64,000 nucleotides of DNA from an uncultured Nitrososphaerota archaeon. Lineage in GTDB: Archaea; Thermoproteota; Nitrososphaeria; Nitrososphaerales; Gagatemarchaeaceae. A program made the translations under genes and the position numbers. The stretch spans positions 800,001 through 864,000 of the forward strand of contig OY969807.1 in NCBI GenBank assembly GCA_963703285.1. Reading direction: 5' to 3'. The notes beneath the pieces are model-generated. The model was given only the letters and a program-made list of their open reading frames with translations. It did not search any database and was not told the origin of the DNA. Below, one piece after another: positions 1-64,000 of the stretch. Position 1 is the stretch's first letter. The number at the start of each line of letters is the position of its first letter.

Positions 1-824
1 TCGAACTTACCCTCGCCGAGGAGGCGCCTCATCGCCTTCGCGCTGGCTGCCGGCGTGAGCCGGGGGTTGACCTTCGAGGCCTTCCCGATCCGCTTGGCCG
101 CTGTCGCCGAGTCCATGAAGAGGTGGTGGGGAGACACTTCGATCGTGAGTCCCCTGTGCGAGGCCCTCGCGCCGACCAAGGTCCGGGCCGCCGCAGGGGT
201 GGAGAGGTGCGCGAACCTGACATCGGAATGCGGTCCGACCTCGCCCAAGATTTTTCTGACGGCGACGAGTTCAGCCCCCGAGGCGTCTCCGCCGGCGAGC
301 GAGCTCTCGTCCTCCGCGTGCACCGCCACCTTGAGGCCGGCCCGCTGAGAGTTCCGGAGGACGCCCCGGAATCCCTCGAGGTCGGGAGGATAGAGCTTGA
401 CCGCAAAGGCGCCGGCACCCTTGATCCGGCGAAACTCCTCCGCCTCCCTCGGTGGCGAAGCGTGAACGGCGAAGTCGGTGAGCGAGCGCTCCCTGAGCAG
501 CTCGATGCGCTCCTCCACCAGCTCCGCCGAATCGAGCTTCGGAACCGTGTTTGGCATCTCCGCGACGGTCGTCACCCCGCCCGCCAGCGCGCTCGCAGTC
601 CCCGTCTCCACGGTTTCCTTCGAAGCCTGAGACCAGTCCCGAAGATGGACGTGGAGATCGGTGGCGGCCGGAATCAGGAACTGCGACCGGTCCAGCTCGA
701 TAGAGGCTGTCGCCTGCCCCACCGGCTCGCGAGAGACCCTCGCGATGACGCCGTCCTTGATGTAGACCCAGGTCGGGACGAGCTCGCCGACGTATGCGTC
801 TCCATGGAGCGCCAGGTCGAACAA
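1..824 (-). CDS. pyrC: Dihydroorotase (runs off the window start)
   Basis: Not in the ORF track. Manual translation from TTG 824 gives MFDLALHGDAYVG...PAATDLHVHLRDW...ETGTASALAGGVTTVAEMPNT, with the HxH and EMPNT motifs. Lies directly downstream of pyrI. Confidence 0.92.
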   Translation of the reverse strand, partial: MFDLALHGDAYVGELVPTWVYIKDGVIARVSREPVGQATASIELDRSQFLIPAATDLHVHLRDWSQASKETVETGTASALAGGVTTVAEMPNTVPKLDSAELVEERIELLRERSLTDFAVHASPPREAEEFRRIKGAGAFAVKLYPPDLEGFRGVLRNSQRAGLKVAVHAEDESSLAGGDASGAELVAVRKILGEVGPHSDVRFAHLSTPAAARTLVGARASHRGLTIEVSPHHLFMDSATAAKRIGKASKVNPRLTPAASAKAMRRLLGEGKF

Positions 825-829
825 CGTTA

Positions 830-1306
830 CTACCCGAGTTCGCCCGCAATCTCCTGCTCGGTCAGGTCCCTCCCGCAGAACTTGCACCTGTAGACGAGGG
901 GGGAGGCGCTGACCAGAGAGAAGACGGACCGGACAGAATCCTTCTCGCGGACCGAGACGCAGGTCGTCGCGGTACAGCGCAAGACGCCGGTGATGGACTT
1001 CGGGAGGACCGCGCTCTTCTTCTCTGAGACCCGGTACGACCTGATTATGTTCACGCTCGCGAGGGGGGCTATCAGCGAGAGCTTCTGAACCTGCTCGTCG
1101 GTCAGCTCGACGCCCTCGACCTTCAGGATGTCCTTCCTGCCCATCTTCGAGCTGCGGACGTTCATGACCAGTGCGACCGTCACGCCCCTCTGCTGCGGGT
1201 CGCCGAGGAGCCTGAGGACGGAGAGAGCCTTCCCCGCCGAGATGTGGTCGATGACGGTGCCGTCGGCTATCTTCTGAACCAGCATCTTCTCCGTCTCGCT
1301 CATCAT
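830..1306 (-). CDS. pyrI: Aspartate carbamoyltransferase regulatory subunit
   Basis: GTVIDHI and KDILKVE motifs, C-terminal Zn-binding cysteines (CxxxxC...CKFC). Confidence 0.97.
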   Translation of the reverse strand: MMSETEKMLVQKIADGTVIDHISAGKALSVLRLLGDPQQRGVTVALVMNVRSSKMGRKDILKVEGVELTDEQVQKLSLIAPLASVNIIRSYRVSEKKSAVLPKSITGVLRCTATTCVSVREKDSVRSVFSLVSASPLVYRCKFCGRDLTEQEIAGELG

Positions 1307-2232
1307 GGTTCTCCTCCCATGACGAGGTGCAGAAGCGCCATCCTCACGGGGACGCCCAGTCTGGCCTGCTGCATGTAAGCGGCGTTGGGAAGGTCGTCGA
1401 CGTCATAGGACAGTTCGTTCACCCTGGGGAGGGGGTGCATCACGATGGCGTCCCTTGCCTTGGCGAGCAGGCTCCTATTGATCCTGTAGCTCCCCTTGAC
1501 CTTCTCGTACTCGTTGGGGTCAGGGAAGCGCTCCTTCTGTATCCTGTTCATGTAGATGACGTCGACCTCGCCTAGAATCGGCTCAAGGTCGGGCAGCTCG
1601 TCTGTCGTCATCCCCAGGCGGGCTATCGAATCCTTAACCTCGCTCCTCATGCGGAGGCCCTCAGGCGAGACGAGGTGCACCGCTGCTGGCTTGTACTTGG
1701 AAAGGCCGTAGAGGAAGGAGGCCGCCGTGCGGGAGTAGCGGGTGTCGCCCACGATCGCGTATCGGAGCCCGTCTACGGTCCCCTTGAGCTTCCTTATGGT
1801 GTAGAGGTCGAGCATGGCCTGGGTCGGATGGTGCTGCGAGCCGTCGCCCCCGTTCACGATCGGGACGTCGCTGACCTCAGCCGCTAGGAGGGCCGCGCCC
1901 TCCGAGGGATGTCGCATGACGATGAGGTCAGAGTAGGCCCTGAGCATCATTATCGTGTCCGAGAGACTCTCTCCCTTCATCACGGAGGAGACGTCCGGCG
2001 ACAGATCTATCACCTTGGCCCCCAGCTTGAGGGCCGCGGTCGTGAAGCTCAACCTCGTCCTGGTGCTGGGCTCCAGAAAGGCGGTCGCGACGATGCGGTC
2101 GGCCAAGGTCCGGGGGACCGACTCGGGGTGCTCGAGGAACCGGTCCGTCGTGGAGAAGAGCAGCTCCAGATCGGAACGTGAAAAGTCGAGGATGCTGAGA
2201 ACGTCCTTGCCTGACCAGGCATCTGTCCTCAA
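1303..2232 (-). CDS. pyrB: Aspartate carbamoyltransferase catalytic subunit
   Basis: EPSTRTRLSF, HPTQ, RIQKERF and HPLP motifs. Start TTG 2232 or GTG 2253. Confidence 0.97.
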   Translation of the reverse strand: MRTDAWSGKDVLSILDFSRSDLELLFSTTDRFLEHPESVPRTLADRIVATAFLEPSTRTRLSFTTAALKLGAKVIDLSPDVSSVMKGESLSDTIMMLRAYSDLIVMRHPSEGAALLAAEVSDVPIVNGGDGSQHHPTQAMLDLYTIRKLKGTVDGLRYAIVGDTRYSRTAASFLYGLSKYKPAAVHLVSPEGLRMRSEVKDSIARLGMTTDELPDLEPILGEVDVIYMNRIQKERFPDPNEYEKVKGSYRINRSLLAKARDAIVMHPLPRVNELSYDVDDLPNAAYMQQARLGVPVRMALLHLVMGGEP

Positions 2233-2320
2233 CCCCTTACACCCAAAGCCCACCCGAGTGATTGCATATTAACGATGCGGGCGGCCCCGAGCGCGAGCGC
2301 GGAACCTCCTCCTGGAAGGA

Positions 2321-3112
2321 CTAGATGGACCTGAGGATAGCGCCGTCAACCGGAATCGTCGCGCCGGACACGTAGGACGATAGGTCGCTGCCCAGGAAGA
2401 CGATGGCATTCGCCAGCTCCTCTGTGGTGCCGATTCTTCCCAGGGGTATCTCCTTCTCGATTTCGCGCACGTAGTCCTCGGGGCTGATGCCGCGCCTCCT
2501 CGACTGGTCCTGGGCGAGCTGGTCGATCCTCCCCGTGCGAATGAACCCTGGCATGATCCCGTTCACCCTGATGCCCCTCGGGCCGAGTTCCCTTGCGAGC
2601 GTCCTGACGAGGGAGAGGACGGCCGCCCTGCAGACGCTCGAGAGGGCTATAGCCAGCGTCGGCTCCTTGATGACGTACGACGAGAGGAAGACCATGCGGC
2701 CCTTCACGCCGTCCGCGATCATGCGCTCCGCGACGAGCTTGGCGAGGTAGGCAGGGCTGACGACGAGGAGGTCGGAAGCGTACCTCCAGTCTTCATATGA
2801 GAACTCCAGGAATCGGCCAGGCTTGGGCGAGCCGGTGACATAGACCAGCGTATCGATTCCTCCCAGGTTCGAAGCCGCGTACTGGACGACCTTCTCGAGG
2901 TCGGACTTGGCAGCAAGGTCCCCCGCGACTCCGTGGACCTCGCCCGACGGAGAGAGCTTGGAAACGGCCGCGTCCAGTTTGGCCTGGTTGGACGAGTTGA
3001 TCACGACTCGAGCGCCCTCGCGCAGAAAAGCCTGCGCTGCTCCAAAACCGATGCCGCTGCTCGCAGCGGTGACGAGCACCCTCTGACCCTTCAGACCGGA
3101 ACTCAGGGGCAT
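2321..3112 (-). CDS. SDR family oxidoreductase (atypical; lacks YxxxK)
   Basis: TAASSGIG, RVNGIMPG, PLGRIG and VDGA motifs. Confidence 0.9.
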   Translation of the reverse strand: MPLSSGLKGQRVLVTAASSGIGFGAAQAFLREGARVVINSSNQAKLDAAVSKLSPSGEVHGVAGDLAAKSDLEKVVQYAASNLGGIDTLVYVTGSPKPGRFLEFSYEDWRYASDLLVVSPAYLAKLVAERMIADGVKGRMVFLSSYVIKEPTLAIALSSVCRAAVLSLVRTLARELGPRGIRVNGIMPGFIRTGRIDQLAQDQSRRRGISPEDYVREIEKEIPLGRIGTTEELANAIVFLGSDLSSYVSGATIPVDGAILRSI

Positions 3113-3134
3113 GCCTCGCGATTCGCGAAATCCG

Positions 3135-4011
3135 CTAATAAGTCGCGCGCCGATCGTGAGGCAGCTTCGCGCTTACCCTCTCGGACTCGGCGAAGACGTT
3201 CGGAGGCAGGTCGGGCTTTGAGAGAAGGTACCTGAGGCCGCTCTTGCCGCCGAGCAGGGCGACGGCCGAGTATCCGGCGCCGAAGTAGGACTGGAACACC
3301 TCTCTGGTTGCCTGCCTCCAGCGTAGGCCCTCCTTCGGATATCTCTTCTTCAGGGCAACGACGTCTGTGGGAATCTCGACGAGGGCGCTCTTCACCCCAA
3401 GGTCTACGCGCCAGTCCTCGCAGAAGGCCTCCTCTCCGCGCCCGCGGACCTTTATCACTGCGAGCGCGTCGCGCGGCGCGGCGCGTCCGAGAGACCTTAT
3501 TCTCGCGAGAAGGCCTGGTTCCACGTACCATTCGCAGAGGAATCTGTCCGTGGGCCATCCCTTGTTGATCGAGTCGTTCATGGGGCCATAGTAGTCCTCG
3601 TGATAGTTCCTTGCGATGACCCCGAGCTTCTTCATGTTGAAGAAGGCGTTCCTGGCGATGATGGGATCGAACGTCCACGCGAACTAGCGAGTAACCACGC
3701 TCGAACGCGATCTCGCGCTGCTTGGTCTTGATGAGGTACCCGATCCCCTTGGACTGGTACTCCTTCGAGACGCCCGTCATGTGCGAGTACATGTAGAACG
3801 TCCCGCCCCTCGACCCGACCAGGGCGATGGCCATCCCCACCATCTTCCCCGAATCGAACGCCCCGAGTACGAGTCCCCCGTTGTCGTTTATCGCGATCAT
3901 GACCTCCTTGGGGACGGCGCCCCGGGGACCCATCCCCCAGGCGGACATCTGCACCTCCTCCGCCGCCTCGAACTCGCGCAGATCAGAGAGCGGCCTGACC
4001 AGCACTCCCAT
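3135..4011 (-). pseudogene. GNAT acyltransferase (D-amino-acid N-succinyltransferase-like), frameshifted near 3682
   Basis: The N-half (YSHMTGV...QSKGIG...KTKQRE) continues as AWTFDPIIARNAFFNMKKLG...PTDRF only after one base is removed from GTTC GCG TGG. May be a sequencing indel. Confidence 0.82.
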
Positions 4012-4064
4012 CGGGAGCCGCGGCCGGATTTTTTTATTTAAGGCTTGGCCGCCGACTTCGGGCG

Positions 4065-5105
4065 TCTGTTATCCTGAAATTGGTTCACCCCCTTGCCATC
4101 AAGATTAGAGCGAGGTGGGTATGGAACAGGGGAAGACGCTTCTACGTCTACATGAAGCTCGATCCCATCAAAGTAGCGTGGATCGTCAGGCAGAAGGAGG
4201 ACGGGATGAGGAACTCCGCGATAGCGAGCTCGATGGGGGTCTCGGTGAGGAGGGTCCAGGAGCTCTACGCGTCCTATCGCACGACAGGTGCGATACCAGA
4301 GCTGAAGAGGCCGGGAAGGAAGCGCGTCGAGGCGACTGAACAAGAGTCGAAGGTCGTCGCAGAGGCCTACGCAAGGCACAGGGCGGGAGCGGTCGTCCTC
4401 GAGCGCGTCATCGAGGTTAACTACGCGACGCACATACCTCACAACCGCATCCACAGGGTGATGAGGTCGATGGGACTCGCGAGGGACGAACCGAGGAAGC
4501 AGAGGAGGAGGAAGTGGGTACGATACGAGAGGAAGTACTCGAACTCGCTCTGGCACACGGACTGGACCCTCATCGAGGGTATGGGATGGCTCATCGCATA
4601 CCTTGACGATGCCTCAAGGTTCATCGTCGGGTACGGGTTGTTCCCCGAGGCGACGTCGGAGCACGCCGTGGAGGTGCTGAAGGAAGCCATCAAGAAGCAC
4701 GGGAAGCCCGCCTCGATCCTCACGGACAGGGGAATACAGTTCTACGCCGTGGAGGCTGGCGACAGGCTGAGGGGGCTGACGGCGTTCGAGAAGTACCTCA
4801 TCGAGAGCGAGATCAGGCAGGTCCTATCGAGGGTGTCACACCCGCAGACCAACGGGAAGGTGGAACGTTTCTTCAGGACGGTCAAGGACAAGCGCCGATT
4901 CTTCGGCAGCATCGACGAGCTGATGGAGTGGTACAACGTGACGAGACCGCACATGTCGCTGAACCTGGACGTCATCGAGACCCCTTACCAGGCATACCTG
5001 AGGAAGATGCCCGACAAGGAAGGGATGGTGACGGACGAGGAATCGGGAGAGACATACCATGCCCAGAAGAGCTAGAAAGGGGCGAACTCATTTCGGGATA
5101 GCACA
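4065..5105 (+). mobile_element. IS481-family insertion sequence with 27-bp imperfect TIRs and a 15-bp target-site duplication
   Basis: TIR-L TCTGTTATCCTGAAATTGGTTCACCCC (4065-4091) vs reverse complement of TIR-R TGTGCTATCCCGAAATGAGTTCGCCCC (5079-5105), 21/27 identical. Direct repeat CGCCGACTTCGGGCG at 4050-4064 and 5106-5120. Confidence 0.93.
4152..5075 (+). CDS. IS481-family DDE transposase
   Basis: N-terminal HTH. rve core with LWHTD, LDDASR, ILTDRGIQF and PQTNGKVERFF. Open and apparently intact. Confidence 0.93.
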   Translation: MKLDPIKVAWIVRQKEDGMRNSAIASSMGVSVRRVQELYASYRTTGAIPELKRPGRKRVEATEQESKVVAEAYARHRAGAVVLERVIEVNYATHIPHNRIHRVMRSMGLARDEPRKQRRRKWVRYERKYSNSLWHTDWTLIEGMGWLIAYLDDASRFIVGYGLFPEATSEHAVEVLKEAIKKHGKPASILTDRGIQFYAVEAGDRLRGLTAFEKYLIESEIRQVLSRVSHPQTNGKVERFFRTVKDKRRFFGSIDELMEWYNVTRPHMSLNLDVIETPYQAYLRKMPDKEGMVTDEESGETYHAQKS

Positions 5106-5184
5106 CGCCGACTTCGGGCGGGCCGGACGAACCTGCCGCGTCCCGGCTTTCTGACGACGTCACCATTTTCCATCACGACCGGGC

Positions 5185-5323
5185 CGCTCGAGGCTCCCGG
5201 AAGGATTGAAGCTCTCCATCTTCACCGGGACATCGGCGCGCTCCTTTCGGCCGAAGGTATGCGCGTGAGCCTGACGAGCGGAGTGATCCCAGTCGTCTCG
5301 AGGATTCCTTTGACGGCCCGCAA
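5185..5323 (-). pseudogene. Degraded N-terminal remnant of a cysteine synthase-like PLP enzyme (CysK/CysM type)
   Basis: TTG 5323 gives MRAVKGILETTGITPLVRLTRIP; after a frameshift, ADVPVKMESFNPSGSLE (cf. GNTPLVRL...KxExxNPxGSxKDR). Catalytic Lys is lost and the rest of the gene is absent. Confidence 0.7.
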
Positions 5324-5346
5324 GCGCGCCCACGGTTCTCCCCAAG

Positions 5347-6939
5347 TTGTTTATTGGTTCGGAGGCACTTCGCGCCAGACTTAACTATCGGAGGGGACCT
5401 CCCGAGTCAGGTTTGCAGAGGTCAGACGTCCGGGCGCGGAATGTCTTCGTCTACATCTGGTTCGATATCGAGGACTACGTCACGCCGGAATCCGACGACC
5501 TGCCGCTCAAGGCCTTCTCTATCCTGGAGAAGCACGGAGTGCCGGTGACGTGCAAGCTCGTCGCCGAGAAGGTGCGTGCGCTCAAGGAGCACGGGAGGAC
5601 CGACGTCATATCGGCCATAGCGAGGCAGGACGTCGGGTACCACCTCGACAAGCACAGCAGGCACCCCACGGTCTACGAGTACTTTAGGGACGCCGACCTA
5701 TTGGCGGGTGCGGAGGAGTTCTACAGACAGGAGACGGACGGGCTCGAGCTCGTCGAGCGCACCTTCTCCACCAAGGCGTCCTGCTTTGGCCATCCGGGGA
5801 CGGCGTGGTCGCCCCACTATTACCCCGCCATGAGGAAGATGGGCATCCCGCTCTATCTCGATGAGACCGCGATCCTGAACCTTGGCGGAGCCCCATACTG
5901 GTACTGTGGCGTCCTCAACCTCAACGGAGCGAACCAGAACTTCATCTTCTTCGACTACACCTTCGGTGACCCGTCGGGCATCGAGATGGTGAAGAGAAAG
6001 TTCTCGGACATACACAGTCGACTACGAGGGAAGGGCGGAACAGTGAGCGTCATGTTCCATCTGCACACGGCGATAAACACGAAGTTCTGGGATGAGGTCA
6101 ACTTCGGCGACGGCAGGAATACCGAGAAAGGGGATTACAAGAGGCCCCCGGTCCAGCCCACCGAGGTCACGGAGAGGGCGTGGAGGGACTTCGACGAGTT
6201 CGTCGGGCACATGGGCTCGTTCGATGACGTCTCCTTCATCACGGCCAAGGACGCGGTGACCATGTACCCTCGCCCCATGATGGCGGTCACGACTGACCGG
6301 GTGGGGGAGCTTCTAGGGAGGATCTCTCCTGGCGTGACCCACGTGCCGTACGGCGACGACTACCTCTCAGCATCTGAGGTACTCTACTTCGTCGCGAGCA
6401 GCCTCGCGGCTTACCATAGGACGGGAGGCTTGCCGCGGTCTGTAACCCTCAAGGAGCCCTACGGTCCGATGGAGAGCAAGTCGTCCACCATGTCCGGAAC
6501 GATTTCGACGAAGGACCTCCTCGAGGCCTCGGAGAGGGTCCTTGCGGAGATGGAGGCAAGGCAGGTCATCCCCTCGGCGATAGCACTACGAGACGGAGTT
6601 TCGCTCTCTCCGGCCGACTTCCTCCTCACTGGCGGTGAGCTGCTTAGGGAAATCATCTCTGGGACCGGCGCGCCGGATAGAACGCAGGCCGTCGAAGGAA
6701 GGCTGGCGGAGAGCGACAGGGTTGACGCCGAGGCGTTCGCGAAGGCCTGCAAGTGGGTCGTCCTTCCTACCGGCTTCGAGGCGCCGAAGATCCTGGAGCA
6801 GGTAAGGCTCCAGACCTGGACCCTCAGGCCTGCCGTGCTGAGGAACCCGCCTAGCCCGAGACCCATGTCTTCTCAGCTCCCCCGGATACTTGAGCCCCAT
6901 GAGCCCAAGAGACTCCAGAGCCCAGAGACGAAAAACTAA
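5347..6939 (+). CDS. Polysaccharide deacetylase (CE4/NodB)-like protein with a C-terminal extension
   Basis: WFDIEDY, GYHLDKHSRHP, FGHPG and VMFH motifs. True start is probably a little downstream. Confidence 0.65.
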   Translation: MFIGSEALRARLNYRRGPPESGLQRSDVRARNVFVYIWFDIEDYVTPESDDLPLKAFSILEKHGVPVTCKLVAEKVRALKEHGRTDVISAIARQDVGYHLDKHSRHPTVYEYFRDADLLAGAEEFYRQETDGLELVERTFSTKASCFGHPGTAWSPHYYPAMRKMGIPLYLDETAILNLGGAPYWYCGVLNLNGANQNFIFFDYTFGDPSGIEMVKRKFSDIHSRLRGKGGTVSVMFHLHTAINTKFWDEVNFGDGRNTEKGDYKRPPVQPTEVTERAWRDFDEFVGHMGSFDDVSFITAKDAVTMYPRPMMAVTTDRVGELLGRISPGVTHVPYGDDYLSASEVLYFVASSLAAYHRTGGLPRSVTLKEPYGPMESKSSTMSGTISTKDLLEASERVLAEMEARQVIPSAIALRDGVSLSPADFLLTGGELLREIISGTGAPDRTQAVEGRLAESDRVDAEAFAKACKWVVLPTGFEAPKILEQVRLQTWTLRPAVLRNPPSPRPMSSQLPRILEPHEPKRLQSPETKN

Positions 6940-6968
6940 TAGAACGATGCGGACCTCGTGCAGAGTCC

Positions 6969-8054
6969 TTGGGCTTCAAGATAAGTCTGGTCAGGCTCCC
7001 GTTCCTTGCTCCGTTCACGACGAGCTTCGGCACTGAGAGCGAGAGGACCGCGCTGATTCTGGAGCTGGAATCAGACGGGGTGAGGGCCTTCGGGGAGTGT
7101 GTCACGAGTCAAGGACCGTTCTACAGCTACGAGGATAATGACACGGCCCTTCACATCATACGGGATCATCTGGCGGTTCTGCTGAAGCGCAAGCCGGAGC
7201 CGGACGACTTCCTCGCGGGTGCCGAGCGGATCAAGGGACACACCATGGCGAAGGGCGCCGTGGAGATGCTCCTCTGGGATTACCACTCGAAGCTTGAGGG
7301 GAAGCCGCTCGTCCGAGCCCTGGGACCGTCGAAGGGCTATGCCGACGTCGGAATCTCGATCGGGATCGACAAGCCAAAGGTCACGGTAGAGCGCGTTGCC
7401 CAGGCGATTAAGCGGGGTTACAAGCGCGTGAAGGTGAAGATTGACAGGGGGAGGGAGTTCGAGATAGTCAAGACGGTGAGAGACTCCTACCCTGACATCC
7501 CTCTCAGCGCCGACGCGAATTCGTGCTACACATTGAAGGACCTTCCTGCGCTGAAGAGGCTGGATCGGTTCGACCTCGTCTACCTCGAGCAGCCCCTCGA
7601 GCACGACGACATCCTTGACCACGCCCGGCTCGCAAAGGTACTCTCGACTCCGATATGCCTCGACGAATCGATATCGTCCGTCGACAAGGCCCGGCAGGCC
7701 CTCGAGATAGGCGCCTGCCGCGTCATCAACATCAAACCGGGCAGGCTCGGCGGGCTGTCCAACTCGCTCAGGGTGGTGAACCTGGCGAGGAAGCACGGCG
7801 TCCACGTCTGGGTCGGGGGGATGCTGGAGACGGGAATAGGCAGATCCTTCAACGTATCACTCGCTTCCCTCAGGCTTGTGGACTATCCCGGGGACACATC
7901 TCCCAACGACAAGTACTTCGCCAGGGACATCGTGAAGAACCCGTTCGTGATGGAGGACGGAACGATAAGACTGAATCGGGGGCCGGGCATCGGGACCGAG
8001 CTCGACCAGCCCTTCTTCGCAAGGTCGACTGTAGAGAGCTGGAAGATATTCTAG
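6969..8054 (+). CDS. menC: o-succinylbenzoate synthase / N-succinylamino acid racemase (NSAR/OSBS subfamily)
   Basis: PFTTSFG, KVK, DAN, EQP, CLDES, KPGRLGG, GGMLETGIGR and PGD motifs. Confidence 0.88.
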   Translation: MGFKISLVRLPFLAPFTTSFGTESERTALILELESDGVRAFGECVTSQGPFYSYEDNDTALHIIRDHLAVLLKRKPEPDDFLAGAERIKGHTMAKGAVEMLLWDYHSKLEGKPLVRALGPSKGYADVGISIGIDKPKVTVERVAQAIKRGYKRVKVKIDRGREFEIVKTVRDSYPDIPLSADANSCYTLKDLPALKRLDRFDLVYLEQPLEHDDILDHARLAKVLSTPICLDESISSVDKARQALEIGACRVINIKPGRLGGLSNSLRVVNLARKHGVHVWVGGMLETGIGRSFNVSLASLRLVDYPGDTSPNDKYFARDIVKNPFVMEDGTIRLNRGPGIGTELDQPFFARSTVESWKIF

Positions 8055-8127
8055 TGCTGCCTCAGGCTGTCGTGCGGGCCTTCAGGGTTCCCCTCAGACT
8101 TATATCCGCCAGGTCGAGGAATCCCTC

Positions 8128-8976
8128 ATGAAGCCTCTGGGGAGGTTGATGACGGCCCTCCTGGTGGTGATTTTGCTCATGGGGGGATTGGTGGCCGTCG
8201 TCTACATCGAAGAACAACAGGCAATCGGCTCGCAGTCGTCCACGATCCAGCAGCAGTCGCAGACCATCTCGGCACAGTCAGCGTCGATTCAGAGTCTTCA
8301 GAGCCAGTCCTCGTCGCTCTCGAAGGACCAGAAGACGATAGGCACTCTGGAGGCGAACATCACAGCTACCCAGTTATCCCTCGAGCAGGACCAGGCGGAG
8401 ATCTCGACGATGAACGCGACAATCGCGTCTGACCAGTCCGAGATCGCATCGCTCACATCGGAGTACTCCAAGGCAAACGCGACGGTCACCAGTCTCGAGG
8501 CGGAGATCGGGCCCATCCAGGCACAGGTCACGTCTCTGCAGAGCGAGGTCGCCAGCTTGCAGGCCGAGGCCACATCTTACAAGTCACAGATCTCCACGCT
8601 CCAGACCGAGGTGACATCCCTAGCGTCGATAGATAGCCTGGCCGACTCCGAAGTGCTCGTCAGTCAGGAGTTCTTCGGGGTGCCATCCCTCGGCGACCAA
8701 GTCGTGGGGACGTTCGTGGCGAACTACTCCGGGTACATCACGGTGGACATGTCCAACATCAGCGACATAGACAACGTCCAGGTGGGCGCGATAGTTTTCT
8801 TTGGGTCTTCTTTGAGCTCGGGCCCGTCGTCGTCGGTACAGATCGGCCCGTTCGGGTACTCGTCCATCCCTGACTCGCTAGTCTTCCCTGTCACGCCCGG
8901 ATCCGTCGACGTGTACCTCTCGAATTCGGATCCGACGCCGGAGAACGCGACCATTTCCATCACGTACTACTACTGA
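8128..8976 (+). CDS. Membrane-anchored coiled-coil protein with a C-terminal beta-rich domain
   Basis: N-terminal TM helix followed by Q/S/T-rich heptad repeats. Confidence 0.75.
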   Translation: MKPLGRLMTALLVVILLMGGLVAVVYIEEQQAIGSQSSTIQQQSQTISAQSASIQSLQSQSSSLSKDQKTIGTLEANITATQLSLEQDQAEISTMNATIASDQSEIASLTSEYSKANATVTSLEAEIGPIQAQVTSLQSEVASLQAEATSYKSQISTLQTEVTSLASIDSLADSEVLVSQEFFGVPSLGDQVVGTFVANYSGYITVDMSNISDIDNVQVGAIVFFGSSLSSGPSSSVQIGPFGYSSIPDSLVFPVTPGSVDVYLSNSDPTPENATISITYYY

Positions 8977-9143
8977 CCGGTGGGAGCTGGGACGCAACGC
9001 ATAAATATCGTCAGCCATGCCGAAACCTGCAGAGAGCTTTGAAGGTGCAAGGAAGAGGCGGTTCAGTTTATGATTCTGCACCTTGCGGCTTTTGGTTCTA
9101 GATCAAGTCTTAGCTCGCCTAAGACATTGGAGTTCTATGCTCA

Positions 9144-10367
9144 TTGACGAAATCGAATGAAAGAGAAATCACGGTCGTGAAGTTCGGCGGTTCGGTCCTC
9201 GAGGACGAGAGGTCGATAGACGCGGCCGCGCAACTCGTCCGTGAGACTTCTGAGAGGGGATTGGGGGTGGTGGTGGTCGTATCGGCGATGAAGGGCGTTA
9301 CCGACCAGCTCATAGCGCTCTCGAAGCGCGTGGATCCCGACATGGAGGGGTCGCTCATGGACGAACTGCTCGCGTCCGGCGAGAAGACGAGCGCGAGGCT
9401 CATGGCCGGCGCGCTCGCCGGTCACGGAATCAGGTCGGTCGTCGTGGACCCGGAGACACCCTACTGGCCGATAGTGACGGATGCCAGGCATCTAGACTCC
9501 AACCCTATCATGGACCTGAGCAGGGAGAAGGCGCAGGAGAACCTGGTCCCTCTTCTGCACGAGGGGCTGGTACCCGTGGTCTGCGGTTTCCTGGGCAAGA
9601 CCGTCGACGGCAGGACGACGACCATGGGCAGGGGAGGGTCGGACACTACGGCCGTCGTCCTCGGCAGCTGCTTGGACGCCTCGGAGGTCGTGCTAATCAA
9701 GGACGTCGAAGGGGTCTACACGAGCGACCCCGACAAGGTCAAGAACCCGCAGTTCATCAAGTCCCTAAACGGCGAGGAGGCCGAGATGCTGGCCGCGGGC
9801 GGGGCGAAGTTCCTCCACGTCAAGGCGCTGCGCTACCAAGGGAGCGGACTCAAACTGAGGGTCACGAGCCTCCAGAAGCTCAACTCGGGGACGATCATCA
9901 AGGGCGACCTCGCGCCGATCAGCCTCGAGGTCTTCCCGCAGGGCGTATCGATGATAACGGTCGTCGGCCTCGATGCGAAGAAGATCGAGTCCGTCTCGCA
10001 GCTGACCCGCGCGGTCAGAGATGACGGAGGATCGCTCCTCGCGCTCTCCCTCGAGAGCACCTCAGCAATCTTCTATGTGGCGGGGGGGAAGAACGTGCTC
10101 GACCAGGTCCACCACGTGCTCGTGGGCGAGAGCATCGGCAAGGCCGTGTCATCGTTCGACGGGCTCTCGATGATCACGGTGAGGGGTAGCTCGCTAGAGA
10201 CCGAGACGGGCATAATCCAGAGGATAACCCAGCCACTCGCACGCGCTTCCATCAACCTGTACGGCATTGTCACCATACGCTCATCGATCAGGGTGTTCGT
10301 CTCGTCCGACCAGGCGGAGAAGGCGCTCGGCCTGATCCGGGACGCGACGCTGGTGAAGGGGCCATGA
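9144..10367 (+). CDS. lysC: Aspartate kinase
   Basis: VVKFGGS, GRGGSDTTA and DVEGVYTSDP motifs, C-terminal ACT domains. Confidence 0.96.
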   Translation: MTKSNEREITVVKFGGSVLEDERSIDAAAQLVRETSERGLGVVVVVSAMKGVTDQLIALSKRVDPDMEGSLMDELLASGEKTSARLMAGALAGHGIRSVVVDPETPYWPIVTDARHLDSNPIMDLSREKAQENLVPLLHEGLVPVVCGFLGKTVDGRTTTMGRGGSDTTAVVLGSCLDASEVVLIKDVEGVYTSDPDKVKNPQFIKSLNGEEAEMLAAGGAKFLHVKALRYQGSGLKLRVTSLQKLNSGTIIKGDLAPISLEVFPQGVSMITVVGLDAKKIESVSQLTRAVRDDGGSLLALSLESTSAIFYVAGGKNVLDQVHHVLVGESIGKAVSSFDGLSMITVRGSSLETETGIIQRITQPLARASINLYGIVTIRSSIRVFVSSDQAEKALGLIRDATLVKGP

Positions 10368-11422
10368 AGGTCAGGGCCGGGCTCCTGGGCGCCACAGGTG
10401 CTGTCGGCCAGAGGTACGTGAACATGCTGGAGGGGCACCCGTTCATCAAGCTGGAGGTGCTGATGGGCGGCGAGTCCGCAGGAAAGAAGTACGGGGAGGC
10501 GGTGCACTGGCTCTTCCCGGAGGCCGTCCCTGAGCGCCTCGCGGATTACGAGGTGCGCAGGGCCAGACCGGAGTCTGCCCGGGGGTGCGACGTGGTCTTC
10601 TCGGCCCTGCCATCGGAGGTCGCCAAAGATATCGAGCAGAAGTTCGCCAAGGCTGGTTTCACCGTCGTCAGCGAGGCAAGCTCCCACAGGATGGATCCGG
10701 ACGTCCCCCTGATGATCCCCGAGGTGAACCCGGGGCACCTGCGGCTGCTCAAGGGTCAGGGCGAGAGGAGGGGATGGAAGGGCTCGATCACGACGACGCC
10801 CAACTGCACAGTGACGGGGCTGGCGATGGTCTTGAAACCGCTTCTGGACGAATACCCGGCCGAGAAGGCCGTCGTCACGACGATGCAGGCCCTCTCGGGC
10901 GCGGGCTACCCCGGGGTGCCGTCGCTCGCGATCACGGAGAACGTGATCCCCTACATCAAGAACGAAGAGGAGAAGGTGGCCAGGGAGGCGAAGAAGATAC
11001 TCGGGACGGTCAGGGAAGGGACCATTCGACAGAACGATATCCCGATGGCGATCTCCTGCAACAGAGTACAGGTGATCGACGGACACCTGGAGACCCTCTA
11101 CGCAGAGTTCGCCAACAAGATCGACCCCCGAGGGGTGGCCGAAGTCCTCGCGAGCTTCAGGGGACGGCCCCAGACCCTCGGGCTGCCATCCGCCCCGGTT
11201 CGGCCCATCATCGTCAGGCCGGAGAGCGACAGGCCACAGCCCAGGCTCGACAGGATGGCCGGGTCCGTCCCCGGGATGAGCGTTACGGTCGGCAGGATAA
11301 GGAACGGAATCGACGAGAGGTCGCTGCAGCTCACGCTGCTCTCGCACAACACGATCAGGGGGGCGGCGGGAACCGCAATACTTACGGCGGAGCTGATGCA
11401 GAGGGAAGGATACATAGGGTGA
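10364..11422 (+). CDS. asd: Aspartate-semialdehyde dehydrogenase
   Basis: GATGAVGQ, PEVN, PNC, QALSGAG and HNTIRGAAG motifs. Confidence 0.97.
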   Translation: MKVRAGLLGATGAVGQRYVNMLEGHPFIKLEVLMGGESAGKKYGEAVHWLFPEAVPERLADYEVRRARPESARGCDVVFSALPSEVAKDIEQKFAKAGFTVVSEASSHRMDPDVPLMIPEVNPGHLRLLKGQGERRGWKGSITTTPNCTVTGLAMVLKPLLDEYPAEKAVVTTMQALSGAGYPGVPSLAITENVIPYIKNEEEKVAREAKKILGTVREGTIRQNDIPMAISCNRVQVIDGHLETLYAEFANKIDPRGVAEVLASFRGRPQTLGLPSAPVRPIIVRPESDRPQPRLDRMAGSVPGMSVTVGRIRNGIDERSLQLTLLSHNTIRGAAGTAILTAELMQREGYIG

Positions 11423-12223
11423 ATGTGGTTGGTATCTGGCAAGCAGTTCCGGCTCTCGAGGATAACCCGCCACGGCAGGATGCTCTGCATACCTATGGAC
11501 CACTCGTTGGCGGTGGGTCCGATCGCCGGCCTGGAGAACCCTGAGGAGACCATCGAAAAGATCGCGAGGGGAGGGGCTACCGCCTTCCTCGCACAGAAGG
11601 GCATCATAAAATCGCTCAGCAGACCCGCGCCGATAGGGATGATAGTCCAGCTCTCTGCGAGCACGTCCCTCGGGCTCGCGCCGAACAGGAAGGTGCTCAT
11701 CGGGAGCGTCGCGGAAGGCCTGCGACTGGGGGCGGACGCGGTCTCGATACACGTCAACATAGGGGGAAAGGAGGAACCAGAGATGCTGCAACAGCTCGGG
11801 ATGGTGGCGGACGAATGCGACTCACACTCGGTGCCGTTCTTGGCGATGATGTATCCGAGAGGGGAGAACATCAAGGACCCGTCGGACCCTCAGGTCGTGC
11901 AGCACGCGGCCAGGATAGGGGCTGAAGCCGGAGCCGACGTCGTCAAGACCGTGTACACGGGGAGCGCAGAAACCTTCGGGGAGGTCATCAGGAAGTGCCC
12001 CGTGCCGGTTGTCTTGGCGGGGGGGTCCAAGGCGGAGTCGGACGAAGCTCTTCTAAAGATAACCTATGACGTGATGAAGGTCGGTGCGATGGGCGTCACC
12101 TACGGCAGGAACGTCTTCCAGCACAGGAACCCCATGCTGATGACGAAGGCGCTGAAGAGGATAGTGATAGACAAGGCCAGTGTCGAGGAGGCGTTGGAGG
12201 TCTTCAATACTGGTCCTTCCTGA
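11423..12223 (+). CDS. 2-amino-3,7-dideoxy-D-threo-hept-6-ulosonate synthase (AroA')
   Basis: Class I aldolase (PMDH, GADAVSIHVN, YPRG, GADVVKT, GRNVFQH) in aro operon context. Confidence 0.9.
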   Translation: MWLVSGKQFRLSRITRHGRMLCIPMDHSLAVGPIAGLENPEETIEKIARGGATAFLAQKGIIKSLSRPAPIGMIVQLSASTSLGLAPNRKVLIGSVAEGLRLGADAVSIHVNIGGKEEPEMLQQLGMVADECDSHSVPFLAMMYPRGENIKDPSDPQVVQHAARIGAEAGADVVKTVYTGSAETFGEVIRKCPVPVVLAGGSKAESDEALLKITYDVMKVGAMGVTYGRNVFQHRNPMLMTKALKRIVIDKASVEEALEVFNTGPS

Positions 12224-13235
12224 GAAGGACATAATCCTCGACGTTACGGGCCAGGGGGACGCGGAGCAGCTCCTACGAGATGCCAAGAATGTCGGAATCA
12301 AGAGGGTGGTCTCGAAGAGCAGTTCGCAGAACCTTTCCCCCGTCGACGGGATCGAGCTCATCAGGGTCTCGGACGCCGAGGGGGGTCCCGACACCGCAGC
12401 TTGGGTCGAGATATCGGGCGCCAAGGACGTCGAGAGGGCCGTTCAGGCATCAGGGAGGGGCCATGCGTTCGTCGTCGTCCAGCCCGAGAACTGGAAGGTC
12501 ATACCGCTAGAGAACCTCGTCGCTGATTTTCACAGGTCTGGCAAGCGAATCTACGCCTACATGAGGACCAAGGAGGACATGGAGATGGCGCTCTCCGTAC
12601 TCGAGAGAGGCGTGGACGGCATCGTCGTACCACCGGACGCGCTCCAGGCAGCGGCCGACTTGACCTCTGCCCTGGGGAAGGAACAACACTACTCCCTCCC
12701 CGTGGCCAAGGTGATAAGGATAGTCGACGTCGGGAACGGCGAGCGAGCGTGCATAGACACGGCATCCCAACTCGCTGTCGGAGAGGGGCTACTCGTCGGT
12801 AACAAGGCGAACTTCTTCTTCCTCGTCCACAGCGAGACCGTCCCCTCTGAGTACATCCCGACGAGGGAGTTCAGAGTGAACGCGGGCGCCATCCACAGCT
12901 ACGTGCTAGGGGAGGGAGACAAGACGAGGTACCTCTCGGAGCTGAGGTCGTCCGACCGGGTGAGGACGGTGAGCAGTGACGGAAGGTCAAGGCAGGTAGT
13001 CGTCGGCAGGGTGAAGATAGAGAGGCGTCCGCTCACGATGATAGAGGCCGAGGCTGGCGGCGAGCAGGGCAGCGTGATGCTCCAGAAGGCCGAGACCATC
13101 CGTCTCATCCGTCCCGACGGTTCTCCCGTGTCGGTGACCGAGATCAAGGTGGGCGACGAGGTGCTTGTGCACGTGACGCAGAGCAAGGCTAGGCACTTCG
13201 GCGGAGAGGTAGACGAGTTCATTCTTGAAAGGTAG
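12207..13235 (+). CDS. 3-dehydroquinate synthase II (AroB')
   Basis: WKVIPLEN, LERGVDG, RACIDT, FRVNAGAIH, YLSEL and RVKIERRP motifs. Start uncertain (ATA/CTG after a GGAGG, or GTG 12180). Confidence 0.93.
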   Translation: MLVLPEKDIILDVTGQGDAEQLLRDAKNVGIKRVVSKSSSQNLSPVDGIELIRVSDAEGGPDTAAWVEISGAKDVERAVQASGRGHAFVVVQPENWKVIPLENLVADFHRSGKRIYAYMRTKEDMEMALSVLERGVDGIVVPPDALQAAADLTSALGKEQHYSLPVAKVIRIVDVGNGERACIDTASQLAVGEGLLVGNKANFFFLVHSETVPSEYIPTREFRVNAGAIHSYVLGEGDKTRYLSELRSSDRVRTVSSDGRSRQVVVGRVKIERRPLTMIEAEAGGEQGSVMLQKAETIRLIRPDGSPVSVTEIKVGDEVLVHVTQSKARHFGGEVDEFILER

Positions 13236-13932
13236 AAGGACCGCGCGGCGGAGGACCGGCCTGGTCTGCACGACCATCTCCGCCGAGACGGGGAGCGGCA
13301 TGGCCAAGAAGGCCGCGACAGCCTTCGCCCTCGGGACCGACCTGGTCGAGCTGAGGCTAGATCTGCTCCGGAGGCCCGCTCCCGAGGTCCGCGGGGAGCT
13401 CGCCCACCTTGCGCGTAGGTCCGTCGTCACGGTCAGGCGGAGGGAAGAGGGGGGAGGATTCGAGGGGGGCGAAGGGGAGAGGCTGTCGCTCATAGAGCGG
13501 CTCTGCGAGATGCGGCCCCTCTTCATCGACATCGAACTGGAGACGGCTAGGCGGAACTTGGGATGGTTCGGCGGGCTTCCCGGAACCTCCGGGAAGATAG
13601 TCTCCTGGCACGACTTGAACCGGACGCCCGCTCTCCCGACGCTGAGACGCAAACGAGCGATGGCCGACTCGCTCGGTGGCATCACCAAGATAGTGACGCT
13701 TGCGAGGGCGGAGCGGGACAACCTGAGGGTGCTCGAGCTCTACGACCGGGACCCCGGCAGGCTCGTCGCGTTCTGCATGGGGGAAGTCGGGACAGCTTCG
13801 AGGATGGCTAGCTTCCAGCTGGGCAGTCCGATAGTCTACGCATCGCTCCCCAGCGAGCCCGTCGCACCGGGGCAGCTCTCCGTAACGACCGCGTGCAAGC
13901 TGAAGAGGATCCTGGAGAAGGGAGCATGGTAG
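13225..13932 (+). CDS. aroD: 3-dehydroquinate dehydratase type I
   Basis: ELRLD, EEGG, SWHD, FCMG and APGQ motifs. Confidence 0.93.
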   Translation: MKGRRTARRRTGLVCTTISAETGSGMAKKAATAFALGTDLVELRLDLLRRPAPEVRGELAHLARRSVVTVRRREEGGGFEGGEGERLSLIERLCEMRPLFIDIELETARRNLGWFGGLPGTSGKIVSWHDLNRTPALPTLRRKRAMADSLGGITKIVTLARAERDNLRVLELYDRDPGRLVAFCMGEVGTASRMASFQLGSPIVYASLPSEPVAPGQLSVTTACKLKRILEKGAW

Positions 13933-14756
13933 CCAGGTACCGCCTACTCGGAGAGGACGTCTCAGCTTCACCGTCACCGGCGATGATGAACGCGGCGTTC
14001 GGAACCCTTGAAATCGATGCCGTCTACGAGGCGGTCAGCGTGTGTCGCGGGGAGTTCCGGAGCAGATTCCTGGCCCTCAGGGAGGAGACCGATGGATTCA
14101 ACCTCACCATCCCATTCAAGAGCGAGGTAATCCCCTTCCTGGACGAGCTGGACGACGTCTCGCAAAGGATAGGCGCTGCCAACGTGGTCAAGAGGTCAGG
14201 AGGACGCTACGTCGGCCTCAACTCCGACGTCAACGGGATCACGGAATCCCTGAGGGAGCACCATGTGGGCCGCGTCGCGCGCGCACTGGTCATCGGCGCT
14301 GGAGGCGCGGCCAGGGCCTTCTGCGAGGCCATGAGCCAGGTTGGCTGCGGCGAGGTGACGGTTGCTGCGCGCACACGGCAAAAGGGGGAGGCCTTCGCAT
14401 CCGAGATGTCCAAGACCTTCCCGAAGATCGGATTCGAGGTCGACACCATAGACGGGCTGGGCCAGATCGAGCCTGACCTCGTGTTCAACGCAACACCCAT
14501 CGGGTCGGGCGGTCTGCCGCTACCAGAGCCGCTGGTGCGGGTTATCTATGGGCACGCGACAGTCTTCGACGCCGTGTACAGACCGATGAAAACAGAACTG
14601 CTGCGAGCGGCCGAAAGGAAGGGCGCGCGCACGATCTACGGGTACGAGATGCTCCTCAACCAGGGGACGCTGGCCTTCGAGATGTGGACCGGGAGGCGGG
14701 CCCCGAAGCACGCGATGGGGGAAGCCCTGCGCCAAGCGCTGGGGGCGGGAGATTGA
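13926..14756 (+). CDS. aroE: Shikimate dehydrogenase
   Basis: SPSP, NLTIPFK, NSD, GAGGAA, NATPIG and DAVY motifs. Confidence 0.95.
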   Translation: MVARYRLLGEDVSASPSPAMMNAAFGTLEIDAVYEAVSVCRGEFRSRFLALREETDGFNLTIPFKSEVIPFLDELDDVSQRIGAANVVKRSGGRYVGLNSDVNGITESLREHHVGRVARALVIGAGGAARAFCEAMSQVGCGEVTVAARTRQKGEAFASEMSKTFPKIGFEVDTIDGLGQIEPDLVFNATPIGSGGLPLPEPLVRVIYGHATVFDAVYRPMKTELLRAAERKGARTIYGYEMLLNQGTLAFEMWTGRRAPKHAMGEALRQALGAGD

Positions 14757-15637
14757 AGGGGCGGGGCACGACCTTCGGGGCGATCACGATAGTCAACGCC
14801 ATCGCGAGCGGAAAGGGGGTTACCGCCAGCACCAAGCTCGGGACGGAGTCGATCGTCGAGCTCGAGAACAAGGCGGGGACCTGGTCGGTCTTCGTGAACG
14901 AGAAACAAATCGAGTCGAAGCTCGCCGACGAGACGATCCGCACGGCGTTGAAGATGGCGGGGAAGGAGCCGGGAGAATACTCCGGCACGGTACGGACCAC
15001 CTCAGTCCTCCCCATGGGGGTCGGGCTCAAGACCTCTTCCTCCTCCTCGGCGGCGACGGCGCTCGCCATCTTCGCCGCGCTCGGGCAGAGGGCCTTCGAC
15101 CCGCAGAAGATAATGAACTGCAGCGTCGAGGCCTCCCTCTCGAGCGGGGCTTCCATCACCGGAGCCCTGGACGACTGCGCGTCGTGCCTTCTCGGGGGAA
15201 TCAACATGGCCGATAACCTGGGGAGGAAGATCGAGCGCTCGAAGCTCCACGACCGTCCCCTCAAGATCGTCATCAAGGTCCCGAAGGCCGCCAGCAGAAG
15301 AGCCACCGTCGACCCCTCGCAGGTCAGGAAGCTCGGGAAGGTCTCGGAGGTCCTTTACAGGATGAGCCTGGAGGGAGACCTCTGGCGCGCGATGACTCTC
15401 AATGGAACGCTTTACTCGGGAATCTACGGGTACGACTCGAGGGCCGCCCTGCTCGCCGTTGAGCATGGAGCGCTGGGGGCGTCGCTGTCGGGAACCGGAC
15501 CCGCCACAGCCGCCGTGTTCGACCCGAAGTCGAGCTCCGAGTTGGATCAGCTCCTCGAGGCGTGGAGGTCCGACGGGAGCGTGGTCCTCGAGACGGAGAC
15601 AAACAACGAACACGGGAGGATCGAGAAGATTGAGTAG
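14753..15637 (+). CDS. aroK: Archaeal shikimate kinase (GHMP family)
   Basis: AITIVNAIASGKG, GLKTSSS, TGALDD and LSGTGP motifs. TTG start overlaps the aroE stop. Confidence 0.93.
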   Translation: MKGRGTTFGAITIVNAIASGKGVTASTKLGTESIVELENKAGTWSVFVNEKQIESKLADETIRTALKMAGKEPGEYSGTVRTTSVLPMGVGLKTSSSSSAATALAIFAALGQRAFDPQKIMNCSVEASLSSGASITGALDDCASCLLGGINMADNLGRKIERSKLHDRPLKIVIKVPKAASRRATVDPSQVRKLGKVSEVLYRMSLEGDLWRAMTLNGTLYSGIYGYDSRAALLAVEHGALGASLSGTGPATAAVFDPKSSSELDQLLEAWRSDGSVVLETETNNEHGRIEKIE

Positions 15638-16913
15638 CACCGTCGTTACGGCGGGGCGGCTCGAGGGAAGCGTTAGGGTCCCTCCCAGCAAGAGCTACAC
15701 CCACAGGGCCGTCCTAATGGCCAGCCTCTCTGAGGACGAATCGACGATATCGAACGCGCTCGTCTCCAGGGACACGAAGGCGACCATCTCTGCCTGCAGG
15801 GCGATGGGCGCGGCCCTCGAACAGGACGGCTCCACGCTCCGCATCATGGGGACGGCGCCGAGGCTGCCCGAGGACGTGGTGAACGTCGAGAACTCCGGGA
15901 CGACACTCCGTTTCATGACGTCAGCCCTGGCCGCTGCGCCCGGCGGTCATGCCGTGCTCACCGGAGACTCGAGCATCAGGAGGAGGCCGATGCAGCCGCT
16001 CCTCGACACCCTAGGGGAGCTCGGCGTGGAGGCCTGGTCGACCAGGGGCAACGGGATGGCGCCGGTCGTTGTCAAGACCGGGGGCATCGTGGGAGGCAGG
16101 GCGACGATAAGGGGGGACGTCTCCTCACAGTTCGTCTCCTCCCTCCTCATCTCGACGCCGATGGCGAGCTCGGATACATCGATAGCCGTGGTCGACGCTG
16201 TCTCGAGGCCCTACATCGAGGCGACCCTTACGCTGTCTCGTCTCTTCGGGGTCAAGGTAGAGAGGGATGGGTACACCAGGTTCGACGTCGCGGCGGGACA
16301 GGCGTACAGGGGTCTCGAATTCACGGTGCCAGCCGACTTCAGCTCGGCCGCGTTCATCGTGGCGTCGATCGGGATAGCCGGCGGCAGGGTGACGCTGGAA
16401 GACCTGAACCCGCACCTTCCGCAGGGAGACTCCGCGATACTGGGCATAGCGGCCTCGATGGGACTGAAGGTGAGCTCGGCCGCGAACTCTGTGACGGTGG
16501 AGTCGGACGGCGGGAGGCTGAGGGGAGGGAGGTTCAACCTGGGCGACACGCCTGACCTGCTCCCCGTCGTTGTCGCCCTCGCGCTCAGGAGCGAGTCCGC
16601 CGTCGAGATAGTGGGGACGGCGCACGCAAGGTTCAAGGAGACCGACAGGATCGCCATCCTCGCCGCAGAACTCTCCAAGCTAGGAGCGAGAATCGAGGAG
16701 AGGCCCGACGGGATGGTGATATCCCCTGTGGACCATCTCCAACCGGCGGTCCTGGACGCGCACGACGACCACCGGATGTTCATGGCATTCGCGCTGGCTT
16801 CGATGATGATCCCGGGAGGGGCCCCCGTGATGGGGGCAGACAGCCTGGACGTTTCATACCCGAACTTCTTGGAGGACCTCGGCCGCCTGGGTGCCAAGGT
16901 GAGTGGCGCTTGA
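15630..16913 (+). CDS. aroA: EPSP synthase
   Basis: PPSKSYTHR, NSGTTLRF, SSQFVS, KETDR and DDHRM motifs. Confidence 0.97.
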   Translation: MSSTVVTAGRLEGSVRVPPSKSYTHRAVLMASLSEDESTISNALVSRDTKATISACRAMGAALEQDGSTLRIMGTAPRLPEDVVNVENSGTTLRFMTSALAAAPGGHAVLTGDSSIRRRPMQPLLDTLGELGVEAWSTRGNGMAPVVVKTGGIVGGRATIRGDVSSQFVSSLLISTPMASSDTSIAVVDAVSRPYIEATLTLSRLFGVKVERDGYTRFDVAAGQAYRGLEFTVPADFSSAAFIVASIGIAGGRVTLEDLNPHLPQGDSAILGIAASMGLKVSSAANSVTVESDGGRLRGGRFNLGDTPDLLPVVVALALRSESAVEIVGTAHARFKETDRIAILAAELSKLGARIEERPDGMVISPVDHLQPAVLDAHDDHRMFMAFALASMMIPGGAPVMGADSLDVSYPNFLEDLGRLGAKVSGA

Positions 16914-18016
16914 CAGGGAACATCGTCGGAGAGAGGTTCGTGCTGGCGAGCTTCGGAGAGAGCCACGGGAAGGTCATGGGCGCTGTGATCGACGGATGCC
17001 CGGCCGGGCTGGAGCTCTCTGAAGGAGACGTCCAGAAGGAGCTCGACCTGAGGAAGCCGGGTCAGTCGATCGTCACAACCCAGAGGAGGGAGGAGGACCT
17101 CGTCGAGATAATGAGTGGCACATTCAGGGGGTTCACCACTGGCGCACCCCTGATGATGCTGATCCGCAACAAGGACCAGGACTCGAGGCCCTACGAGGCC
17201 CTGCTCAACACCCCCCGGCCGGGGCACGCCGACGCGACTTCGAGGGAGAAGTACGGAGCCTTCAACGACTACAGGGGCGGAGGCAGGTTCTCGGGCAGGA
17301 TCACAGCCACCTTCGTGATGGGGGGCGCGGTGGCGAAGAAGCTCCTGCGGGAGACCCTCGGCGTCGAGATCATAGCCTACACCTCGGAGCTGGGGGGCAT
17401 CCGGGCCGGGGAGTTCACGCTCGACGACGCGAGGAGGAACCGCTATGCGAACGAAGTGAGGTCCCCTAACCCTGCGACGGCCGAGGAGATGAAGAAGAAG
17501 GTGGTCGAGATCAGGGGGAGGGGGGACAGCCTCGGCGGGGTAGTAGAGTGCGTCGCGCTGAACGTCCCACCCGGCCTCGGCGAACCTGTCTTCGGGTCGC
17601 TGGACTCCGACCTGGCCAGGATCGCGCTCTCCATCCCCGCGGTAAAGGGGGTCGAGTTCGGCGCGGGGTTCGCCTCGACGAGGTCTACGGGCACGCAGAA
17701 CAACGACCTCTTCAGGATTAGCGACGGCAGGCTCGTCTCCGACACGAACAACGCCGGAGGCATCCTCGGCGGCATATCCAGCGGGATGCCCATCGTCTAT
17801 CGCGTGGCGTTCAAGCCGGCGGCGTCGGTGGCATCGAAGCAACGGACGGCCGACACGTCGCGGAGGGAGCAGGTCGACCTCGTCGTCCCGGGAAGGCACG
17901 ACCCCACCGTCGTGCCGAGGGCCGTCCCGGTCGTGGAGAGCGTCACGGCGATGGTCCTGGCCGACCACGCAATCAGGGCGGGCTTTATTGCCCCGGTCCT
18001 GAAGAAGGTGGACTGA
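16910..18016 (+). CDS. aroC: Chorismate synthase
   Basis: GESHG, PRPGHAD, GGGRFSGR, GGILGGISSG and GRHDP motifs. Confidence 0.97.
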   Translation: MTGNIVGERFVLASFGESHGKVMGAVIDGCPAGLELSEGDVQKELDLRKPGQSIVTTQRREEDLVEIMSGTFRGFTTGAPLMMLIRNKDQDSRPYEALLNTPRPGHADATSREKYGAFNDYRGGGRFSGRITATFVMGGAVAKKLLRETLGVEIIAYTSELGGIRAGEFTLDDARRNRYANEVRSPNPATAEEMKKKVVEIRGRGDSLGGVVECVALNVPPGLGEPVFGSLDSDLARIALSIPAVKGVEFGAGFASTRSTGTQNNDLFRISDGRLVSDTNNAGGILGGISSGMPIVYRVAFKPAASVASKQRTADTSRREQVDLVVPGRHDPTVVPRAVPVVESVTAMVLADHAIRAGFIAPVLKKVD

Positions 18017-18017
18017 G

Positions 18018-19412
18018 ATGTCGTCTGAGAACGAGCTGCTCGCCCTGAGGGAGCAGGTCGCGGAGAGGACGAGGGAGATCATAGGGCTGATAGCGGCGAG
18101 GGACGCGCTCGCCAAGAAGATCGGGGACCTGAAGATGAGGGGGGCGCTCCCGGTCGAGGACGCCAAGGTCGAAGACGCCCTCGTCAGGCTGGTGATCCGC
18201 GAATGCGAGGAGAAGGGCGTGGACGTACAGACCGGCCTCAAAGTCCTGAGCGCCGTTCTCGCGGAGGGGAAGCGCGTCCAGGGTTACCGCGTGGAAAAGC
18301 CGCTCATAACGCCGGTGGTGATGAGCGCAAAAGCCCGCGAGCTCGAGGCGGGCGGCAGGAAGCTCATCAGGCTAGACGTCGGCGAGCCGGACTTCCACCC
18401 GCCGAAGGCGGTGGTGGAAGCGACGTCTCAGGCGCTCTACGGCTTCAAGACCCACTACACCAGCACCCGGGGAATTCCAGACCTCATCTCGGCGGTGAGG
18501 CGATACCTTGACAGGAAGAGCGGCTTCACAGCCACGGACGGCGAGGTGATGGTGACCCCCGGGGGGAGGTTCGGGGTCTACGCCGCCATCTCGACGACGG
18601 TCAAGGAGGGCGAGAGTGCAATCGTGATAGAGCCCAACTGGCCGACGTACAAGGAGGCGCTCCAGTTCATCGGAGCGCGGCCAATCTCCATACGCACCTC
18701 ATTGGAGGAGGGATGGGAGCCGTCGGTCGAGAAGATACACGACGCAATCAGACCGAACACGAGGGCCATCGTACTGAGCTACCCGGCGAACCCGACTGGG
18801 AAAATAATCTCCCCCGGGAAGTTCGCGGAGATAGTCGAGGTCGCAAACGAGCACGGGCTCACCGTGATCAGCGACGAAATCTACACGGACTACGCCTACT
18901 CAGAGTGCCCGAGCATCCTCCGGTCGGAGGCGCGGAGCTTCATCTTGACCGCCTCGTTCTCGAAGACCTGGGCGATGACAGGCTTCAGGGTCGGGTACTG
19001 CGTCTCCTCGGAGGAGAAGGTGTCGAAGATGGCCAAGGTCCAGTCGCTCGTGCTCACTTCGGTCCCTGAGTTCATCCAGTACGGCGCGATAAAGGCGCTT
19101 GACAGTAACGCGGAGGTCTCACAGAACGCGGCCGCCATGAAGGAGAGGATAGAAGTTGCAAGCCGCGAGCTCGAGCGTCTCGAGGCGCTGCGGTACGTTA
19201 AGCCCGACGGGGCGATGTACATCTTCCCCCAGGCAACGAAGGGGGACTTCGACTCGACGTCGTTCGCCATGAAGCTCCTCGAGGAGAAGGGCGTCACCAT
19301 CACGCCCGGGACGGGCTTCGGAGACTACCCGCGGTGCTTCAGGATCTCGCTAGGTCAGTCCAAAGAGACGATAGTGGAAGGGATTAGGCGGATAGGCGAG
19401 TCGCTGGCTTGA
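18018..19412 (+). CDS. Chorismate mutase (AroQ)-class I/II aminotransferase fusion
   Basis: About 90-aa helical AroQ-like N-terminus, then GEPDF, NPTG, SDEIY and SFSKTWAMTGFRVG. Confidence 0.88.
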   Translation: MSSENELLALREQVAERTREIIGLIAARDALAKKIGDLKMRGALPVEDAKVEDALVRLVIRECEEKGVDVQTGLKVLSAVLAEGKRVQGYRVEKPLITPVVMSAKARELEAGGRKLIRLDVGEPDFHPPKAVVEATSQALYGFKTHYTSTRGIPDLISAVRRYLDRKSGFTATDGEVMVTPGGRFGVYAAISTTVKEGESAIVIEPNWPTYKEALQFIGARPISIRTSLEEGWEPSVEKIHDAIRPNTRAIVLSYPANPTGKIISPGKFAEIVEVANEHGLTVISDEIYTDYAYSECPSILRSEARSFILTASFSKTWAMTGFRVGYCVSSEEKVSKMAKVQSLVLTSVPEFIQYGAIKALDSNAEVSQNAAAMKERIEVASRELERLEALRYVKPDGAMYIFPQATKGDFDSTSFAMKLLEEKGVTITPGTGFGDYPRCFRISLGQSKETIVEGIRRIGESLA

Positions 19413-20257
19413 AGGTGGCCGTCCTAGGGTCGTCCGGGGGGATGGGTGGCTTCTTTGCGCGCTACTTCCTCTCCCGGGGTCTCTCGGTGGTCGGTTCCGA
19501 CACGAAAAGGCGGATGATTAGGAACCCCAGGTTCAGTTTCGTAGCGTCGAACTCCCGGGCCGTAGATGGCGCCGAGGTCGTCATAGTCGCCACCCCCATC
19601 GACAGCACGGTAGAGACCGTCACGGAGGTCGCGGGTGCCCTGGAGCCCGGGGCGGTCGTCGTAGAGATGATGTCCGTCAAGGGAAAGGTCATTGGGACGC
19701 TGGGGAAGATTACCAGAGAGCGCGGGGCCAAGCTCCTCTCAATCCATCCGCTCTTCGGACCGTCGCTCGGGTCACGGGCAAAGATGAGGATAGGAGTCAT
19801 CAGGACGGACGGGACGGCGGTCGAGAGAGCTCGCGAGCTGTTCCCCGAGGCCGAGCTAATCCCCATGGGGTCGCTGGAACACGACAGGCTCATGGCTGTG
19901 ATCCTCTCGCTCACCCATCTCGTCAACGTGGCATTCGCCGGGACGGCGGCGAGGTATCTCGAGCCCGCGGAGTTCAGGAGACTCCAGACGCCCACCTCTG
20001 CAGCTCAGTTGACCATCGCAGAGTCCGTCCTATCCCACAGCCCGAGCCTCTACTCGTACATCCAGGTGGAGAACGGCAGCTCCTTCGAGGTCGTGGGGGC
20101 TATGATAGAGGAGCTCGTCGCTCTTCAGGGACTGGTGAAGGCGAAGGACAGGAAGGGCTTCGAGAAGCGTTTCACAGAGCTTTCCAGGGCGTACGCGGGA
20201 GACTCCAGCGCGGCGGTCGAGTTCGTCTATCGGTCGTTCGAGGGTTCGTCTCCCTAG
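19409..20257 (+). CDS. tyrA: Prephenate dehydrogenase
   Basis: GSSGGMG, SVK, HPLFGP and EHDRLMA motifs. Confidence 0.92.
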   Translation: MKVAVLGSSGGMGGFFARYFLSRGLSVVGSDTKRRMIRNPRFSFVASNSRAVDGAEVVIVATPIDSTVETVTEVAGALEPGAVVVEMMSVKGKVIGTLGKITRERGAKLLSIHPLFGPSLGSRAKMRIGVIRTDGTAVERARELFPEAELIPMGSLEHDRLMAVILSLTHLVNVAFAGTAARYLEPAEFRRLQTPTSAAQLTIAESVLSHSPSLYSYIQVENGSSFEVVGAMIEELVALQGLVKAKDRKGFEKRFTELSRAYAGDSSAAVEFVYRSFEGSSP

Positions 20258-21183
20258 TAGTAAACAAGGAGGAATCCGAGCGCGAAGGCCGCGACGGGAA
20301 CAACGACCCAGCCCCCTATAGACTCAAGAGCCACCCTACCATTCACCACCGAGATCTGTTTGGCGAACGCCGCGCCGAACATTCCCCCGAGGAGGCACTG
20401 GCTGATCGAGACGGGGATGGCCAGCTGGGTTCCCAGCCATATCAGTACGGCGCTGCCGAGGAAGGTCGCGATGACACCGAAGGGGCTGAGCGCGAGCAGC
20501 TTGTCGCCGACCGTCCCAGAGACGCCGGTCCTGCCGAGGACCAGCATACCGAGGATGGCGAAGAGGGTCACCAGGACCAGCTGCCATTCGAACGATTTCC
20601 CGCCGTTGACCACGGTACCGTATATCAGACCGATGTTGTTCGCGCCGAGGACGTAGGCGATTATCAGGGACGTCACTATCACTCCGTAGCGGCTTGCGCC
20701 GTCGAGGGCCAGAAGGCTCAGCCGCGGGGCGAGGGCGAGGATCGACCTGTAGAGGGCGTAGGCGACCACGGCGGTGAGCAGAGGGGCTAGGAACCAGAAG
20801 CCGACCATCTCCTCCAAGCGGGGCCCGTTGAGCGGCAGCGAAGAGGCATAGGCGGCCCCCGCGAAGGCGCCCACCACGGCCATGCTGAACGAGACGGGCA
20901 ACTTGGCCAGTGAGAGCCCGACGGTCAGGGCCAGCGAGACTACGAGCGCCACCTCCGCCACCTGGGTTCCCGCGGCGGGCGTGATGCTCCCGCTGAGGCT
21001 CTTGAGCATCTGCGTCCCCTCGAGGAGAACGCCCAGAAGGAGCCCGGCGGAGGAGACCAGGAGCGCCTCTCGCAGGGTCAGGGAGCCCGAACCTTCGCCG
21101 TTGCCTATGAGGAAGGAGCTGTTGTTCCATCCGAAGACGAAGGCCAGGGCGGCTCCGAGGGCCAGGATATCCTCGCTAGCCAT
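20254..21183 (-). CDS. Inorganic phosphate transporter (PiT family)
   Basis: GWNN and GANN signature variants, PVS motifs, multi-TM. Confidence 0.85.
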   Translation of the reverse strand: MASEDILALGAALAFVFGWNNSSFLIGNGEGSGSLTLREALLVSSAGLLLGVLLEGTQMLKSLSGSITPAAGTQVAEVALVVSLALTVGLSLAKLPVSFSMAVVGAFAGAAYASSLPLNGPRLEEMVGFWFLAPLLTAVVAYALYRSILALAPRLSLLALDGASRYGVIVTSLIIAYVLGANNIGLIYGTVVNGGKSFEWQLVLVTLFAILGMLVLGRTGVSGTVGDKLLALSPFGVIATFLGSAVLIWLGTQLAIPVSISQCLLGGMFGAAFAKQISVVNGRVALESIGGWVVVPVAAFALGFLLVYY

Positions 21184-21859
21184 ATCCTTTCGCGACCAAG
21201 ACCAGGACGAGGTCGCTCGCTTTCTCGGCGTTGTCCGCTATGTCGTCGGAGGCGAAGATGAAGTCACGCAGCTCGATGATTGTGACCGGGTCCAACGACC
21301 TGGGCCTTTTGAAGAGCTGCGTCAGGAGGAGGTTCTTCTCTGTGTCGGCTTGCTCTTCGCAGTCCTCCACGGCGTGCACCCTCGAGAGCGCCGCGTCCTT
21401 GTCAATCTGAAGCGTCTGTATGAGCGACTCGAGGGACGTTACGGCCGCGAGAAGCTTCTCCTGGAATCCCGACATGTGGTCACTCTTCAGGAGGTTCCGA
21501 AAGGCCTCGTCCTCCTCGGCTCCTATCGATAGGAGCCTGGCAGCGTCCTTTGCCGCGTCGGCTATGTCGTCGTCGGCCTCGATTAGGGTGAGGATGTCCT
21601 CCCTGACGCCGCCGAAGAAGGCGCCTTCAGCGATTCTTTTCTTGAGATCCCTCTTTGTCCCGTCTGCCTCCGTCTCTAGGTTGAAGACCTCGTCGAGGTA
21701 CTTGCGCGCATCTTGCTGCCCCGTCGCATAGGCGGAGACCATCTTCTGGTAGGTCGTGACGCACTGCTTGACCGTGGAGAGGTGCCCCTGCAGGCCGTCG
21801 AGGATCGAACTCTCCCTCCCTCCCAGCGAGAACGATGGGAAGCGAGCCAATGTCTTCAT
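21176..21859 (-). CDS. DUF47 / PhoU-like phosphate transport regulator
   Basis: ExxAD repeats and DDIADxAxD; coupled to the PiT gene. Confidence 0.88.
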   Translation of the reverse strand: MKTLARFPSFSLGGRESSILDGLQGHLSTVKQCVTTYQKMVSAYATGQQDARKYLDEVFNLETEADGTKRDLKKRIAEGAFFGGVREDILTLIEADDDIADAAKDAARLLSIGAEEDEAFRNLLKSDHMSGFQEKLLAAVTSLESLIQTLQIDKDAALSRVHAVEDCEEQADTEKNLLLTQLFKRPRSLDPVTIIELRDFIFASDDIADNAEKASDLVLVLVAKGYG

Positions 21860-21940
21860 CCGGCGAACCTCGCGGTAATTAAATCTCGTCCGAGAGGTGT
21901 GTTACAGCAATCTCGCTGCAGGCGCTGGGCTGGTTTGAAA

Positions 21941-22735
21941 TCATGCGGAATGCGAGAGGTTGTCCTTGCGGCCACCGTCGACGGTCAGCGTCTGGCCCGT
22001 GATGAACGATGCTCCATCAGACGCCAGGAAGAGGATCACCTCGGCTATCTCCTCCGGCATGGCGATCCTCCTGAGCGCGCTGTTCGCGGCCGTGGCTTCG
22101 GCCCTGCTTTCGAAGTCCTTCCCGAGGGAGAGCGTAAAGTCCGTCTTCACAAAGCCAGGGGCTATCGCGTTGACTGTTATCCCGTAGGGACCCAGCTCCT
22201 GGGCGAACCTCTTCGTCATTATCACGATCGCGCCCTTGCTGATGGCGTACAGCGTGGAGTTCAGGGAGCCAGTTCCCAGCGCGGAGTTGCTCGCGACGTT
22301 TACGATTCTTCCGTACTTGTTCTGGACCATGCTCTTGGCCGCGTCCACGGTCGCAAAGAAAGTCCCCATGGTGTGCACGTCCATCATCTCCTTGAACTGG
22401 CGCTCGTCCTGCATGTTCATGGCGTCGGTGCGGTGCATCATTCCCGCGTTGTTGACCAGGATATCGATTCTGCCGAAGGTCGAGATCGCTTCATCTATCA
22501 TGCGCTTCACCTGCGACCTGTCGCCGACGTCGGCCCGAATTGCCCTCGCCTCGCCCCCTTGCGACTTGATCTTGGACACGACTTCGTCGGCCGCTGACCT
22601 CGCCTTTGCGTAGTTGACACAAACTCTTGCCCCCTCCCGGGCCAGTGCCAGAGAGGTTGCCCTGCCGATACCGCGAGATCCTCCTGTAACGAGCGCTATC
22701 CTGCCCTTGACCCTGTCAACCATGGGCGGAAGCAA
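21941..22735 (-). CDS. SDR oxidoreductase (FabG-like)
   Basis: TGGSRGIG, NNAG and YAISK motifs. Confidence 0.92.
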   Translation of the reverse strand: MLPPMVDRVKGRIALVTGGSRGIGRATSLALAREGARVCVNYAKARSAADEVVSKIKSQGGEARAIRADVGDRSQVKRMIDEAISTFGRIDILVNNAGMMHRTDAMNMQDERQFKEMMDVHTMGTFFATVDAAKSMVQNKYGRIVNVASNSALGTGSLNSTLYAISKGAIVIMTKRFAQELGPYGITVNAIAPGFVKTDFTLSLGKDFESRAEATAANSALRRIAMPEEIAEVILFLASDGASFITGQTLTVDGGRKDNLSHSA

Positions 22736-22840
22736 CCCGCTATCCGTATTTCACCTTTGAGCCGACCGCAGAGGAGCATCGCCGCAGCGTGGGGCCAGAG
22801 CGGGACGCTGTCCGTATGTCCTTGAAGTGTGTCGTCCGCG

Positions 22841-24481
22841 CTACTCGGGCGGAATCTCGTTGAAGAGCATGCCGATGTTGATTCCCTTGGACTTCTGGTA
22901 CTGGTTCATGATGACATAGTAGATGATTCCTCCTGCGAGGATCCCGAAGACGACGGATATCGGGACGATGGACGACGGCGTCAGGGACAGGCCGACCCCC
23001 GGTATCGCGAAGAACGCGTAGAGGAAGAGGACCTGCACGAAGAGCGTGATCGCGCCTGTTATCACTATCGCCGGGAGACCACCGATCCTCCACTTGGCGC
23101 CAGGAGACTGCTCGAACATCTGCTTCTTGGTGTAGGGGAACACCATCGCAGCCAAGCCGGTGGTTGCGAAGTTGAATATCTGGGCGACCGTCGCGGCGAT
23201 GAGAGCCGTAGCAATTCCCACGAAGGCGACAAGCGCTCCGAAGCCCACCGCTCCGACCAAGAAGAAGAAGATCAGCGAGAGGTACGGGGTGTGGAAGCGC
23301 TCGTCTACGTCCCCGAACTTGGCTGGAAGGATTCTATCGAAGGCCAGCGCAAGCGCCAGCCTAGAGTAGCCCAGGGAGTTGTTCGTCGCCCACTGGAGTG
23401 CCCAGCAGATCATCCCACCGTTGATGAGTATCAGTAGCGGGACGTTGTTGGTCAGCGTGCTCACTAGGAAGGTGTAGAACGCAGAGACGGGCAGCGGGTA
23501 CTTCGACGGGTCGTTGAAGGCCAGGTACCCGATCGAGGTCAGGAAGTTGGAGCCCATGGTGTTAACCAGGAGCGCGCCGATGACTATCGCGAAGATGCCG
23601 GTGAAGAGTGTCGCTCCCATGAAGACATAGGAGTACGTCTTGAGGTTGTTGGCCTTCTTTAGCTCCCCCATGTTGGCTATGATTCCATGCCCCCAGATCA
23701 GGCCGAACGAGACGAAGGCCATGAGTCCGAGCGTCCCGTACCAACTGAACGACGTGTTTATGCCGATGGCGGATACCTCCGATATTATCGTGTGGTAAGC
23801 GTCGGCGGTTCCGAAGTACGGGGCGGAGAAGGTATTGAACTTGCTGATGAACGTCGCCTGGGAGGTCGTCGCGAGGATGGCGACGATGGCGACGACCTGC
23901 GCCATGCCCACTACGAAGAGGATTCTCTGGAACTTCTCCATGTAGAACTTGATTCCGAGGGCGACGATGGAGATGCAGGCGGCGGACAAGAGAATTATCA
24001 CCACGTACGTCCCGATCGGCGTGCCGAGCCACGTGGCAAAGCTCACCAACGAGTGGGTGCCCGTGACGGTACCGAGCATGACCATAAGGGGCGCGAGCGC
24101 GATGCTAGCGAACATGATACCGTTGAGCGCCTGATATATCGTGCCCTGCCACATTATGTTGTAGCTGATTTGGTTCCCCACGGCCCAGGGGGCAAACGAG
24201 CTGAGCGACCTTGCCTGGAAGACGTATTCAGCCCCGCTGCGCGGCATGGCGCTCCCCATCTGAGAGTAGGTAAGGTCCTTGAAGAGAGCAAGAATGACGA
24301 AAAGGCCGATGGCGAGGGGGATCGAGCCCCCGGGAAAGAGGGCCGGGCCTAGCGTGTAGGTCGTGGCTATCCCGGTGCCGAGGCTTATCGCCATGACACC
24401 AAAAACCCAAGCGTCTATCGCCTTTACTTCTCTGACGAGGCCGGTCGCCTCCCTGATGAAGGTTCCCTTCTGGGCCGTCAA
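22841..24481 (-). CDS. APC family amino acid permease
   Basis: FIREATGLVRE, AMPRSG and AFDRILP...HTP motifs; many TM helices. Confidence 0.9.
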   Translation of the reverse strand: MTAQKGTFIREATGLVREVKAIDAWVFGVMAISLGTGIATTYTLGPALFPGGSIPLAIGLFVILALFKDLTYSQMGSAMPRSGAEYVFQARSLSSFAPWAVGNQISYNIMWQGTIYQALNGIMFASIALAPLMVMLGTVTGTHSLVSFATWLGTPIGTYVVIILLSAACISIVALGIKFYMEKFQRILFVVGMAQVVAIVAILATTSQATFISKFNTFSAPYFGTADAYHTIISEVSAIGINTSFSWYGTLGLMAFVSFGLIWGHGIIANMGELKKANNLKTYSYVFMGATLFTGIFAIVIGALLVNTMGSNFLTSIGYLAFNDPSKYPLPVSAFYTFLVSTLTNNVPLLILINGGMICWALQWATNNSLGYSRLALALAFDRILPAKFGDVDERFHTPYLSLIFFFLVGAVGFGALVAFVGIATALIAATVAQIFNFATTGLAAMVFPYTKKQMFEQSPGAKWRIGGLPAIVITGAITLFVQVLFLYAFFAIPGVGLSLTPSSIVPISVVFGILAGGIIYYVIMNQYQKSKGINIGMLFNEIPPE

Positions 24482-24588
24482 CCAAGTGGTTTGTGTCGCG
24501 TATCGCGTATTAATATGTTTATGAATGCGCTATAACTGAGAATTCCTTCAAGAATCAACCCCGTCGCCATTCTATCTCGCGAGTCGGG

Positions 24589-24951
24589 TCAGGGCAACAG
24601 ACGCGCGATCCTGAAGTAGAGCTTAGCGAGAAGCAGCGTCACCCGCCTCCGGACCCGCTCGACGTAGTCACTCGTGCTGTAGATCGATTGAATCTGCTGC
24701 ATCCTCTCGTCGTAAAGCAGGGTGAGGGCCCGTTCCTGCGCCTTTCGCTTTACGGGAAACGCAACGGAGCTGTCGCGTGCGCTCGACTGGAACCAGCGAC
24801 AACAGATTGGGCAGTAGTAGAAGTCCCAGAACTCAGTCTGGTACAGAAGCTCAGCCGTCGAGTTCAGGCTCGAGTTGCAGACGATGCACGGTCGCTGGAG
24901 GGGAGGCTTCTGAGGCCCGCCAGTATTTTCCCCATTGTTGTTGTTCGACAT
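24589..24951 (-). CDS. Hypothetical protein with a CxxC...CxxC zinc ribbon
   Basis: CIVC...CPIC; TATA-like TATATA upstream. Start uncertain. Confidence 0.55.
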   Translation of the reverse strand: MSNNNNGENTGGPQKPPLQRPCIVCNSSLNSTAELLYQTEFWDFYYCPICCRWFQSSARDSSVAFPVKRKAQERALTLLYDERMQQIQSIYSTSDYVERVRRRVTLLLAKLYFRIARLLP

Positions 24952-25068
24952 TCGAGATCTCGCGCCCAGGCGGCTCTTCGCAGAGAGCCAAGCTTTTCTG
25001 ACGCCTTTCGTATATAGTCGTTTCCGCGGCTGGACGGTCATCAGCCACGGAAGAGCGAATGCGGGTCT

Positions 25069-25848
25069 CTAGTGGGTGATCTCGTGGGTTATTGAGTACC
25101 CGCCGTCGACCGGTATGCTGGCACCGGTGACGAAGGATGCGTCGTCTGACAGCAGGAACAGAGCCACCTTGACTATCTCCTCCGGCTGGGCTAGCCTGCC
25201 GATGGGGTGGACGCTCGTCATGTGCTTCATCGCTGCGTCCTTGTTGCCGAGGTCCTCGGCGGCCTTGAGCGTCAGAGGCGTCAGAACGGTGCCGGGAAGT
25301 ATCGTGTTGACCCGAACTCCGTACTTGGCGAAGTCGACCGCCATCGACTTGGTCAGGCCGACGACGCCACCCTTGGAGGCCACGTAGGCGGCTTCCCTGA
25401 ACCACGTCAGCGTGAAGTCCCCGGAGGACGTGTTCACGATCGCGCCCTTGCTCTTGATCAGCTCGGGGAGCGCAGCCTTCGAGACGAGGAACATCCCCTT
25501 GAGGTTGATGTTGAGCGTCCTGTCCCATACCTCAATCGAGGTCTCCAGGACGTCGCCGATCGGGTTGATGCCCGCGTTGTTGTAGAGGCCGTCTATCCTG
25601 CCGAACGCCCTGACCGCCTCCCTCGCCAGGTTCTCGGCGTCTTCGGGTCTGGAGATATCGCACTTCACGAATATCGCTTCGCCACCGGAGGACCTTATCT
25701 CCTCGACCGTCTTGTTGCCATCGACCTCGTTGATGTCGGCGCCGACGACCTTGGCACCCTCCTTCGCGAAGAGGATGGCTGCCGCCCTGCCCATTCCCGA
25801 GGAAGCGCCGGTTATGATTTCTACCTTCCCAGAAAGCCTGCCCTGCAT
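25069..25848 (-). CDS. SDR oxidoreductase
   Basis: TGASSGMG, NNAG, YVASKGG and PIGR motifs. Confidence 0.92.
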   Translation of the reverse strand: MQGRLSGKVEIITGASSGMGRAAAILFAKEGAKVVGADINEVDGNKTVEEIRSSGGEAIFVKCDISRPEDAENLAREAVRAFGRIDGLYNNAGINPIGDVLETSIEVWDRTLNINLKGMFLVSKAALPELIKSKGAIVNTSSGDFTLTWFREAAYVASKGGVVGLTKSMAVDFAKYGVRVNTILPGTVLTPLTLKAAEDLGNKDAAMKHMTSVHPIGRLAQPEEIVKVALFLLSDDASFVTGASIPVDGGYSITHEITH

Positions 25849-25980
25849 ATCAGCGCCGGCGGTGGCTCATTCCTTGATAAGCATTCCTGACTTCGCGTAC
25901 CCCGATCCGAACTAGTGCAAAGAAGGAACCCACAGCCCCGGGAAGATTTTTATCGTCACGGGGAACGATTCAAAAGGCGT

Positions 25981-26877
25981 ATGACAGTGAAGCCGCTGAA
26001 GGGGATATTTCCCCTGATGCCCTTCGTGCTGAGGAAGAACGGGGACCTCGACCTCGAAGGGCTGAAGAGCAACGTCAGAGCGTACGAGGAGGTGGGATTC
26101 GATGGCTTCGTCGCGTTCGGGTGCATGGGCGAGTTCTACGCGTCCAGCTTCGAGGAGTACAAGATGGTGGTCGACGCAGCCTTGGGCGCGTCGAAGAAAA
26201 TCGCGTGCGTCTTCGGGGCGACGTATCACAACACGAGGGAATGCATCCAGCGCATGAAGTACGCCGAGGACGCGGGAGCCGACGGGGTCATGGTTGGGCT
26301 CCCCTACCTCATACCGGTCTCCGACGAGGCCGCCTACGAGCACTACCGCCTTGTGAACGAGGCCGCCGACGGGATCCAGATAATGGCCTACAACAACCCC
26401 CACTCGTTCCGCTACAACATGGGGGTTGAGTTCTGGGACAGGCTGATGTCGCTGGACAGGATCAAGGCGGTCAAGGAGTCGAACGGGGACGTGGTCCACA
26501 GGACGCGCGTCGTGAGCCACATCTCGCGTCGGATCAACGTCTTCTCCGGGGGCGAGGACTGGCTGCTGGGGGACTCGTTGGTGGGAGGGAACAGCATCGT
26601 CTCGGTCGTGGGGCCGGGTGTCCCGACCGCCACCCGGGTCTTCTTCAGGGCGTGCATGAAGAGGGACCTGGGGACCGCCATCCCATTTCACGTCAAATTC
26701 AGCGACGTCTATGACGAGCTCACGGCCCAGAACGAGGTGGCTTGGGAGAAGGCGTGCGCTGAACTGGGAGGGTTCAAGGCCGGGCCTCCGAGGGCGCCCT
26801 ACCCTCCTCTCGACCCCGGTATCAGGCGCAGGCTGGCGACGAGACTGGAGCACCTCAGGCAGATGGCTGAGGCGTAG
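25981..26877 (+). CDS. DHDPS/NAL-family lyase (not canonical DapA)
   Basis: GCMGE in place of GTTGE, YNNP and VKES Schiff-base Lys. Confidence 0.88.
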   Translation: MTVKPLKGIFPLMPFVLRKNGDLDLEGLKSNVRAYEEVGFDGFVAFGCMGEFYASSFEEYKMVVDAALGASKKIACVFGATYHNTRECIQRMKYAEDAGADGVMVGLPYLIPVSDEAAYEHYRLVNEAADGIQIMAYNNPHSFRYNMGVEFWDRLMSLDRIKAVKESNGDVVHRTRVVSHISRRINVFSGGEDWLLGDSLVGGNSIVSVVGPGVPTATRVFFRACMKRDLGTAIPFHVKFSDVYDELTAQNEVAWEKACAELGGFKAGPPRAPYPPLDPGIRRRLATRLEHLRQMAEA

Positions 26878-26929
26878 GTCTCCATTGCCGTGAAGGCGTA
26901 GAACCGCCACCAGGCCCGCAGCGAACGCC

Positions 26930-28042
26930 CTAGTGCAGCTCGACGGTGTATTTCTTCAGCGCGTCCTCGTTTATCGTGACGCCGAGGCCGGGTCGGTCAG
27001 GAGCCTCGACGCACCCCGACTTGTCCATCTTCATGGGCTCGTTGAGTATCCAGGCCTGCATCTTTGAAAGCTCGGTGAAATCGCTCGCCGTGGTCGCGTT
27101 CCTCGTCGAGATTGCGAGGTGTGCCTTCGCTGCCAGCCCTCCGGCGAGTTCTCCCTCCGCCCCAGCCATGCAGGTCATCCCGAAGGCGTCGGCGACCGCC
27201 GCCATCTTCTTCCCCTTCCAGAGCCCGCCGACCTTGGGTATCTTTAGGTTGATGACATCGGCCGCCTTTCTCCTTCCGTGCTCCACAACATCGTAGACGG
27301 TCCAGGCGCCCTCGTCAGCCTCCACCTTGATGCCCGCTTGGGCGCGGATCTCCGCCATCCCCTCGATGTTCCACCCCGGGACGGGCTGCTCCAGGTAGTC
27401 GAAGTTAATCTGGCTCAGATAGCGCCCCGCTCGCTTGGACTCATCGACGCTCCAGTGAGTGTTGGGGTCGACCCTGAGCTTGATCTTGTCGCCCACCGCG
27501 TCCCTCACGGCCCTAATCCTTGCCATGTCGAGGTCGAAGTCTCCCGAACCGGCCTTTATCTTGACGACCTTCAACCCCTGCTCCACCCAGCCGGCGGCCT
27601 CGTCGGCCATCTCCTTTGGCTTCTTGATCCCTATCTCGTAAGCCACTGGAACCTTCTCCCGAGCCTTGCCGCCGAGCAGGTTGTAGACCGGCTGGTCGGT
27701 CGCCTGGCCCATGATGTCGAAGAGAGCGAGGTCAATCCCTGTCTTGGCGCAGGGCGCCCTCCCGATGACTGCGTCCATTGTGTCGTAGTTCTGTTCTATG
27801 CGGAAGGGGTCCTTCCCCACCAGCGCCGGGGCCAGCTGGTTCCGGACGATCGCCGTGACCGACTCGAGCGTCTCGCCGTAAATCTCTTGATACTTTGCGT
27901 GCGACTCGCCCCACCCGACGAGCTTCTCGTCGGTGGAGACCTTCACGATCACCGCCCTGTAGTCCGCGTACTCCCCGTATGCGTCCCGGTAGAGCTTGGT
28001 CGGGAGCTGCACGGGAAACGCCTCAATCCTTGTGATCTTCAA
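26930..28042 (-). CDS. Enolase-superfamily (MLE subgroup) racemase/epimerase/dehydratase
   Basis: GWGE, LLGG, KIK, DPN, EQP, DEG and KIPKVGG motifs. Confidence 0.9.
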   Translation of the reverse strand: MKITRIEAFPVQLPTKLYRDAYGEYADYRAVIVKVSTDEKLVGWGESHAKYQEIYGETLESVTAIVRNQLAPALVGKDPFRIEQNYDTMDAVIGRAPCAKTGIDLALFDIMGQATDQPVYNLLGGKAREKVPVAYEIGIKKPKEMADEAAGWVEQGLKVVKIKAGSGDFDLDMARIRAVRDAVGDKIKLRVDPNTHWSVDESKRAGRYLSQINFDYLEQPVPGWNIEGMAEIRAQAGIKVEADEGAWTVYDVVEHGRRKAADVINLKIPKVGGLWKGKKMAAVADAFGMTCMAGAEGELAGGLAAKAHLAISTRNATTASDFTELSKMQAWILNEPMKMDKSGCVEAPDRPGLGVTINEDALKKYTVELH

Positions 28043-28147
28043 AGCGGGCGGGCCGACGGCGACGCGCTATAAAGCGTTTGGAGGGTACGACCCAACCTGA
28101 CAGATGCCGCCCGGTTGCATCGCCTATGGCGGAAGTGTCGGTTGGCG

Positions 28148-28810
28148 CTAGAGCTCGGCGACTGCGCGTATCGGCGAGCCGGAAGCCCCCTTCACCTTCA
28201 ACGGTAGCGCGTAGAACTTGACCTTCTTCCCTCTAAGCTGCGCTATTCCCAGCAGGTTCTCGTATCCAACCACCCCTGCCGGTAGCAGCGTCTTGTGTGT
28301 GACGAAGTCCGGGCTCCTGTAGTGGTCGAGGCTGGGCGTGTCGAGCCCCACGGCCTTGACATTCAGAGACAGCAGGTGGTCTGCGAGTTCCTTCGATATT
28401 CCCGGGCACCTCCTCAGGTACATCTCCTCGTTCCCAAGGTGGCGGTCCCACTCCGTCGCGAACAGCAACGTCGCCCCCGACAGGTCGGGATTGTCAAAGG
28501 CTCTCAGGGCCTTTGCGAAGTCGTCCTTGTTGATTTGGTAGTCCGGGGTTGGCGCGGTTGTGCCCAAGACCATGGCATCGCCGATGAACGTCCCGACGGC
28601 GAGCTCGTCCACGGTCGCCTTTCCCGGCCCGAAGTGGCTCGGGGCGTCAACGTGGGTCCCGGTGTGCATGGCCACGCAGACCCTCTCGCTGGAGTAGCCA
28701 TCCTTCTCGTAGGTCGCGATGGGTGTCACCTCGGGTTTCGGATACCCCGTCCAGACAATCATGTCCTTGTGCATCAGCTGCGTTAGGTCGAAGAACATCT
28801 CGTGCCTCAT
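28148..28810 (-). CDS. Cyclase family metal-dependent hydrolase (KynB-like)
   Basis: HTGTHVDAPSH, GLDTPSLD, H..LL...ENL and GSPIRA motifs. Confidence 0.9.
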   Translation of the reverse strand: MRHEMFFDLTQLMHKDMIVWTGYPKPEVTPIATYEKDGYSSERVCVAMHTGTHVDAPSHFGPGKATVDELAVGTFIGDAMVLGTTAPTPDYQINKDDFAKALRAFDNPDLSGATLLFATEWDRHLGNEEMYLRRCPGISKELADHLLSLNVKAVGLDTPSLDHYRSPDFVTHKTLLPAGVVGYENLLGIAQLRGKKVKFYALPLKVKGASGSPIRAVAEL

Positions 28811-28905
28811 AATCGATCGATCGTCTAAAAGCCTTACCCAATCAGTCGGCCGGACGCCGGGCCCGGACCCCGAATAACTATAAGACCGACGGAGACCTAT
28901 GAAAG

Positions 28906-29460
28906 ATGATGAAAGAAGAGAAGGATCTCGGTATCATCAACAACATCAGCCTCGAAGTCTTGCGAACGTCAAGGAAGAAGTTCGAGAGAGAGGGCGGTCA
29001 CCATCGCGTCGAGAAAATCATCGAAGGAGAGTTCAGGCTCGACGGCAGCCCGGCGTTCGTCGCGGAAATACGCTCGGATTTATCGAGTCACATCGTCGCC
29101 TCGGACGAGCCGGGGATTCTCGGCGGGCGCGGAGTGCATGCATCGCCGCTGAGCTATGTCCTCTTCGGGGTGCTGGCGTGCTTCGCCAACACGCTAGCGA
29201 TCCAGTGCGGGCTCAAAGGCGTGAGCCTTCGGAAGATGAAGCTCAGGGGCCGGTTGTTCTACGATATCGGACCCATGCTGACGAACGCCGAGGGACCCCT
29301 CATCAAGGAACTCAGGATAGAGGTGGAGGCGGACAGGGACGTCAGAGAGGTCATCGAGACATCCAAGGAGCGGTGTCCGGCCCTGTATCTGGTGGACCAC
29401 GCCATAAAGACGGAGGTCCTTCAGGCCGGGACGCGTAACTCAAAGCGTCCTGTCGGCTAA
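28906..29460 (+). CDS. OsmC family protein
   Basis: DEPxxLGG...SP...LAC and ERCP motifs. Confidence 0.85.
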   Translation: MMKEEKDLGIINNISLEVLRTSRKKFEREGGHHRVEKIIEGEFRLDGSPAFVAEIRSDLSSHIVASDEPGILGGRGVHASPLSYVLFGVLACFANTLAIQCGLKGVSLRKMKLRGRLFYDIGPMLTNAEGPLIKELRIEVEADRDVREVIETSKERCPALYLVDHAIKTEVLQAGTRNSKRPVG

Positions 29461-29515
29461 CGACGCCGTGAAGGATTCCTGTCAGGAAGAAGGGATCTTA
29501 GTCTCTTGAATGGGC

Positions 29516-30961
29516 CTAGCCGATGTTCCAGAATACCGACTTCAACTGGCTGAACGACATTATGCCGTACTTTCCGTTGACCCGTCCTATCCCGCTCTTC
29601 CGCATCCCCCCGAAGGGTACGTTGATGTCCATGAACGTGCTCGGGTAGTTGATCACGACTTCGCCCGTCCTTATCCGCTCGGAGAGCAACATGGCCTTCC
29701 GGAAGTCCCTTGTGAAGACGCTCGAGGCGAGGCCGTACTCGCCGGAGTTCGCTATCTCCACCGCTTCCTCGACGCTGCCGCAGCGTATCAGCGGACAGAC
29801 GGGACCGAAAGTCTCCTCCTTGGCTATCTGCATCTCAGGGGACACGTCCTCGAGGACCGTGGACCGGTAGTACAGCCTGCTGGGATAGCCCCTCGCCCGT
29901 CCCCCGCCGGTCCTGATTCTGGCTCCCTTGGTCTTGGCGTCGGCTATGTGCCTGTCGACCTTCTTTGCTATGGAATCCTCGACGAGCGGACCCATCTTCG
30001 TTTGGGCCTCCCGAGGGTCACCTACCTCCCAGTCGCCTGTGGCTGCGATCACCTTGTCGACGAACGCGTCGTAGACCTTGTCTGCTACGAGGATTCGCTC
30101 GGCGGCCTGGCAGTCCTGGCCCGAGTTCCCGTAGCAGGCCTCGGCCACCAACCGTGCGGCCTGCGGAAGGTCGGCGTCATCCAGGACGAGTATCGGGCCG
30201 TTGCCGCCCAGCTCGAACACCAGATGAGTGAGCTTGTCTCGCTGCTTGGCCGCTATGCGCTTGCCTATCTCTATGGAACCGGTGAAGCCGACGCCGTCGA
30301 GCTTGTTGCTGGAGGTTATCGCCTCGCCCGTGACCTCGCCCGTCCCCTGGACGAGGTTGATGACGCCTTTCGGAATTCCGGCCCGCTCGAAGCACCTGAC
30401 TATCCTCTCCCCGGCAATAGGCGTCTGCTCCGCCGGCTTGAAGACGACGGTGTTTCCCGCCGCCACAGCGTAGCTGAGTGTGGTGAGCGGGACGAGGTAC
30501 GGGAAGTTCCAGGGCGCGATTATCGCGAAGACGCCGTAGGGCTCGAGCATCGTGAACGCCCTCACGTTCGGGTCGTCACAGGGGATGTAGGAGGTCTCCA
30601 AAGTGCGGATTTGCTCCGCCGCGTCGGTGATGAGCCTGCGGCTAAGGGCTAGCTCGTGCCTGGACATGGCTAACGGCTTCCCCATCTCCATGGTGATCTC
30701 CAGGGCCGCGTCGTCGGCCATCGCCCCGAGTTGGTCGGCCGCTCCCGCGACTATCCTGGCCCTCTCGCCCCTCGGCGTCAGCCGCCAGCCCTCGGAGGCA
30801 GCTTCCGCTGCGTCGATGGCTTCCTTCACCTCCTCTTCCGTGGCTATCGGGATGGTGGCGACGAGCGACCCGTCCACGGGGGAGAGACGTGTGAAACTCT
30901 TCCCTTCGCTCGAGACCCACTTGCCGTCGATGAACAGTTTTTGAGTAGATTTGGCAGCCAT
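29516..30961 (-). CDS. NAD(P)-dependent aldehyde dehydrogenase
   Basis: PWNFP, KPAE, FTGS, ELGG, GQDC, EETFGP and PFGG motifs. Confidence 0.95.
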   Translation of the reverse strand: MAAKSTQKLFIDGKWVSSEGKSFTRLSPVDGSLVATIPIATEEEVKEAIDAAEAASEGWRLTPRGERARIVAGAADQLGAMADDAALEITMEMGKPLAMSRHELALSRRLITDAAEQIRTLETSYIPCDDPNVRAFTMLEPYGVFAIIAPWNFPYLVPLTTLSYAVAAGNTVVFKPAEQTPIAGERIVRCFERAGIPKGVINLVQGTGEVTGEAITSSNKLDGVGFTGSIEIGKRIAAKQRDKLTHLVFELGGNGPILVLDDADLPQAARLVAEACYGNSGQDCQAAERILVADKVYDAFVDKVIAATGDWEVGDPREAQTKMGPLVEDSIAKKVDRHIADAKTKGARIRTGGGRARGYPSRLYYRSTVLEDVSPEMQIAKEETFGPVCPLIRCGSVEEAVEIANSGEYGLASSVFTRDFRKAMLLSERIRTGEVVINYPSTFMDINVPFGGMRKSGIGRVNGKYGIMSFSQLKSVFWNIG

Positions 30962-31060
30962 GTGGGAAAGCTAGGCGCCTCGAAGGGACCACTTGAAGTA
31001 ATAAAATTATCCCCGCAGGGACGCTTGGAACCGTAGGATGAGAGGTCTGTTCGAGTTGAC

Positions 31061-31417
31061 CTACTCGCCGGCTTCGTTCTTCCTCATCCGGGCCTTGACG
31101 AGTTTTGTTATGAGCGGGGCTGGGAGTTTCTCGTCAAGCGGTAAGTGGATGGCCGAGACGGTGGTGACGAACCCTGAAAGCTCCTTCTTGTGTTCCTCTA
31201 TCACGGGAGGGCGGAGGTACAGCCCGACGTACCCCTTTTGGAGACCGAACCAAGCAAGCCGCCCCTTGTAGTCGTAGTAAGGAATCTTGTAGCTGATGCC
31301 CTCCACGGAGCTCGGCGCCGCGTCCTTGATTATCCTCCGGATTTCCCTGAGCTTGGACTGCGCCTCCTTCGGAGCGGCGGAGATGTAGGAGTCGACATCC
31401 GTCGCCTCGGCTTTCAT
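31061..31417 (-). CDS. DUF1801 (YdhG-like) protein
   Basis: VDSYI...LRxIRxII...E.ISYKIP pattern. Confidence 0.85.
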   Translation of the reverse strand: MKAEATDVDSYISAAPKEAQSKLREIRRIIKDAAPSSVEGISYKIPYYDYKGRLAWFGLQKGYVGLYLRPPVIEEHKKELSGFVTTVSAIHLPLDEKLPAPLITKLVKARMRKNEAGE

Positions 31418-32256
31418 CGCCGGCTCGTGGTGTCGTCGTTCCTTTGGTTCTTTGGGCCGAGGACGGTCGCTGCCTTCAGCGACCTGACGTACCCCTCGAC
31501 CTCCGAGAGCATCGCGTCCCGAGGCTTGCCCGATGCCACCCTGTTCACGATGCCGCTCCCCACGATGACAGCGTCCGCCCCGGCCGCTATCACACGGGCC
31601 ACGTGCTCCGGTTTGGAGATCCCAAAACCCACCGCCAAGGGGATCCTGCCTCTGGTCTGAAGCTTGGCTGACCTCACGAGTTTCAGCGAGTCGTCCGCCA
31701 GCGCGGAGCGCGCCCCCGTCACGCCTAGAAGCGAGACGAGATACAGGAAGCCAGACGAGTGGCTAACGAGTGACTTCATCCGCTCGGGGGACGTGGTCGG
31801 CGCGGCGAGCAGGATCGTGTCGAGGCCGCGGGACCTAGCCAACCTCGTGTAGGCCGCGGTCTCGTCGAGCGGGAGGTCGGGGATGATCAGGCCGTCGACC
31901 GACGCCCTCTTCGCCTTCTCTAGGAAGGATTCGAGTCCTGGCGAGAAGAGAATGTTGTAGTAGGTCATGATGGTGATGGGGGCTCTGTGCCGTTTGTTGA
32001 GGCGGGAGACGAGCTCCAGGACGTCGGCTGGCCTCGTCCTCGATGCCAACGCTCTGACGGCGGCCTCCTGGATGGACCTGCCGTCGGCGATGGGGTCTGA
32101 GAAGGGTATCCCGAGCTCGATGATGTCCGCGCCCCCGGCCACCAGCGCAGAGACGACCCTCTCGGTGGTCTCGATGTCGGGGTCCCCCGCCATCGTGTAG
32201 GCCACCAGGGCGCCCTCCCCCTTCAGGGAGCGGAAGGTCTCGGCGATTCTGCTCAT
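31414..32256 (-). CDS. trpA: Tryptophan synthase alpha chain
   Basis: [21 protein letters not shown] and VGFGI motifs. Confidence 0.97.
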
Positions 32257-33440
32257 AGTTCTAGCCCGGACCTCTTCGCGATTATCTGGACGTCCTTGTC
32301 GCCGCGTCCCGAGAGGGTGACGACTACCGACTCGTCCTTCTTCATCCTTGCGGCGAGCTTCACGGCATAAGCTATGGCGTGGGACGATTCCAGCGCGGGG
32401 ATTATCCCCTCCTTCGTCGAGAGCAGGTGGAACGCCTTCACCGCACCTTCGTCCGAGATGGAGACGTACTCGGCCCTCCCGCTGTCCCTCAGGAAGGAGT
32501 GCTCGGGACCGACCCCCGGATAGTCCAACCCAGCCGAGATGCTCTCAGTAGGGAGGATCTGTCCGTCGTCGTCCTGCAGGAGGTAGGTGAGCATCCCGTG
32601 GAGTACGCCCGGCCGCCCCTCGACCAGCGTTGCCGCGCTCTTCCCCCGCCCGGTCCCCCCTGCCTCGACGCCATAGAGCTTCACCGATTGGTCGTGGACG
32701 AAGGGGTGGAAGCTTCCCATGGCGTTGGACCCGCCGCCGACGCAGGCCACGATCGCGTCGGGTAGACCGCCCTCCTTTCTCCGAAACTGGCTCTTGACCT
32801 CCCTTCCTATGACGCTCTGGAAGTCCCTCACGATGATGGGGTACGGGTGCGGTCCGACCACCGAGCCGATGAGGTAGTAGGTCTCCTTCAGGTTGGTCAC
32901 CCAGTCCCTCATCGCCTCATTGATCGCGTCCTTGAGCGTCCGGGACCCGCTGTCGACGCTATGGACCTCTGCTCCCAGCAGTCGCATCCGGAAGACGTTG
33001 AGCTTCTGGCGTTCGACGTCCTCCGAACCCATGTAGACCTCAGCCTTCAGGCCGAGCATCGCGCAAGCCATAGCGGTGGCAACCCCATGCTGGCCGGCGC
33101 CCGTCTCGGCAATCACCCTTTGCTTGCCCATCCGCTTCGCGAGAAGGGCCTGGCCGAGCGTGTTGTTGATCTTGTGCGCGCCGCTGTGGAGGAGGTCCTC
33201 GCGCTTCAGGTATATCCTAGCGCCCCCGGCGTGGGCGGTCAGATTCTCCGCCAGGTACAGCGGGGTTGGCCTGCCGGCGTAGTCAGCCAGCAGGTGCGAG
33301 AGCTCCTTCTTGAAGGCGGGGTCATCGCGCAGCGAGAGGTAGGAACGTTCGAGCTCCTTCACGGCGGGCACTAGCGTCTCCGGTATGAACTGCCCGCCGT
33401 AGGCTCCGAACCGTCCCCTTCTTGGGTAGTCCCCTCTCAT
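32253..33440 (-). CDS. trpB: Tryptophan synthase beta chain (TrpB1)
   Basis: [28 protein letters not shown] and SGRGDKD motifs. ATG 33440. Confidence 0.97.
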
Positions 33441-34078
33441 CAGGGACCGGCCCCGCGCGCGCGACGGATGAACTCGGCAATCTTCTCGGTGTCCTTGACG
33501 CCCGGAGAGCTCTCGACCCCCGAGGAGACGTCCACGGCGAAGGGCCGCACGGTCTTGATGCCCTCGCCGACGTTGTCCGGGTTGAGCCCACCCGATAGGA
33601 TGAAGGGTATCGGCGCGACCTCGTCCCTGACACGACGGCAAGCGCTCCAGTCTGAGGTCATCCCCGTCCCTCCTTGAGACCCCTTCCTGTAGGTATCGGC
33701 GAGGAGCGCATCGAAGCCGAGGGCCGCTTCTTTCGCGGGCCGCGTCTCGCCAGAGCCGAGGAGCATGGGCCGAATGAGACTTACTCCGAGGGAGTGACGG
33801 ATGGCCTCTGGGTCGAGCCCTTCCCCGTAGAGTTGGAGGGTCCTGATGCCGGACTCCCGGACCGCGGATTCTTGATCCCTGACGTTCGTCGAGGTCGTGA
33901 CGAGGACGGACGAGACGAATGGGGGGACGCGTCGGGAGAGATCCGCAGCCCGCCGGATGGAGATGTTTCGCGGAGAAGAAGGGAACCCGCTGATGAAGCC
34001 CACCGCGTCGGCCCCCGCTGAGACGGCGGAGTCGACGTCCTCCTCGCGGGTGATGCCGCAGATCTTGACCCTGACCAC
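33440..34078 (-). CDS. trpF: Phosphoribosylanthranilate isomerase
   Basis: VKICGIT, GGTG, LSGGL and DVSSGVE motifs. Confidence 0.96.
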
Positions 34079-34828
34079 CTACTGCCCACCCACCAGGCCG
34101 CGGACGGCGGCCTCGGCGTCGCCGGACCTCATGAGGGCGGATCCGACTAGGAACCCGTCCGCCCCGAGAGACCTGAGCTCCTCCAGCTCCGCCCTCTTCG
34201 TGAGGCCGCTCTCGCAGACGACGGTCTTCGGGTGCCCGTGCCTCGCCAGCAGCGTCCGGGAAGTATCGAGCGACACGTCGAGGGTCCTGAGGTCCCGGTT
34301 GTTGATCCCCACCACGTCGGCCTGCGTCTGGAGCGACTCGACGTACTCGAGCTCCGTGTGGGCCTCGAGGAGCACCTCGAGGCCTCGCGAATGGGCGTGC
34401 TCGATCATGCGGTCGAGGGAGAAACCAGAGAGGCGCGCTCTGTAGATGATGTCCATCAGCAGAACGGCGTCCGCGCCCGCCCTCTCCGCGGCGTCTATCT
34501 GGACGGGGTCGATCACGATGTCCTTCATCAGGACCGGGATTCCGACGTTCCTCTTCACGGCGGTGAGATACTCCAGCCTCCCCTCGAAGTGCTTGGGCTC
34601 GGTCAGCACCGAGATAGCCGCGGCTCCCCCGCGCTGATATCTGAGAGCGAGATCGAGCAGGTCGCCTCCCCGCCTTAGCTGACCCTCCGAGGGAGAGCGG
34701 AACTTCACCTCTGCGATCAGCGGGAGCCCCCTCGCGCTCAGGATGGAGTCGCGGAGGCTCCTGCGGGGAAGATTGGACGTCTCGGCTTTGTAGTATCCCT
34801 CCGATATGGTCTGACGCGCTGACTCCAC
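34079..34828 (-). CDS. trpC: Indole-3-glycerol phosphate synthase
   Basis: [22 protein letters not shown] and ESG motifs. The natural start may be GTG 34851 with a one-base deletion. Confidence 0.95.
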
Positions 34829-34847
34829 GAGAGTTCCGACGAAGTCT

Positions 34848-35903
34848 TCACTGCCCCTGTGCGTAGACGCTCGCCTCCCTCAGCTCTCCCCCGCTGAAGC
34901 GAATAAGGCCTTCCAACTTCTTGTACGCGGCCCCGCTCTCGATGGATTCTCGAGCGAGCGGGACGGCCTCGCGGAACCCACTCGCCCTCCCGGAGACCAC
35001 GATCGCGGCCGCCGCGTTCACAAGCACCATGTCCAGCCTTGCCGACGGCTTGCTGGAGCCTCCGAGGATCTCGAGCGCGGCCCGAGCGCCCTCCTCGACG
35101 GACTCGACCGTCAGCGTCCCGTCCTTCTGCGTGCGCACTCCGAAGTCCGCCGGGGAGAGGTCGCCCGAGATAATCTCGCCGTCCTTCAGCCAGGCCACCG
35201 AGGTCTTACCCGTCACGGAGATCTCGTCCATGCCTTCAAGGGCGTGGATGACCATCGCCTCCTTCGTCCCGAGCTTCGCCAGCGCGCGGGCGACCTTCAT
35301 TGTGAGCGGGAGCGAGTAGACCCCGATTACCTGCGCGTCGGCGCCCGCCGGATTCATCAGCGGACCGAGCAGGTTGAAGATGGTCCTGATGCCCAGCTCC
35401 TTCCTGACGGGGGCCACGTTCTTCATCGCCGGATGGAACGCGGGCGCGAACATGAATCCGATGCCCACCTGCTCGATCGACGCCCTGACCTCCTCGTGGT
35501 CCATGGCCAGGTTGAAGCCGAGCCTCTCGAGCACGTCGGCGCTCCCGCATTTGCTCGTGACCGAACGGTTCCCGTGCTTGGCGACGGTCACGCCCGCGCC
35601 TGCCGCGACGATCGCCGAGAGGGTGCTCACGTTGAACGTCTTGACGCCGTCGCCACCAGTCCCGCACGTGTCGACGAGCCGGCCTCCCACCCTCGGACGG
35701 ATCTTCACCCCGTGGCTCCTGAAGGCCGAGGCGAACGACGCAATCTCCTCGGGGCTTTCTCCCTTGCCGCGCAGGGCAACGAGCAGCCCGGAGATCTGGG
35801 CGGGCGACGCCTGGGCGGTCACGATCTCCTCGAGCGCGCCGTGGATTTCGTGGGGGGCAAGGTCCCGCCCCTCGACGAGGCTCGCGATTGCCTGCTGGAT
35901 CAG
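34848..35903 (-). CDS. trpD: Anthranilate phosphoribosyltransferase
   Basis: DTCGTGGDG, NVST, KHGNR and GSAD motifs. The typical N-terminus (L)IQQAIASLVEGRDL begins at CTG 35903, overlapping the trpG TGA. Confidence 0.96.
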   Translation of the reverse strand: MIQQAIASLVEGRDLAPHEIHGALEEIVTAQASPAQISGLLVALRGKGESPEEIASFASAFRSHGVKIRPRVGGRLVDTCGTGGDGVKTFNVSTLSAIVAAGAGVTVAKHGNRSVTSKCGSADVLERLGFNLAMDHEEVRASIEQVGIGFMFAPAFHPAMKNVAPVRKELGIRTIFNLLGPLMNPAGADAQVIGVYSLPLTMKVARALAKLGTKEAMVIHALEGMDEISVTGKTSVAWLKDGEIISGDLSPADFGVRTQKDGTLTVESVEEGARAALEILGGSSKPSARLDMVLVNAAAAIVVSGRASGFREAVPLARESIESGAAYKKLEGLIRFSGGELREASVYAQGQ

Positions 35904-36490
35904 TGCTCTACACCCCTCTCCAGGAAGTTAGAGACGATCTTCTTGCCCTCGGGCGTCATTATCGATTCCGGGTGGTACTGGACCCCCTCGATCGGGTACT
36001 CGACGTGCCTGACGCCCATGACCTCCCCGTCGTCCATCGACAGGGCAGTGACCTTGAGGCAGTCCGGCACGTCCTGCTTCGCTATGACGAGCGAGTGGTA
36101 CCTGGTGGCCTCGAGCGGGTTGGCGACTCCTCGGAGGACGCCCCTCCCGTCGTGAACTATCCTGCTGGTCTTGCCGTGCATGAGGCGCGAGGCCCTCACG
36201 ACCCTCCCTCCGAAGGCCGCGCCTATGCCCTGATGGCCCAGGCAGACACCCAGCGTGGGCGTCTTCTTGCTCATGGATTTCAGCACGGACTGGCAGACGC
36301 CGAAGTAGTGCTCGTCCTCGGGGTTCCCGGGACCCGGAGAGATGATAATGCGGTCGGGCTCCAGGGCCTCGGCCTGCTCGAGCGTGATCCTGTCGTTCCT
36401 GTAGACGAGGGGGGACGCCCCCAGCTCGCCGACGTACTGGGCGAGGTTGTAGACGAAGGAGTCGTAGTTGTCGATGACGAGGACCCTCAT
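35900..36490 (-). CDS. trpG: Anthranilate synthase component II
   Basis: IDNYDSF, SPGPG, GVCLGHQ and QYHPES motifs. Confidence 0.96.
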   Translation of the reverse strand: MRVLVIDNYDSFVYNLAQYVGELGASPLVYRNDRITLEQAEALEPDRIIISPGPGNPEDEHYFGVCQSVLKSMSKKTPTLGVCLGHQGIGAAFGGRVVRASRLMHGKTSRIVHDGRGVLRGVANPLEATRYHSLVIAKQDVPDCLKVTALSMDDGEVMGVRHVEYPIEGVQYHPESIMTPEGKKIVSNFLERGVEH

Positions 36491-37863
36491 CTCGGACCAC
36501 CCGATGACTCGACGGCACGGAAGAGGGCCGCGGCCTTGTTCTCCGTCTCCTGCCATTCCTTCGACGGGTCGGAGTCGGCAACCACCCCGCCTCCCGCCTG
36601 GATGCTGCACCTCGTGCCGTTGGCCACGAGCGTCCGAATGGTTATGGCGAAGTCGGCGTTCCCGTTGAAGGAGATGTAACCGAGCGCGCCCCCGTAGGGG
36701 CCCCTGCGCGTGGGCTCGAGCTCCTCGATTATCTCCATCGCCCTGGGCTTGGGCGCGCCGGAGAGCGTCCCGGCCGGGAAGAGGGCGCGGAGCGCGTCGA
36801 ACGAGTCGTACTCCTCCCTGAGGTCGCCCGCGACCTTCGAGACGATGTGCTGGACGTGGCTGTACTGCTGGATCGTGAGGAGTTCCGGGACTTTCACGCT
36901 TCCGTATTTCGCGACCTTCCCGACGTCGTTCCTCCCAAGGTCGACGAGCATGACGTGCTCCGCCCTCTCCTTGGGGTCAGCAAGCAGCTCCCTGGTGAGG
37001 CGCTCGTTCTCCACCGGGTCTTCCGACCTTGGGGCGGTGCCCGCGATGGGGAAGCTCTCTATGCGCCTGTCCTCGATCCTGAGGAGCATCTCCGGGCTAG
37101 ACCCGATTATCCGCCTTTCGCCGAACCTCAGGAAGTACATGTACGGTGAGGGGTTGATGCGGCTGAGCTCGGAGTAGAACCTCATGAGGTCGCCGCTCGC
37201 CCGGAAGTCGTGGCGCTTGGACGGCACGACCTGGAAGATGTCCCCCGCGGCGATGTACTCCTTCGCCCGTGTGACGATGCCCTCGTAGTCTGCCTTCTCT
37301 ATGTTCGGCGTCCTCGGCCCGTGGTCGAGGCTCCCCATCTTCGCGCTTCGACCCAGGAGGCCCTTGACCGTCTCGGACCTGTCCTCCCCGAGCGTGCAGT
37401 AGCGCACCTCGCCTCGTGCGTGGTCGAAGGCGACCCCGTCGGTGTAGACGCCGAACTCCATGTCCGGGAGAAGGAGGTCGTCATTGGCCGCGCTCGGGAG
37501 CTCCTCCCAGTAGCGGACCGAGTCATAGGAGACGTAACCCACCGCTCCGCCGATGAACCGGTACGGGCCCCTCACCTTCGTTGGGCCCAGGGCGGCCCGA
37601 AGGTCCTCGAGCGGGTCTGAGGTCCTCCTTCGCTCGCGGCCTCCGCCGACCCTGTCGGTGATCTCGAGGTCTCCGTCCTTGACGCGGAAGGTCATCGCCG
37701 GCTCGAAGCCGATGAAGGAGTACTCGGCGAGCCTCGTCGCGCCCTTCGCGGACTCGAGCAGGAAGGCTTCCTCGAATTCCTCTTGGACCTTCAGGAAGAG
37801 CTGTTGGGGGGAGTCGGAAGTGTCGAGCCTATCGGTCCTCAGACCGGACGACTGTAGAGTCAC
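36487..37863 (-). CDS. trpE: Anthranilate synthase component I
   Basis: FLLES, NPSPYM, SSPE, PIAGT, EHVMLVDLGRND and PAGTLSGAPK motifs. Start GTG 37863 is inferred. Confidence 0.96.
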   Translation of the reverse strand: MTLQSSGLRTDRLDTSDSPQQLFLKVQEEFEEAFLLESAKGATRLAEYSFIGFEPAMTFRVKDGDLEITDRVGGGRERRRTSDPLEDLRAALGPTKVRGPYRFIGGAVGYVSYDSVRYWEELPSAANDDLLLPDMEFGVYTDGVAFDHARGEVRYCTLGEDRSETVKGLLGRSAKMGSLDHGPRTPNIEKADYEGIVTRAKEYIAAGDIFQVVPSKRHDFRASGDLMRFYSELSRINPSPYMYFLRFGERRIIGSSPEMLLRIEDRRIESFPIAGTAPRSEDPVENERLTRELLADPKERAEHVMLVDLGRNDVGKVAKYGSVKVPELLTIQQYSHVQHIVSKVAGDLREEYDSFDALRALFPAGTLSGAPKPRAMEIIEELEPTRRGPYGGALGYISFNGNADFAITIRTLVANGTRCSIQAGGGVVADSDPSKEWQETENKAAALFRAVESSGGPR

Positions 37864-38255
37864 CGGAGCGCCAAAGATAGCCACCCATGCTTTTCGCCAA
37901 GGACAGTTGCCCGGATAGCCGTATTTATAGATGTTGTCGGTCATGCATAACAGTCCTAATACGTACATCCATCCGTCATAACTCAGGCCACCGAAGGACC
38001 CAGTTCGGTTGACGGTTTACGCGCGTCACAAAAGCTGAGCTACTGAGAGGTAGCTTAGGCCATCTGTAAGGAGCAATGCCCGAAGGACTGTAGTGAAGCA
38101 TGTCGAGTCATGCTCACATAACTCAGACACACATCAGAATGGCCGTCCTAGACAATAGGACTATCTACCTTCAGCGACTATAAGCACCCACGACAATCAG
38201 CGTCATTCGGACAAACGTACTAATGACGACTGTCCACTCTGAATGCCGACCTGAC

Positions 38256-38741
38256 GTGATAACGCAAAGACGGGCAATTGGAAAAGCAGTTATTGCCATA
38301 ATTGCGCTCACAGTCGTTATAGTCGGCGCAATAAGCGTCATCGCACTTACATCGCGTACAACTACTGGTACAATCATTGCCATTGGAACCTGCACACTTG
38401 GATCAGCATCCGCAGGGCCTCAAAGCCAGAGCACGGGCAACTACTACATCCAAGTCAATTACGCTGGACAGTGGAATTCACAGATACAGGGCTTCTCCTC
38501 ATTAAAGGAGAGTCTTGGCACCCTCACAGTGAATCAGTGCTTACCTAGCAGTGGAAACGCTACATTCGTCGTTCCAAACTGGAATCCAACCGGCGAGTCA
38601 TACCTGTGCGCTTGGGCGAGCAAATTCGACTCCAGCAACGGTATTTTGACCGTCTCGGTCAGTTATGGAGCCGCAACCCAATCGAAGAGCACTGGTGCGC
38701 CATATGGCAGCGCGATAGCCTGTCTCAGTGTCGCACCCTAA
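38256..38741 (+). CDS. Secreted or membrane-anchored hypothetical protein with a class III (prepilin-like) signal peptide
   Basis: QRRA|IGKAVIAIIALTVVIVG N-terminus, S/T/G-rich beta domain, four Cys; lower GC than the flanks. Confidence 0.65.
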   Translation: MITQRRAIGKAVIAIIALTVVIVGAISVIALTSRTTTGTIIAIGTCTLGSASAGPQSQSTGNYYIQVNYAGQWNSQIQGFSSLKESLGTLTVNQCLPSSGNATFVVPNWNPTGESYLCAWASKFDSSNGILTVSVSYGAATQSKSTGAPYGSAIACLSVAP

Positions 38742-38916
38742 GTTCGGAGAGAATGAGATGGCCACTCTACACTACGGTATGTAGGGCTGGGCGTCCACAG
38801 CCGTAAGGTTTGGACTCCCGAAGGTGAAAGTCGTCTGGCGTGTTCGACTCCGAGCAGGGTCCAGTCGGGGCGAGTTAGAGGCGGTTCCGAAGCCAGACAG
38901 AAGCAGAACTGACTTC

Positions 38917-39123
38917 TCACCGTCTGGCTCTATTGACCAACAAGTACACAGCTAGACCTACAAGCATAAGGAGAACAAAGAACCCAATACCAAAGATGAT
39001 TGTCAAGCCTAGACCCATCACACCCAGATAGGCAGAACTTGAAGTCAATGCGAGCAATACAAAGACAACTGCCAACGCTCCAACAAATGCTGCAAAATAC
39101 CTTATGTCTCTAATCACATTCAT
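38917..39123 (-). CDS. Small two-TM membrane protein (68 aa)
   Basis: MNVIRDIRYFAAF...; two hydrophobic helices; TATATA about 32 nt upstream. Confidence 0.65.
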   Translation of the reverse strand: MNVIRDIRYFAAFVGALAVVFVLLALTSSSAYLGVMGLGLTIIFGIGFFVLLMLVGLAVYLLVNRARR

Positions 39124-39212
39124 TGGAATCCTTCTGTACTGGATACCCGCGACGTATATACGAATTACGACACGGAATTCATGCATCTGACGCACAAGAA
39201 GAGGACGGAGGA

Positions 39213-39354
39213 CGTAGGGGTTAAAGCCCGGTGATGCGAAAGTATCACGCCGGGTTGGGAGGGAGGGTGCGTGCTTCCTGCCCGAAGTGATTTGGGCGTG
39301 GCAGCGCACTCTTACCTCAGGACAGAAACAAGAAGGTCCTAGACCTGATCTACG
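39213..39354 (+). ncRNA. Candidate structured ncRNA (four-way junction, two GNRA tetraloops)
   Basis: Manual folding: P1 39213-22/39342-54; P2 39225-56 (GAAA loop); P3 39259-318 (GTGA loop); P4 39319-40. G-U pairs favour the + strand. Confidence 0.6.
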
Positions 39355-39384
39355 AGCCCGACCGAGCCCCGATTGCGGATATAA

Positions 39385-39422
39385 TTCATATCCACCTCTC
39401 TTCTTTTTTTAATCGATTTTTG
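39385..39422 (+). repeat. Pyrimidine/T-rich direct repeat, copy 1 (putative terminator)
   Basis: TTCATATCCACCTCTCTTCTTTTTTTAATCGATTTTTG, near-identical to 40032-40069. Confidence 0.7.
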
Positions 39423-39671
39423 AGCCCCTTCTTCCGGGTGTAAGTTTTGCAGGAAGCATCCCGAAGCCCAAGCAACCTTGCAACAGGATTAAGCAACGAA
39501 AGGATGGAGGCGCAGCGAAGTTACTCGCTTGTGCCGAGCCAGCCACGTCTCCCTTGGACGAATCCTTAAGAAACGCCTTTCCATTTTGAACTTCATCATT
39601 GACAACGGCAAACTTGACTATCATGCGCCAAAATCAATCCCCCTCCATGCAAAGGTTGGTGTGACAAAAGA

Positions 39672-39887
39672 GTGGGCATCTGGTATCCCGGTCCGTTCGG
39701 ACATGAGAGCATCGGGAGATGCAGAGGGTGTGGAAAGATAACTAAAAACGTACATGAATGTGAGAAATGCAATGCCGTGTACTGCGATGATTGCGCGCAC
39801 AAGCTAAACGACCGGTGTGCTGTCATAGCGGGCCCCGACTCGAGATGCAACGGCAGAATATACGATCTTTCAAGGCGAATGATCTAG
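39672..39887 (+). CDS. Small Cys-rich zinc-finger protein (71 aa)
   Basis: CRGC...CEKC..YCDDC...C...C pattern. Confidence 0.6.
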   Translation: MGIWYPGPFGHESIGRCRGCGKITKNVHECEKCNAVYCDDCAHKLNDRCAVIAGPDSRCNGRIYDLSRRMI

Positions 39888-40031
39888 ACATTCTACGCTC
39901 CATCCGTCTTCGTGGCGAGCTATCAGTGGAGCAGTCGTCTGCCGATTCCACGGCCGCAAGATGAAGCCTCGCGCCTCAAAAAGCCGCACGGGCAGATATG
40001 CTACGCGCAGTGGTTTTATTCTTCATTTCTC

Positions 40032-40069
40032 TTCATATCCGCCTCTCTTCTTTTTTGAACGATTTTTTG
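40032..40069 (+). repeat. Pyrimidine/T-rich direct repeat, copy 2 (putative terminator)
   Basis: TTCATATCCGCCTCTCTTCTTTTTTGAACGATTTTTTG. Confidence 0.7.
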
Positions 40070-40102
40070 GCTCTCTGAAGAACTATTGGAATGTCATATG
40101 AG

Positions 40103-40255
40103 CTAGCCAAGAACCTTGAAACCCTCTTCCAGATCAAAATTATATCCTATCGCCTCCCAGAAACCGGCAGACTTGGTGTCGGTTGCCCAGATTCTATCAA
40201 ATCCGCAATCACACAGATACTCTTCTATGTCTTCAACCAACCTTCGGCCGACGCT
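40103..40255 (-). pseudogene. C-terminal fragment of a GNAT acetyltransferase
   Basis: Manual translation: SVGRRLVEDIEEYLCDCGFDRIWATDTKSAGFWEAIGYNF...* (GNAT motif A/B-like). No N-terminal part. Confidence 0.55.
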
Positions 40256-40389
40256 CCTCCCGGCTTCTGGACCACGTAGGCCAGATGGATTTCGGCATCC
40301 CCGTCGTGAGCTGCGATCGCGATCGCAAAGTCTAGGGCGCGGACCGACTCCTCAGAGCCGTCGTATCCCACGAGGATCCTACGCACCAT
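40225..40389 (-). pseudogene. Truncated universal stress protein (UspA N-terminus only)
   Basis: MVRRILVGYDGSEESVRALDFAIAIA...IHLAYVV, then stop at 54 aa. Confidence 0.8.
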
Positions 40390-40522
40390 TCTGCTCGCAC
40401 TTCCTCAAATCACACCGTCAGCCTCAATTTCTCTGTAGATTGGACTGGAAGAATCAACTCACTCTTCACCTAGGAGAGGACGTGAAGCGACATCTCCTTC
40501 ATTGTCTCGCACGAGCGTTATT

Positions 40523-40605
40523 AACGTAACGCTAGTTACACTTTCTGATTGCGTCCGATCTCCTTCTTCTACCGCATCTATGGCTTCTCCGGTCGTGTCT
40601 GCGTT
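40523..40605. repeat. About 80-bp direct repeat, copy 1 (37-bp identical core containing a GTAA-N6-TTAC palindrome)
   Basis: AACGTAACGCTAGTTACACTTTCTGATTGCGTCCGAT is identical at 40523-40559 and 43330-43366, followed by a similar ATGGCTTCTCCGGTCnTGTCTGCGTT. Confidence 0.9.
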
Positions 40606-40847
40606 CTTCAGATTCATTTACCGAAAGTGTACGGGTTGAAGCTAACCGGCTTCGAACCCAAAACGCCGCAAGTGGTAAGAATTTCTTACTGTGCGTTTCG
40701 AACCCAAATGGGGCTGGACCCTCCGGGCCCGCTAACAATTAGCGCAGAATTGACGCCGATTAGCTTAAAGAGTCAAATTCTGGCGATTCTATCGCCAATT
40801 CAACTCCGCAAGTCTCGAATTGGAACACCAATGGTCAAAGGAAGACG

Positions 40848-41096
40848 ATGCGAAAAAGGGTCGAGCTTCAGCTCAAGCTACTCTGGTACGAACAGGGAAT
40901 CGACGGGATGAGTGATGGAGAAATAGGGCTAATGGCTAAGAGATTTGCCGTCAAGGACTATAGGGTCGCTCTTCGAGACAGGGGCGTTCTCTATGACCAG
41001 AAGGAAGACCTTTGGAAATATCTGCTGTTAGAGCCGAAGACGAACGTTAAGAGGAGGAAGCAATACGAGAGTCGGTATGTCAGCAAAGAACAGTAA
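40848..41096 (+). CDS. Small hypothetical protein
   Basis: 82-aa ORF with protein-like composition. Confidence 0.45.
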   Translation: MRKRVELQLKLLWYEQGIDGMSDGEIGLMAKRFAVKDYRVALRDRGVLYDQKEDLWKYLLLEPKTNVKRRKQYESRYVSKEQ

Positions 41097-41412
41097 GGAG
41101 GCGCTGCGACTAGACCTTTCCAGCTCTCATTTGGTTCAACAGTTCGAGAACCGCAAGGTGGCATGGTCCGCGTCCTCAAGGAAGATTGCGCCAGGACGCC
41201 CCGTATCTTCTCCGGTTCGGCCAGGTCGCTTACCCCGGTCTTGCCGGGCCTGCCGGGACGAGGCATCATCTCGGGCTAACTTAGTCTGACGCCCGGTTCC
41301 TGCAGCAAACCAGAGACGAGCGTTCCGATTGCTCGAGACGCGGAACCGCGAGGCTGAGTGTGGACTGATAGCCATATAATAAGGCCTGTTTGGCGGACCG
41401 GCCAGGCTTGAA

Positions 41413-42039
41413 TTGAGGCTCGGGAGCTGGCTTGTTCCGCAGGACAAGATCTTCTTCGACATGCTCGAGGAGGAGTCCGGCAACGTCGCAGAAGGGGCGC
41501 AGGAACTCGAGGAGATGATCACAAAGTTCGACAGACTGGAGGAGAGAAGGTCCGAGATAAGACGAATAGAGCACCGCGGCGACGAGATTGTGCACCAAAT
41601 CTACGAGAAAGTCAATTCGGCGTTCATCACGCCGATAGACCAGGACGACATCACGAAGCTCGCGTCGCTCTACGACGATGTGCTGGATTATACGGAGGCG
41701 GTCGCCAACAGGATAGTGCTGTACGAGCTTCGGGAGGCGACCGAACCCATGAAAGAGATGGCTAGGATCGTGGGGCAGTCGGTCGGGGAGATACATGCAG
41801 CGTTCGTCGCCATGAGGCACAACAACGGCGAAGAAATCGACAAGAGATGCATAGCGGTCGACACCCTAGAGAACGAGGCGGACGTCGTACTCAACATCGG
41901 CGTCGCCCAGCTGTTCAAGGGGAACGACGTGATACAGATAATGAAGCTCAAGGAGATCTACGAGGAGCTCGAGATCGTCACGGACAAGTGCGAAGACGTG
42001 AGCCAAGAGCTGCGCGACATAGTGAGACGCTACTCGTAG
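41413..42039 (+). CDS. DUF47 phosphate transport regulator
   Basis: EHRGD...FITPIDQDDI...LENEAD...DKCEDV. Confidence 0.92.
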   Translation: MRLGSWLVPQDKIFFDMLEEESGNVAEGAQELEEMITKFDRLEERRSEIRRIEHRGDEIVHQIYEKVNSAFITPIDQDDITKLASLYDDVLDYTEAVANRIVLYELREATEPMKEMARIVGQSVGEIHAAFVAMRHNNGEEIDKRCIAVDTLENEADVVLNIGVAQLFKGNDVIQIMKLKEIYEELEIVTDKCEDVSQELRDIVRRYS

Positions 42040-42057
42040 ATCAGTCGTGAGCGCTCA

Positions 42058-43047
42058 ATGTTCACTCCACTGGTCATCGGGATCATAGGAATCGCCTACT
42101 CTTTCGATTTCGTCAACGGCTTCCACGACTCCGCCGACGCTATCTCGACGGTCGTTTCCACGCGTGCGCTCTCCCCGCTAGCGGCCGTGGGAATGGCTGC
42201 GACATTCAACTTCGTCGCGTTCCTAGTCTTCGGATTCGCGGTGGCAGCCACGATTGGGTCCGGAATAGTCTCCCCTCTGGCCATCAACGCGTACGTCATA
42301 CTGGCCGCCCTACTGGGGGCAATCAGTTGGGACGTGATCACCTGGTATTTCGGCCTCCCCACGAGCTCATCGCACGCACTAATCGGGGGGCTGATCGGTG
42401 CCGGAGTCACAGAGGGGGGCGTGGGCGTCCTCGTCTGGTCCAGCCTCGACAAGACGCTCACCTTCCTCGTCCTATCCCCTATCTTCGGGTTTGTCGTCGC
42501 CTTCGTCCTGATGACGGCCCTGCTCAACGCGTTCCACCGGTATTCCGCTCACACCATCAACGGCTACTTCAAGAGACTGCAGATCGTTTCTTCGAGCCTC
42601 GTGAGCCTGGCCCACGGCAGCAACGACGCGCAGAAGACGATGGGTGTGGTAACGGCGCTGCTCGTGACGACCGGTTATCTCTCGAAGTTCAGCGTCCCGC
42701 TGTGGGTGGCCGTCTTGGCTAACTCCTCGATCGCCCTCGGGACTCTCTTCGGAGGTTGGAGGATCGTGCGCACCATGGGCTTCAGGGTCACGAAGCTGGA
42801 CCCGGTGCACGGCTTTGCTGCAGAGACGACCGCGGCCGGGGTCATCATGAGCGCCTCGTTGCTCGGGATTCCGGTGAGCACGACCCACGTCGTGACCGGC
42901 TCGATTATGGGCGTAGGCGCCACAAGGCGGTTCTCGGCGGTGAGATGGAGCGTCGCAAGGCGCATAGTGTGGACATGGTTGATAACGATCCCTCTCTCTG
43001 CCGTAATCGCTTGTCTGGCGTACCTCGTGATCAGCGTTCTCAGGTAG
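42058..43047 (+). CDS. pit: Inorganic phosphate transporter (PiT family, bacterial-like)
   Basis: NGFHDSA, GLPTSSSHA, HGSNDAQK and PVSTTH motifs. Confidence 0.95.
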   Translation: MFTPLVIGIIGIAYSFDFVNGFHDSADAISTVVSTRALSPLAAVGMAATFNFVAFLVFGFAVAATIGSGIVSPLAINAYVILAALLGAISWDVITWYFGLPTSSSHALIGGLIGAGVTEGGVGVLVWSSLDKTLTFLVLSPIFGFVVAFVLMTALLNAFHRYSAHTINGYFKRLQIVSSSLVSLAHGSNDAQKTMGVVTALLVTTGYLSKFSVPLWVAVLANSSIALGTLFGGWRIVRTMGFRVTKLDPVHGFAAETTAAGVIMSASLLGIPVSTTHVVTGSIMGVGATRRFSAVRWSVARRIVWTWLITIPLSAVIACLAYLVISVLR

Positions 43048-43329
43048 CCTATGCGTGGCCCTCGTACAGATCAAGCCATTCCTCCACAGGTCTCCTCATG
43101 GTCGGAGCGCATAACTCGGGCGCTGAGCTCATGCCCGCGGCCTCGATATCAGAGAGCATGCCGCTTTGAGTTTGGTGGCCCCTGGCCCTCCGCGCCGCTC
43201 ATCCCAGGGGTCCTGTCGACCGGGCTGCTAGGACAAATCGAACTAAAACGCGACAATCCTGGTCGGGCTACCTTTTCCTCGGAATCCATTTTCAGAACCC
43301 GTTTGGGGGCCGGTCCTGCCGCAGGTAGA

Positions 43330-43409
43330 AACGTAACGCTAGTTACACTTTCTGATTGCGTCCGATACTTCCTCTATCTATCGATGGCTTCTCCGGTCCT
43401 GTCTGCGTT
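43330..43409. repeat. About 80-bp direct repeat, copy 2 (overlaps the MFS 3' end)
   Basis: Matches copy 1 at 40523-40605. Confidence 0.9.
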
Positions 43410-44632
43410 GGTTTCCGGCCCCTTGTTAGAACCATCAGCACCACTGCCGCCGAGACCGCCGTGGCAGCAAAGAGCGTGAACCCGAGCCTGCCGGTGGCGA
43501 AGGTGAGCATGACCCCTATCAGGGTGCTCGAAGTGAAGTCACCGATTCCGTTGACCGTCTGCAAGACTCCGAATCCTGACCCTCTCTGTGATTCGCCGAG
43601 CAGGTCGGCTGCGTAGGCGCCCTCCACCGTGTCGACGATTGCCACCTGCAGACCTGCGAGGACGAAGATGGTCGCGAGTATCGGAAGGTACGGGCTTTCG
43701 AAGATTGATGCGATGCACGCGAGAGCAAAGATTACGTTCCCTGAGGCCAACAGCACCCTCTTCGAGACCCTATCCGCCAGATGACCCACAGGAAACGACG
43801 CAACAGCGTAGACCAGGTTCAAGAGCACGTACAACAGCACAGCGAACTCGGACGCCTCCTTGGGCCCGAGAGAGGGCTGGAGTACCTGCTCGGCCCTCAG
43901 CGTGAAGATCACGTTCGAGAAGTTTACGATTCCGAACAGCCCCACCCCCACGAGGAACAGCTTGAAGGTCCTCGGGAGGTTGCCTATGGACGAACGGAAG
44001 CTCCTCTGCTCGAACTTCTTTCGGCCTCTTACCTCTCTGACGAGCGTGACGACGACGAGGACGCAGACCGCGCCCGGTATGAACGAGACAAAGAAGATGG
44101 AAGAGTATGGGAGATATGGTATGAGTAGGAGGGCGATGGCGGGGCCGATAACTGCCCCGGCAGTGTCCATTCCACGCTGAAAGCCGAATGCCCTTCCGAC
44201 GGACTTCGCGGGCACAGATTCGGTCAGCAGTGCGTCCCTCGGCGGCCCTCTTGCTCCCCTCCCCATCCATGCGCCAACGCGGAGTGCTAGGACCTGAAGC
44301 CATGACGTACAGAAGCCGATCATGGGTATCAGGGCCGCCGTAAGGGCGTACCCCAGCTACATGATCGAAGTCCGCTTCCCTACCTTGTCGGAGAAGTAGC
44401 CCGAATACGCCTTTACCGCGCTCGACGCACCATCCGAAGCACCTTCGACCAGCCCCACTATCGCGGCGGTCCCGCCGAGGTCGAACAGTATGAAGAATGG
44501 AAGAATCGCGGTCGCCATCTCGTGGCTCATGTCAGAGAAAAGACTCGTGAGACTGATTCCGAGCACGTTCCTGTTCAGCCAATCTCTGTCCGGGTTGGGC
44601 GTCCCGCTGCTGGCACCATCGGTCTTCACCAA
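43343..44632 (-). pseudogene. MFS transporter interrupted by an in-frame TAG at 44357-44359
   Basis: ORFs 44357-44632 and 43343-44323 share a frame: ...SDKVGKRTSIM*LGYALTAALIPMIG...; RGPPRDAL and AFGFQRGMDTAG motifs. Confidence 0.85.
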
Positions 44633-44671
44633 TCTCTCACGAACGGTCTGAGAGGGTGCCCAACTATTTTG

Positions 44672-44691
44672 GATGTAATAACAGTTACATC
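44672..44691. promoter_or_regulatory. Palindromic operator-like site GATGTAA-N6-TTACATC upstream of the MFS gene
   Basis: Perfect 7-bp arms about 40 nt upstream of the MFS start. Confidence 0.6.
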
Positions 44692-45105
44692 GCGACAGAG
44701 GATTTGAGGTCAGGCTTCGGCGAAGGCACCTCGGGCCTCAAAATCGAAGGCTCAGTATGGATAATGTGTGAGGTCCTCTCGAGAGGCGTCGTCGCAGTCA
44801 AGGAGGGCGGGATCAAGGCATTTCGTATCCGCTTTGAGCAGCGTTTTCGCAGCGAATACCCCTCGGTCCAGACCCTTGACCTCGCCGGAAGGAAAAAGGA
44901 CCAGGCGCTTTCCTTCGTGGGGGATAAATACCGACCCACCATCCAACGCTTGCAATGACCGACATACCTTACTCGAAAACGACGGGAAAATGGGGTAAGG
45001 TCTCTCGGCGGAGAGGGCAGACTAGGCTACGTCCTCTACGGTTCCCTGGCTTGAATGTGACCATCCACGCAAGTATAAAGTCAAGCAAGTGCGTCTTTCT
45101 CCCCT

Positions 45106-45210
45106 GTGGAGGACTACTACAGAAAGAGGGCACTCGAGTACGAGGAGGTCTACCACAGGGACGACCCCAAGCGCAAGGAGGAACTGGAGAAGATTTCCGC
45201 CGCAATGCAG
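45106..45210 (+). pseudogene. N-terminal fragment of a class I SAM-methyltransferase-like gene
   Basis: EDYYRKRALEYEEVY...EEL pattern; no SAM-binding motif follows. Confidence 0.45.
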
Positions 45211-45432
45211 GGGAAGCCCGCCGTCGCTGAGATTGAACGCCTCCTTGAGGACCCTGTGAACTTCTGGGCGCAGCCGAACATAGCGAACAGGATCACTAAG
45301 ATAGAGGGCTACCGGGTGCAGGTCGAGGGGTTGACCTACTCGAAGAGGAATCGCCTTCATACAGTCCTCGAGCCGCACGAAGCATACCCTCATAAACCAT
45401 TATTCCGTGGAATCACACCGGCGATTGATGCA

Positions 45433-45879
45433 ATGGTCGAAGTGAAGTACGAGCCGTACAAAGAACTGATAATTCACGAAATCAGGAAGATGACCCTCCC
45501 AAACTTCCTACTGATGGTGGCATCCCAGGTCGAAGCGCAGAAACAAGGAGCGATGCCCTCAATCGATTGGATCGATGGAATCGTCTTCGTCAAGGGAGAT
45601 TACGCGCCACCCGTTCCTCCGCTAGTGACCGAAGACCAGTTCAAGGGACGACTCCATTATCCAATGGTGTTTTTCGCCGAGACAAGCTACGAACCCCAAA
45701 AGCGGGTGACCCTAAACGGAAGAGATGTCCTGATCAGACTCAACAAGGCTGACAGCAATCCCGTCTTCGTGGACATGGTCAAGTTCCTGAAGGCCTTCAA
45801 GCCGTCGCCCGACGAAAGTCTACAGGTGAACACCGAGGAGAAATCCGAGCAAGAGATTCATTCGGACAAAAGCACTTAG
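45433..45879 (+). CDS. Archaeal hypothetical protein
   Basis: MVEVKYEPYKELIIHE...WIDGIVF...G.LHY..V.FA; ATG 45433 lies inside the longer track ORF. Confidence 0.7.
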   Translation: MVEVKYEPYKELIIHEIRKMTLPNFLLMVASQVEAQKQGAMPSIDWIDGIVFVKGDYAPPVPPLVTEDQFKGRLHYPMVFFAETSYEPQKRVTLNGRDVLIRLNKADSNPVFVDMVKFLKAFKPSPDESLQVNTEEKSEQEIHSDKST

Positions 45880-45912
45880 CACGAACGGCCCCCGCAGCGC
45901 CGGCGGTGCACG

Positions 45913-46307
45913 ATGGCAAGACTTACCATCTTGGGACTGGCAGTCGCTCTAGCCATCATAGGGTTGATTTTCGTCGTCGAAGGTGCCACCGCGACTGGTT
46001 TCTGTAATCCCGGCGGGAACGGGTGCACCTCGGCGAACTACACGCTGGGGTACGCAGGAATTGTTATTCTTGTGGTCTCCGCCGGAATAGCCGTTGCCTC
46101 GCTTTCGTCCTCGTGGTCCCGGTGTTGCCGGCCATGATTCCTGCTCCCATAGACCCTTGCGCGGTGAGCCCTTCCTGCGCCCCTGTGTACGTGCACTTCG
46201 GCGAGTCGTTCAGCTGCTACCTCGAAGGAGGAGGGATCAGAGGATGGCTCGGCTTCTACTACTACAACGGGGAACTTGATTTCGGCTGCACACCCCTCCT
46301 TCTTTGA
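45913..46307 (+). CDS. Small membrane / Cys-containing hypothetical protein(s): two overlapping frames, possibly frameshifted or chimeric
   Basis: 45913-46137 has two TM segments. An overlapping frame ending at 46307 has a hydrophobic stretch plus a Cys-rich tail. Confidence 0.4.
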
Positions 46308-46344
46308 TTCGGCGTGAGAGCTTGGACCTGACAGAGAACGCTCT

Positions 46345-46932
46345 TCATCCCGGAGCCCGGGGTGTCAATCTCCTGGTGTGGCCGATTTGACTCAGCGCGC
46401 TTCCGATTACGACCACGGCGGCGACGACAAGTACGACCCCCGAGAGGGCCATCGGGATGTCCCTCCCCGATCCGAAGACGTGCAGCAGCATCAGCGCGAC
46501 CGCTATCAGAGACACGAGTCCGTGATAGAAAAGAGACCCCCGAAGGCCCTCCATGAAAATCAAGCCAGAGAGCCAGACCACGAAGGCCGCGTAGGTTGCT
46601 ATGTACCCGTAGAAGACGGGCAGCGAGACCGGCCAGAGGATCAGCAGCTCAACGTGGATGAAGATGAACACGCCGCCCCCGAACGCCAGCCAGACGTGGA
46701 TCGAATTGAAGAGCTCGGCCGACTTGAATCGGAGGATGAACGACCGCCGAAAGACGATTATCGCGCCGCTCGCGACGAACAGGATGAGCCCCAGGAACCC
46801 CGAGACGTTGGCTAGCAGGGCGTTGGTGTAGAGGAGAGACGACGGGAGGACGTTGGTGAGCGACAGGAAGACGGACGCAAGAACCATGACGCACGCCCCG
46901 ACCGTCGAGTAGTACACGAGTCTGTTCTGCAA
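46345..46932 (-). CDS. Integral membrane protein, ferric-reductase-like TM domain (possible heme-b His ligands)
   Basis: IHVW...IHV and YHG...LHV His pairs within TM helices; TTG 46932 is inferred. Confidence 0.6.
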   Translation of the reverse strand: MQNRLVYYSTVGACVMVLASVFLSLTNVLPSSLLYTNALLANVSGFLGLILFVASGAIIVFRRSFILRFKSAELFNSIHVWLAFGGGVFIFIHVELLILWPVSLPVFYGYIATYAAFVVWLSGLIFMEGLRGSLFYHGLVSLIAVALMLLHVFGSGRDIPMALSGVVLVVAAVVVIGSALSQIGHTRRLTPRAPG

Positions 46933-46955
46933 GATACCCCAGTTCCTTCTCGGCG

Positions 46956-47411
46956 CTATCCCTTGAGGTATGAGCGGCCCGTCCTGAGGTAGAGGTCCTC
47001 GCCCGTGAGCCAATCCTGGCGAAGCGGCGAGAAGCAATCGAAGTCGTCCGTGTCTTCGAGCGCGACAGCCTCGTGCACAACGTTGGGTGGGATCACGAGG
47101 ACCTCCCCCGACCTGACCGTGTAGTCCTCGCCGGCTATGGTGAACTTGAGCGCGCCCTTCGTGATAAACGTGATCTGTTCGCTGAGGTGCTTGTGCGCTG
47201 GGACTATGGCGCCTTTCTTCATGCATACGTAGCCAAGCATCTCCCTCTCTCCTACGGCGAGGCGTCTCGAGATGGATGGGTTCAGCCACTCCGGCTCCAT
47301 CTCGGCCCACCGCAGATGCTTGGGCCGCCTGTCGGTCCGGCTCGCCGATGGGTCGGTCTTGGTGCGCGCTTTACCAGATCGGGGCATTTGGAATTGACCG
47401 GCCGACGTCAT
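46956..47411 (-). CDS. Cupin domain protein
   Basis: PAHKH..EQ...G...IPPNVVH...D.FSP.RQDW. Start uncertain. Confidence 0.88.
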   Translation of the reverse strand: MTSAGQFQMPRSGKARTKTDPSASRTDRRPKHLRWAEMEPEWLNPSISRRLAVGEREMLGYVCMKKGAIVPAHKHLSEQITFITKGALKFTIAGEDYTVRSGEVLVIPPNVVHEAVALEDTDDFDCFSPLRQDWLTGEDLYLRTGRSYLKG

Positions 47412-47464
47412 GACACTTGATTTATTCTTTGTTACGAATCAAGAAACGGAAAGCCTGCCCCGCG

Positions 47465-48028
47465 TCACATGGTCGCCAGCGAAGCAGCGCGGCGCACGTA
47501 GGTCCAGAACGCGTCCCAGGTCGTGGCTCTCCAGGCGTCTCCGCCTTCGGGCGTCTTGTACCACTCGATCAGTATCTTGTGCTTCCCCAGCCGTGAGCTC
47601 AGCAACGGTATCGTCTTTGATATCTCGACGTCAATCTCGAACCAGGTCTTACCTATCTTGCAGGACGTTCCGGAGGGGAGGCTCGGGTTGAAGCGCTTGC
47701 GAATCTCCTGCTCGAAGAGCCGGGGCGAGACCGAGTGGACTACCTCTTTGTCGGTGAATATCGTGAAGCTGAGCTTCCCGCCGGTCCCCCCGAACTCCTT
47801 CTCGGGCGCGTCCTTCGGGGGTTCGACGCGGGTGCCAATCGGGACGCCGTGCGAGCTCATTATTGTGCTGTAGGCCTCCGTGATCTGGTTGAACTTCTCC
47901 TCCGCGCCCGGGGCCTTGTTTTTGTCCGGATGGTATTCCCTGGCAAGGCGACGGAAGGCGCTCTTGATCTCTAGGAGATTGGCGTCAGCGCGCACTCCCA
48001 GTACCCTGTAGCACGCTTCAAGCTCCAG
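47465..48028 (-). CDS. DnaJ (J-domain) protein
   Basis: (L)ELEACYRVLGV...IKSAFRRLAREYHPDKNK...EEKFNQITEAY; full helix I needs the CTG start at 48028. Confidence 0.88.
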   Translation of the reverse strand: MELEACYRVLGVRADANLLEIKSAFRRLAREYHPDKNKAPGAEEKFNQITEAYSTIMSSHGVPIGTRVEPPKDAPEKEFGGTGGKLSFTIFTDKEVVHSVSPRLFEQEIRKRFNPSLPSGTSCKIGKTWFEIDVEISKTIPLLSSRLGKHKILIEWYKTPEGGDAWRATTWDAFWTYVRRAASLATM

Positions 48029-48137
48029 CTACCGTACCCCCCGGAAACAATGGAAGAGAGGATGACGACGAGGATAATTTCTTAAGGGTTTCGAGAGGCC
48101 CTCAAAAGTTATAGTCGGCGGCCAATCCGCAAGGGCG

Positions 48138-48737
48138 TTGCTCGCTGTCTGGCAGGTCTTCCTGAGCGGCGTGATTCTGGGAATCTCCATAGCGGCGCCG
48201 CCCGGCCCGGTCAACGCGGCGGCCGCGTATCAGGCGACGAGGTCGTGGCTGGCAGGCTGGACGACCCTCCTCGGTGCCACGACGGCGGATGGGGTCTTCT
48301 TCTTGCTCACCTACTTCGGGATCACGGCGCTCCTGGCGTCGGGCGAGGCCCGGGACGTGCTCTTCGGCGTCGGTGGGGTGTTCATGTTCTACCTTGCGTT
48401 CTCCACCCTGAGGAACGCCAAGCACGCACCGTCGGTGCGTCCGCAGAGGTCTGGCAGGTTGCCCTACTTCCTGGGGCTCACCATCGGTCTGTCCAACCCC
48501 TTCCAACTGGCTTGGTGGATCGCCGTGGGTGTCGGCATGATCACGAGGTTCGGGCCGAGCATCGTGGTCGGGTTCTTCGCCGGCATAGTCGCCTGGACGC
48601 TGTTCTTCGCCACCCTGGTGCACGAGGGCGTGAGGAGGTACGCGAGGATCTACCCTTTCCTGGTCGGCGTGTCGGGGGTCATACTGCTGGCCTTCGGGGC
48701 CTGGTTCCTCTACTCGGCTATCTCTTCCTTGACCTGA
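48138..48737 (+). CDS. LysE family translocator
   Basis: AAPPGPVN, GATTAD and GLSNP motifs. Confidence 0.9.
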   Translation: MLAVWQVFLSGVILGISIAAPPGPVNAAAAYQATRSWLAGWTTLLGATTADGVFFLLTYFGITALLASGEARDVLFGVGGVFMFYLAFSTLRNAKHAPSVRPQRSGRLPYFLGLTIGLSNPFQLAWWIAVGVGMITRFGPSIVVGFFAGIVAWTLFFATLVHEGVRRYARIYPFLVGVSGVILLAFGAWFLYSAISSLT

Positions 48738-49224
48738 CCCTGCGCTCGTACTCTCTGACTGCCGACTCCTGGGCTCCCTCGACAGACCCGGGCCTTATCT
48801 CCCGCAGGTGGGCGATGGCCTGGTCGGCCGTCTTCCCGTCGTACTCTATGAAATAGGCTGCAATCACCGACCCCGTCCTGCCGACTCCGGCCAGGCAGTG
48901 CACCAGGACCTTTCGGCCCTCGCCCAGCTGGGAGGCTATGAACCTGGTCCCCTCCTCGAGACCCTCCTGGGAGGGCGGCGCGTGGTCGAGCATGCGGACG
49001 TGCTTAGCGTGGAGTCCCGTCCCCTTCAGCCAGTCGGGGGGAAGGGGCGACTCGGTCAGCGTTAGGATGGAGTCCACCCCCTGGCCCTCGAGCCACCTGA
49101 GCTGCCCCGCCGAGGAGGGAAGTCCAGAGGCGGCCAGTTCTCCCTCTATGACCCAGCTGAATGCTGTGGGCCTGCTCGTGAACCTCGACCGGACTCTCCT
49201 GTATACCCTGCCTGTTCTTCCCAA
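48718..49224 (-). CDS. Dual-specificity protein phosphatase
   Basis: VHCLAGVGRTG active site. Confidence 0.93.
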   Translation of the reverse strand: MGRTGRVYRRVRSRFTSRPTAFSWVIEGELAASGLPSSAGQLRWLEGQGVDSILTLTESPLPPDWLKGTGLHAKHVRMLDHAPPSQEGLEEGTRFIASQLGEGRKVLVHCLAGVGRTGSVIAAYFIEYDGKTADQAIAHLREIRPGSVEGAQESAVREYERRVRSRKR

Positions 49225-49303
49225 GACGGAGAACTCGCCGGAGCGGGACCGCTAGCTGAGATAGGCCTTTCGGTATGAAAGTGAAGACGGCTAGAGGGTC
49301 TGG

Positions 49304-49597
49304 TCAGCTCTCGAGGATGTCGAGCTTCCCGTATCGCCCGATGTTGAGCTGTCGCTCTCCCCTGAACGTGTTGATGTATCCGTTGGAGACCTTGACCTTG
49401 GCGCCCTTGGTCACGGCATCGATCTGGGCGTCCCAGAGCGAAAGCTTGATCGTGCCGCTCTCGTCGCGCAACGTAGCGTCCGCAACGCGCGCCTGACCTC
49501 CCGTCCGCAGGCTGACCTCTCGTGGCGAAGAAATGTCCACTACCTCGCCCTCGACCTCAACGGTCCGCATCCCGTCACGTAGATCCTTGATATTCAT
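49304..49597 (-). CDS. ssb: Single OB-fold ssDNA-binding protein (SSB/RPA)
   Basis: DESGTIKLSLW...NGY...F.G..QLNIGRYG. Confidence 0.9.
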   Translation of the reverse strand: MNIKDLRDGMRTVEVEGEVVDISSPREVSLRTGGQARVADATLRDESGTIKLSLWDAQIDAVTKGAKVKVSNGYINTFRGERQLNIGRYGKLDILES

Positions 49598-49712
49598 CGG
49601 AAGCTAATCCGCTGACACCCATCCCGTGGATATATTTAATCATTGATAAGGGGGGCTCGACCTTCTGGTGGCGCAGCTTGGCAATCGGTGGGTCGGTCGC
49701 TAGTCCCGCAGC

Positions 49713-50747
49713 GTGGGCCGCCTGCTCGGGGAGCGCTTGAGGCAGTTGGGCGCTGGGCGGTACTTCGCCGAGCTCTCCCCGTCCGGGCTCAAGCTGGTCA
49801 TCATGGCCTTTGGGACGCTCATCGCGATCAACCTCGTCACGCTGGCTCTCGGAAGGTCTCAGGTCCTGACGGACCTGAACGAGGGCCCGGCCGGGGCCCT
49901 TCTCGCACCCTTGGTCTTCGACTCCTGGGGGACGCTTGCCGGGCTCGGGGGCATCGTGCTCCTCTTCTCACCCGTCTTGTTCGGGACGCCCGTCTCTCAG
50001 CGAAGGGTGCTGTCGGTCTTCTTCCTGACGTCGAGCATCGTGATCGGAGTTCTCGCCGCCCTAATCTGGGACGCGTTCTACGACAATACGGGCCTCTACG
50101 GCTCGGGAGCATCGTCGATAGCGATCACCGCGCAGGCGGTGATCTTCGCCCTCGCCATAGTAGGCCTGGTGAGGCTTGCTAGGCAGGACACGAGGCGCCT
50201 CGGTGCCCTGAGCAGCCACTGGTGGTACTCCTTCCTTGTGATCTACATCACGCTCATACTTACGACGCTGTGGTTCATACTTTCGCTGGAGCCGATATTC
50301 ATCCCGACACTGCTCTACAACTGGAGGGCCCACGAGATCGGGTTCTTCCTTGGCGCGGGCGTAACGTTCGTCTACGCGGGCGCCCGGTGGCGCGACCTCG
50401 GCCTCGACGGCGTCCTCCGAATCGACGAGATGGTGATGAACTTCCACTACGACGACCTCTGCGCCAGGTTCAGCGTGAGGCTTCCGAAGTACCACGTCGA
50501 GTTCGACGGCGCGCTTCCACCCCGGACCGCCGAGTTCGACCCCGTTCACTCGTCGATCAGGGTCAGCGGGGAGTTCAGGGGGAAGGACTACAGCGTCGAC
50601 GGTCCCGACCTCGAGAGGACACTCCTGCACGCCATGGTCCACGCCGAGCTCCTCGAGGAGGGAAAGCCCTGGGCCCACGGCGAGCCCGGGGTGAGGGCGA
50701 GCTTCGACGAGATTGCAAAGCGGGTCGGCGCGTCGCCCGAGCCGTGA
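49713..50747 (+). CDS. Rhomboid-like intramembrane protease with a C-terminal SprT-like domain
   Basis: GSGASS and AHEIGFFLG in TM helices; C-terminal TLLHAMVH...HG..F. Confidence 0.6.
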   Translation: MGRLLGERLRQLGAGRYFAELSPSGLKLVIMAFGTLIAINLVTLALGRSQVLTDLNEGPAGALLAPLVFDSWGTLAGLGGIVLLFSPVLFGTPVSQRRVLSVFFLTSSIVIGVLAALIWDAFYDNTGLYGSGASSIAITAQAVIFALAIVGLVRLARQDTRRLGALSSHWWYSFLVIYITLILTTLWFILSLEPIFIPTLLYNWRAHEIGFFLGAGVTFVYAGARWRDLGLDGVLRIDEMVMNFHYDDLCARFSVRLPKYHVEFDGALPPRTAEFDPVHSSIRVSGEFRGKDYSVDGPDLERTLLHAMVHAELLEEGKPWAHGEPGVRASFDEIAKRVGASPEP

Positions 50748-50812
50748 GGTGGAGCCCCGGACCCTGCCGCCCTTGGAATCTTTAAGTCGAGGAATCCGAC
50801 GGCGGGTAGAGA

Positions 50813-51847
50813 TTGGTTCCGTCCGCCGAAGACGTGCTCATCTTCGCCGTTGCCTTCGCAGTCCCATGCATAATCATCTTCGCGCTCATGCCGCCCTACA
50901 TTCGATTCCTTACCGCGAGGGGGTCCGTGACCAACGACGCGGCCAAGACTGACGGGAAGAAGGTCCCCACGCCCGCGGGACCGCTGCTCATGCTCGCCGT
51001 AGTCTTCGGCGAGGGGTGCATTTACTTGCTGAACGGATCGTCTATTCCCCTGGCCGCCATCGCGGTCGTCCTGGTCGCCGGGGTCGTGGGCTTCTACGAC
51101 GACTTCCGGGGTCTGGGCGGGATAGCGAACCCCGTCCTGATGATGCTCGCCGCAGCGCCTCTGATCTTCCTGGAGGGGATTCACGAGAGCCTGTACAGCG
51201 CGGTTCTCTACTTCCCCCTCTTCGGTGCCACGGGAACACACTACATCATCTTCGCGATCCTGATCGTCGCCGCCATGCCCGTCTCCTCGCACGCCTTCAA
51301 CATGCTCGACTCGTTCAACGGTGAGCTCTCAGGGTTCGCGACCCTGACCAGCGTGGCGCTGATAGTCGCGATACTCTTCAGCGGGTTGAGCTTCTCCTCC
51401 TACGACTACATCAGGCTCGCGGCCGTCCTCCCCCTCACGGCGACGGCGCTCTGCTTCTACTTCTTCAACAGATTCCCTTCCAGGGCCTTCGATGGCAACA
51501 GCGGCAGTCTGATGCTGGGGGCGCTCTTCGCGGCCCTCGCCATAATGGGAGGCGTTGAGATAGCGGCGCTCGTCGCGGTGATACCTGCTGTCATCAACTC
51601 GTACTACACGCTCTACAGCGTCAGGGGTCTCGTGGAGCACAAGAGGATGACTGCGAGGCCAACCTACCTCGGGGAAGACGGGAAGCTCCATGCATCGTCA
51701 CAGCCGGGCGCCCCCGCGACTCTCGTCAGGATGGTCCTGGCGGGCGGGCCGATGGGGGAGAAGGAACTCGTGAGGAACATCCTTCTCCTCACGGCCTTCG
51801 CCTGCCTCCTCTCGGTACTCACCTCTGCTATGACGTGGTTCACATGA
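50813..51847 (+). CDS. Glycosyltransferase family 4 (UDP-GlcNAc:dolichyl-phosphate GlcNAc-1-P transferase, AglH-like)
   Basis: VPTPAG, GFYDD, FNMLDSFNG and FDGNSGS motifs. Confidence 0.85.
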   Translation: MVPSAEDVLIFAVAFAVPCIIIFALMPPYIRFLTARGSVTNDAAKTDGKKVPTPAGPLLMLAVVFGEGCIYLLNGSSIPLAAIAVVLVAGVVGFYDDFRGLGGIANPVLMMLAAAPLIFLEGIHESLYSAVLYFPLFGATGTHYIIFAILIVAAMPVSSHAFNMLDSFNGELSGFATLTSVALIVAILFSGLSFSSYDYIRLAAVLPLTATALCFYFFNRFPSRAFDGNSGSLMLGALFAALAIMGGVEIAALVAVIPAVINSYYTLYSVRGLVEHKRMTARPTYLGEDGKLHASSQPGAPATLVRMVLAGGPMGEKELVRNILLLTAFACLLSVLTSAMTWFT

Positions 51848-52092
51848 CCCCAAAAAATCTGTACGGTCTCATGGTCATCGCCCTGGTCGCCTGGCTCTTG
51901 ATAATCGGGGAGAGCTACTTCTTCATCGCCGTGATACGGCCGCTCGGCCCGCCCATACGAACCGGACCCCTGCCTTCGACGGTGACGAAGATCATCCTCA
52001 CGGCGGGGCTTGGCGTCCTCTGGATCGGACTGATGTTCGTCATGGACTCCCTCTACGGGCGGTTTACGAGGTCTCCCACTTCAGCTTCCTAG
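51844..52092 (+). CDS. Small two-TM membrane protein
   Basis: ATGA-coupled to the GT4 gene; hydrophobic. Confidence 0.65.
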   Translation: MTPKNLYGLMVIALVAWLLIIGESYFFIAVIRPLGPPIRTGPLPSTVTKIILTAGLGVLWIGLMFVMDSLYGRFTRSPTSAS

Positions 52093-52555
52093 AATCGTAC
52101 TCCTTCCTCGTGTAGGCGAACCTGGCCGGAACTCCCTTCACCACGGTATCCGGGGGTACATCCCTCGTTACGACGGCCCCCATGGCGACTACGCTGTTCT
52201 TCCCCACCGTCACTCCTGCCTTGATGACAGAGCCACCGCAGACTATCGCTCCATCCTCTATCGTGACTCCGACCATCTTCTTTCCCATCGGGTAGGGGTC
52301 GTTTGTGAGTGTAACCCCTGGCCCTATGAAGACGTTCCTGCCTATCCTCGTGAGAGGGGGGATGTAGGCTGACCCCTCGATCCTCGTCCCAGAGCCGATG
52401 GTAACGTTATAGTCGACGTGCGACAGCGAGCCAATCATCACGTCGTCGCCGATTCTGGTTCGGGAACCGACGTATGCGTAGTGCCAAATCTTCACGTTCT
52501 TGCCGACCTTCGCATCATCGGCGATGAAGTTGACGGGCTTGCGGCGGTCAGGCAT
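52064..52555 (-). CDS. Hexapeptide-repeat acyltransferase (WbpD/WxcM-like)
   Basis: IWH, FIGPGVTLTND.YP and VTRDVP...GVPA motifs. Confidence 0.9.
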   Translation of the reverse strand: MPDRRKPVNFIADDAKVGKNVKIWHYAYVGSRTRIGDDVMIGSLSHVDYNVTIGSGTRIEGSAYIPPLTRIGRNVFIGPGVTLTNDPYPMGKKMVGVTIEDGAIVCGGSVIKAGVTVGKNSVVAMGAVVTRDVPPDTVVKGVPARFAYTRKEYDSRKLKWETS

Positions 52556-52720
52556 CTGTCGAGCGACTCGCCCTGCCGAGAGCTAGATAAACAGTTGTCC
52601 AAGCCCGGAGAGGGGTTCAGGAGATGGTCTGTTTGCTCACTTTCAGGTTACCCCGCTGTCGAAAGAATTGTCCCGTTATCATACTCTTAAATACAAACTA
52701 TTCGGGCATTACGTGTTCAA

Positions 52721-53896
52721 ATGGTCAATGAGCCCACCGGTCGGAGTGTGGGAAGCGCACTTCCCGAAATGGCTCAACTGGCGACGCTCATCATGAAGAT
52801 GGGTCCTGACATCGATTTAATCGCGAGGATGTCGGGTCAGTACAAAGAGACCATCAGATACCGCTACAAGGAGAAGATAATCGGGAAGGGGTTCGCCGTA
52901 CAGGCAAAGGTCAACTTCGAGGGCTTGGGTATGCAGAGGGTCGTGATGAGGGTCAACCTCAACGAGACCTACTCGGCATACGCCAAGGAGCTGTTCATCG
53001 CGATGAACAAGCTCTGCTACGTGGTCTCCTTCAGCCAGCTCCTCCCAGACGGAAGCTACATGCTCCACGCGAGCGTGCCGAAGGAGCACAAGCAGGGCTT
53101 CGTCGAGCTGATGAAGAAGCTCAAGGAGCTTGGAATCTTTGAGAGTGTGGAATTCTACAACTTCGATTGGTTCCGCAACGTCCCAATGAGGGCCGAGTTC
53201 TTCGACTTCGACCATGGGCGCTGGGACTTCGACTGGACGAAGACGGTAGAGCCGGAGAAGGGCGATAACCCCGGACCGTTCGAGCCGTTCACCTTCGATA
53301 ACCTGGACCTTCTCATACTCAAGGAGCTGCAGATGGACGCAACGCGTTCACTGAGCGAGATGAGAGAGTCAATCAAGACCAACAACGGGCTGGATATCAA
53401 CTACAAGACGCTGGCGTGGCACTGGGCCAAGCACGTCCAAGAGAAGCGGATGCTCAACGGTTACACGCTCAGGTGGATGGGGACCACCTACGACCAGGTC
53501 GCGGACCGGGGGAAGCACAGGCAGCACAAGTACATCATGATCTCAGTCTTGGTGCGCGGCGTCAGCGACTCGGAGCGTTTCTCGCTGATAGGGAAGATGA
53601 ACAAGGTCCCGTTTCTGTGGTGCGAGGCCGCAGGCGCGGATTACCACGCGCAGCTCGCGTTCCCCGTAGAGACGGTAAACGACGCGTTCGACTTTCTTAA
53701 GGACGCCCTGGATGGCTTCGGGCCAAGGGCAACATACGGCGTGATGGACCAGACTAATTCCTTCGCCTTCACCCTCTCCTACAGCCTCTTTGATGATGAG
53801 GGAAGACAATGGATGTTTAACGGCCCCGAACTCGCCGCCAAGTTCGAGAACCTGATTCTAAAGATAGGTGAAAGCTCCGGGCAACGCCGGAACTAG
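52721..53896 (+). CDS. Large Lrp/AsnC-like transcriptional regulator (tandem HTH + RAM-like halves)
   Basis: IARMSGQYKETIRYRY...NFEGLGM and DLLILKELQMDATRSLSEM...YKTLAWH. Confidence 0.75.
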   Translation: MVNEPTGRSVGSALPEMAQLATLIMKMGPDIDLIARMSGQYKETIRYRYKEKIIGKGFAVQAKVNFEGLGMQRVVMRVNLNETYSAYAKELFIAMNKLCYVVSFSQLLPDGSYMLHASVPKEHKQGFVELMKKLKELGIFESVEFYNFDWFRNVPMRAEFFDFDHGRWDFDWTKTVEPEKGDNPGPFEPFTFDNLDLLILKELQMDATRSLSEMRESIKTNNGLDINYKTLAWHWAKHVQEKRMLNGYTLRWMGTTYDQVADRGKHRQHKYIMISVLVRGVSDSERFSLIGKMNKVPFLWCEAAGADYHAQLAFPVETVNDAFDFLKDALDGFGPRATYGVMDQTNSFAFTLSYSLFDDEGRQWMFNGPELAAKFENLILKIGESSGQRRN

Positions 53897-53902
53897 GCCC
53901 GA

Positions 53903-54031
53903 CTAAGCGCTTCCGGCAGTCCCCATGAATTCCAGAGGGCTTGGGTGTCCGTGTATCCCCAGGGCGGCGAATACCAAGCTGGCGCCTCCGAGTGCGATCA
54001 GACCGTATCGAACTTTCTCGTCTTGAGTCAT
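53903..54031 (-). CDS. 42-aa single-TM peptide
   Basis: MTQDEKVRYGLIALGGASLVFAALGIHGHPSPLEFMGTAGSA; TATA (CTTAAAT 54062-54056) about 25 nt upstream suggests a leaderless mRNA. Confidence 0.65.
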   Translation of the reverse strand: MTQDEKVRYGLIALGGASLVFAALGIHGHPSPLEFMGTAGSA

Positions 54032-54285
54032 GGTCGACACAGAAGCAAAATTCGGATTTAAGCATATGCTTGGGACAAACACTTGAAATTTATGCAACTT
54101 CTGGCTCGAACTCCAACGTCACTTGTGTGATGCCTCTTAGACGCCTGCGTCGGTCTTCCAAATCAGCATAATTAGTGGAGCGTTGGGCGTAGTCACGGGG
54201 GAACCTGCGACATGGTCATCGATGGACGCCTCCAGGGCAGCCGGTCGTTTCAGAGCTCGCTGAGGACCGCCCTGGTGACTGACTG

Positions 54286-54795
54286 ATGCACTCGATCGAG
54301 TACATCCTGATAGGGTCGATCATCTCCATCACGGTCATCGTCGCCGTCCTCGAGGTCATAAGCTTCGTAGTACGACGGGCTGGCAAGGCCGCGGGCGCCG
54401 GGAGCGTGGTGCTCAGAGACATAGGCGTCTACATAAGAATCATCGAGCTGGCCCTAATCGCATTCTCGGTCTTGCAGATCTCAGGGCTGTCCTCGATCTT
54501 CACGACCCTGACGGTCTCGGGGATAGCCGCTCTCGCCCTCTCCCTCGCTCTTCAATCTACCTTGTCGAACGTAATCTCCGGGATACTTCTAGCCAGCGAC
54601 GGGGTGATACACCTGGGCGACAGCGTCGAGTACAGCGGAGTGAAGGGCACCATCGTGAGAATCGCGCTGCGGAACACGTGGATAAAGCAGCAGGACGGCA
54701 GCATCGCGGTCGTCAGCAACTCGTCACTCTCCAGCGGCCCGCTCGTCAACCACTCGGGAGCGGAGCGGCTCAAGAGAAAGTACGCGATAGATTGA
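54286..54795 (+). CDS. Small-conductance mechanosensitive channel (MscS, short form)
   Basis: LSLALQSTLSNVISGI...GD.V...G.I..IALRNT. Confidence 0.88.
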   Translation: MHSIEYILIGSIISITVIVAVLEVISFVVRRAGKAAGAGSVVLRDIGVYIRIIELALIAFSVLQISGLSSIFTTLTVSGIAALALSLALQSTLSNVISGILLASDGVIHLGDSVEYSGVKGTIVRIALRNTWIKQQDGSIAVVSNSSLSSGPLVNHSGAERLKRKYAID

Positions 54796-54799
54796 AGGA

Positions 54800-55270
54800 C
54801 TACTGCTTCTTTCGAGGCGAGAGCCCGTCGATCACTTCGAGGTGGTCAGACGCCATGGCGGCGCGTGGCAGCGCGGTCAGCTTGTAGTATGAGGCGTCCA
54901 CGTACGGTGGCTTCGCAGTCAGATTGGGCGCCTTCTGTCCATCGAAATCATACAGGAAACAAAGGTCCCAATGACTTCCAAGGTACGACTGGATCTCCCT
55001 GAACTTCGGCTCTAGGCCCTCGGCGCCGGCGAGCTGGGTCGTCATGGCCCTCTTCGCAGCCGTCGGCGGCCACTCCCCGAATTCGAGCATCGTCGCGGGA
55101 AGGAGTAGCATCCCGCGCCTGAACGAGAGTGGATATCTCTCTCCTGCCTTAAGCAACAGGATCGATCCCTTCCCGTCCCCCACGATCGCGAAGGATGATA
55201 TGTGGAGGTTCTCCTCGCTTATCCGCATCCTCCTTCGTCCGGTTCGCCTTTCGCTCGTCGGGTCTTCCAA
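54800..55270 (-). CDS. Nudix-fold protein with a degenerate Nudix box
   Basis: LLPATMLEFGEWPPTAAKR...; HWDLCF. Confidence 0.55.
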   Translation of the reverse strand: MEDPTSERRTGRRRMRISEENLHISSFAIVGDGKGSILLLKAGERYPLSFRRGMLLLPATMLEFGEWPPTAAKRAMTTQLAGAEGLEPKFREIQSYLGSHWDLCFLYDFDGQKAPNLTAKPPYVDASYYKLTALPRAAMASDHLEVIDGLSPRKKQ

Positions 55271-55401
55271 CTTCAGCGCCAGGAGACCCTCGACAGGCGG
55301 TTAAAGCCGTTTTCCAGATGCCAGGGGCGCAGGCGTTCGCCTGAGCTTGCACTCCGGTCGCGCGAGGAACAGAGATATTGGAGCGCTAACGGACCGCGAC
55401 C

Positions 55402-56290
55402 GTGGCGCCAGTCGACGTCCTGGTTGTCGTCCTCGCTCTGGTTGCCGCATGGAGCATGGGCCACCACTACTCGGGCGCCGTCGTTGGGACGGCCTTCGGT
55501 TCCCGTTCGATAAAGCTCGGGACGGGATTGTTCGTCTCTGGCCTCCTAGTGGATCCTAGGGGCTACACTGAGCAACGTTGTCCAGACCTACGCCGACCTC
55601 GCCAAGGTGAGCGGCGACTACAGCGTGGTCGTTCTCTTCTCGTTCGTGCTCATGAGCAACGTGACGACCTACCTGAAGGTACCCACCTCCACGATTCAGC
55701 TCTACACGTTCGGGATACTCGGGGCGGCCCTCGCATCTGGGACTCCCATCAGTTACCCGACGCTGGCCATCATAGTCGTCTCGTGGGCCGTCGCCCCGAT
55801 CATCGGCTATTCTCTCGGCCGGGTCGTCTATCGCTACATCCCGGCTTCGGAGCACCTGAGGTACCTCATCCTGGGGACTATGCTCTACTCGGCGCTCGTG
55901 CTGGGCTTGAACGATGTTAGCAACGCGGCAACAAGCCTAGTTGTGTCGGGTGTCGCAGCGCTCCCGGCGAAGTTCGTCTGCGGCATCGCGATGATGGTCG
56001 GGATGGTGACCTGGGGGTCCAGGCTCGCCAAGAGGGTGGGGGAGGACCTCGTGGAGCTCGACGCCAAGAAAGCGGCAGCGGCACAGCTTACGAAGTCGCT
56101 GGTGATATCGGCCCTCAACGTCCTGGGGGTGAACGCGTCCATGAACCAGACCATTGTAGCTGCTCTCGCCTCGATGGGCGCCAGAAAGAAGGTCCTGAGG
56201 AGCATCGTGATCGGCTGGGTGTACAGCCCGGTCATCGGGTTTGCCGTCGCGTACGTCCTCTCGCTCATGCTCGCGAAGGGGTTCGTCTAG
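55402..56290 (+). pseudogene. Divergent PiT-family transporter, frameshifted near 55551
   Basis: MGHHY and GLND signature variants, PTSTIQ. The frames join if one G is removed from GTGGATCCTA. May be an indel error. Confidence 0.75.
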
Positions 56291-56335
56291 GGTCGGTAGG
56301 GGAGTCTTATATGCGGACCCGTTTACAGCCTTAAC

Positions 56336-57691
56336 GTGACCGTCAAGATCACCTGTTATGGGGGAGTCGGCGAGATCGGCGGGAACAAGATTCTTGTCAC
56401 GGACAGGGGCGAGAACATCCTGCTCGACTTCGGCGCGGGCTTCTCGGAAGGGCTCGATTATTTCTCATCGGGAATCACGCCGAGGCGGGTGAACGGCGCC
56501 GGCGACTACTTCGAGTTCGGGCTCCTTCCCGAGATACCCGGCCTCTACTCAGAAGACGCGCTCAAGACCACCGGGATGAAGTACGCCGCGCCAGAGGTGG
56601 ACGCTGTGCTCCTAAGCCACTTCCACTTCGACCACACGGGACGGATACCGCTCGTGGACGGGGAAATCCCCGTGTACTGCGGCGAGACCACGTCGCTCAT
56701 CCACAAGGCCTCGAGAGGCTCGGGGGGGTCCCCACTGGACGGGCGCAAGCTCGTGACCTTTCGCACGGGGGATCGGTTTACCGTCGGGGGAATCGAGGTC
56801 AGGCCCGTCCACGTAGACCATTCCATACCGGGCGCCTACGGTTTCATCCTGCAAACTTCGGAGGGGACGCTCGTTTACACCGGGGACTTCAGGTTCCATG
56901 GACCGATGGGCTCGATGACGGACGACTTCATCGCGGAGGCCGCGAAGGACCGCCCCGCAGTTCTCATTACCGAGGGCACGAGGGTATCACCGGGCGGCCG
57001 CAAGCGGGAGACGGGCGAGCGCGAGGTCGCTGCGGAGACGGCCAAGATCCTGAAAGCGAACGAGCACCTCGTTTTCTCATCCTTCCGAGGGAACGATATT
57101 GACCGCGTCGTCTCGTTCTACGGGGCGTGCGAGTCGACGGGTCGACGCCTGGTCGTCTCGATGAAGGTCGCAATCCTCCTCGAGGAACTCAGGGGCGACA
57201 GCGGTCTCAAGCTGCCGCAGGTGGGGAGGGACGTGTCTGTCTATCTAAGGAGGAAGAGAAAGGGAGGCTACGACGACTCGGACTACCTGACGTGGGAGAG
57301 GCGTTTCCTCGACCACGGCTTCACGGCGGAGGACGTGAGAAGGCAGCAGGGAAAGGTGCTCCTCCACCTCGACCAATGGAACCTGCCCGAGCTGATAGAC
57401 ATCAGGCCGGACCGGGGCGGCGCGTACATCCATGCGACGACCGAGGCGTACAACGAAGAGGGCGAACAGGACGAGCAGGTCATAAGGAACTGGGTGGACC
57501 ATTACGGGTTCAGCTACCATCAGATTCACGCCTCCGGTCATGCCCCCATGGATGGGGTTGCGGACCTGGTTAACAGGATAGGAGCGAAAAGAGTTGTCCC
57601 GATTCACACGGAGAGACCGGATTTGTTCTCCACGCTCACCAAGGGGCGGGTGACCGTGCCGCGTGCGGCGGTTGCAATCCCGTTGGTCTGA
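56336..57691 (+). CDS. MBL-fold / beta-CASP ribonuclease (RNase J-like)
   Basis: GGVGEIGGN, SHFHFDH, VDHS, YTGD, HASGH and PIHTE motifs. Confidence 0.88.
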   Translation: MTVKITCYGGVGEIGGNKILVTDRGENILLDFGAGFSEGLDYFSSGITPRRVNGAGDYFEFGLLPEIPGLYSEDALKTTGMKYAAPEVDAVLLSHFHFDHTGRIPLVDGEIPVYCGETTSLIHKASRGSGGSPLDGRKLVTFRTGDRFTVGGIEVRPVHVDHSIPGAYGFILQTSEGTLVYTGDFRFHGPMGSMTDDFIAEAAKDRPAVLITEGTRVSPGGRKRETGEREVAAETAKILKANEHLVFSSFRGNDIDRVVSFYGACESTGRRLVVSMKVAILLEELRGDSGLKLPQVGRDVSVYLRRKRKGGYDDSDYLTWERRFLDHGFTAEDVRRQQGKVLLHLDQWNLPELIDIRPDRGGAYIHATTEAYNEEGEQDEQVIRNWVDHYGFSYHQIHASGHAPMDGVADLVNRIGAKRVVPIHTERPDLFSTLTKGRVTVPRAAVAIPLV

Positions 57692-57724
57692 GGACGCGCT
57701 CATCAGTACGACCGGGCGGATGCT

Positions 57725-58291
57725 TCACTCGGCGAGAACGACCCGAAGGCGCTTGACCTGGTTCCGGATGGTATCCAATGTCACACCTGCGGCAGCCGCC
57801 GCGCCCTTCTGGGTCAGCTTCTGGCCCTGTGCTAACGCTCCTAGGTACAGGACCGAGGCGGCAAGGCTCATTGGTTCCCAACCGTCGACGACTCCCCCCT
57901 CCTCAGCCTTGTGAAGCATCCCCAGAGCTCTGGCCCGGACGTCGGCGTTCATTCCCGCTCTAGATGCCACCGCGGGTAAGTACTCCGCAGAGTGGGCGAG
58001 GGGGATCTCCATTTCGAGTTCCCTAACTAGCAGCCTGTAATACCTGGCCACAAACTTCCTCTTTACTCCGCACGCCGCCGCAACGTCATCGAGGGTTATC
58101 GGGACAACATTCGTTCTGCACGCAGCGTAGAGCGATGACGCCGTCACCTCGGCTGCCGGCCTCCCTTTGGTCAGTCCCCTTTCCCGACCTCTCGCGTATA
58201 TTCGGGCAGCCTCTCGAGCAACGGTATCCGGCACGGGGAGTCTCTTGGAGAATTCGTGGAGCTCTCCAAGAGCTACTCCCGAATCAGCCAT
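57725..58291 (-). CDS. tfb: Transcription initiation factor IIB paralog, core cyclin repeats only (no Zn ribbon or B-reader)
   Basis: KGR...ASSLYAACR...PITLDD; G.EP..LAASVLY...TQK..A.AAGVT..TIRN. Confidence 0.8.
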   Translation of the reverse strand: MADSGVALGELHEFSKRLPVPDTVAREAARIYARGRERGLTKGRPAAEVTASSLYAACRTNVVPITLDDVAAACGVKRKFVARYYRLLVRELEMEIPLAHSAEYLPAVASRAGMNADVRARALGMLHKAEEGGVVDGWEPMSLAASVLYLGALAQGQKLTQKGAAAAAGVTLDTIRNQVKRLRVVLAE

Positions 58292-58756
58292 TTTCGGATG
58301 ACGCTCTCTGGACGACGTAGCCTATCACCGGCCAGTTCAAGGCGCCACAGCCCACTCCAGCCCGACCACCTTGCTTCGACGAACTGGTCTGGAAGCCGAG
58401 GGGTTGAGGCATTGTGAACAACCGAAGAGGAAAGGAGTCTTGGTTGCCACCTGCGGCAGCCGACTGCCACCAGGACCGGTTCGACTCCCTAGCTGATTCG
58501 GCGTTCACACCAAACAACTGTTAGTTCCGAGACGCAAACTGTACATAAGCCGAGCGTAATATTTGCGGGCAACTTAGTCAAATGCAAACATGTGGATGGC
58601 AATTGCACGAACCGAACCGCCGAGGCGACGTCGGCCCTCTGCAATTCTCAAGGGTGAGAAACGTATCCCAACCTTATTACTCGAATGCGGACCGTTTCAA
58701 AGGCGACGTGAGAATGCTTGTCCCGACGGAGGGGTCCATAGAAGGGGATAAGGCTC

Positions 58757-64000: not shown

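Follow-up and report, generated by a model that had tools for sequence, protein, structure and literature searches.

Identification of a structured RNA element in a Nitrososphaerota genome as the probable 3′ end of a group II intron relic

Whether positions 39185–39422 of a 64,000-nt stretch of DNA from an uncultured Nitrososphaerota archaeon (the whole stretch is termed the window) encode a new type of RNA was the question raised by a sequence-only reading, which had described there a novel, stand-alone noncoding RNA built from four helices (P1 to P4) meeting in a four-way junction, and possibly derived from a mobile element. All of the strings quoted in that description were found where it had placed them. 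Folding of the 238-nt stretch gave a minimum free energy (MFE) of −90.4 kcal/mol, compared with −73.7 ± 5.1 kcal/mol for 200 dinucleotide shuffles (z −3.29), and none of the 200 shuffles (0/200) folded as well. The reading was correct in seeing structured RNA on the + strand, with G-U pairs and loops of the GNRA type.

The identity of the element was explored by comparing the whole window with Rfam 15 at gathering thresholds. Two matches were obtained, one of them to the group II intron family Intron_gpII (RF00029) at 39222–39320 on the + strand (45.5 bits, cut-off 40, E 1e-05 for the window), spanning model positions 1–77 of 77. The suspected origin from a mobile element was borne out by this match to a group II intron family. 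The claim of novelty fell with it, the element passing the gathering score of a curated family, and an Rfam match being the outcome that the reading itself had named as counting against it. In the whole genome, which is one 2.25-Mb contig, two further RF00029 matches were present at 57.1 bits each; the element in the window and these two are termed copies A, B, and C, respectively. Copy A occupies 38021–39320 (1300 nt), and its features are collected in Table 1, where P2 and P3 appear as domains V and VI of the intron.

Within domain VI, A39314 is bulged, lying unpaired between two helices and seventh from the last intron base, and is the putative branch-site adenosine. The last intron bases are AG at 39319–39320 (CCUCAG). 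Conservation of this region was studied in an alignment of nine copies drawn from seven genomes. The partners expected in domains V and VI were paired in 97.9% of 339 cells, as against 38–52% when the partners were slid. All 14 pairs of domain V (14/14) were kept in 9/9 copies, with one G-C to A-U double change, and both A39314 and the final AG were invariant across the nine. The check in homologues that the reading had proposed therefore upheld the pairing of P2 and P3, while covariation was thin, with changes on both sides in three pairs and four cells only, because the aligned copies are ~ 90% alike. All nine aligned copies end in CCU(C/U)AG with divergence starting right after, and the homology of copy C ends at the same place as 39320, within one shared base. 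In the full copies, the segment corresponding to 39173–39223 begins ~ 6 nt after the stop codon of a reverse transcriptase (RT) gene and, from a reading of the copy B sequence rather than a computed fold, would pair with the sequence just upstream of that gene.

The four-helix model was upheld in part. P2 and P3 are present in the MFE structure and are kept in 9/9 copies, but P1 (39213–39222 with 39342–39354; 5 + 4 bp) and P4 (39319–39323 with 39336–39340) lie outside both the MFE and the centroid structures and are complementary strings only. P4 straddles the 3′ end of the intron at 39320, and the 3′ strand of P1 is exon coding sequence beyond that point. The DNA downstream of 39320 is related to that of the window in only 3/9 aligned copies (A, B, and one from the genome designated G020), the 3′ flank being unrelated in the other 6/9 and in copy C. 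With the 3′ strands of P1 and P4 placed in an exon that most copies do not share, there is no conserved four-way junction, and P1–P4 are not conserved together in the homologues. Two helices are real and conserved, and the other two are accidental pairings that cross the splice site. The proposed stand-alone RNA gene fared no better, as P1 and P4 join intron to exon and the T tract is the terminator of the interrupted gene. The TATATA at 39155–39160 is present as described, but it is unconserved and lies inside the damaged interior of the intron; the oligo-T tract at 39401–39421 is likewise present, and is conserved together with a hairpin, but it ends an ArdC-like gene and not a small RNA. 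A novel stand-alone four-way-junction RNA was ruled out by the RF00029 match together with the exon location of the 3′ strands of P1 and P4.

The nature of the sequence beyond the splice site was revealed by related genomes, in which the 104 nt past 39320 recur alone, starting exactly at the splice site. Four empty sites were found (one in G010, two loci in G001, and one in G014), and at each the sequence of 39321–39424 directly follows MCMRVL/LCMRVL coding sequence, so that the frame reads (L/M)CMRVL, then DRTKKVLDLIY and onward to a stop codon, followed by the hairpin and T-run. The uninterrupted genes of relatives end in RVLDRTKKVLDLIYTPN before the stop codon, and the spliced copy B gene ends in RVLDRTKKVLDLIYAT before its own; the remnant in the window has CGA in place of the TGA stop of the relatives. 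The host gene scored 23.9 bits against ArdcN (cut-off 22.6) and contains a HELGH motif. Copy B is inserted in the same ArdC-like gene, and joining of its exons restores the frame. Precise insertion was accordingly found in copy B and, as far as its 3′ exon goes, in copy A, whose 5′ exon is unmatched: the 5′ flank of copy A (37969–38020, beside trpE) is not the host gene. Trans-splicing was rejected because tblastn returned no further fragment of the host gene from any part of the genome. A scan for bacterial-type promoters and terminators gave nothing above shuffled sequence, which has little meaning in an archaeal host. The hairpin-end/T-run module occurs a second time (92%) at 40032–40067, where it is 97% identical to the module in G010; similar short matches also occur in several related genomes, which looks like a dispersed terminator cassette.

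Table 1. Features of copy A and of the adjoining exon, in window coordinates.
Feature	Position	Strand	Basis or remark
Intron 5′ end (GCGCG...) and first domain I helices	38021–38093	+	Sharp boundary, three copies
Insert of ~ 680 nt in domain I hairpin loop, carrying ORF172	38094–38774	+	
Conserved domain I block, sole part of ribozyme body kept	38775–38870	+	nhmmer profile
Interior of ~ 300 nt replacing distal domain I, domains II–III and RT gene	38871–39172		No profile match
3′ strand of domain IV base and linker to domain V	39173–39223	+	Nearly invariant, nine copies
Domain V (P2)	39224–39257	+	RF00029 alignment
Domain V, AGC triad	39225–39227	+	
Domain V, GAAA loop	39238–39241	+	
Domain V, CG bulge	39248–39249	+	
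Domain VI (P3)	39259–39318	+	RF00029 alignment
3′ exon remnant, last 14 codons of ArdC-like gene	39321–39365	+	In-frame reading DRNKKVLDLIYEPDR
Host-gene terminator (hairpin 39375–39395, T-runs 39401–39421)	39375–39421	+	Conserved in G010, G001 (two loci), and G014

Copies B and C were used as the reference for an intact element. The two are 3315 bp long and 100% identical, and their flanks are unrelated. Each carries within the intron a gene for a 600-residue protein with RVT_1 (1.2e-39), GIIM (2.5e-10), and HNH (4.5e-5) domains, which scored 352.9 bits on the group II RT/maturase model TIGR04416 (cut-off 300), and for which the nearest solved structure is the group II maturase/RT 6me0 (5.6e-56). 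With two identical copies at unrelated sites, the retroelement looks active. All three copies in the genome start with GCGCGTCAC at a sharp boundary and have unrelated 5′ flanks, and the 5′ segment was also found in G014, G032, G023, and G004. The full copies B and C and their relatives have body domains I–III in common. The Rfam D1–D4 families gave only a sub-threshold match on full copy B (19.2 bits, E 2.7), located just upstream of the RT gene. Of the 61 genomes searched, 14 (one of them the window's own) had matches to the intron DNA, and these 14 belong without exception to the family of the window's genome; two close relatives of the RT come from metagenome-assembled genomes labelled Candidatus Gagatemarchaeum stordalenia and uncultured Nitrososphaerota archaeon. 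The 5′ motif of the intron was not matched in viral contigs. In one related genome (locus L050, G014:C8:1202800–1210400), two full-length introns of the family stand in tandem in the same orientation, separated by ~ 380 nt; only one of the two has an insert in domain I.

The extent of the ribozyme body in copy A was assessed with an nhmmer profile built from five full-length introns, which covers 643 positions, beginning at the domain I block and stopping where the RT gene starts. The profile matched the window at positions 3–99 only (E 2.2e-24), the next match having E 3.7, and ~ 540 of the 643 positions are thus missing from copy A. The 96-nt block that is matched is 82–85% identical to copy B, and the 3′ segment 39173–39320 is 89% identical to it. 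No Rfam D1–D4 family was detected in the window at E ≤ 1, and domains I–III were accordingly not found as a set in copy A. No RT was detected in the window loci by tblastn with the copy B protein. Among the 61 genomes searched, DNA matching the interior at 38871–39172 was found nowhere but at the window's own locus. On the opposite strand of this gutted interior lies ORF68 (38920–39123, −), with 68 residues and two hydrophobic segments; it belongs to no Pfam family and has no homologue in the 61 genomes bar one match at E 0.004, and it may be spurious.

One interpretation of these data, which we consider very likely, is that 39185–39422 represents the 3′ end of a group II intron (domain IV base, domains V and VI, and the splice site at 39320/39321) followed by ~ 100 nt of ArdC-like exon, and that copy A as a whole is a dead relic. 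Copy A would then be a non-autonomous, internally gutted intron that has kept its 5′ end, a cargo ORF in the domain I loop, ~ 96 nt of domain I, and domains V–VI, and has lost the rest of domain I, domains II–III, and the RT gene. The exon-binding sites in such introns sit in the part of domain I that is missing here. Lacking the RT, most of domains I–III, and a meaningful 5′ exon, copy A is read as inactive debris: it most likely neither splices nor moves, and would be a leftover of a retroelement that still appears active as copies B and C. The family membership of domains V and VI, the boundaries, the empty sites, and the loss of the body and of the RT are shown by the data; the inactivity of copy A is inferred. 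Two features fit this reading less comfortably. The domain V–VI tail of copy A shows no decay, domain V matching the family consensus letter for letter and every pair of the two domains being intact, and the clean 5′ intron end beside an unrelated flank is unlike the result of a random deletion. We infer that recombination or rearrangement between intron copies made copy A, since this would explain why, at a break in synteny, the intron ends are clean and the exons do not match. The absence of the ribozyme body is judged from homology searches (nhmmer and cmscan), so that a very divergent replacement body in 38871–39172 is formally conceivable, and the tail of copy A may, as far as its sequence indicates, retain some residual role.

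It could be that copy A is instead a working ORF-less intron, spliced and mobilized in trans by the RT/maturase of copies B and C. ORF-less group II derivatives served by the intron-encoded protein (IEP) of a relative are known, and copy A resembles them in having no RT gene, intact termini, and two RT-encoding relatives in the same genome, as well as an exact consensus domain V and a well-kept domain VI. However, ORF-less group II introns keep all six RNA domains, while copy A is without most of domains I–III, given that ~ 540/643 profile positions after the domain I block and up to the RT gene are missing and that no D1–D4 Rfam match was obtained. Its 5′ exon is, moreover, unrelated to the host gene, and its 3′ exon is a remnant that has lost the stop codon. 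With such mismatched exons, splicing of copy A would join nothing meaningful, and a working intron at this site seems very improbable.

The unusual architecture of the locus might also be an assembly chimera produced by the collapse of repeated intron pieces, and three repeat families do meet here (the intron 5′ end, the domain I block, and domains V–VI). The repeats, however, share just 82–89% identity with copies B and C, a divergence at which collapse would not be easy, and the genome was assembled as a single 2.25-Mb contig. Public contigs from four runs of one study, which may share a campaign with the assembly and so are not fully independent of it, covered parts of the locus in 13 pieces, 12 of which showed no other letter and the remaining one at most one. 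These contigs bridge 38021 (records 1 and 6) and 39320 (record 5), and run through the interior at 38860–39145 (records 9, 11, and 13). The stretch 39146–39226 is without cover by any public contig, so that the junction between the unusual interior and domain V comes from this assembly alone. Taken as a whole, a chimera is scarcely credible.

The insert in copy A carries ORF172 (38223–38741, +), whose product has a hydrophobic N-terminal segment (Kyte–Doolittle 3.0). The structure model (mean pLDDT 55) shows a helix at residues 15–43 and a beta-sandwich at 73–170, a membrane helix followed by a beta-sandwich thus being predicted at modest confidence. Comparison with Pfam and NCBIfam identified no family, and in a Foldseek comparison with the PDB nothing reached E ≤ 0.001; the top match (2.6e-03), to a membrane-anchored beta-sandwich protein, was not relied on. 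A homology search returned four relatives besides ORF172 itself, none of them named; homologues in G001 and G014 are 83–85% identical. Comparison with the G001 orthologue gave a dN/dS of 0.79 from few changes (11 synonymous and 27 non-synonymous), from which purifying selection on ORF172 is not clear.

The presence of this ORF bears on a further possibility, namely that the tail of copy A has been reused, either as a separate small RNA (domains V–VI acting in trans) or as the structured 3′ end and terminator of the ORF172 mRNA. The folding z-score of the element, the TATATA 60 nt upstream, and the conserved hairpin/T-run terminator downstream would all fit such a role, and ORF172 stays open in three genomes. 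The TATATA, however, sits in DNA without a homologue, P1 and P4 are unconserved, and the terminator is accounted for by the old host gene. Furthermore, the ORF172 homologue in G014 has only ~ 36 and ~ 60 nt of intron flanks, with no domains V–VI within 1.5 kb downstream, and the ORF172 gene therefore does not need the tail of copy A; the ORF172 locus in G001 ends at a contig edge. We hold reuse of the tail to be very unlikely, and retain the intron relic as the preferred reading.

The hairpin that holds the insert was further studied across the family. It lies ~ 70 nt from the 5′ end of the intron and reads CUGC-GNRA-GCAG in relatives without an insert (G032, G014a, and G023); insert-bearing copies keep the stem, for example as CUGUAG...CUACAG, and hold 350–760 nt in the loop. 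Eight distinct genome copies could be read on both sides of the hairpin, and an insert was present in five of these (A, B/C, G014b, G031, and G011), while a pattern scan of metagenome contigs returned 26 loci, 11 with an insert and 15 without. An ORF with a hydrophobic N terminus was found in all five genome inserts (5/5), with values of 2.3–3.0 in a 19-residue hydropathy window, and G032 has a sixth such ORF, with hydropathy in the same range, at a second site before domain IV. The same was true of 9/11 metagenome inserts; the insert of L070 was read for 78 nt only, and that of L077 has no such ORF. The cargo ORFs fall into several unrelated sequence types (loci L007 381–1049, L050, L053, L018, and L051; metagenome loci L061–L080). 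ORF223 gave sub-threshold, chance-level matches only in Pfam and NCBIfam.

The cargo moved with the intron, since copies B and C do not differ over this part although their loci are unrelated. On balance, these data favour the view that an archaeal (Nitrososphaerota-type) lineage of group II introns carries a second, non-RT gene in its domain I loop, which encodes diverse small proteins with an N-terminal membrane anchor, is copied with the intron, and can outlive the ribozyme, ORF172 in copy A being an example. A non-exhaustive search of the literature found no natural non-RT cargo in domain I, and such cargo is not mentioned in the accessible portion of a group II intron review (PMC4424553). 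If the proposal is true, retro-mobile introns with membrane-protein genes would be natural gene-delivery vehicles in archaea.

The setting of copy A is a low-GC patch at 37969–41412 (GC 0.50–0.51, compared with ~ 0.62), which lies between trpE and a PhoU_div/phosphate-transporter pair (phoU/pit genes). The two sides of the patch are far apart in G014 and G018 and are on different contigs in G001, G010, and G002; because they are not adjacent in relatives, the patch is a synteny break. Other features of the region were also noted. An apparently complete tryptophan operon (trpB to trpE, named by translations) occupies 32253–37968 on the − strand and ends at the intron relic. Inside the patch, 39672–39887 encodes a Cys-rich ORF of 71 residues with no Pfam family. 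An 83-nt direct repeat, 89% identical, is present at 40523–40605 and 43330–43409. Farther away, at 59505–59598 (−), ARAGORN reported a tRNA of 94 nt to which it assigned no type and which has a four-letter anticodon (gtcg); it overlaps an Rfam tRNA match at 59514–59571 (34.1 bits) and may be an intron-containing archaeal tRNA.

In itself, the element is a finding of low novelty, an ordinary relic of a known kind of intron. Its analysis removes a false novel ribozyme and puts an exact annotation in its place (intron tail, splice site, exon remnant, and terminator), marks a rearrangement point beside the trp operon, and documents active-looking group II introns, along with the remains of such introns, in a group of soil archaea. 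In the accessible text of a 2022 survey of complete genomes (PMC8919778), Methanomicrobia and Thermoplasmatota hold most of the archaeal group II introns, with few elsewhere, and the available portion of a 2021 review of prokaryotic RTs (PMC8632793) states that group II introns predominate among the RT types of TACK archaea.

The family shares many features with RF00029 introns and, in particular, with the IEP-bearing chloroplast-like/IIB-type introns represented by that of Thermosynechococcus (PDB 6me0). The 34-nt domain V with its AGC triad, 2-nt bulge, and GNRA loop is the same, as are the bulged A of domain VI placed 7 nt from the end, the RT, maturase, and HNH domains of the full copies, and the exact insertion into a gene of which uninterrupted versions exist at other loci. 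By contrast, the 5′ end here is GCGCG and not GUGYG, and domain VI is long, at 60 nt. A chloroplast-like/IIB class is suggested by the best PDB match, as a lead and not from a tree. A review of group II introns describes, in its accessible part, the majority of bacterial copies as truncated or inactivated, and as frequently having other mobile DNA around them (Zimmerly & Semper 2015, PMC4424553). Copy A is like the truncated bacterial copies described in that text in its lost RT, its incomplete ribozyme, its low-GC patch with repeat debris, and the break in synteny. It differs from them in that it shows no simple 5′ truncation, both termini having been kept and the middle replaced, and in that its host is an archaeon, with close relatives labelled Nitrososphaerota and Ca. 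Gagatemarchaeum. The relic is, in this respect, an ordinary kind of object in a less-charted group of hosts.
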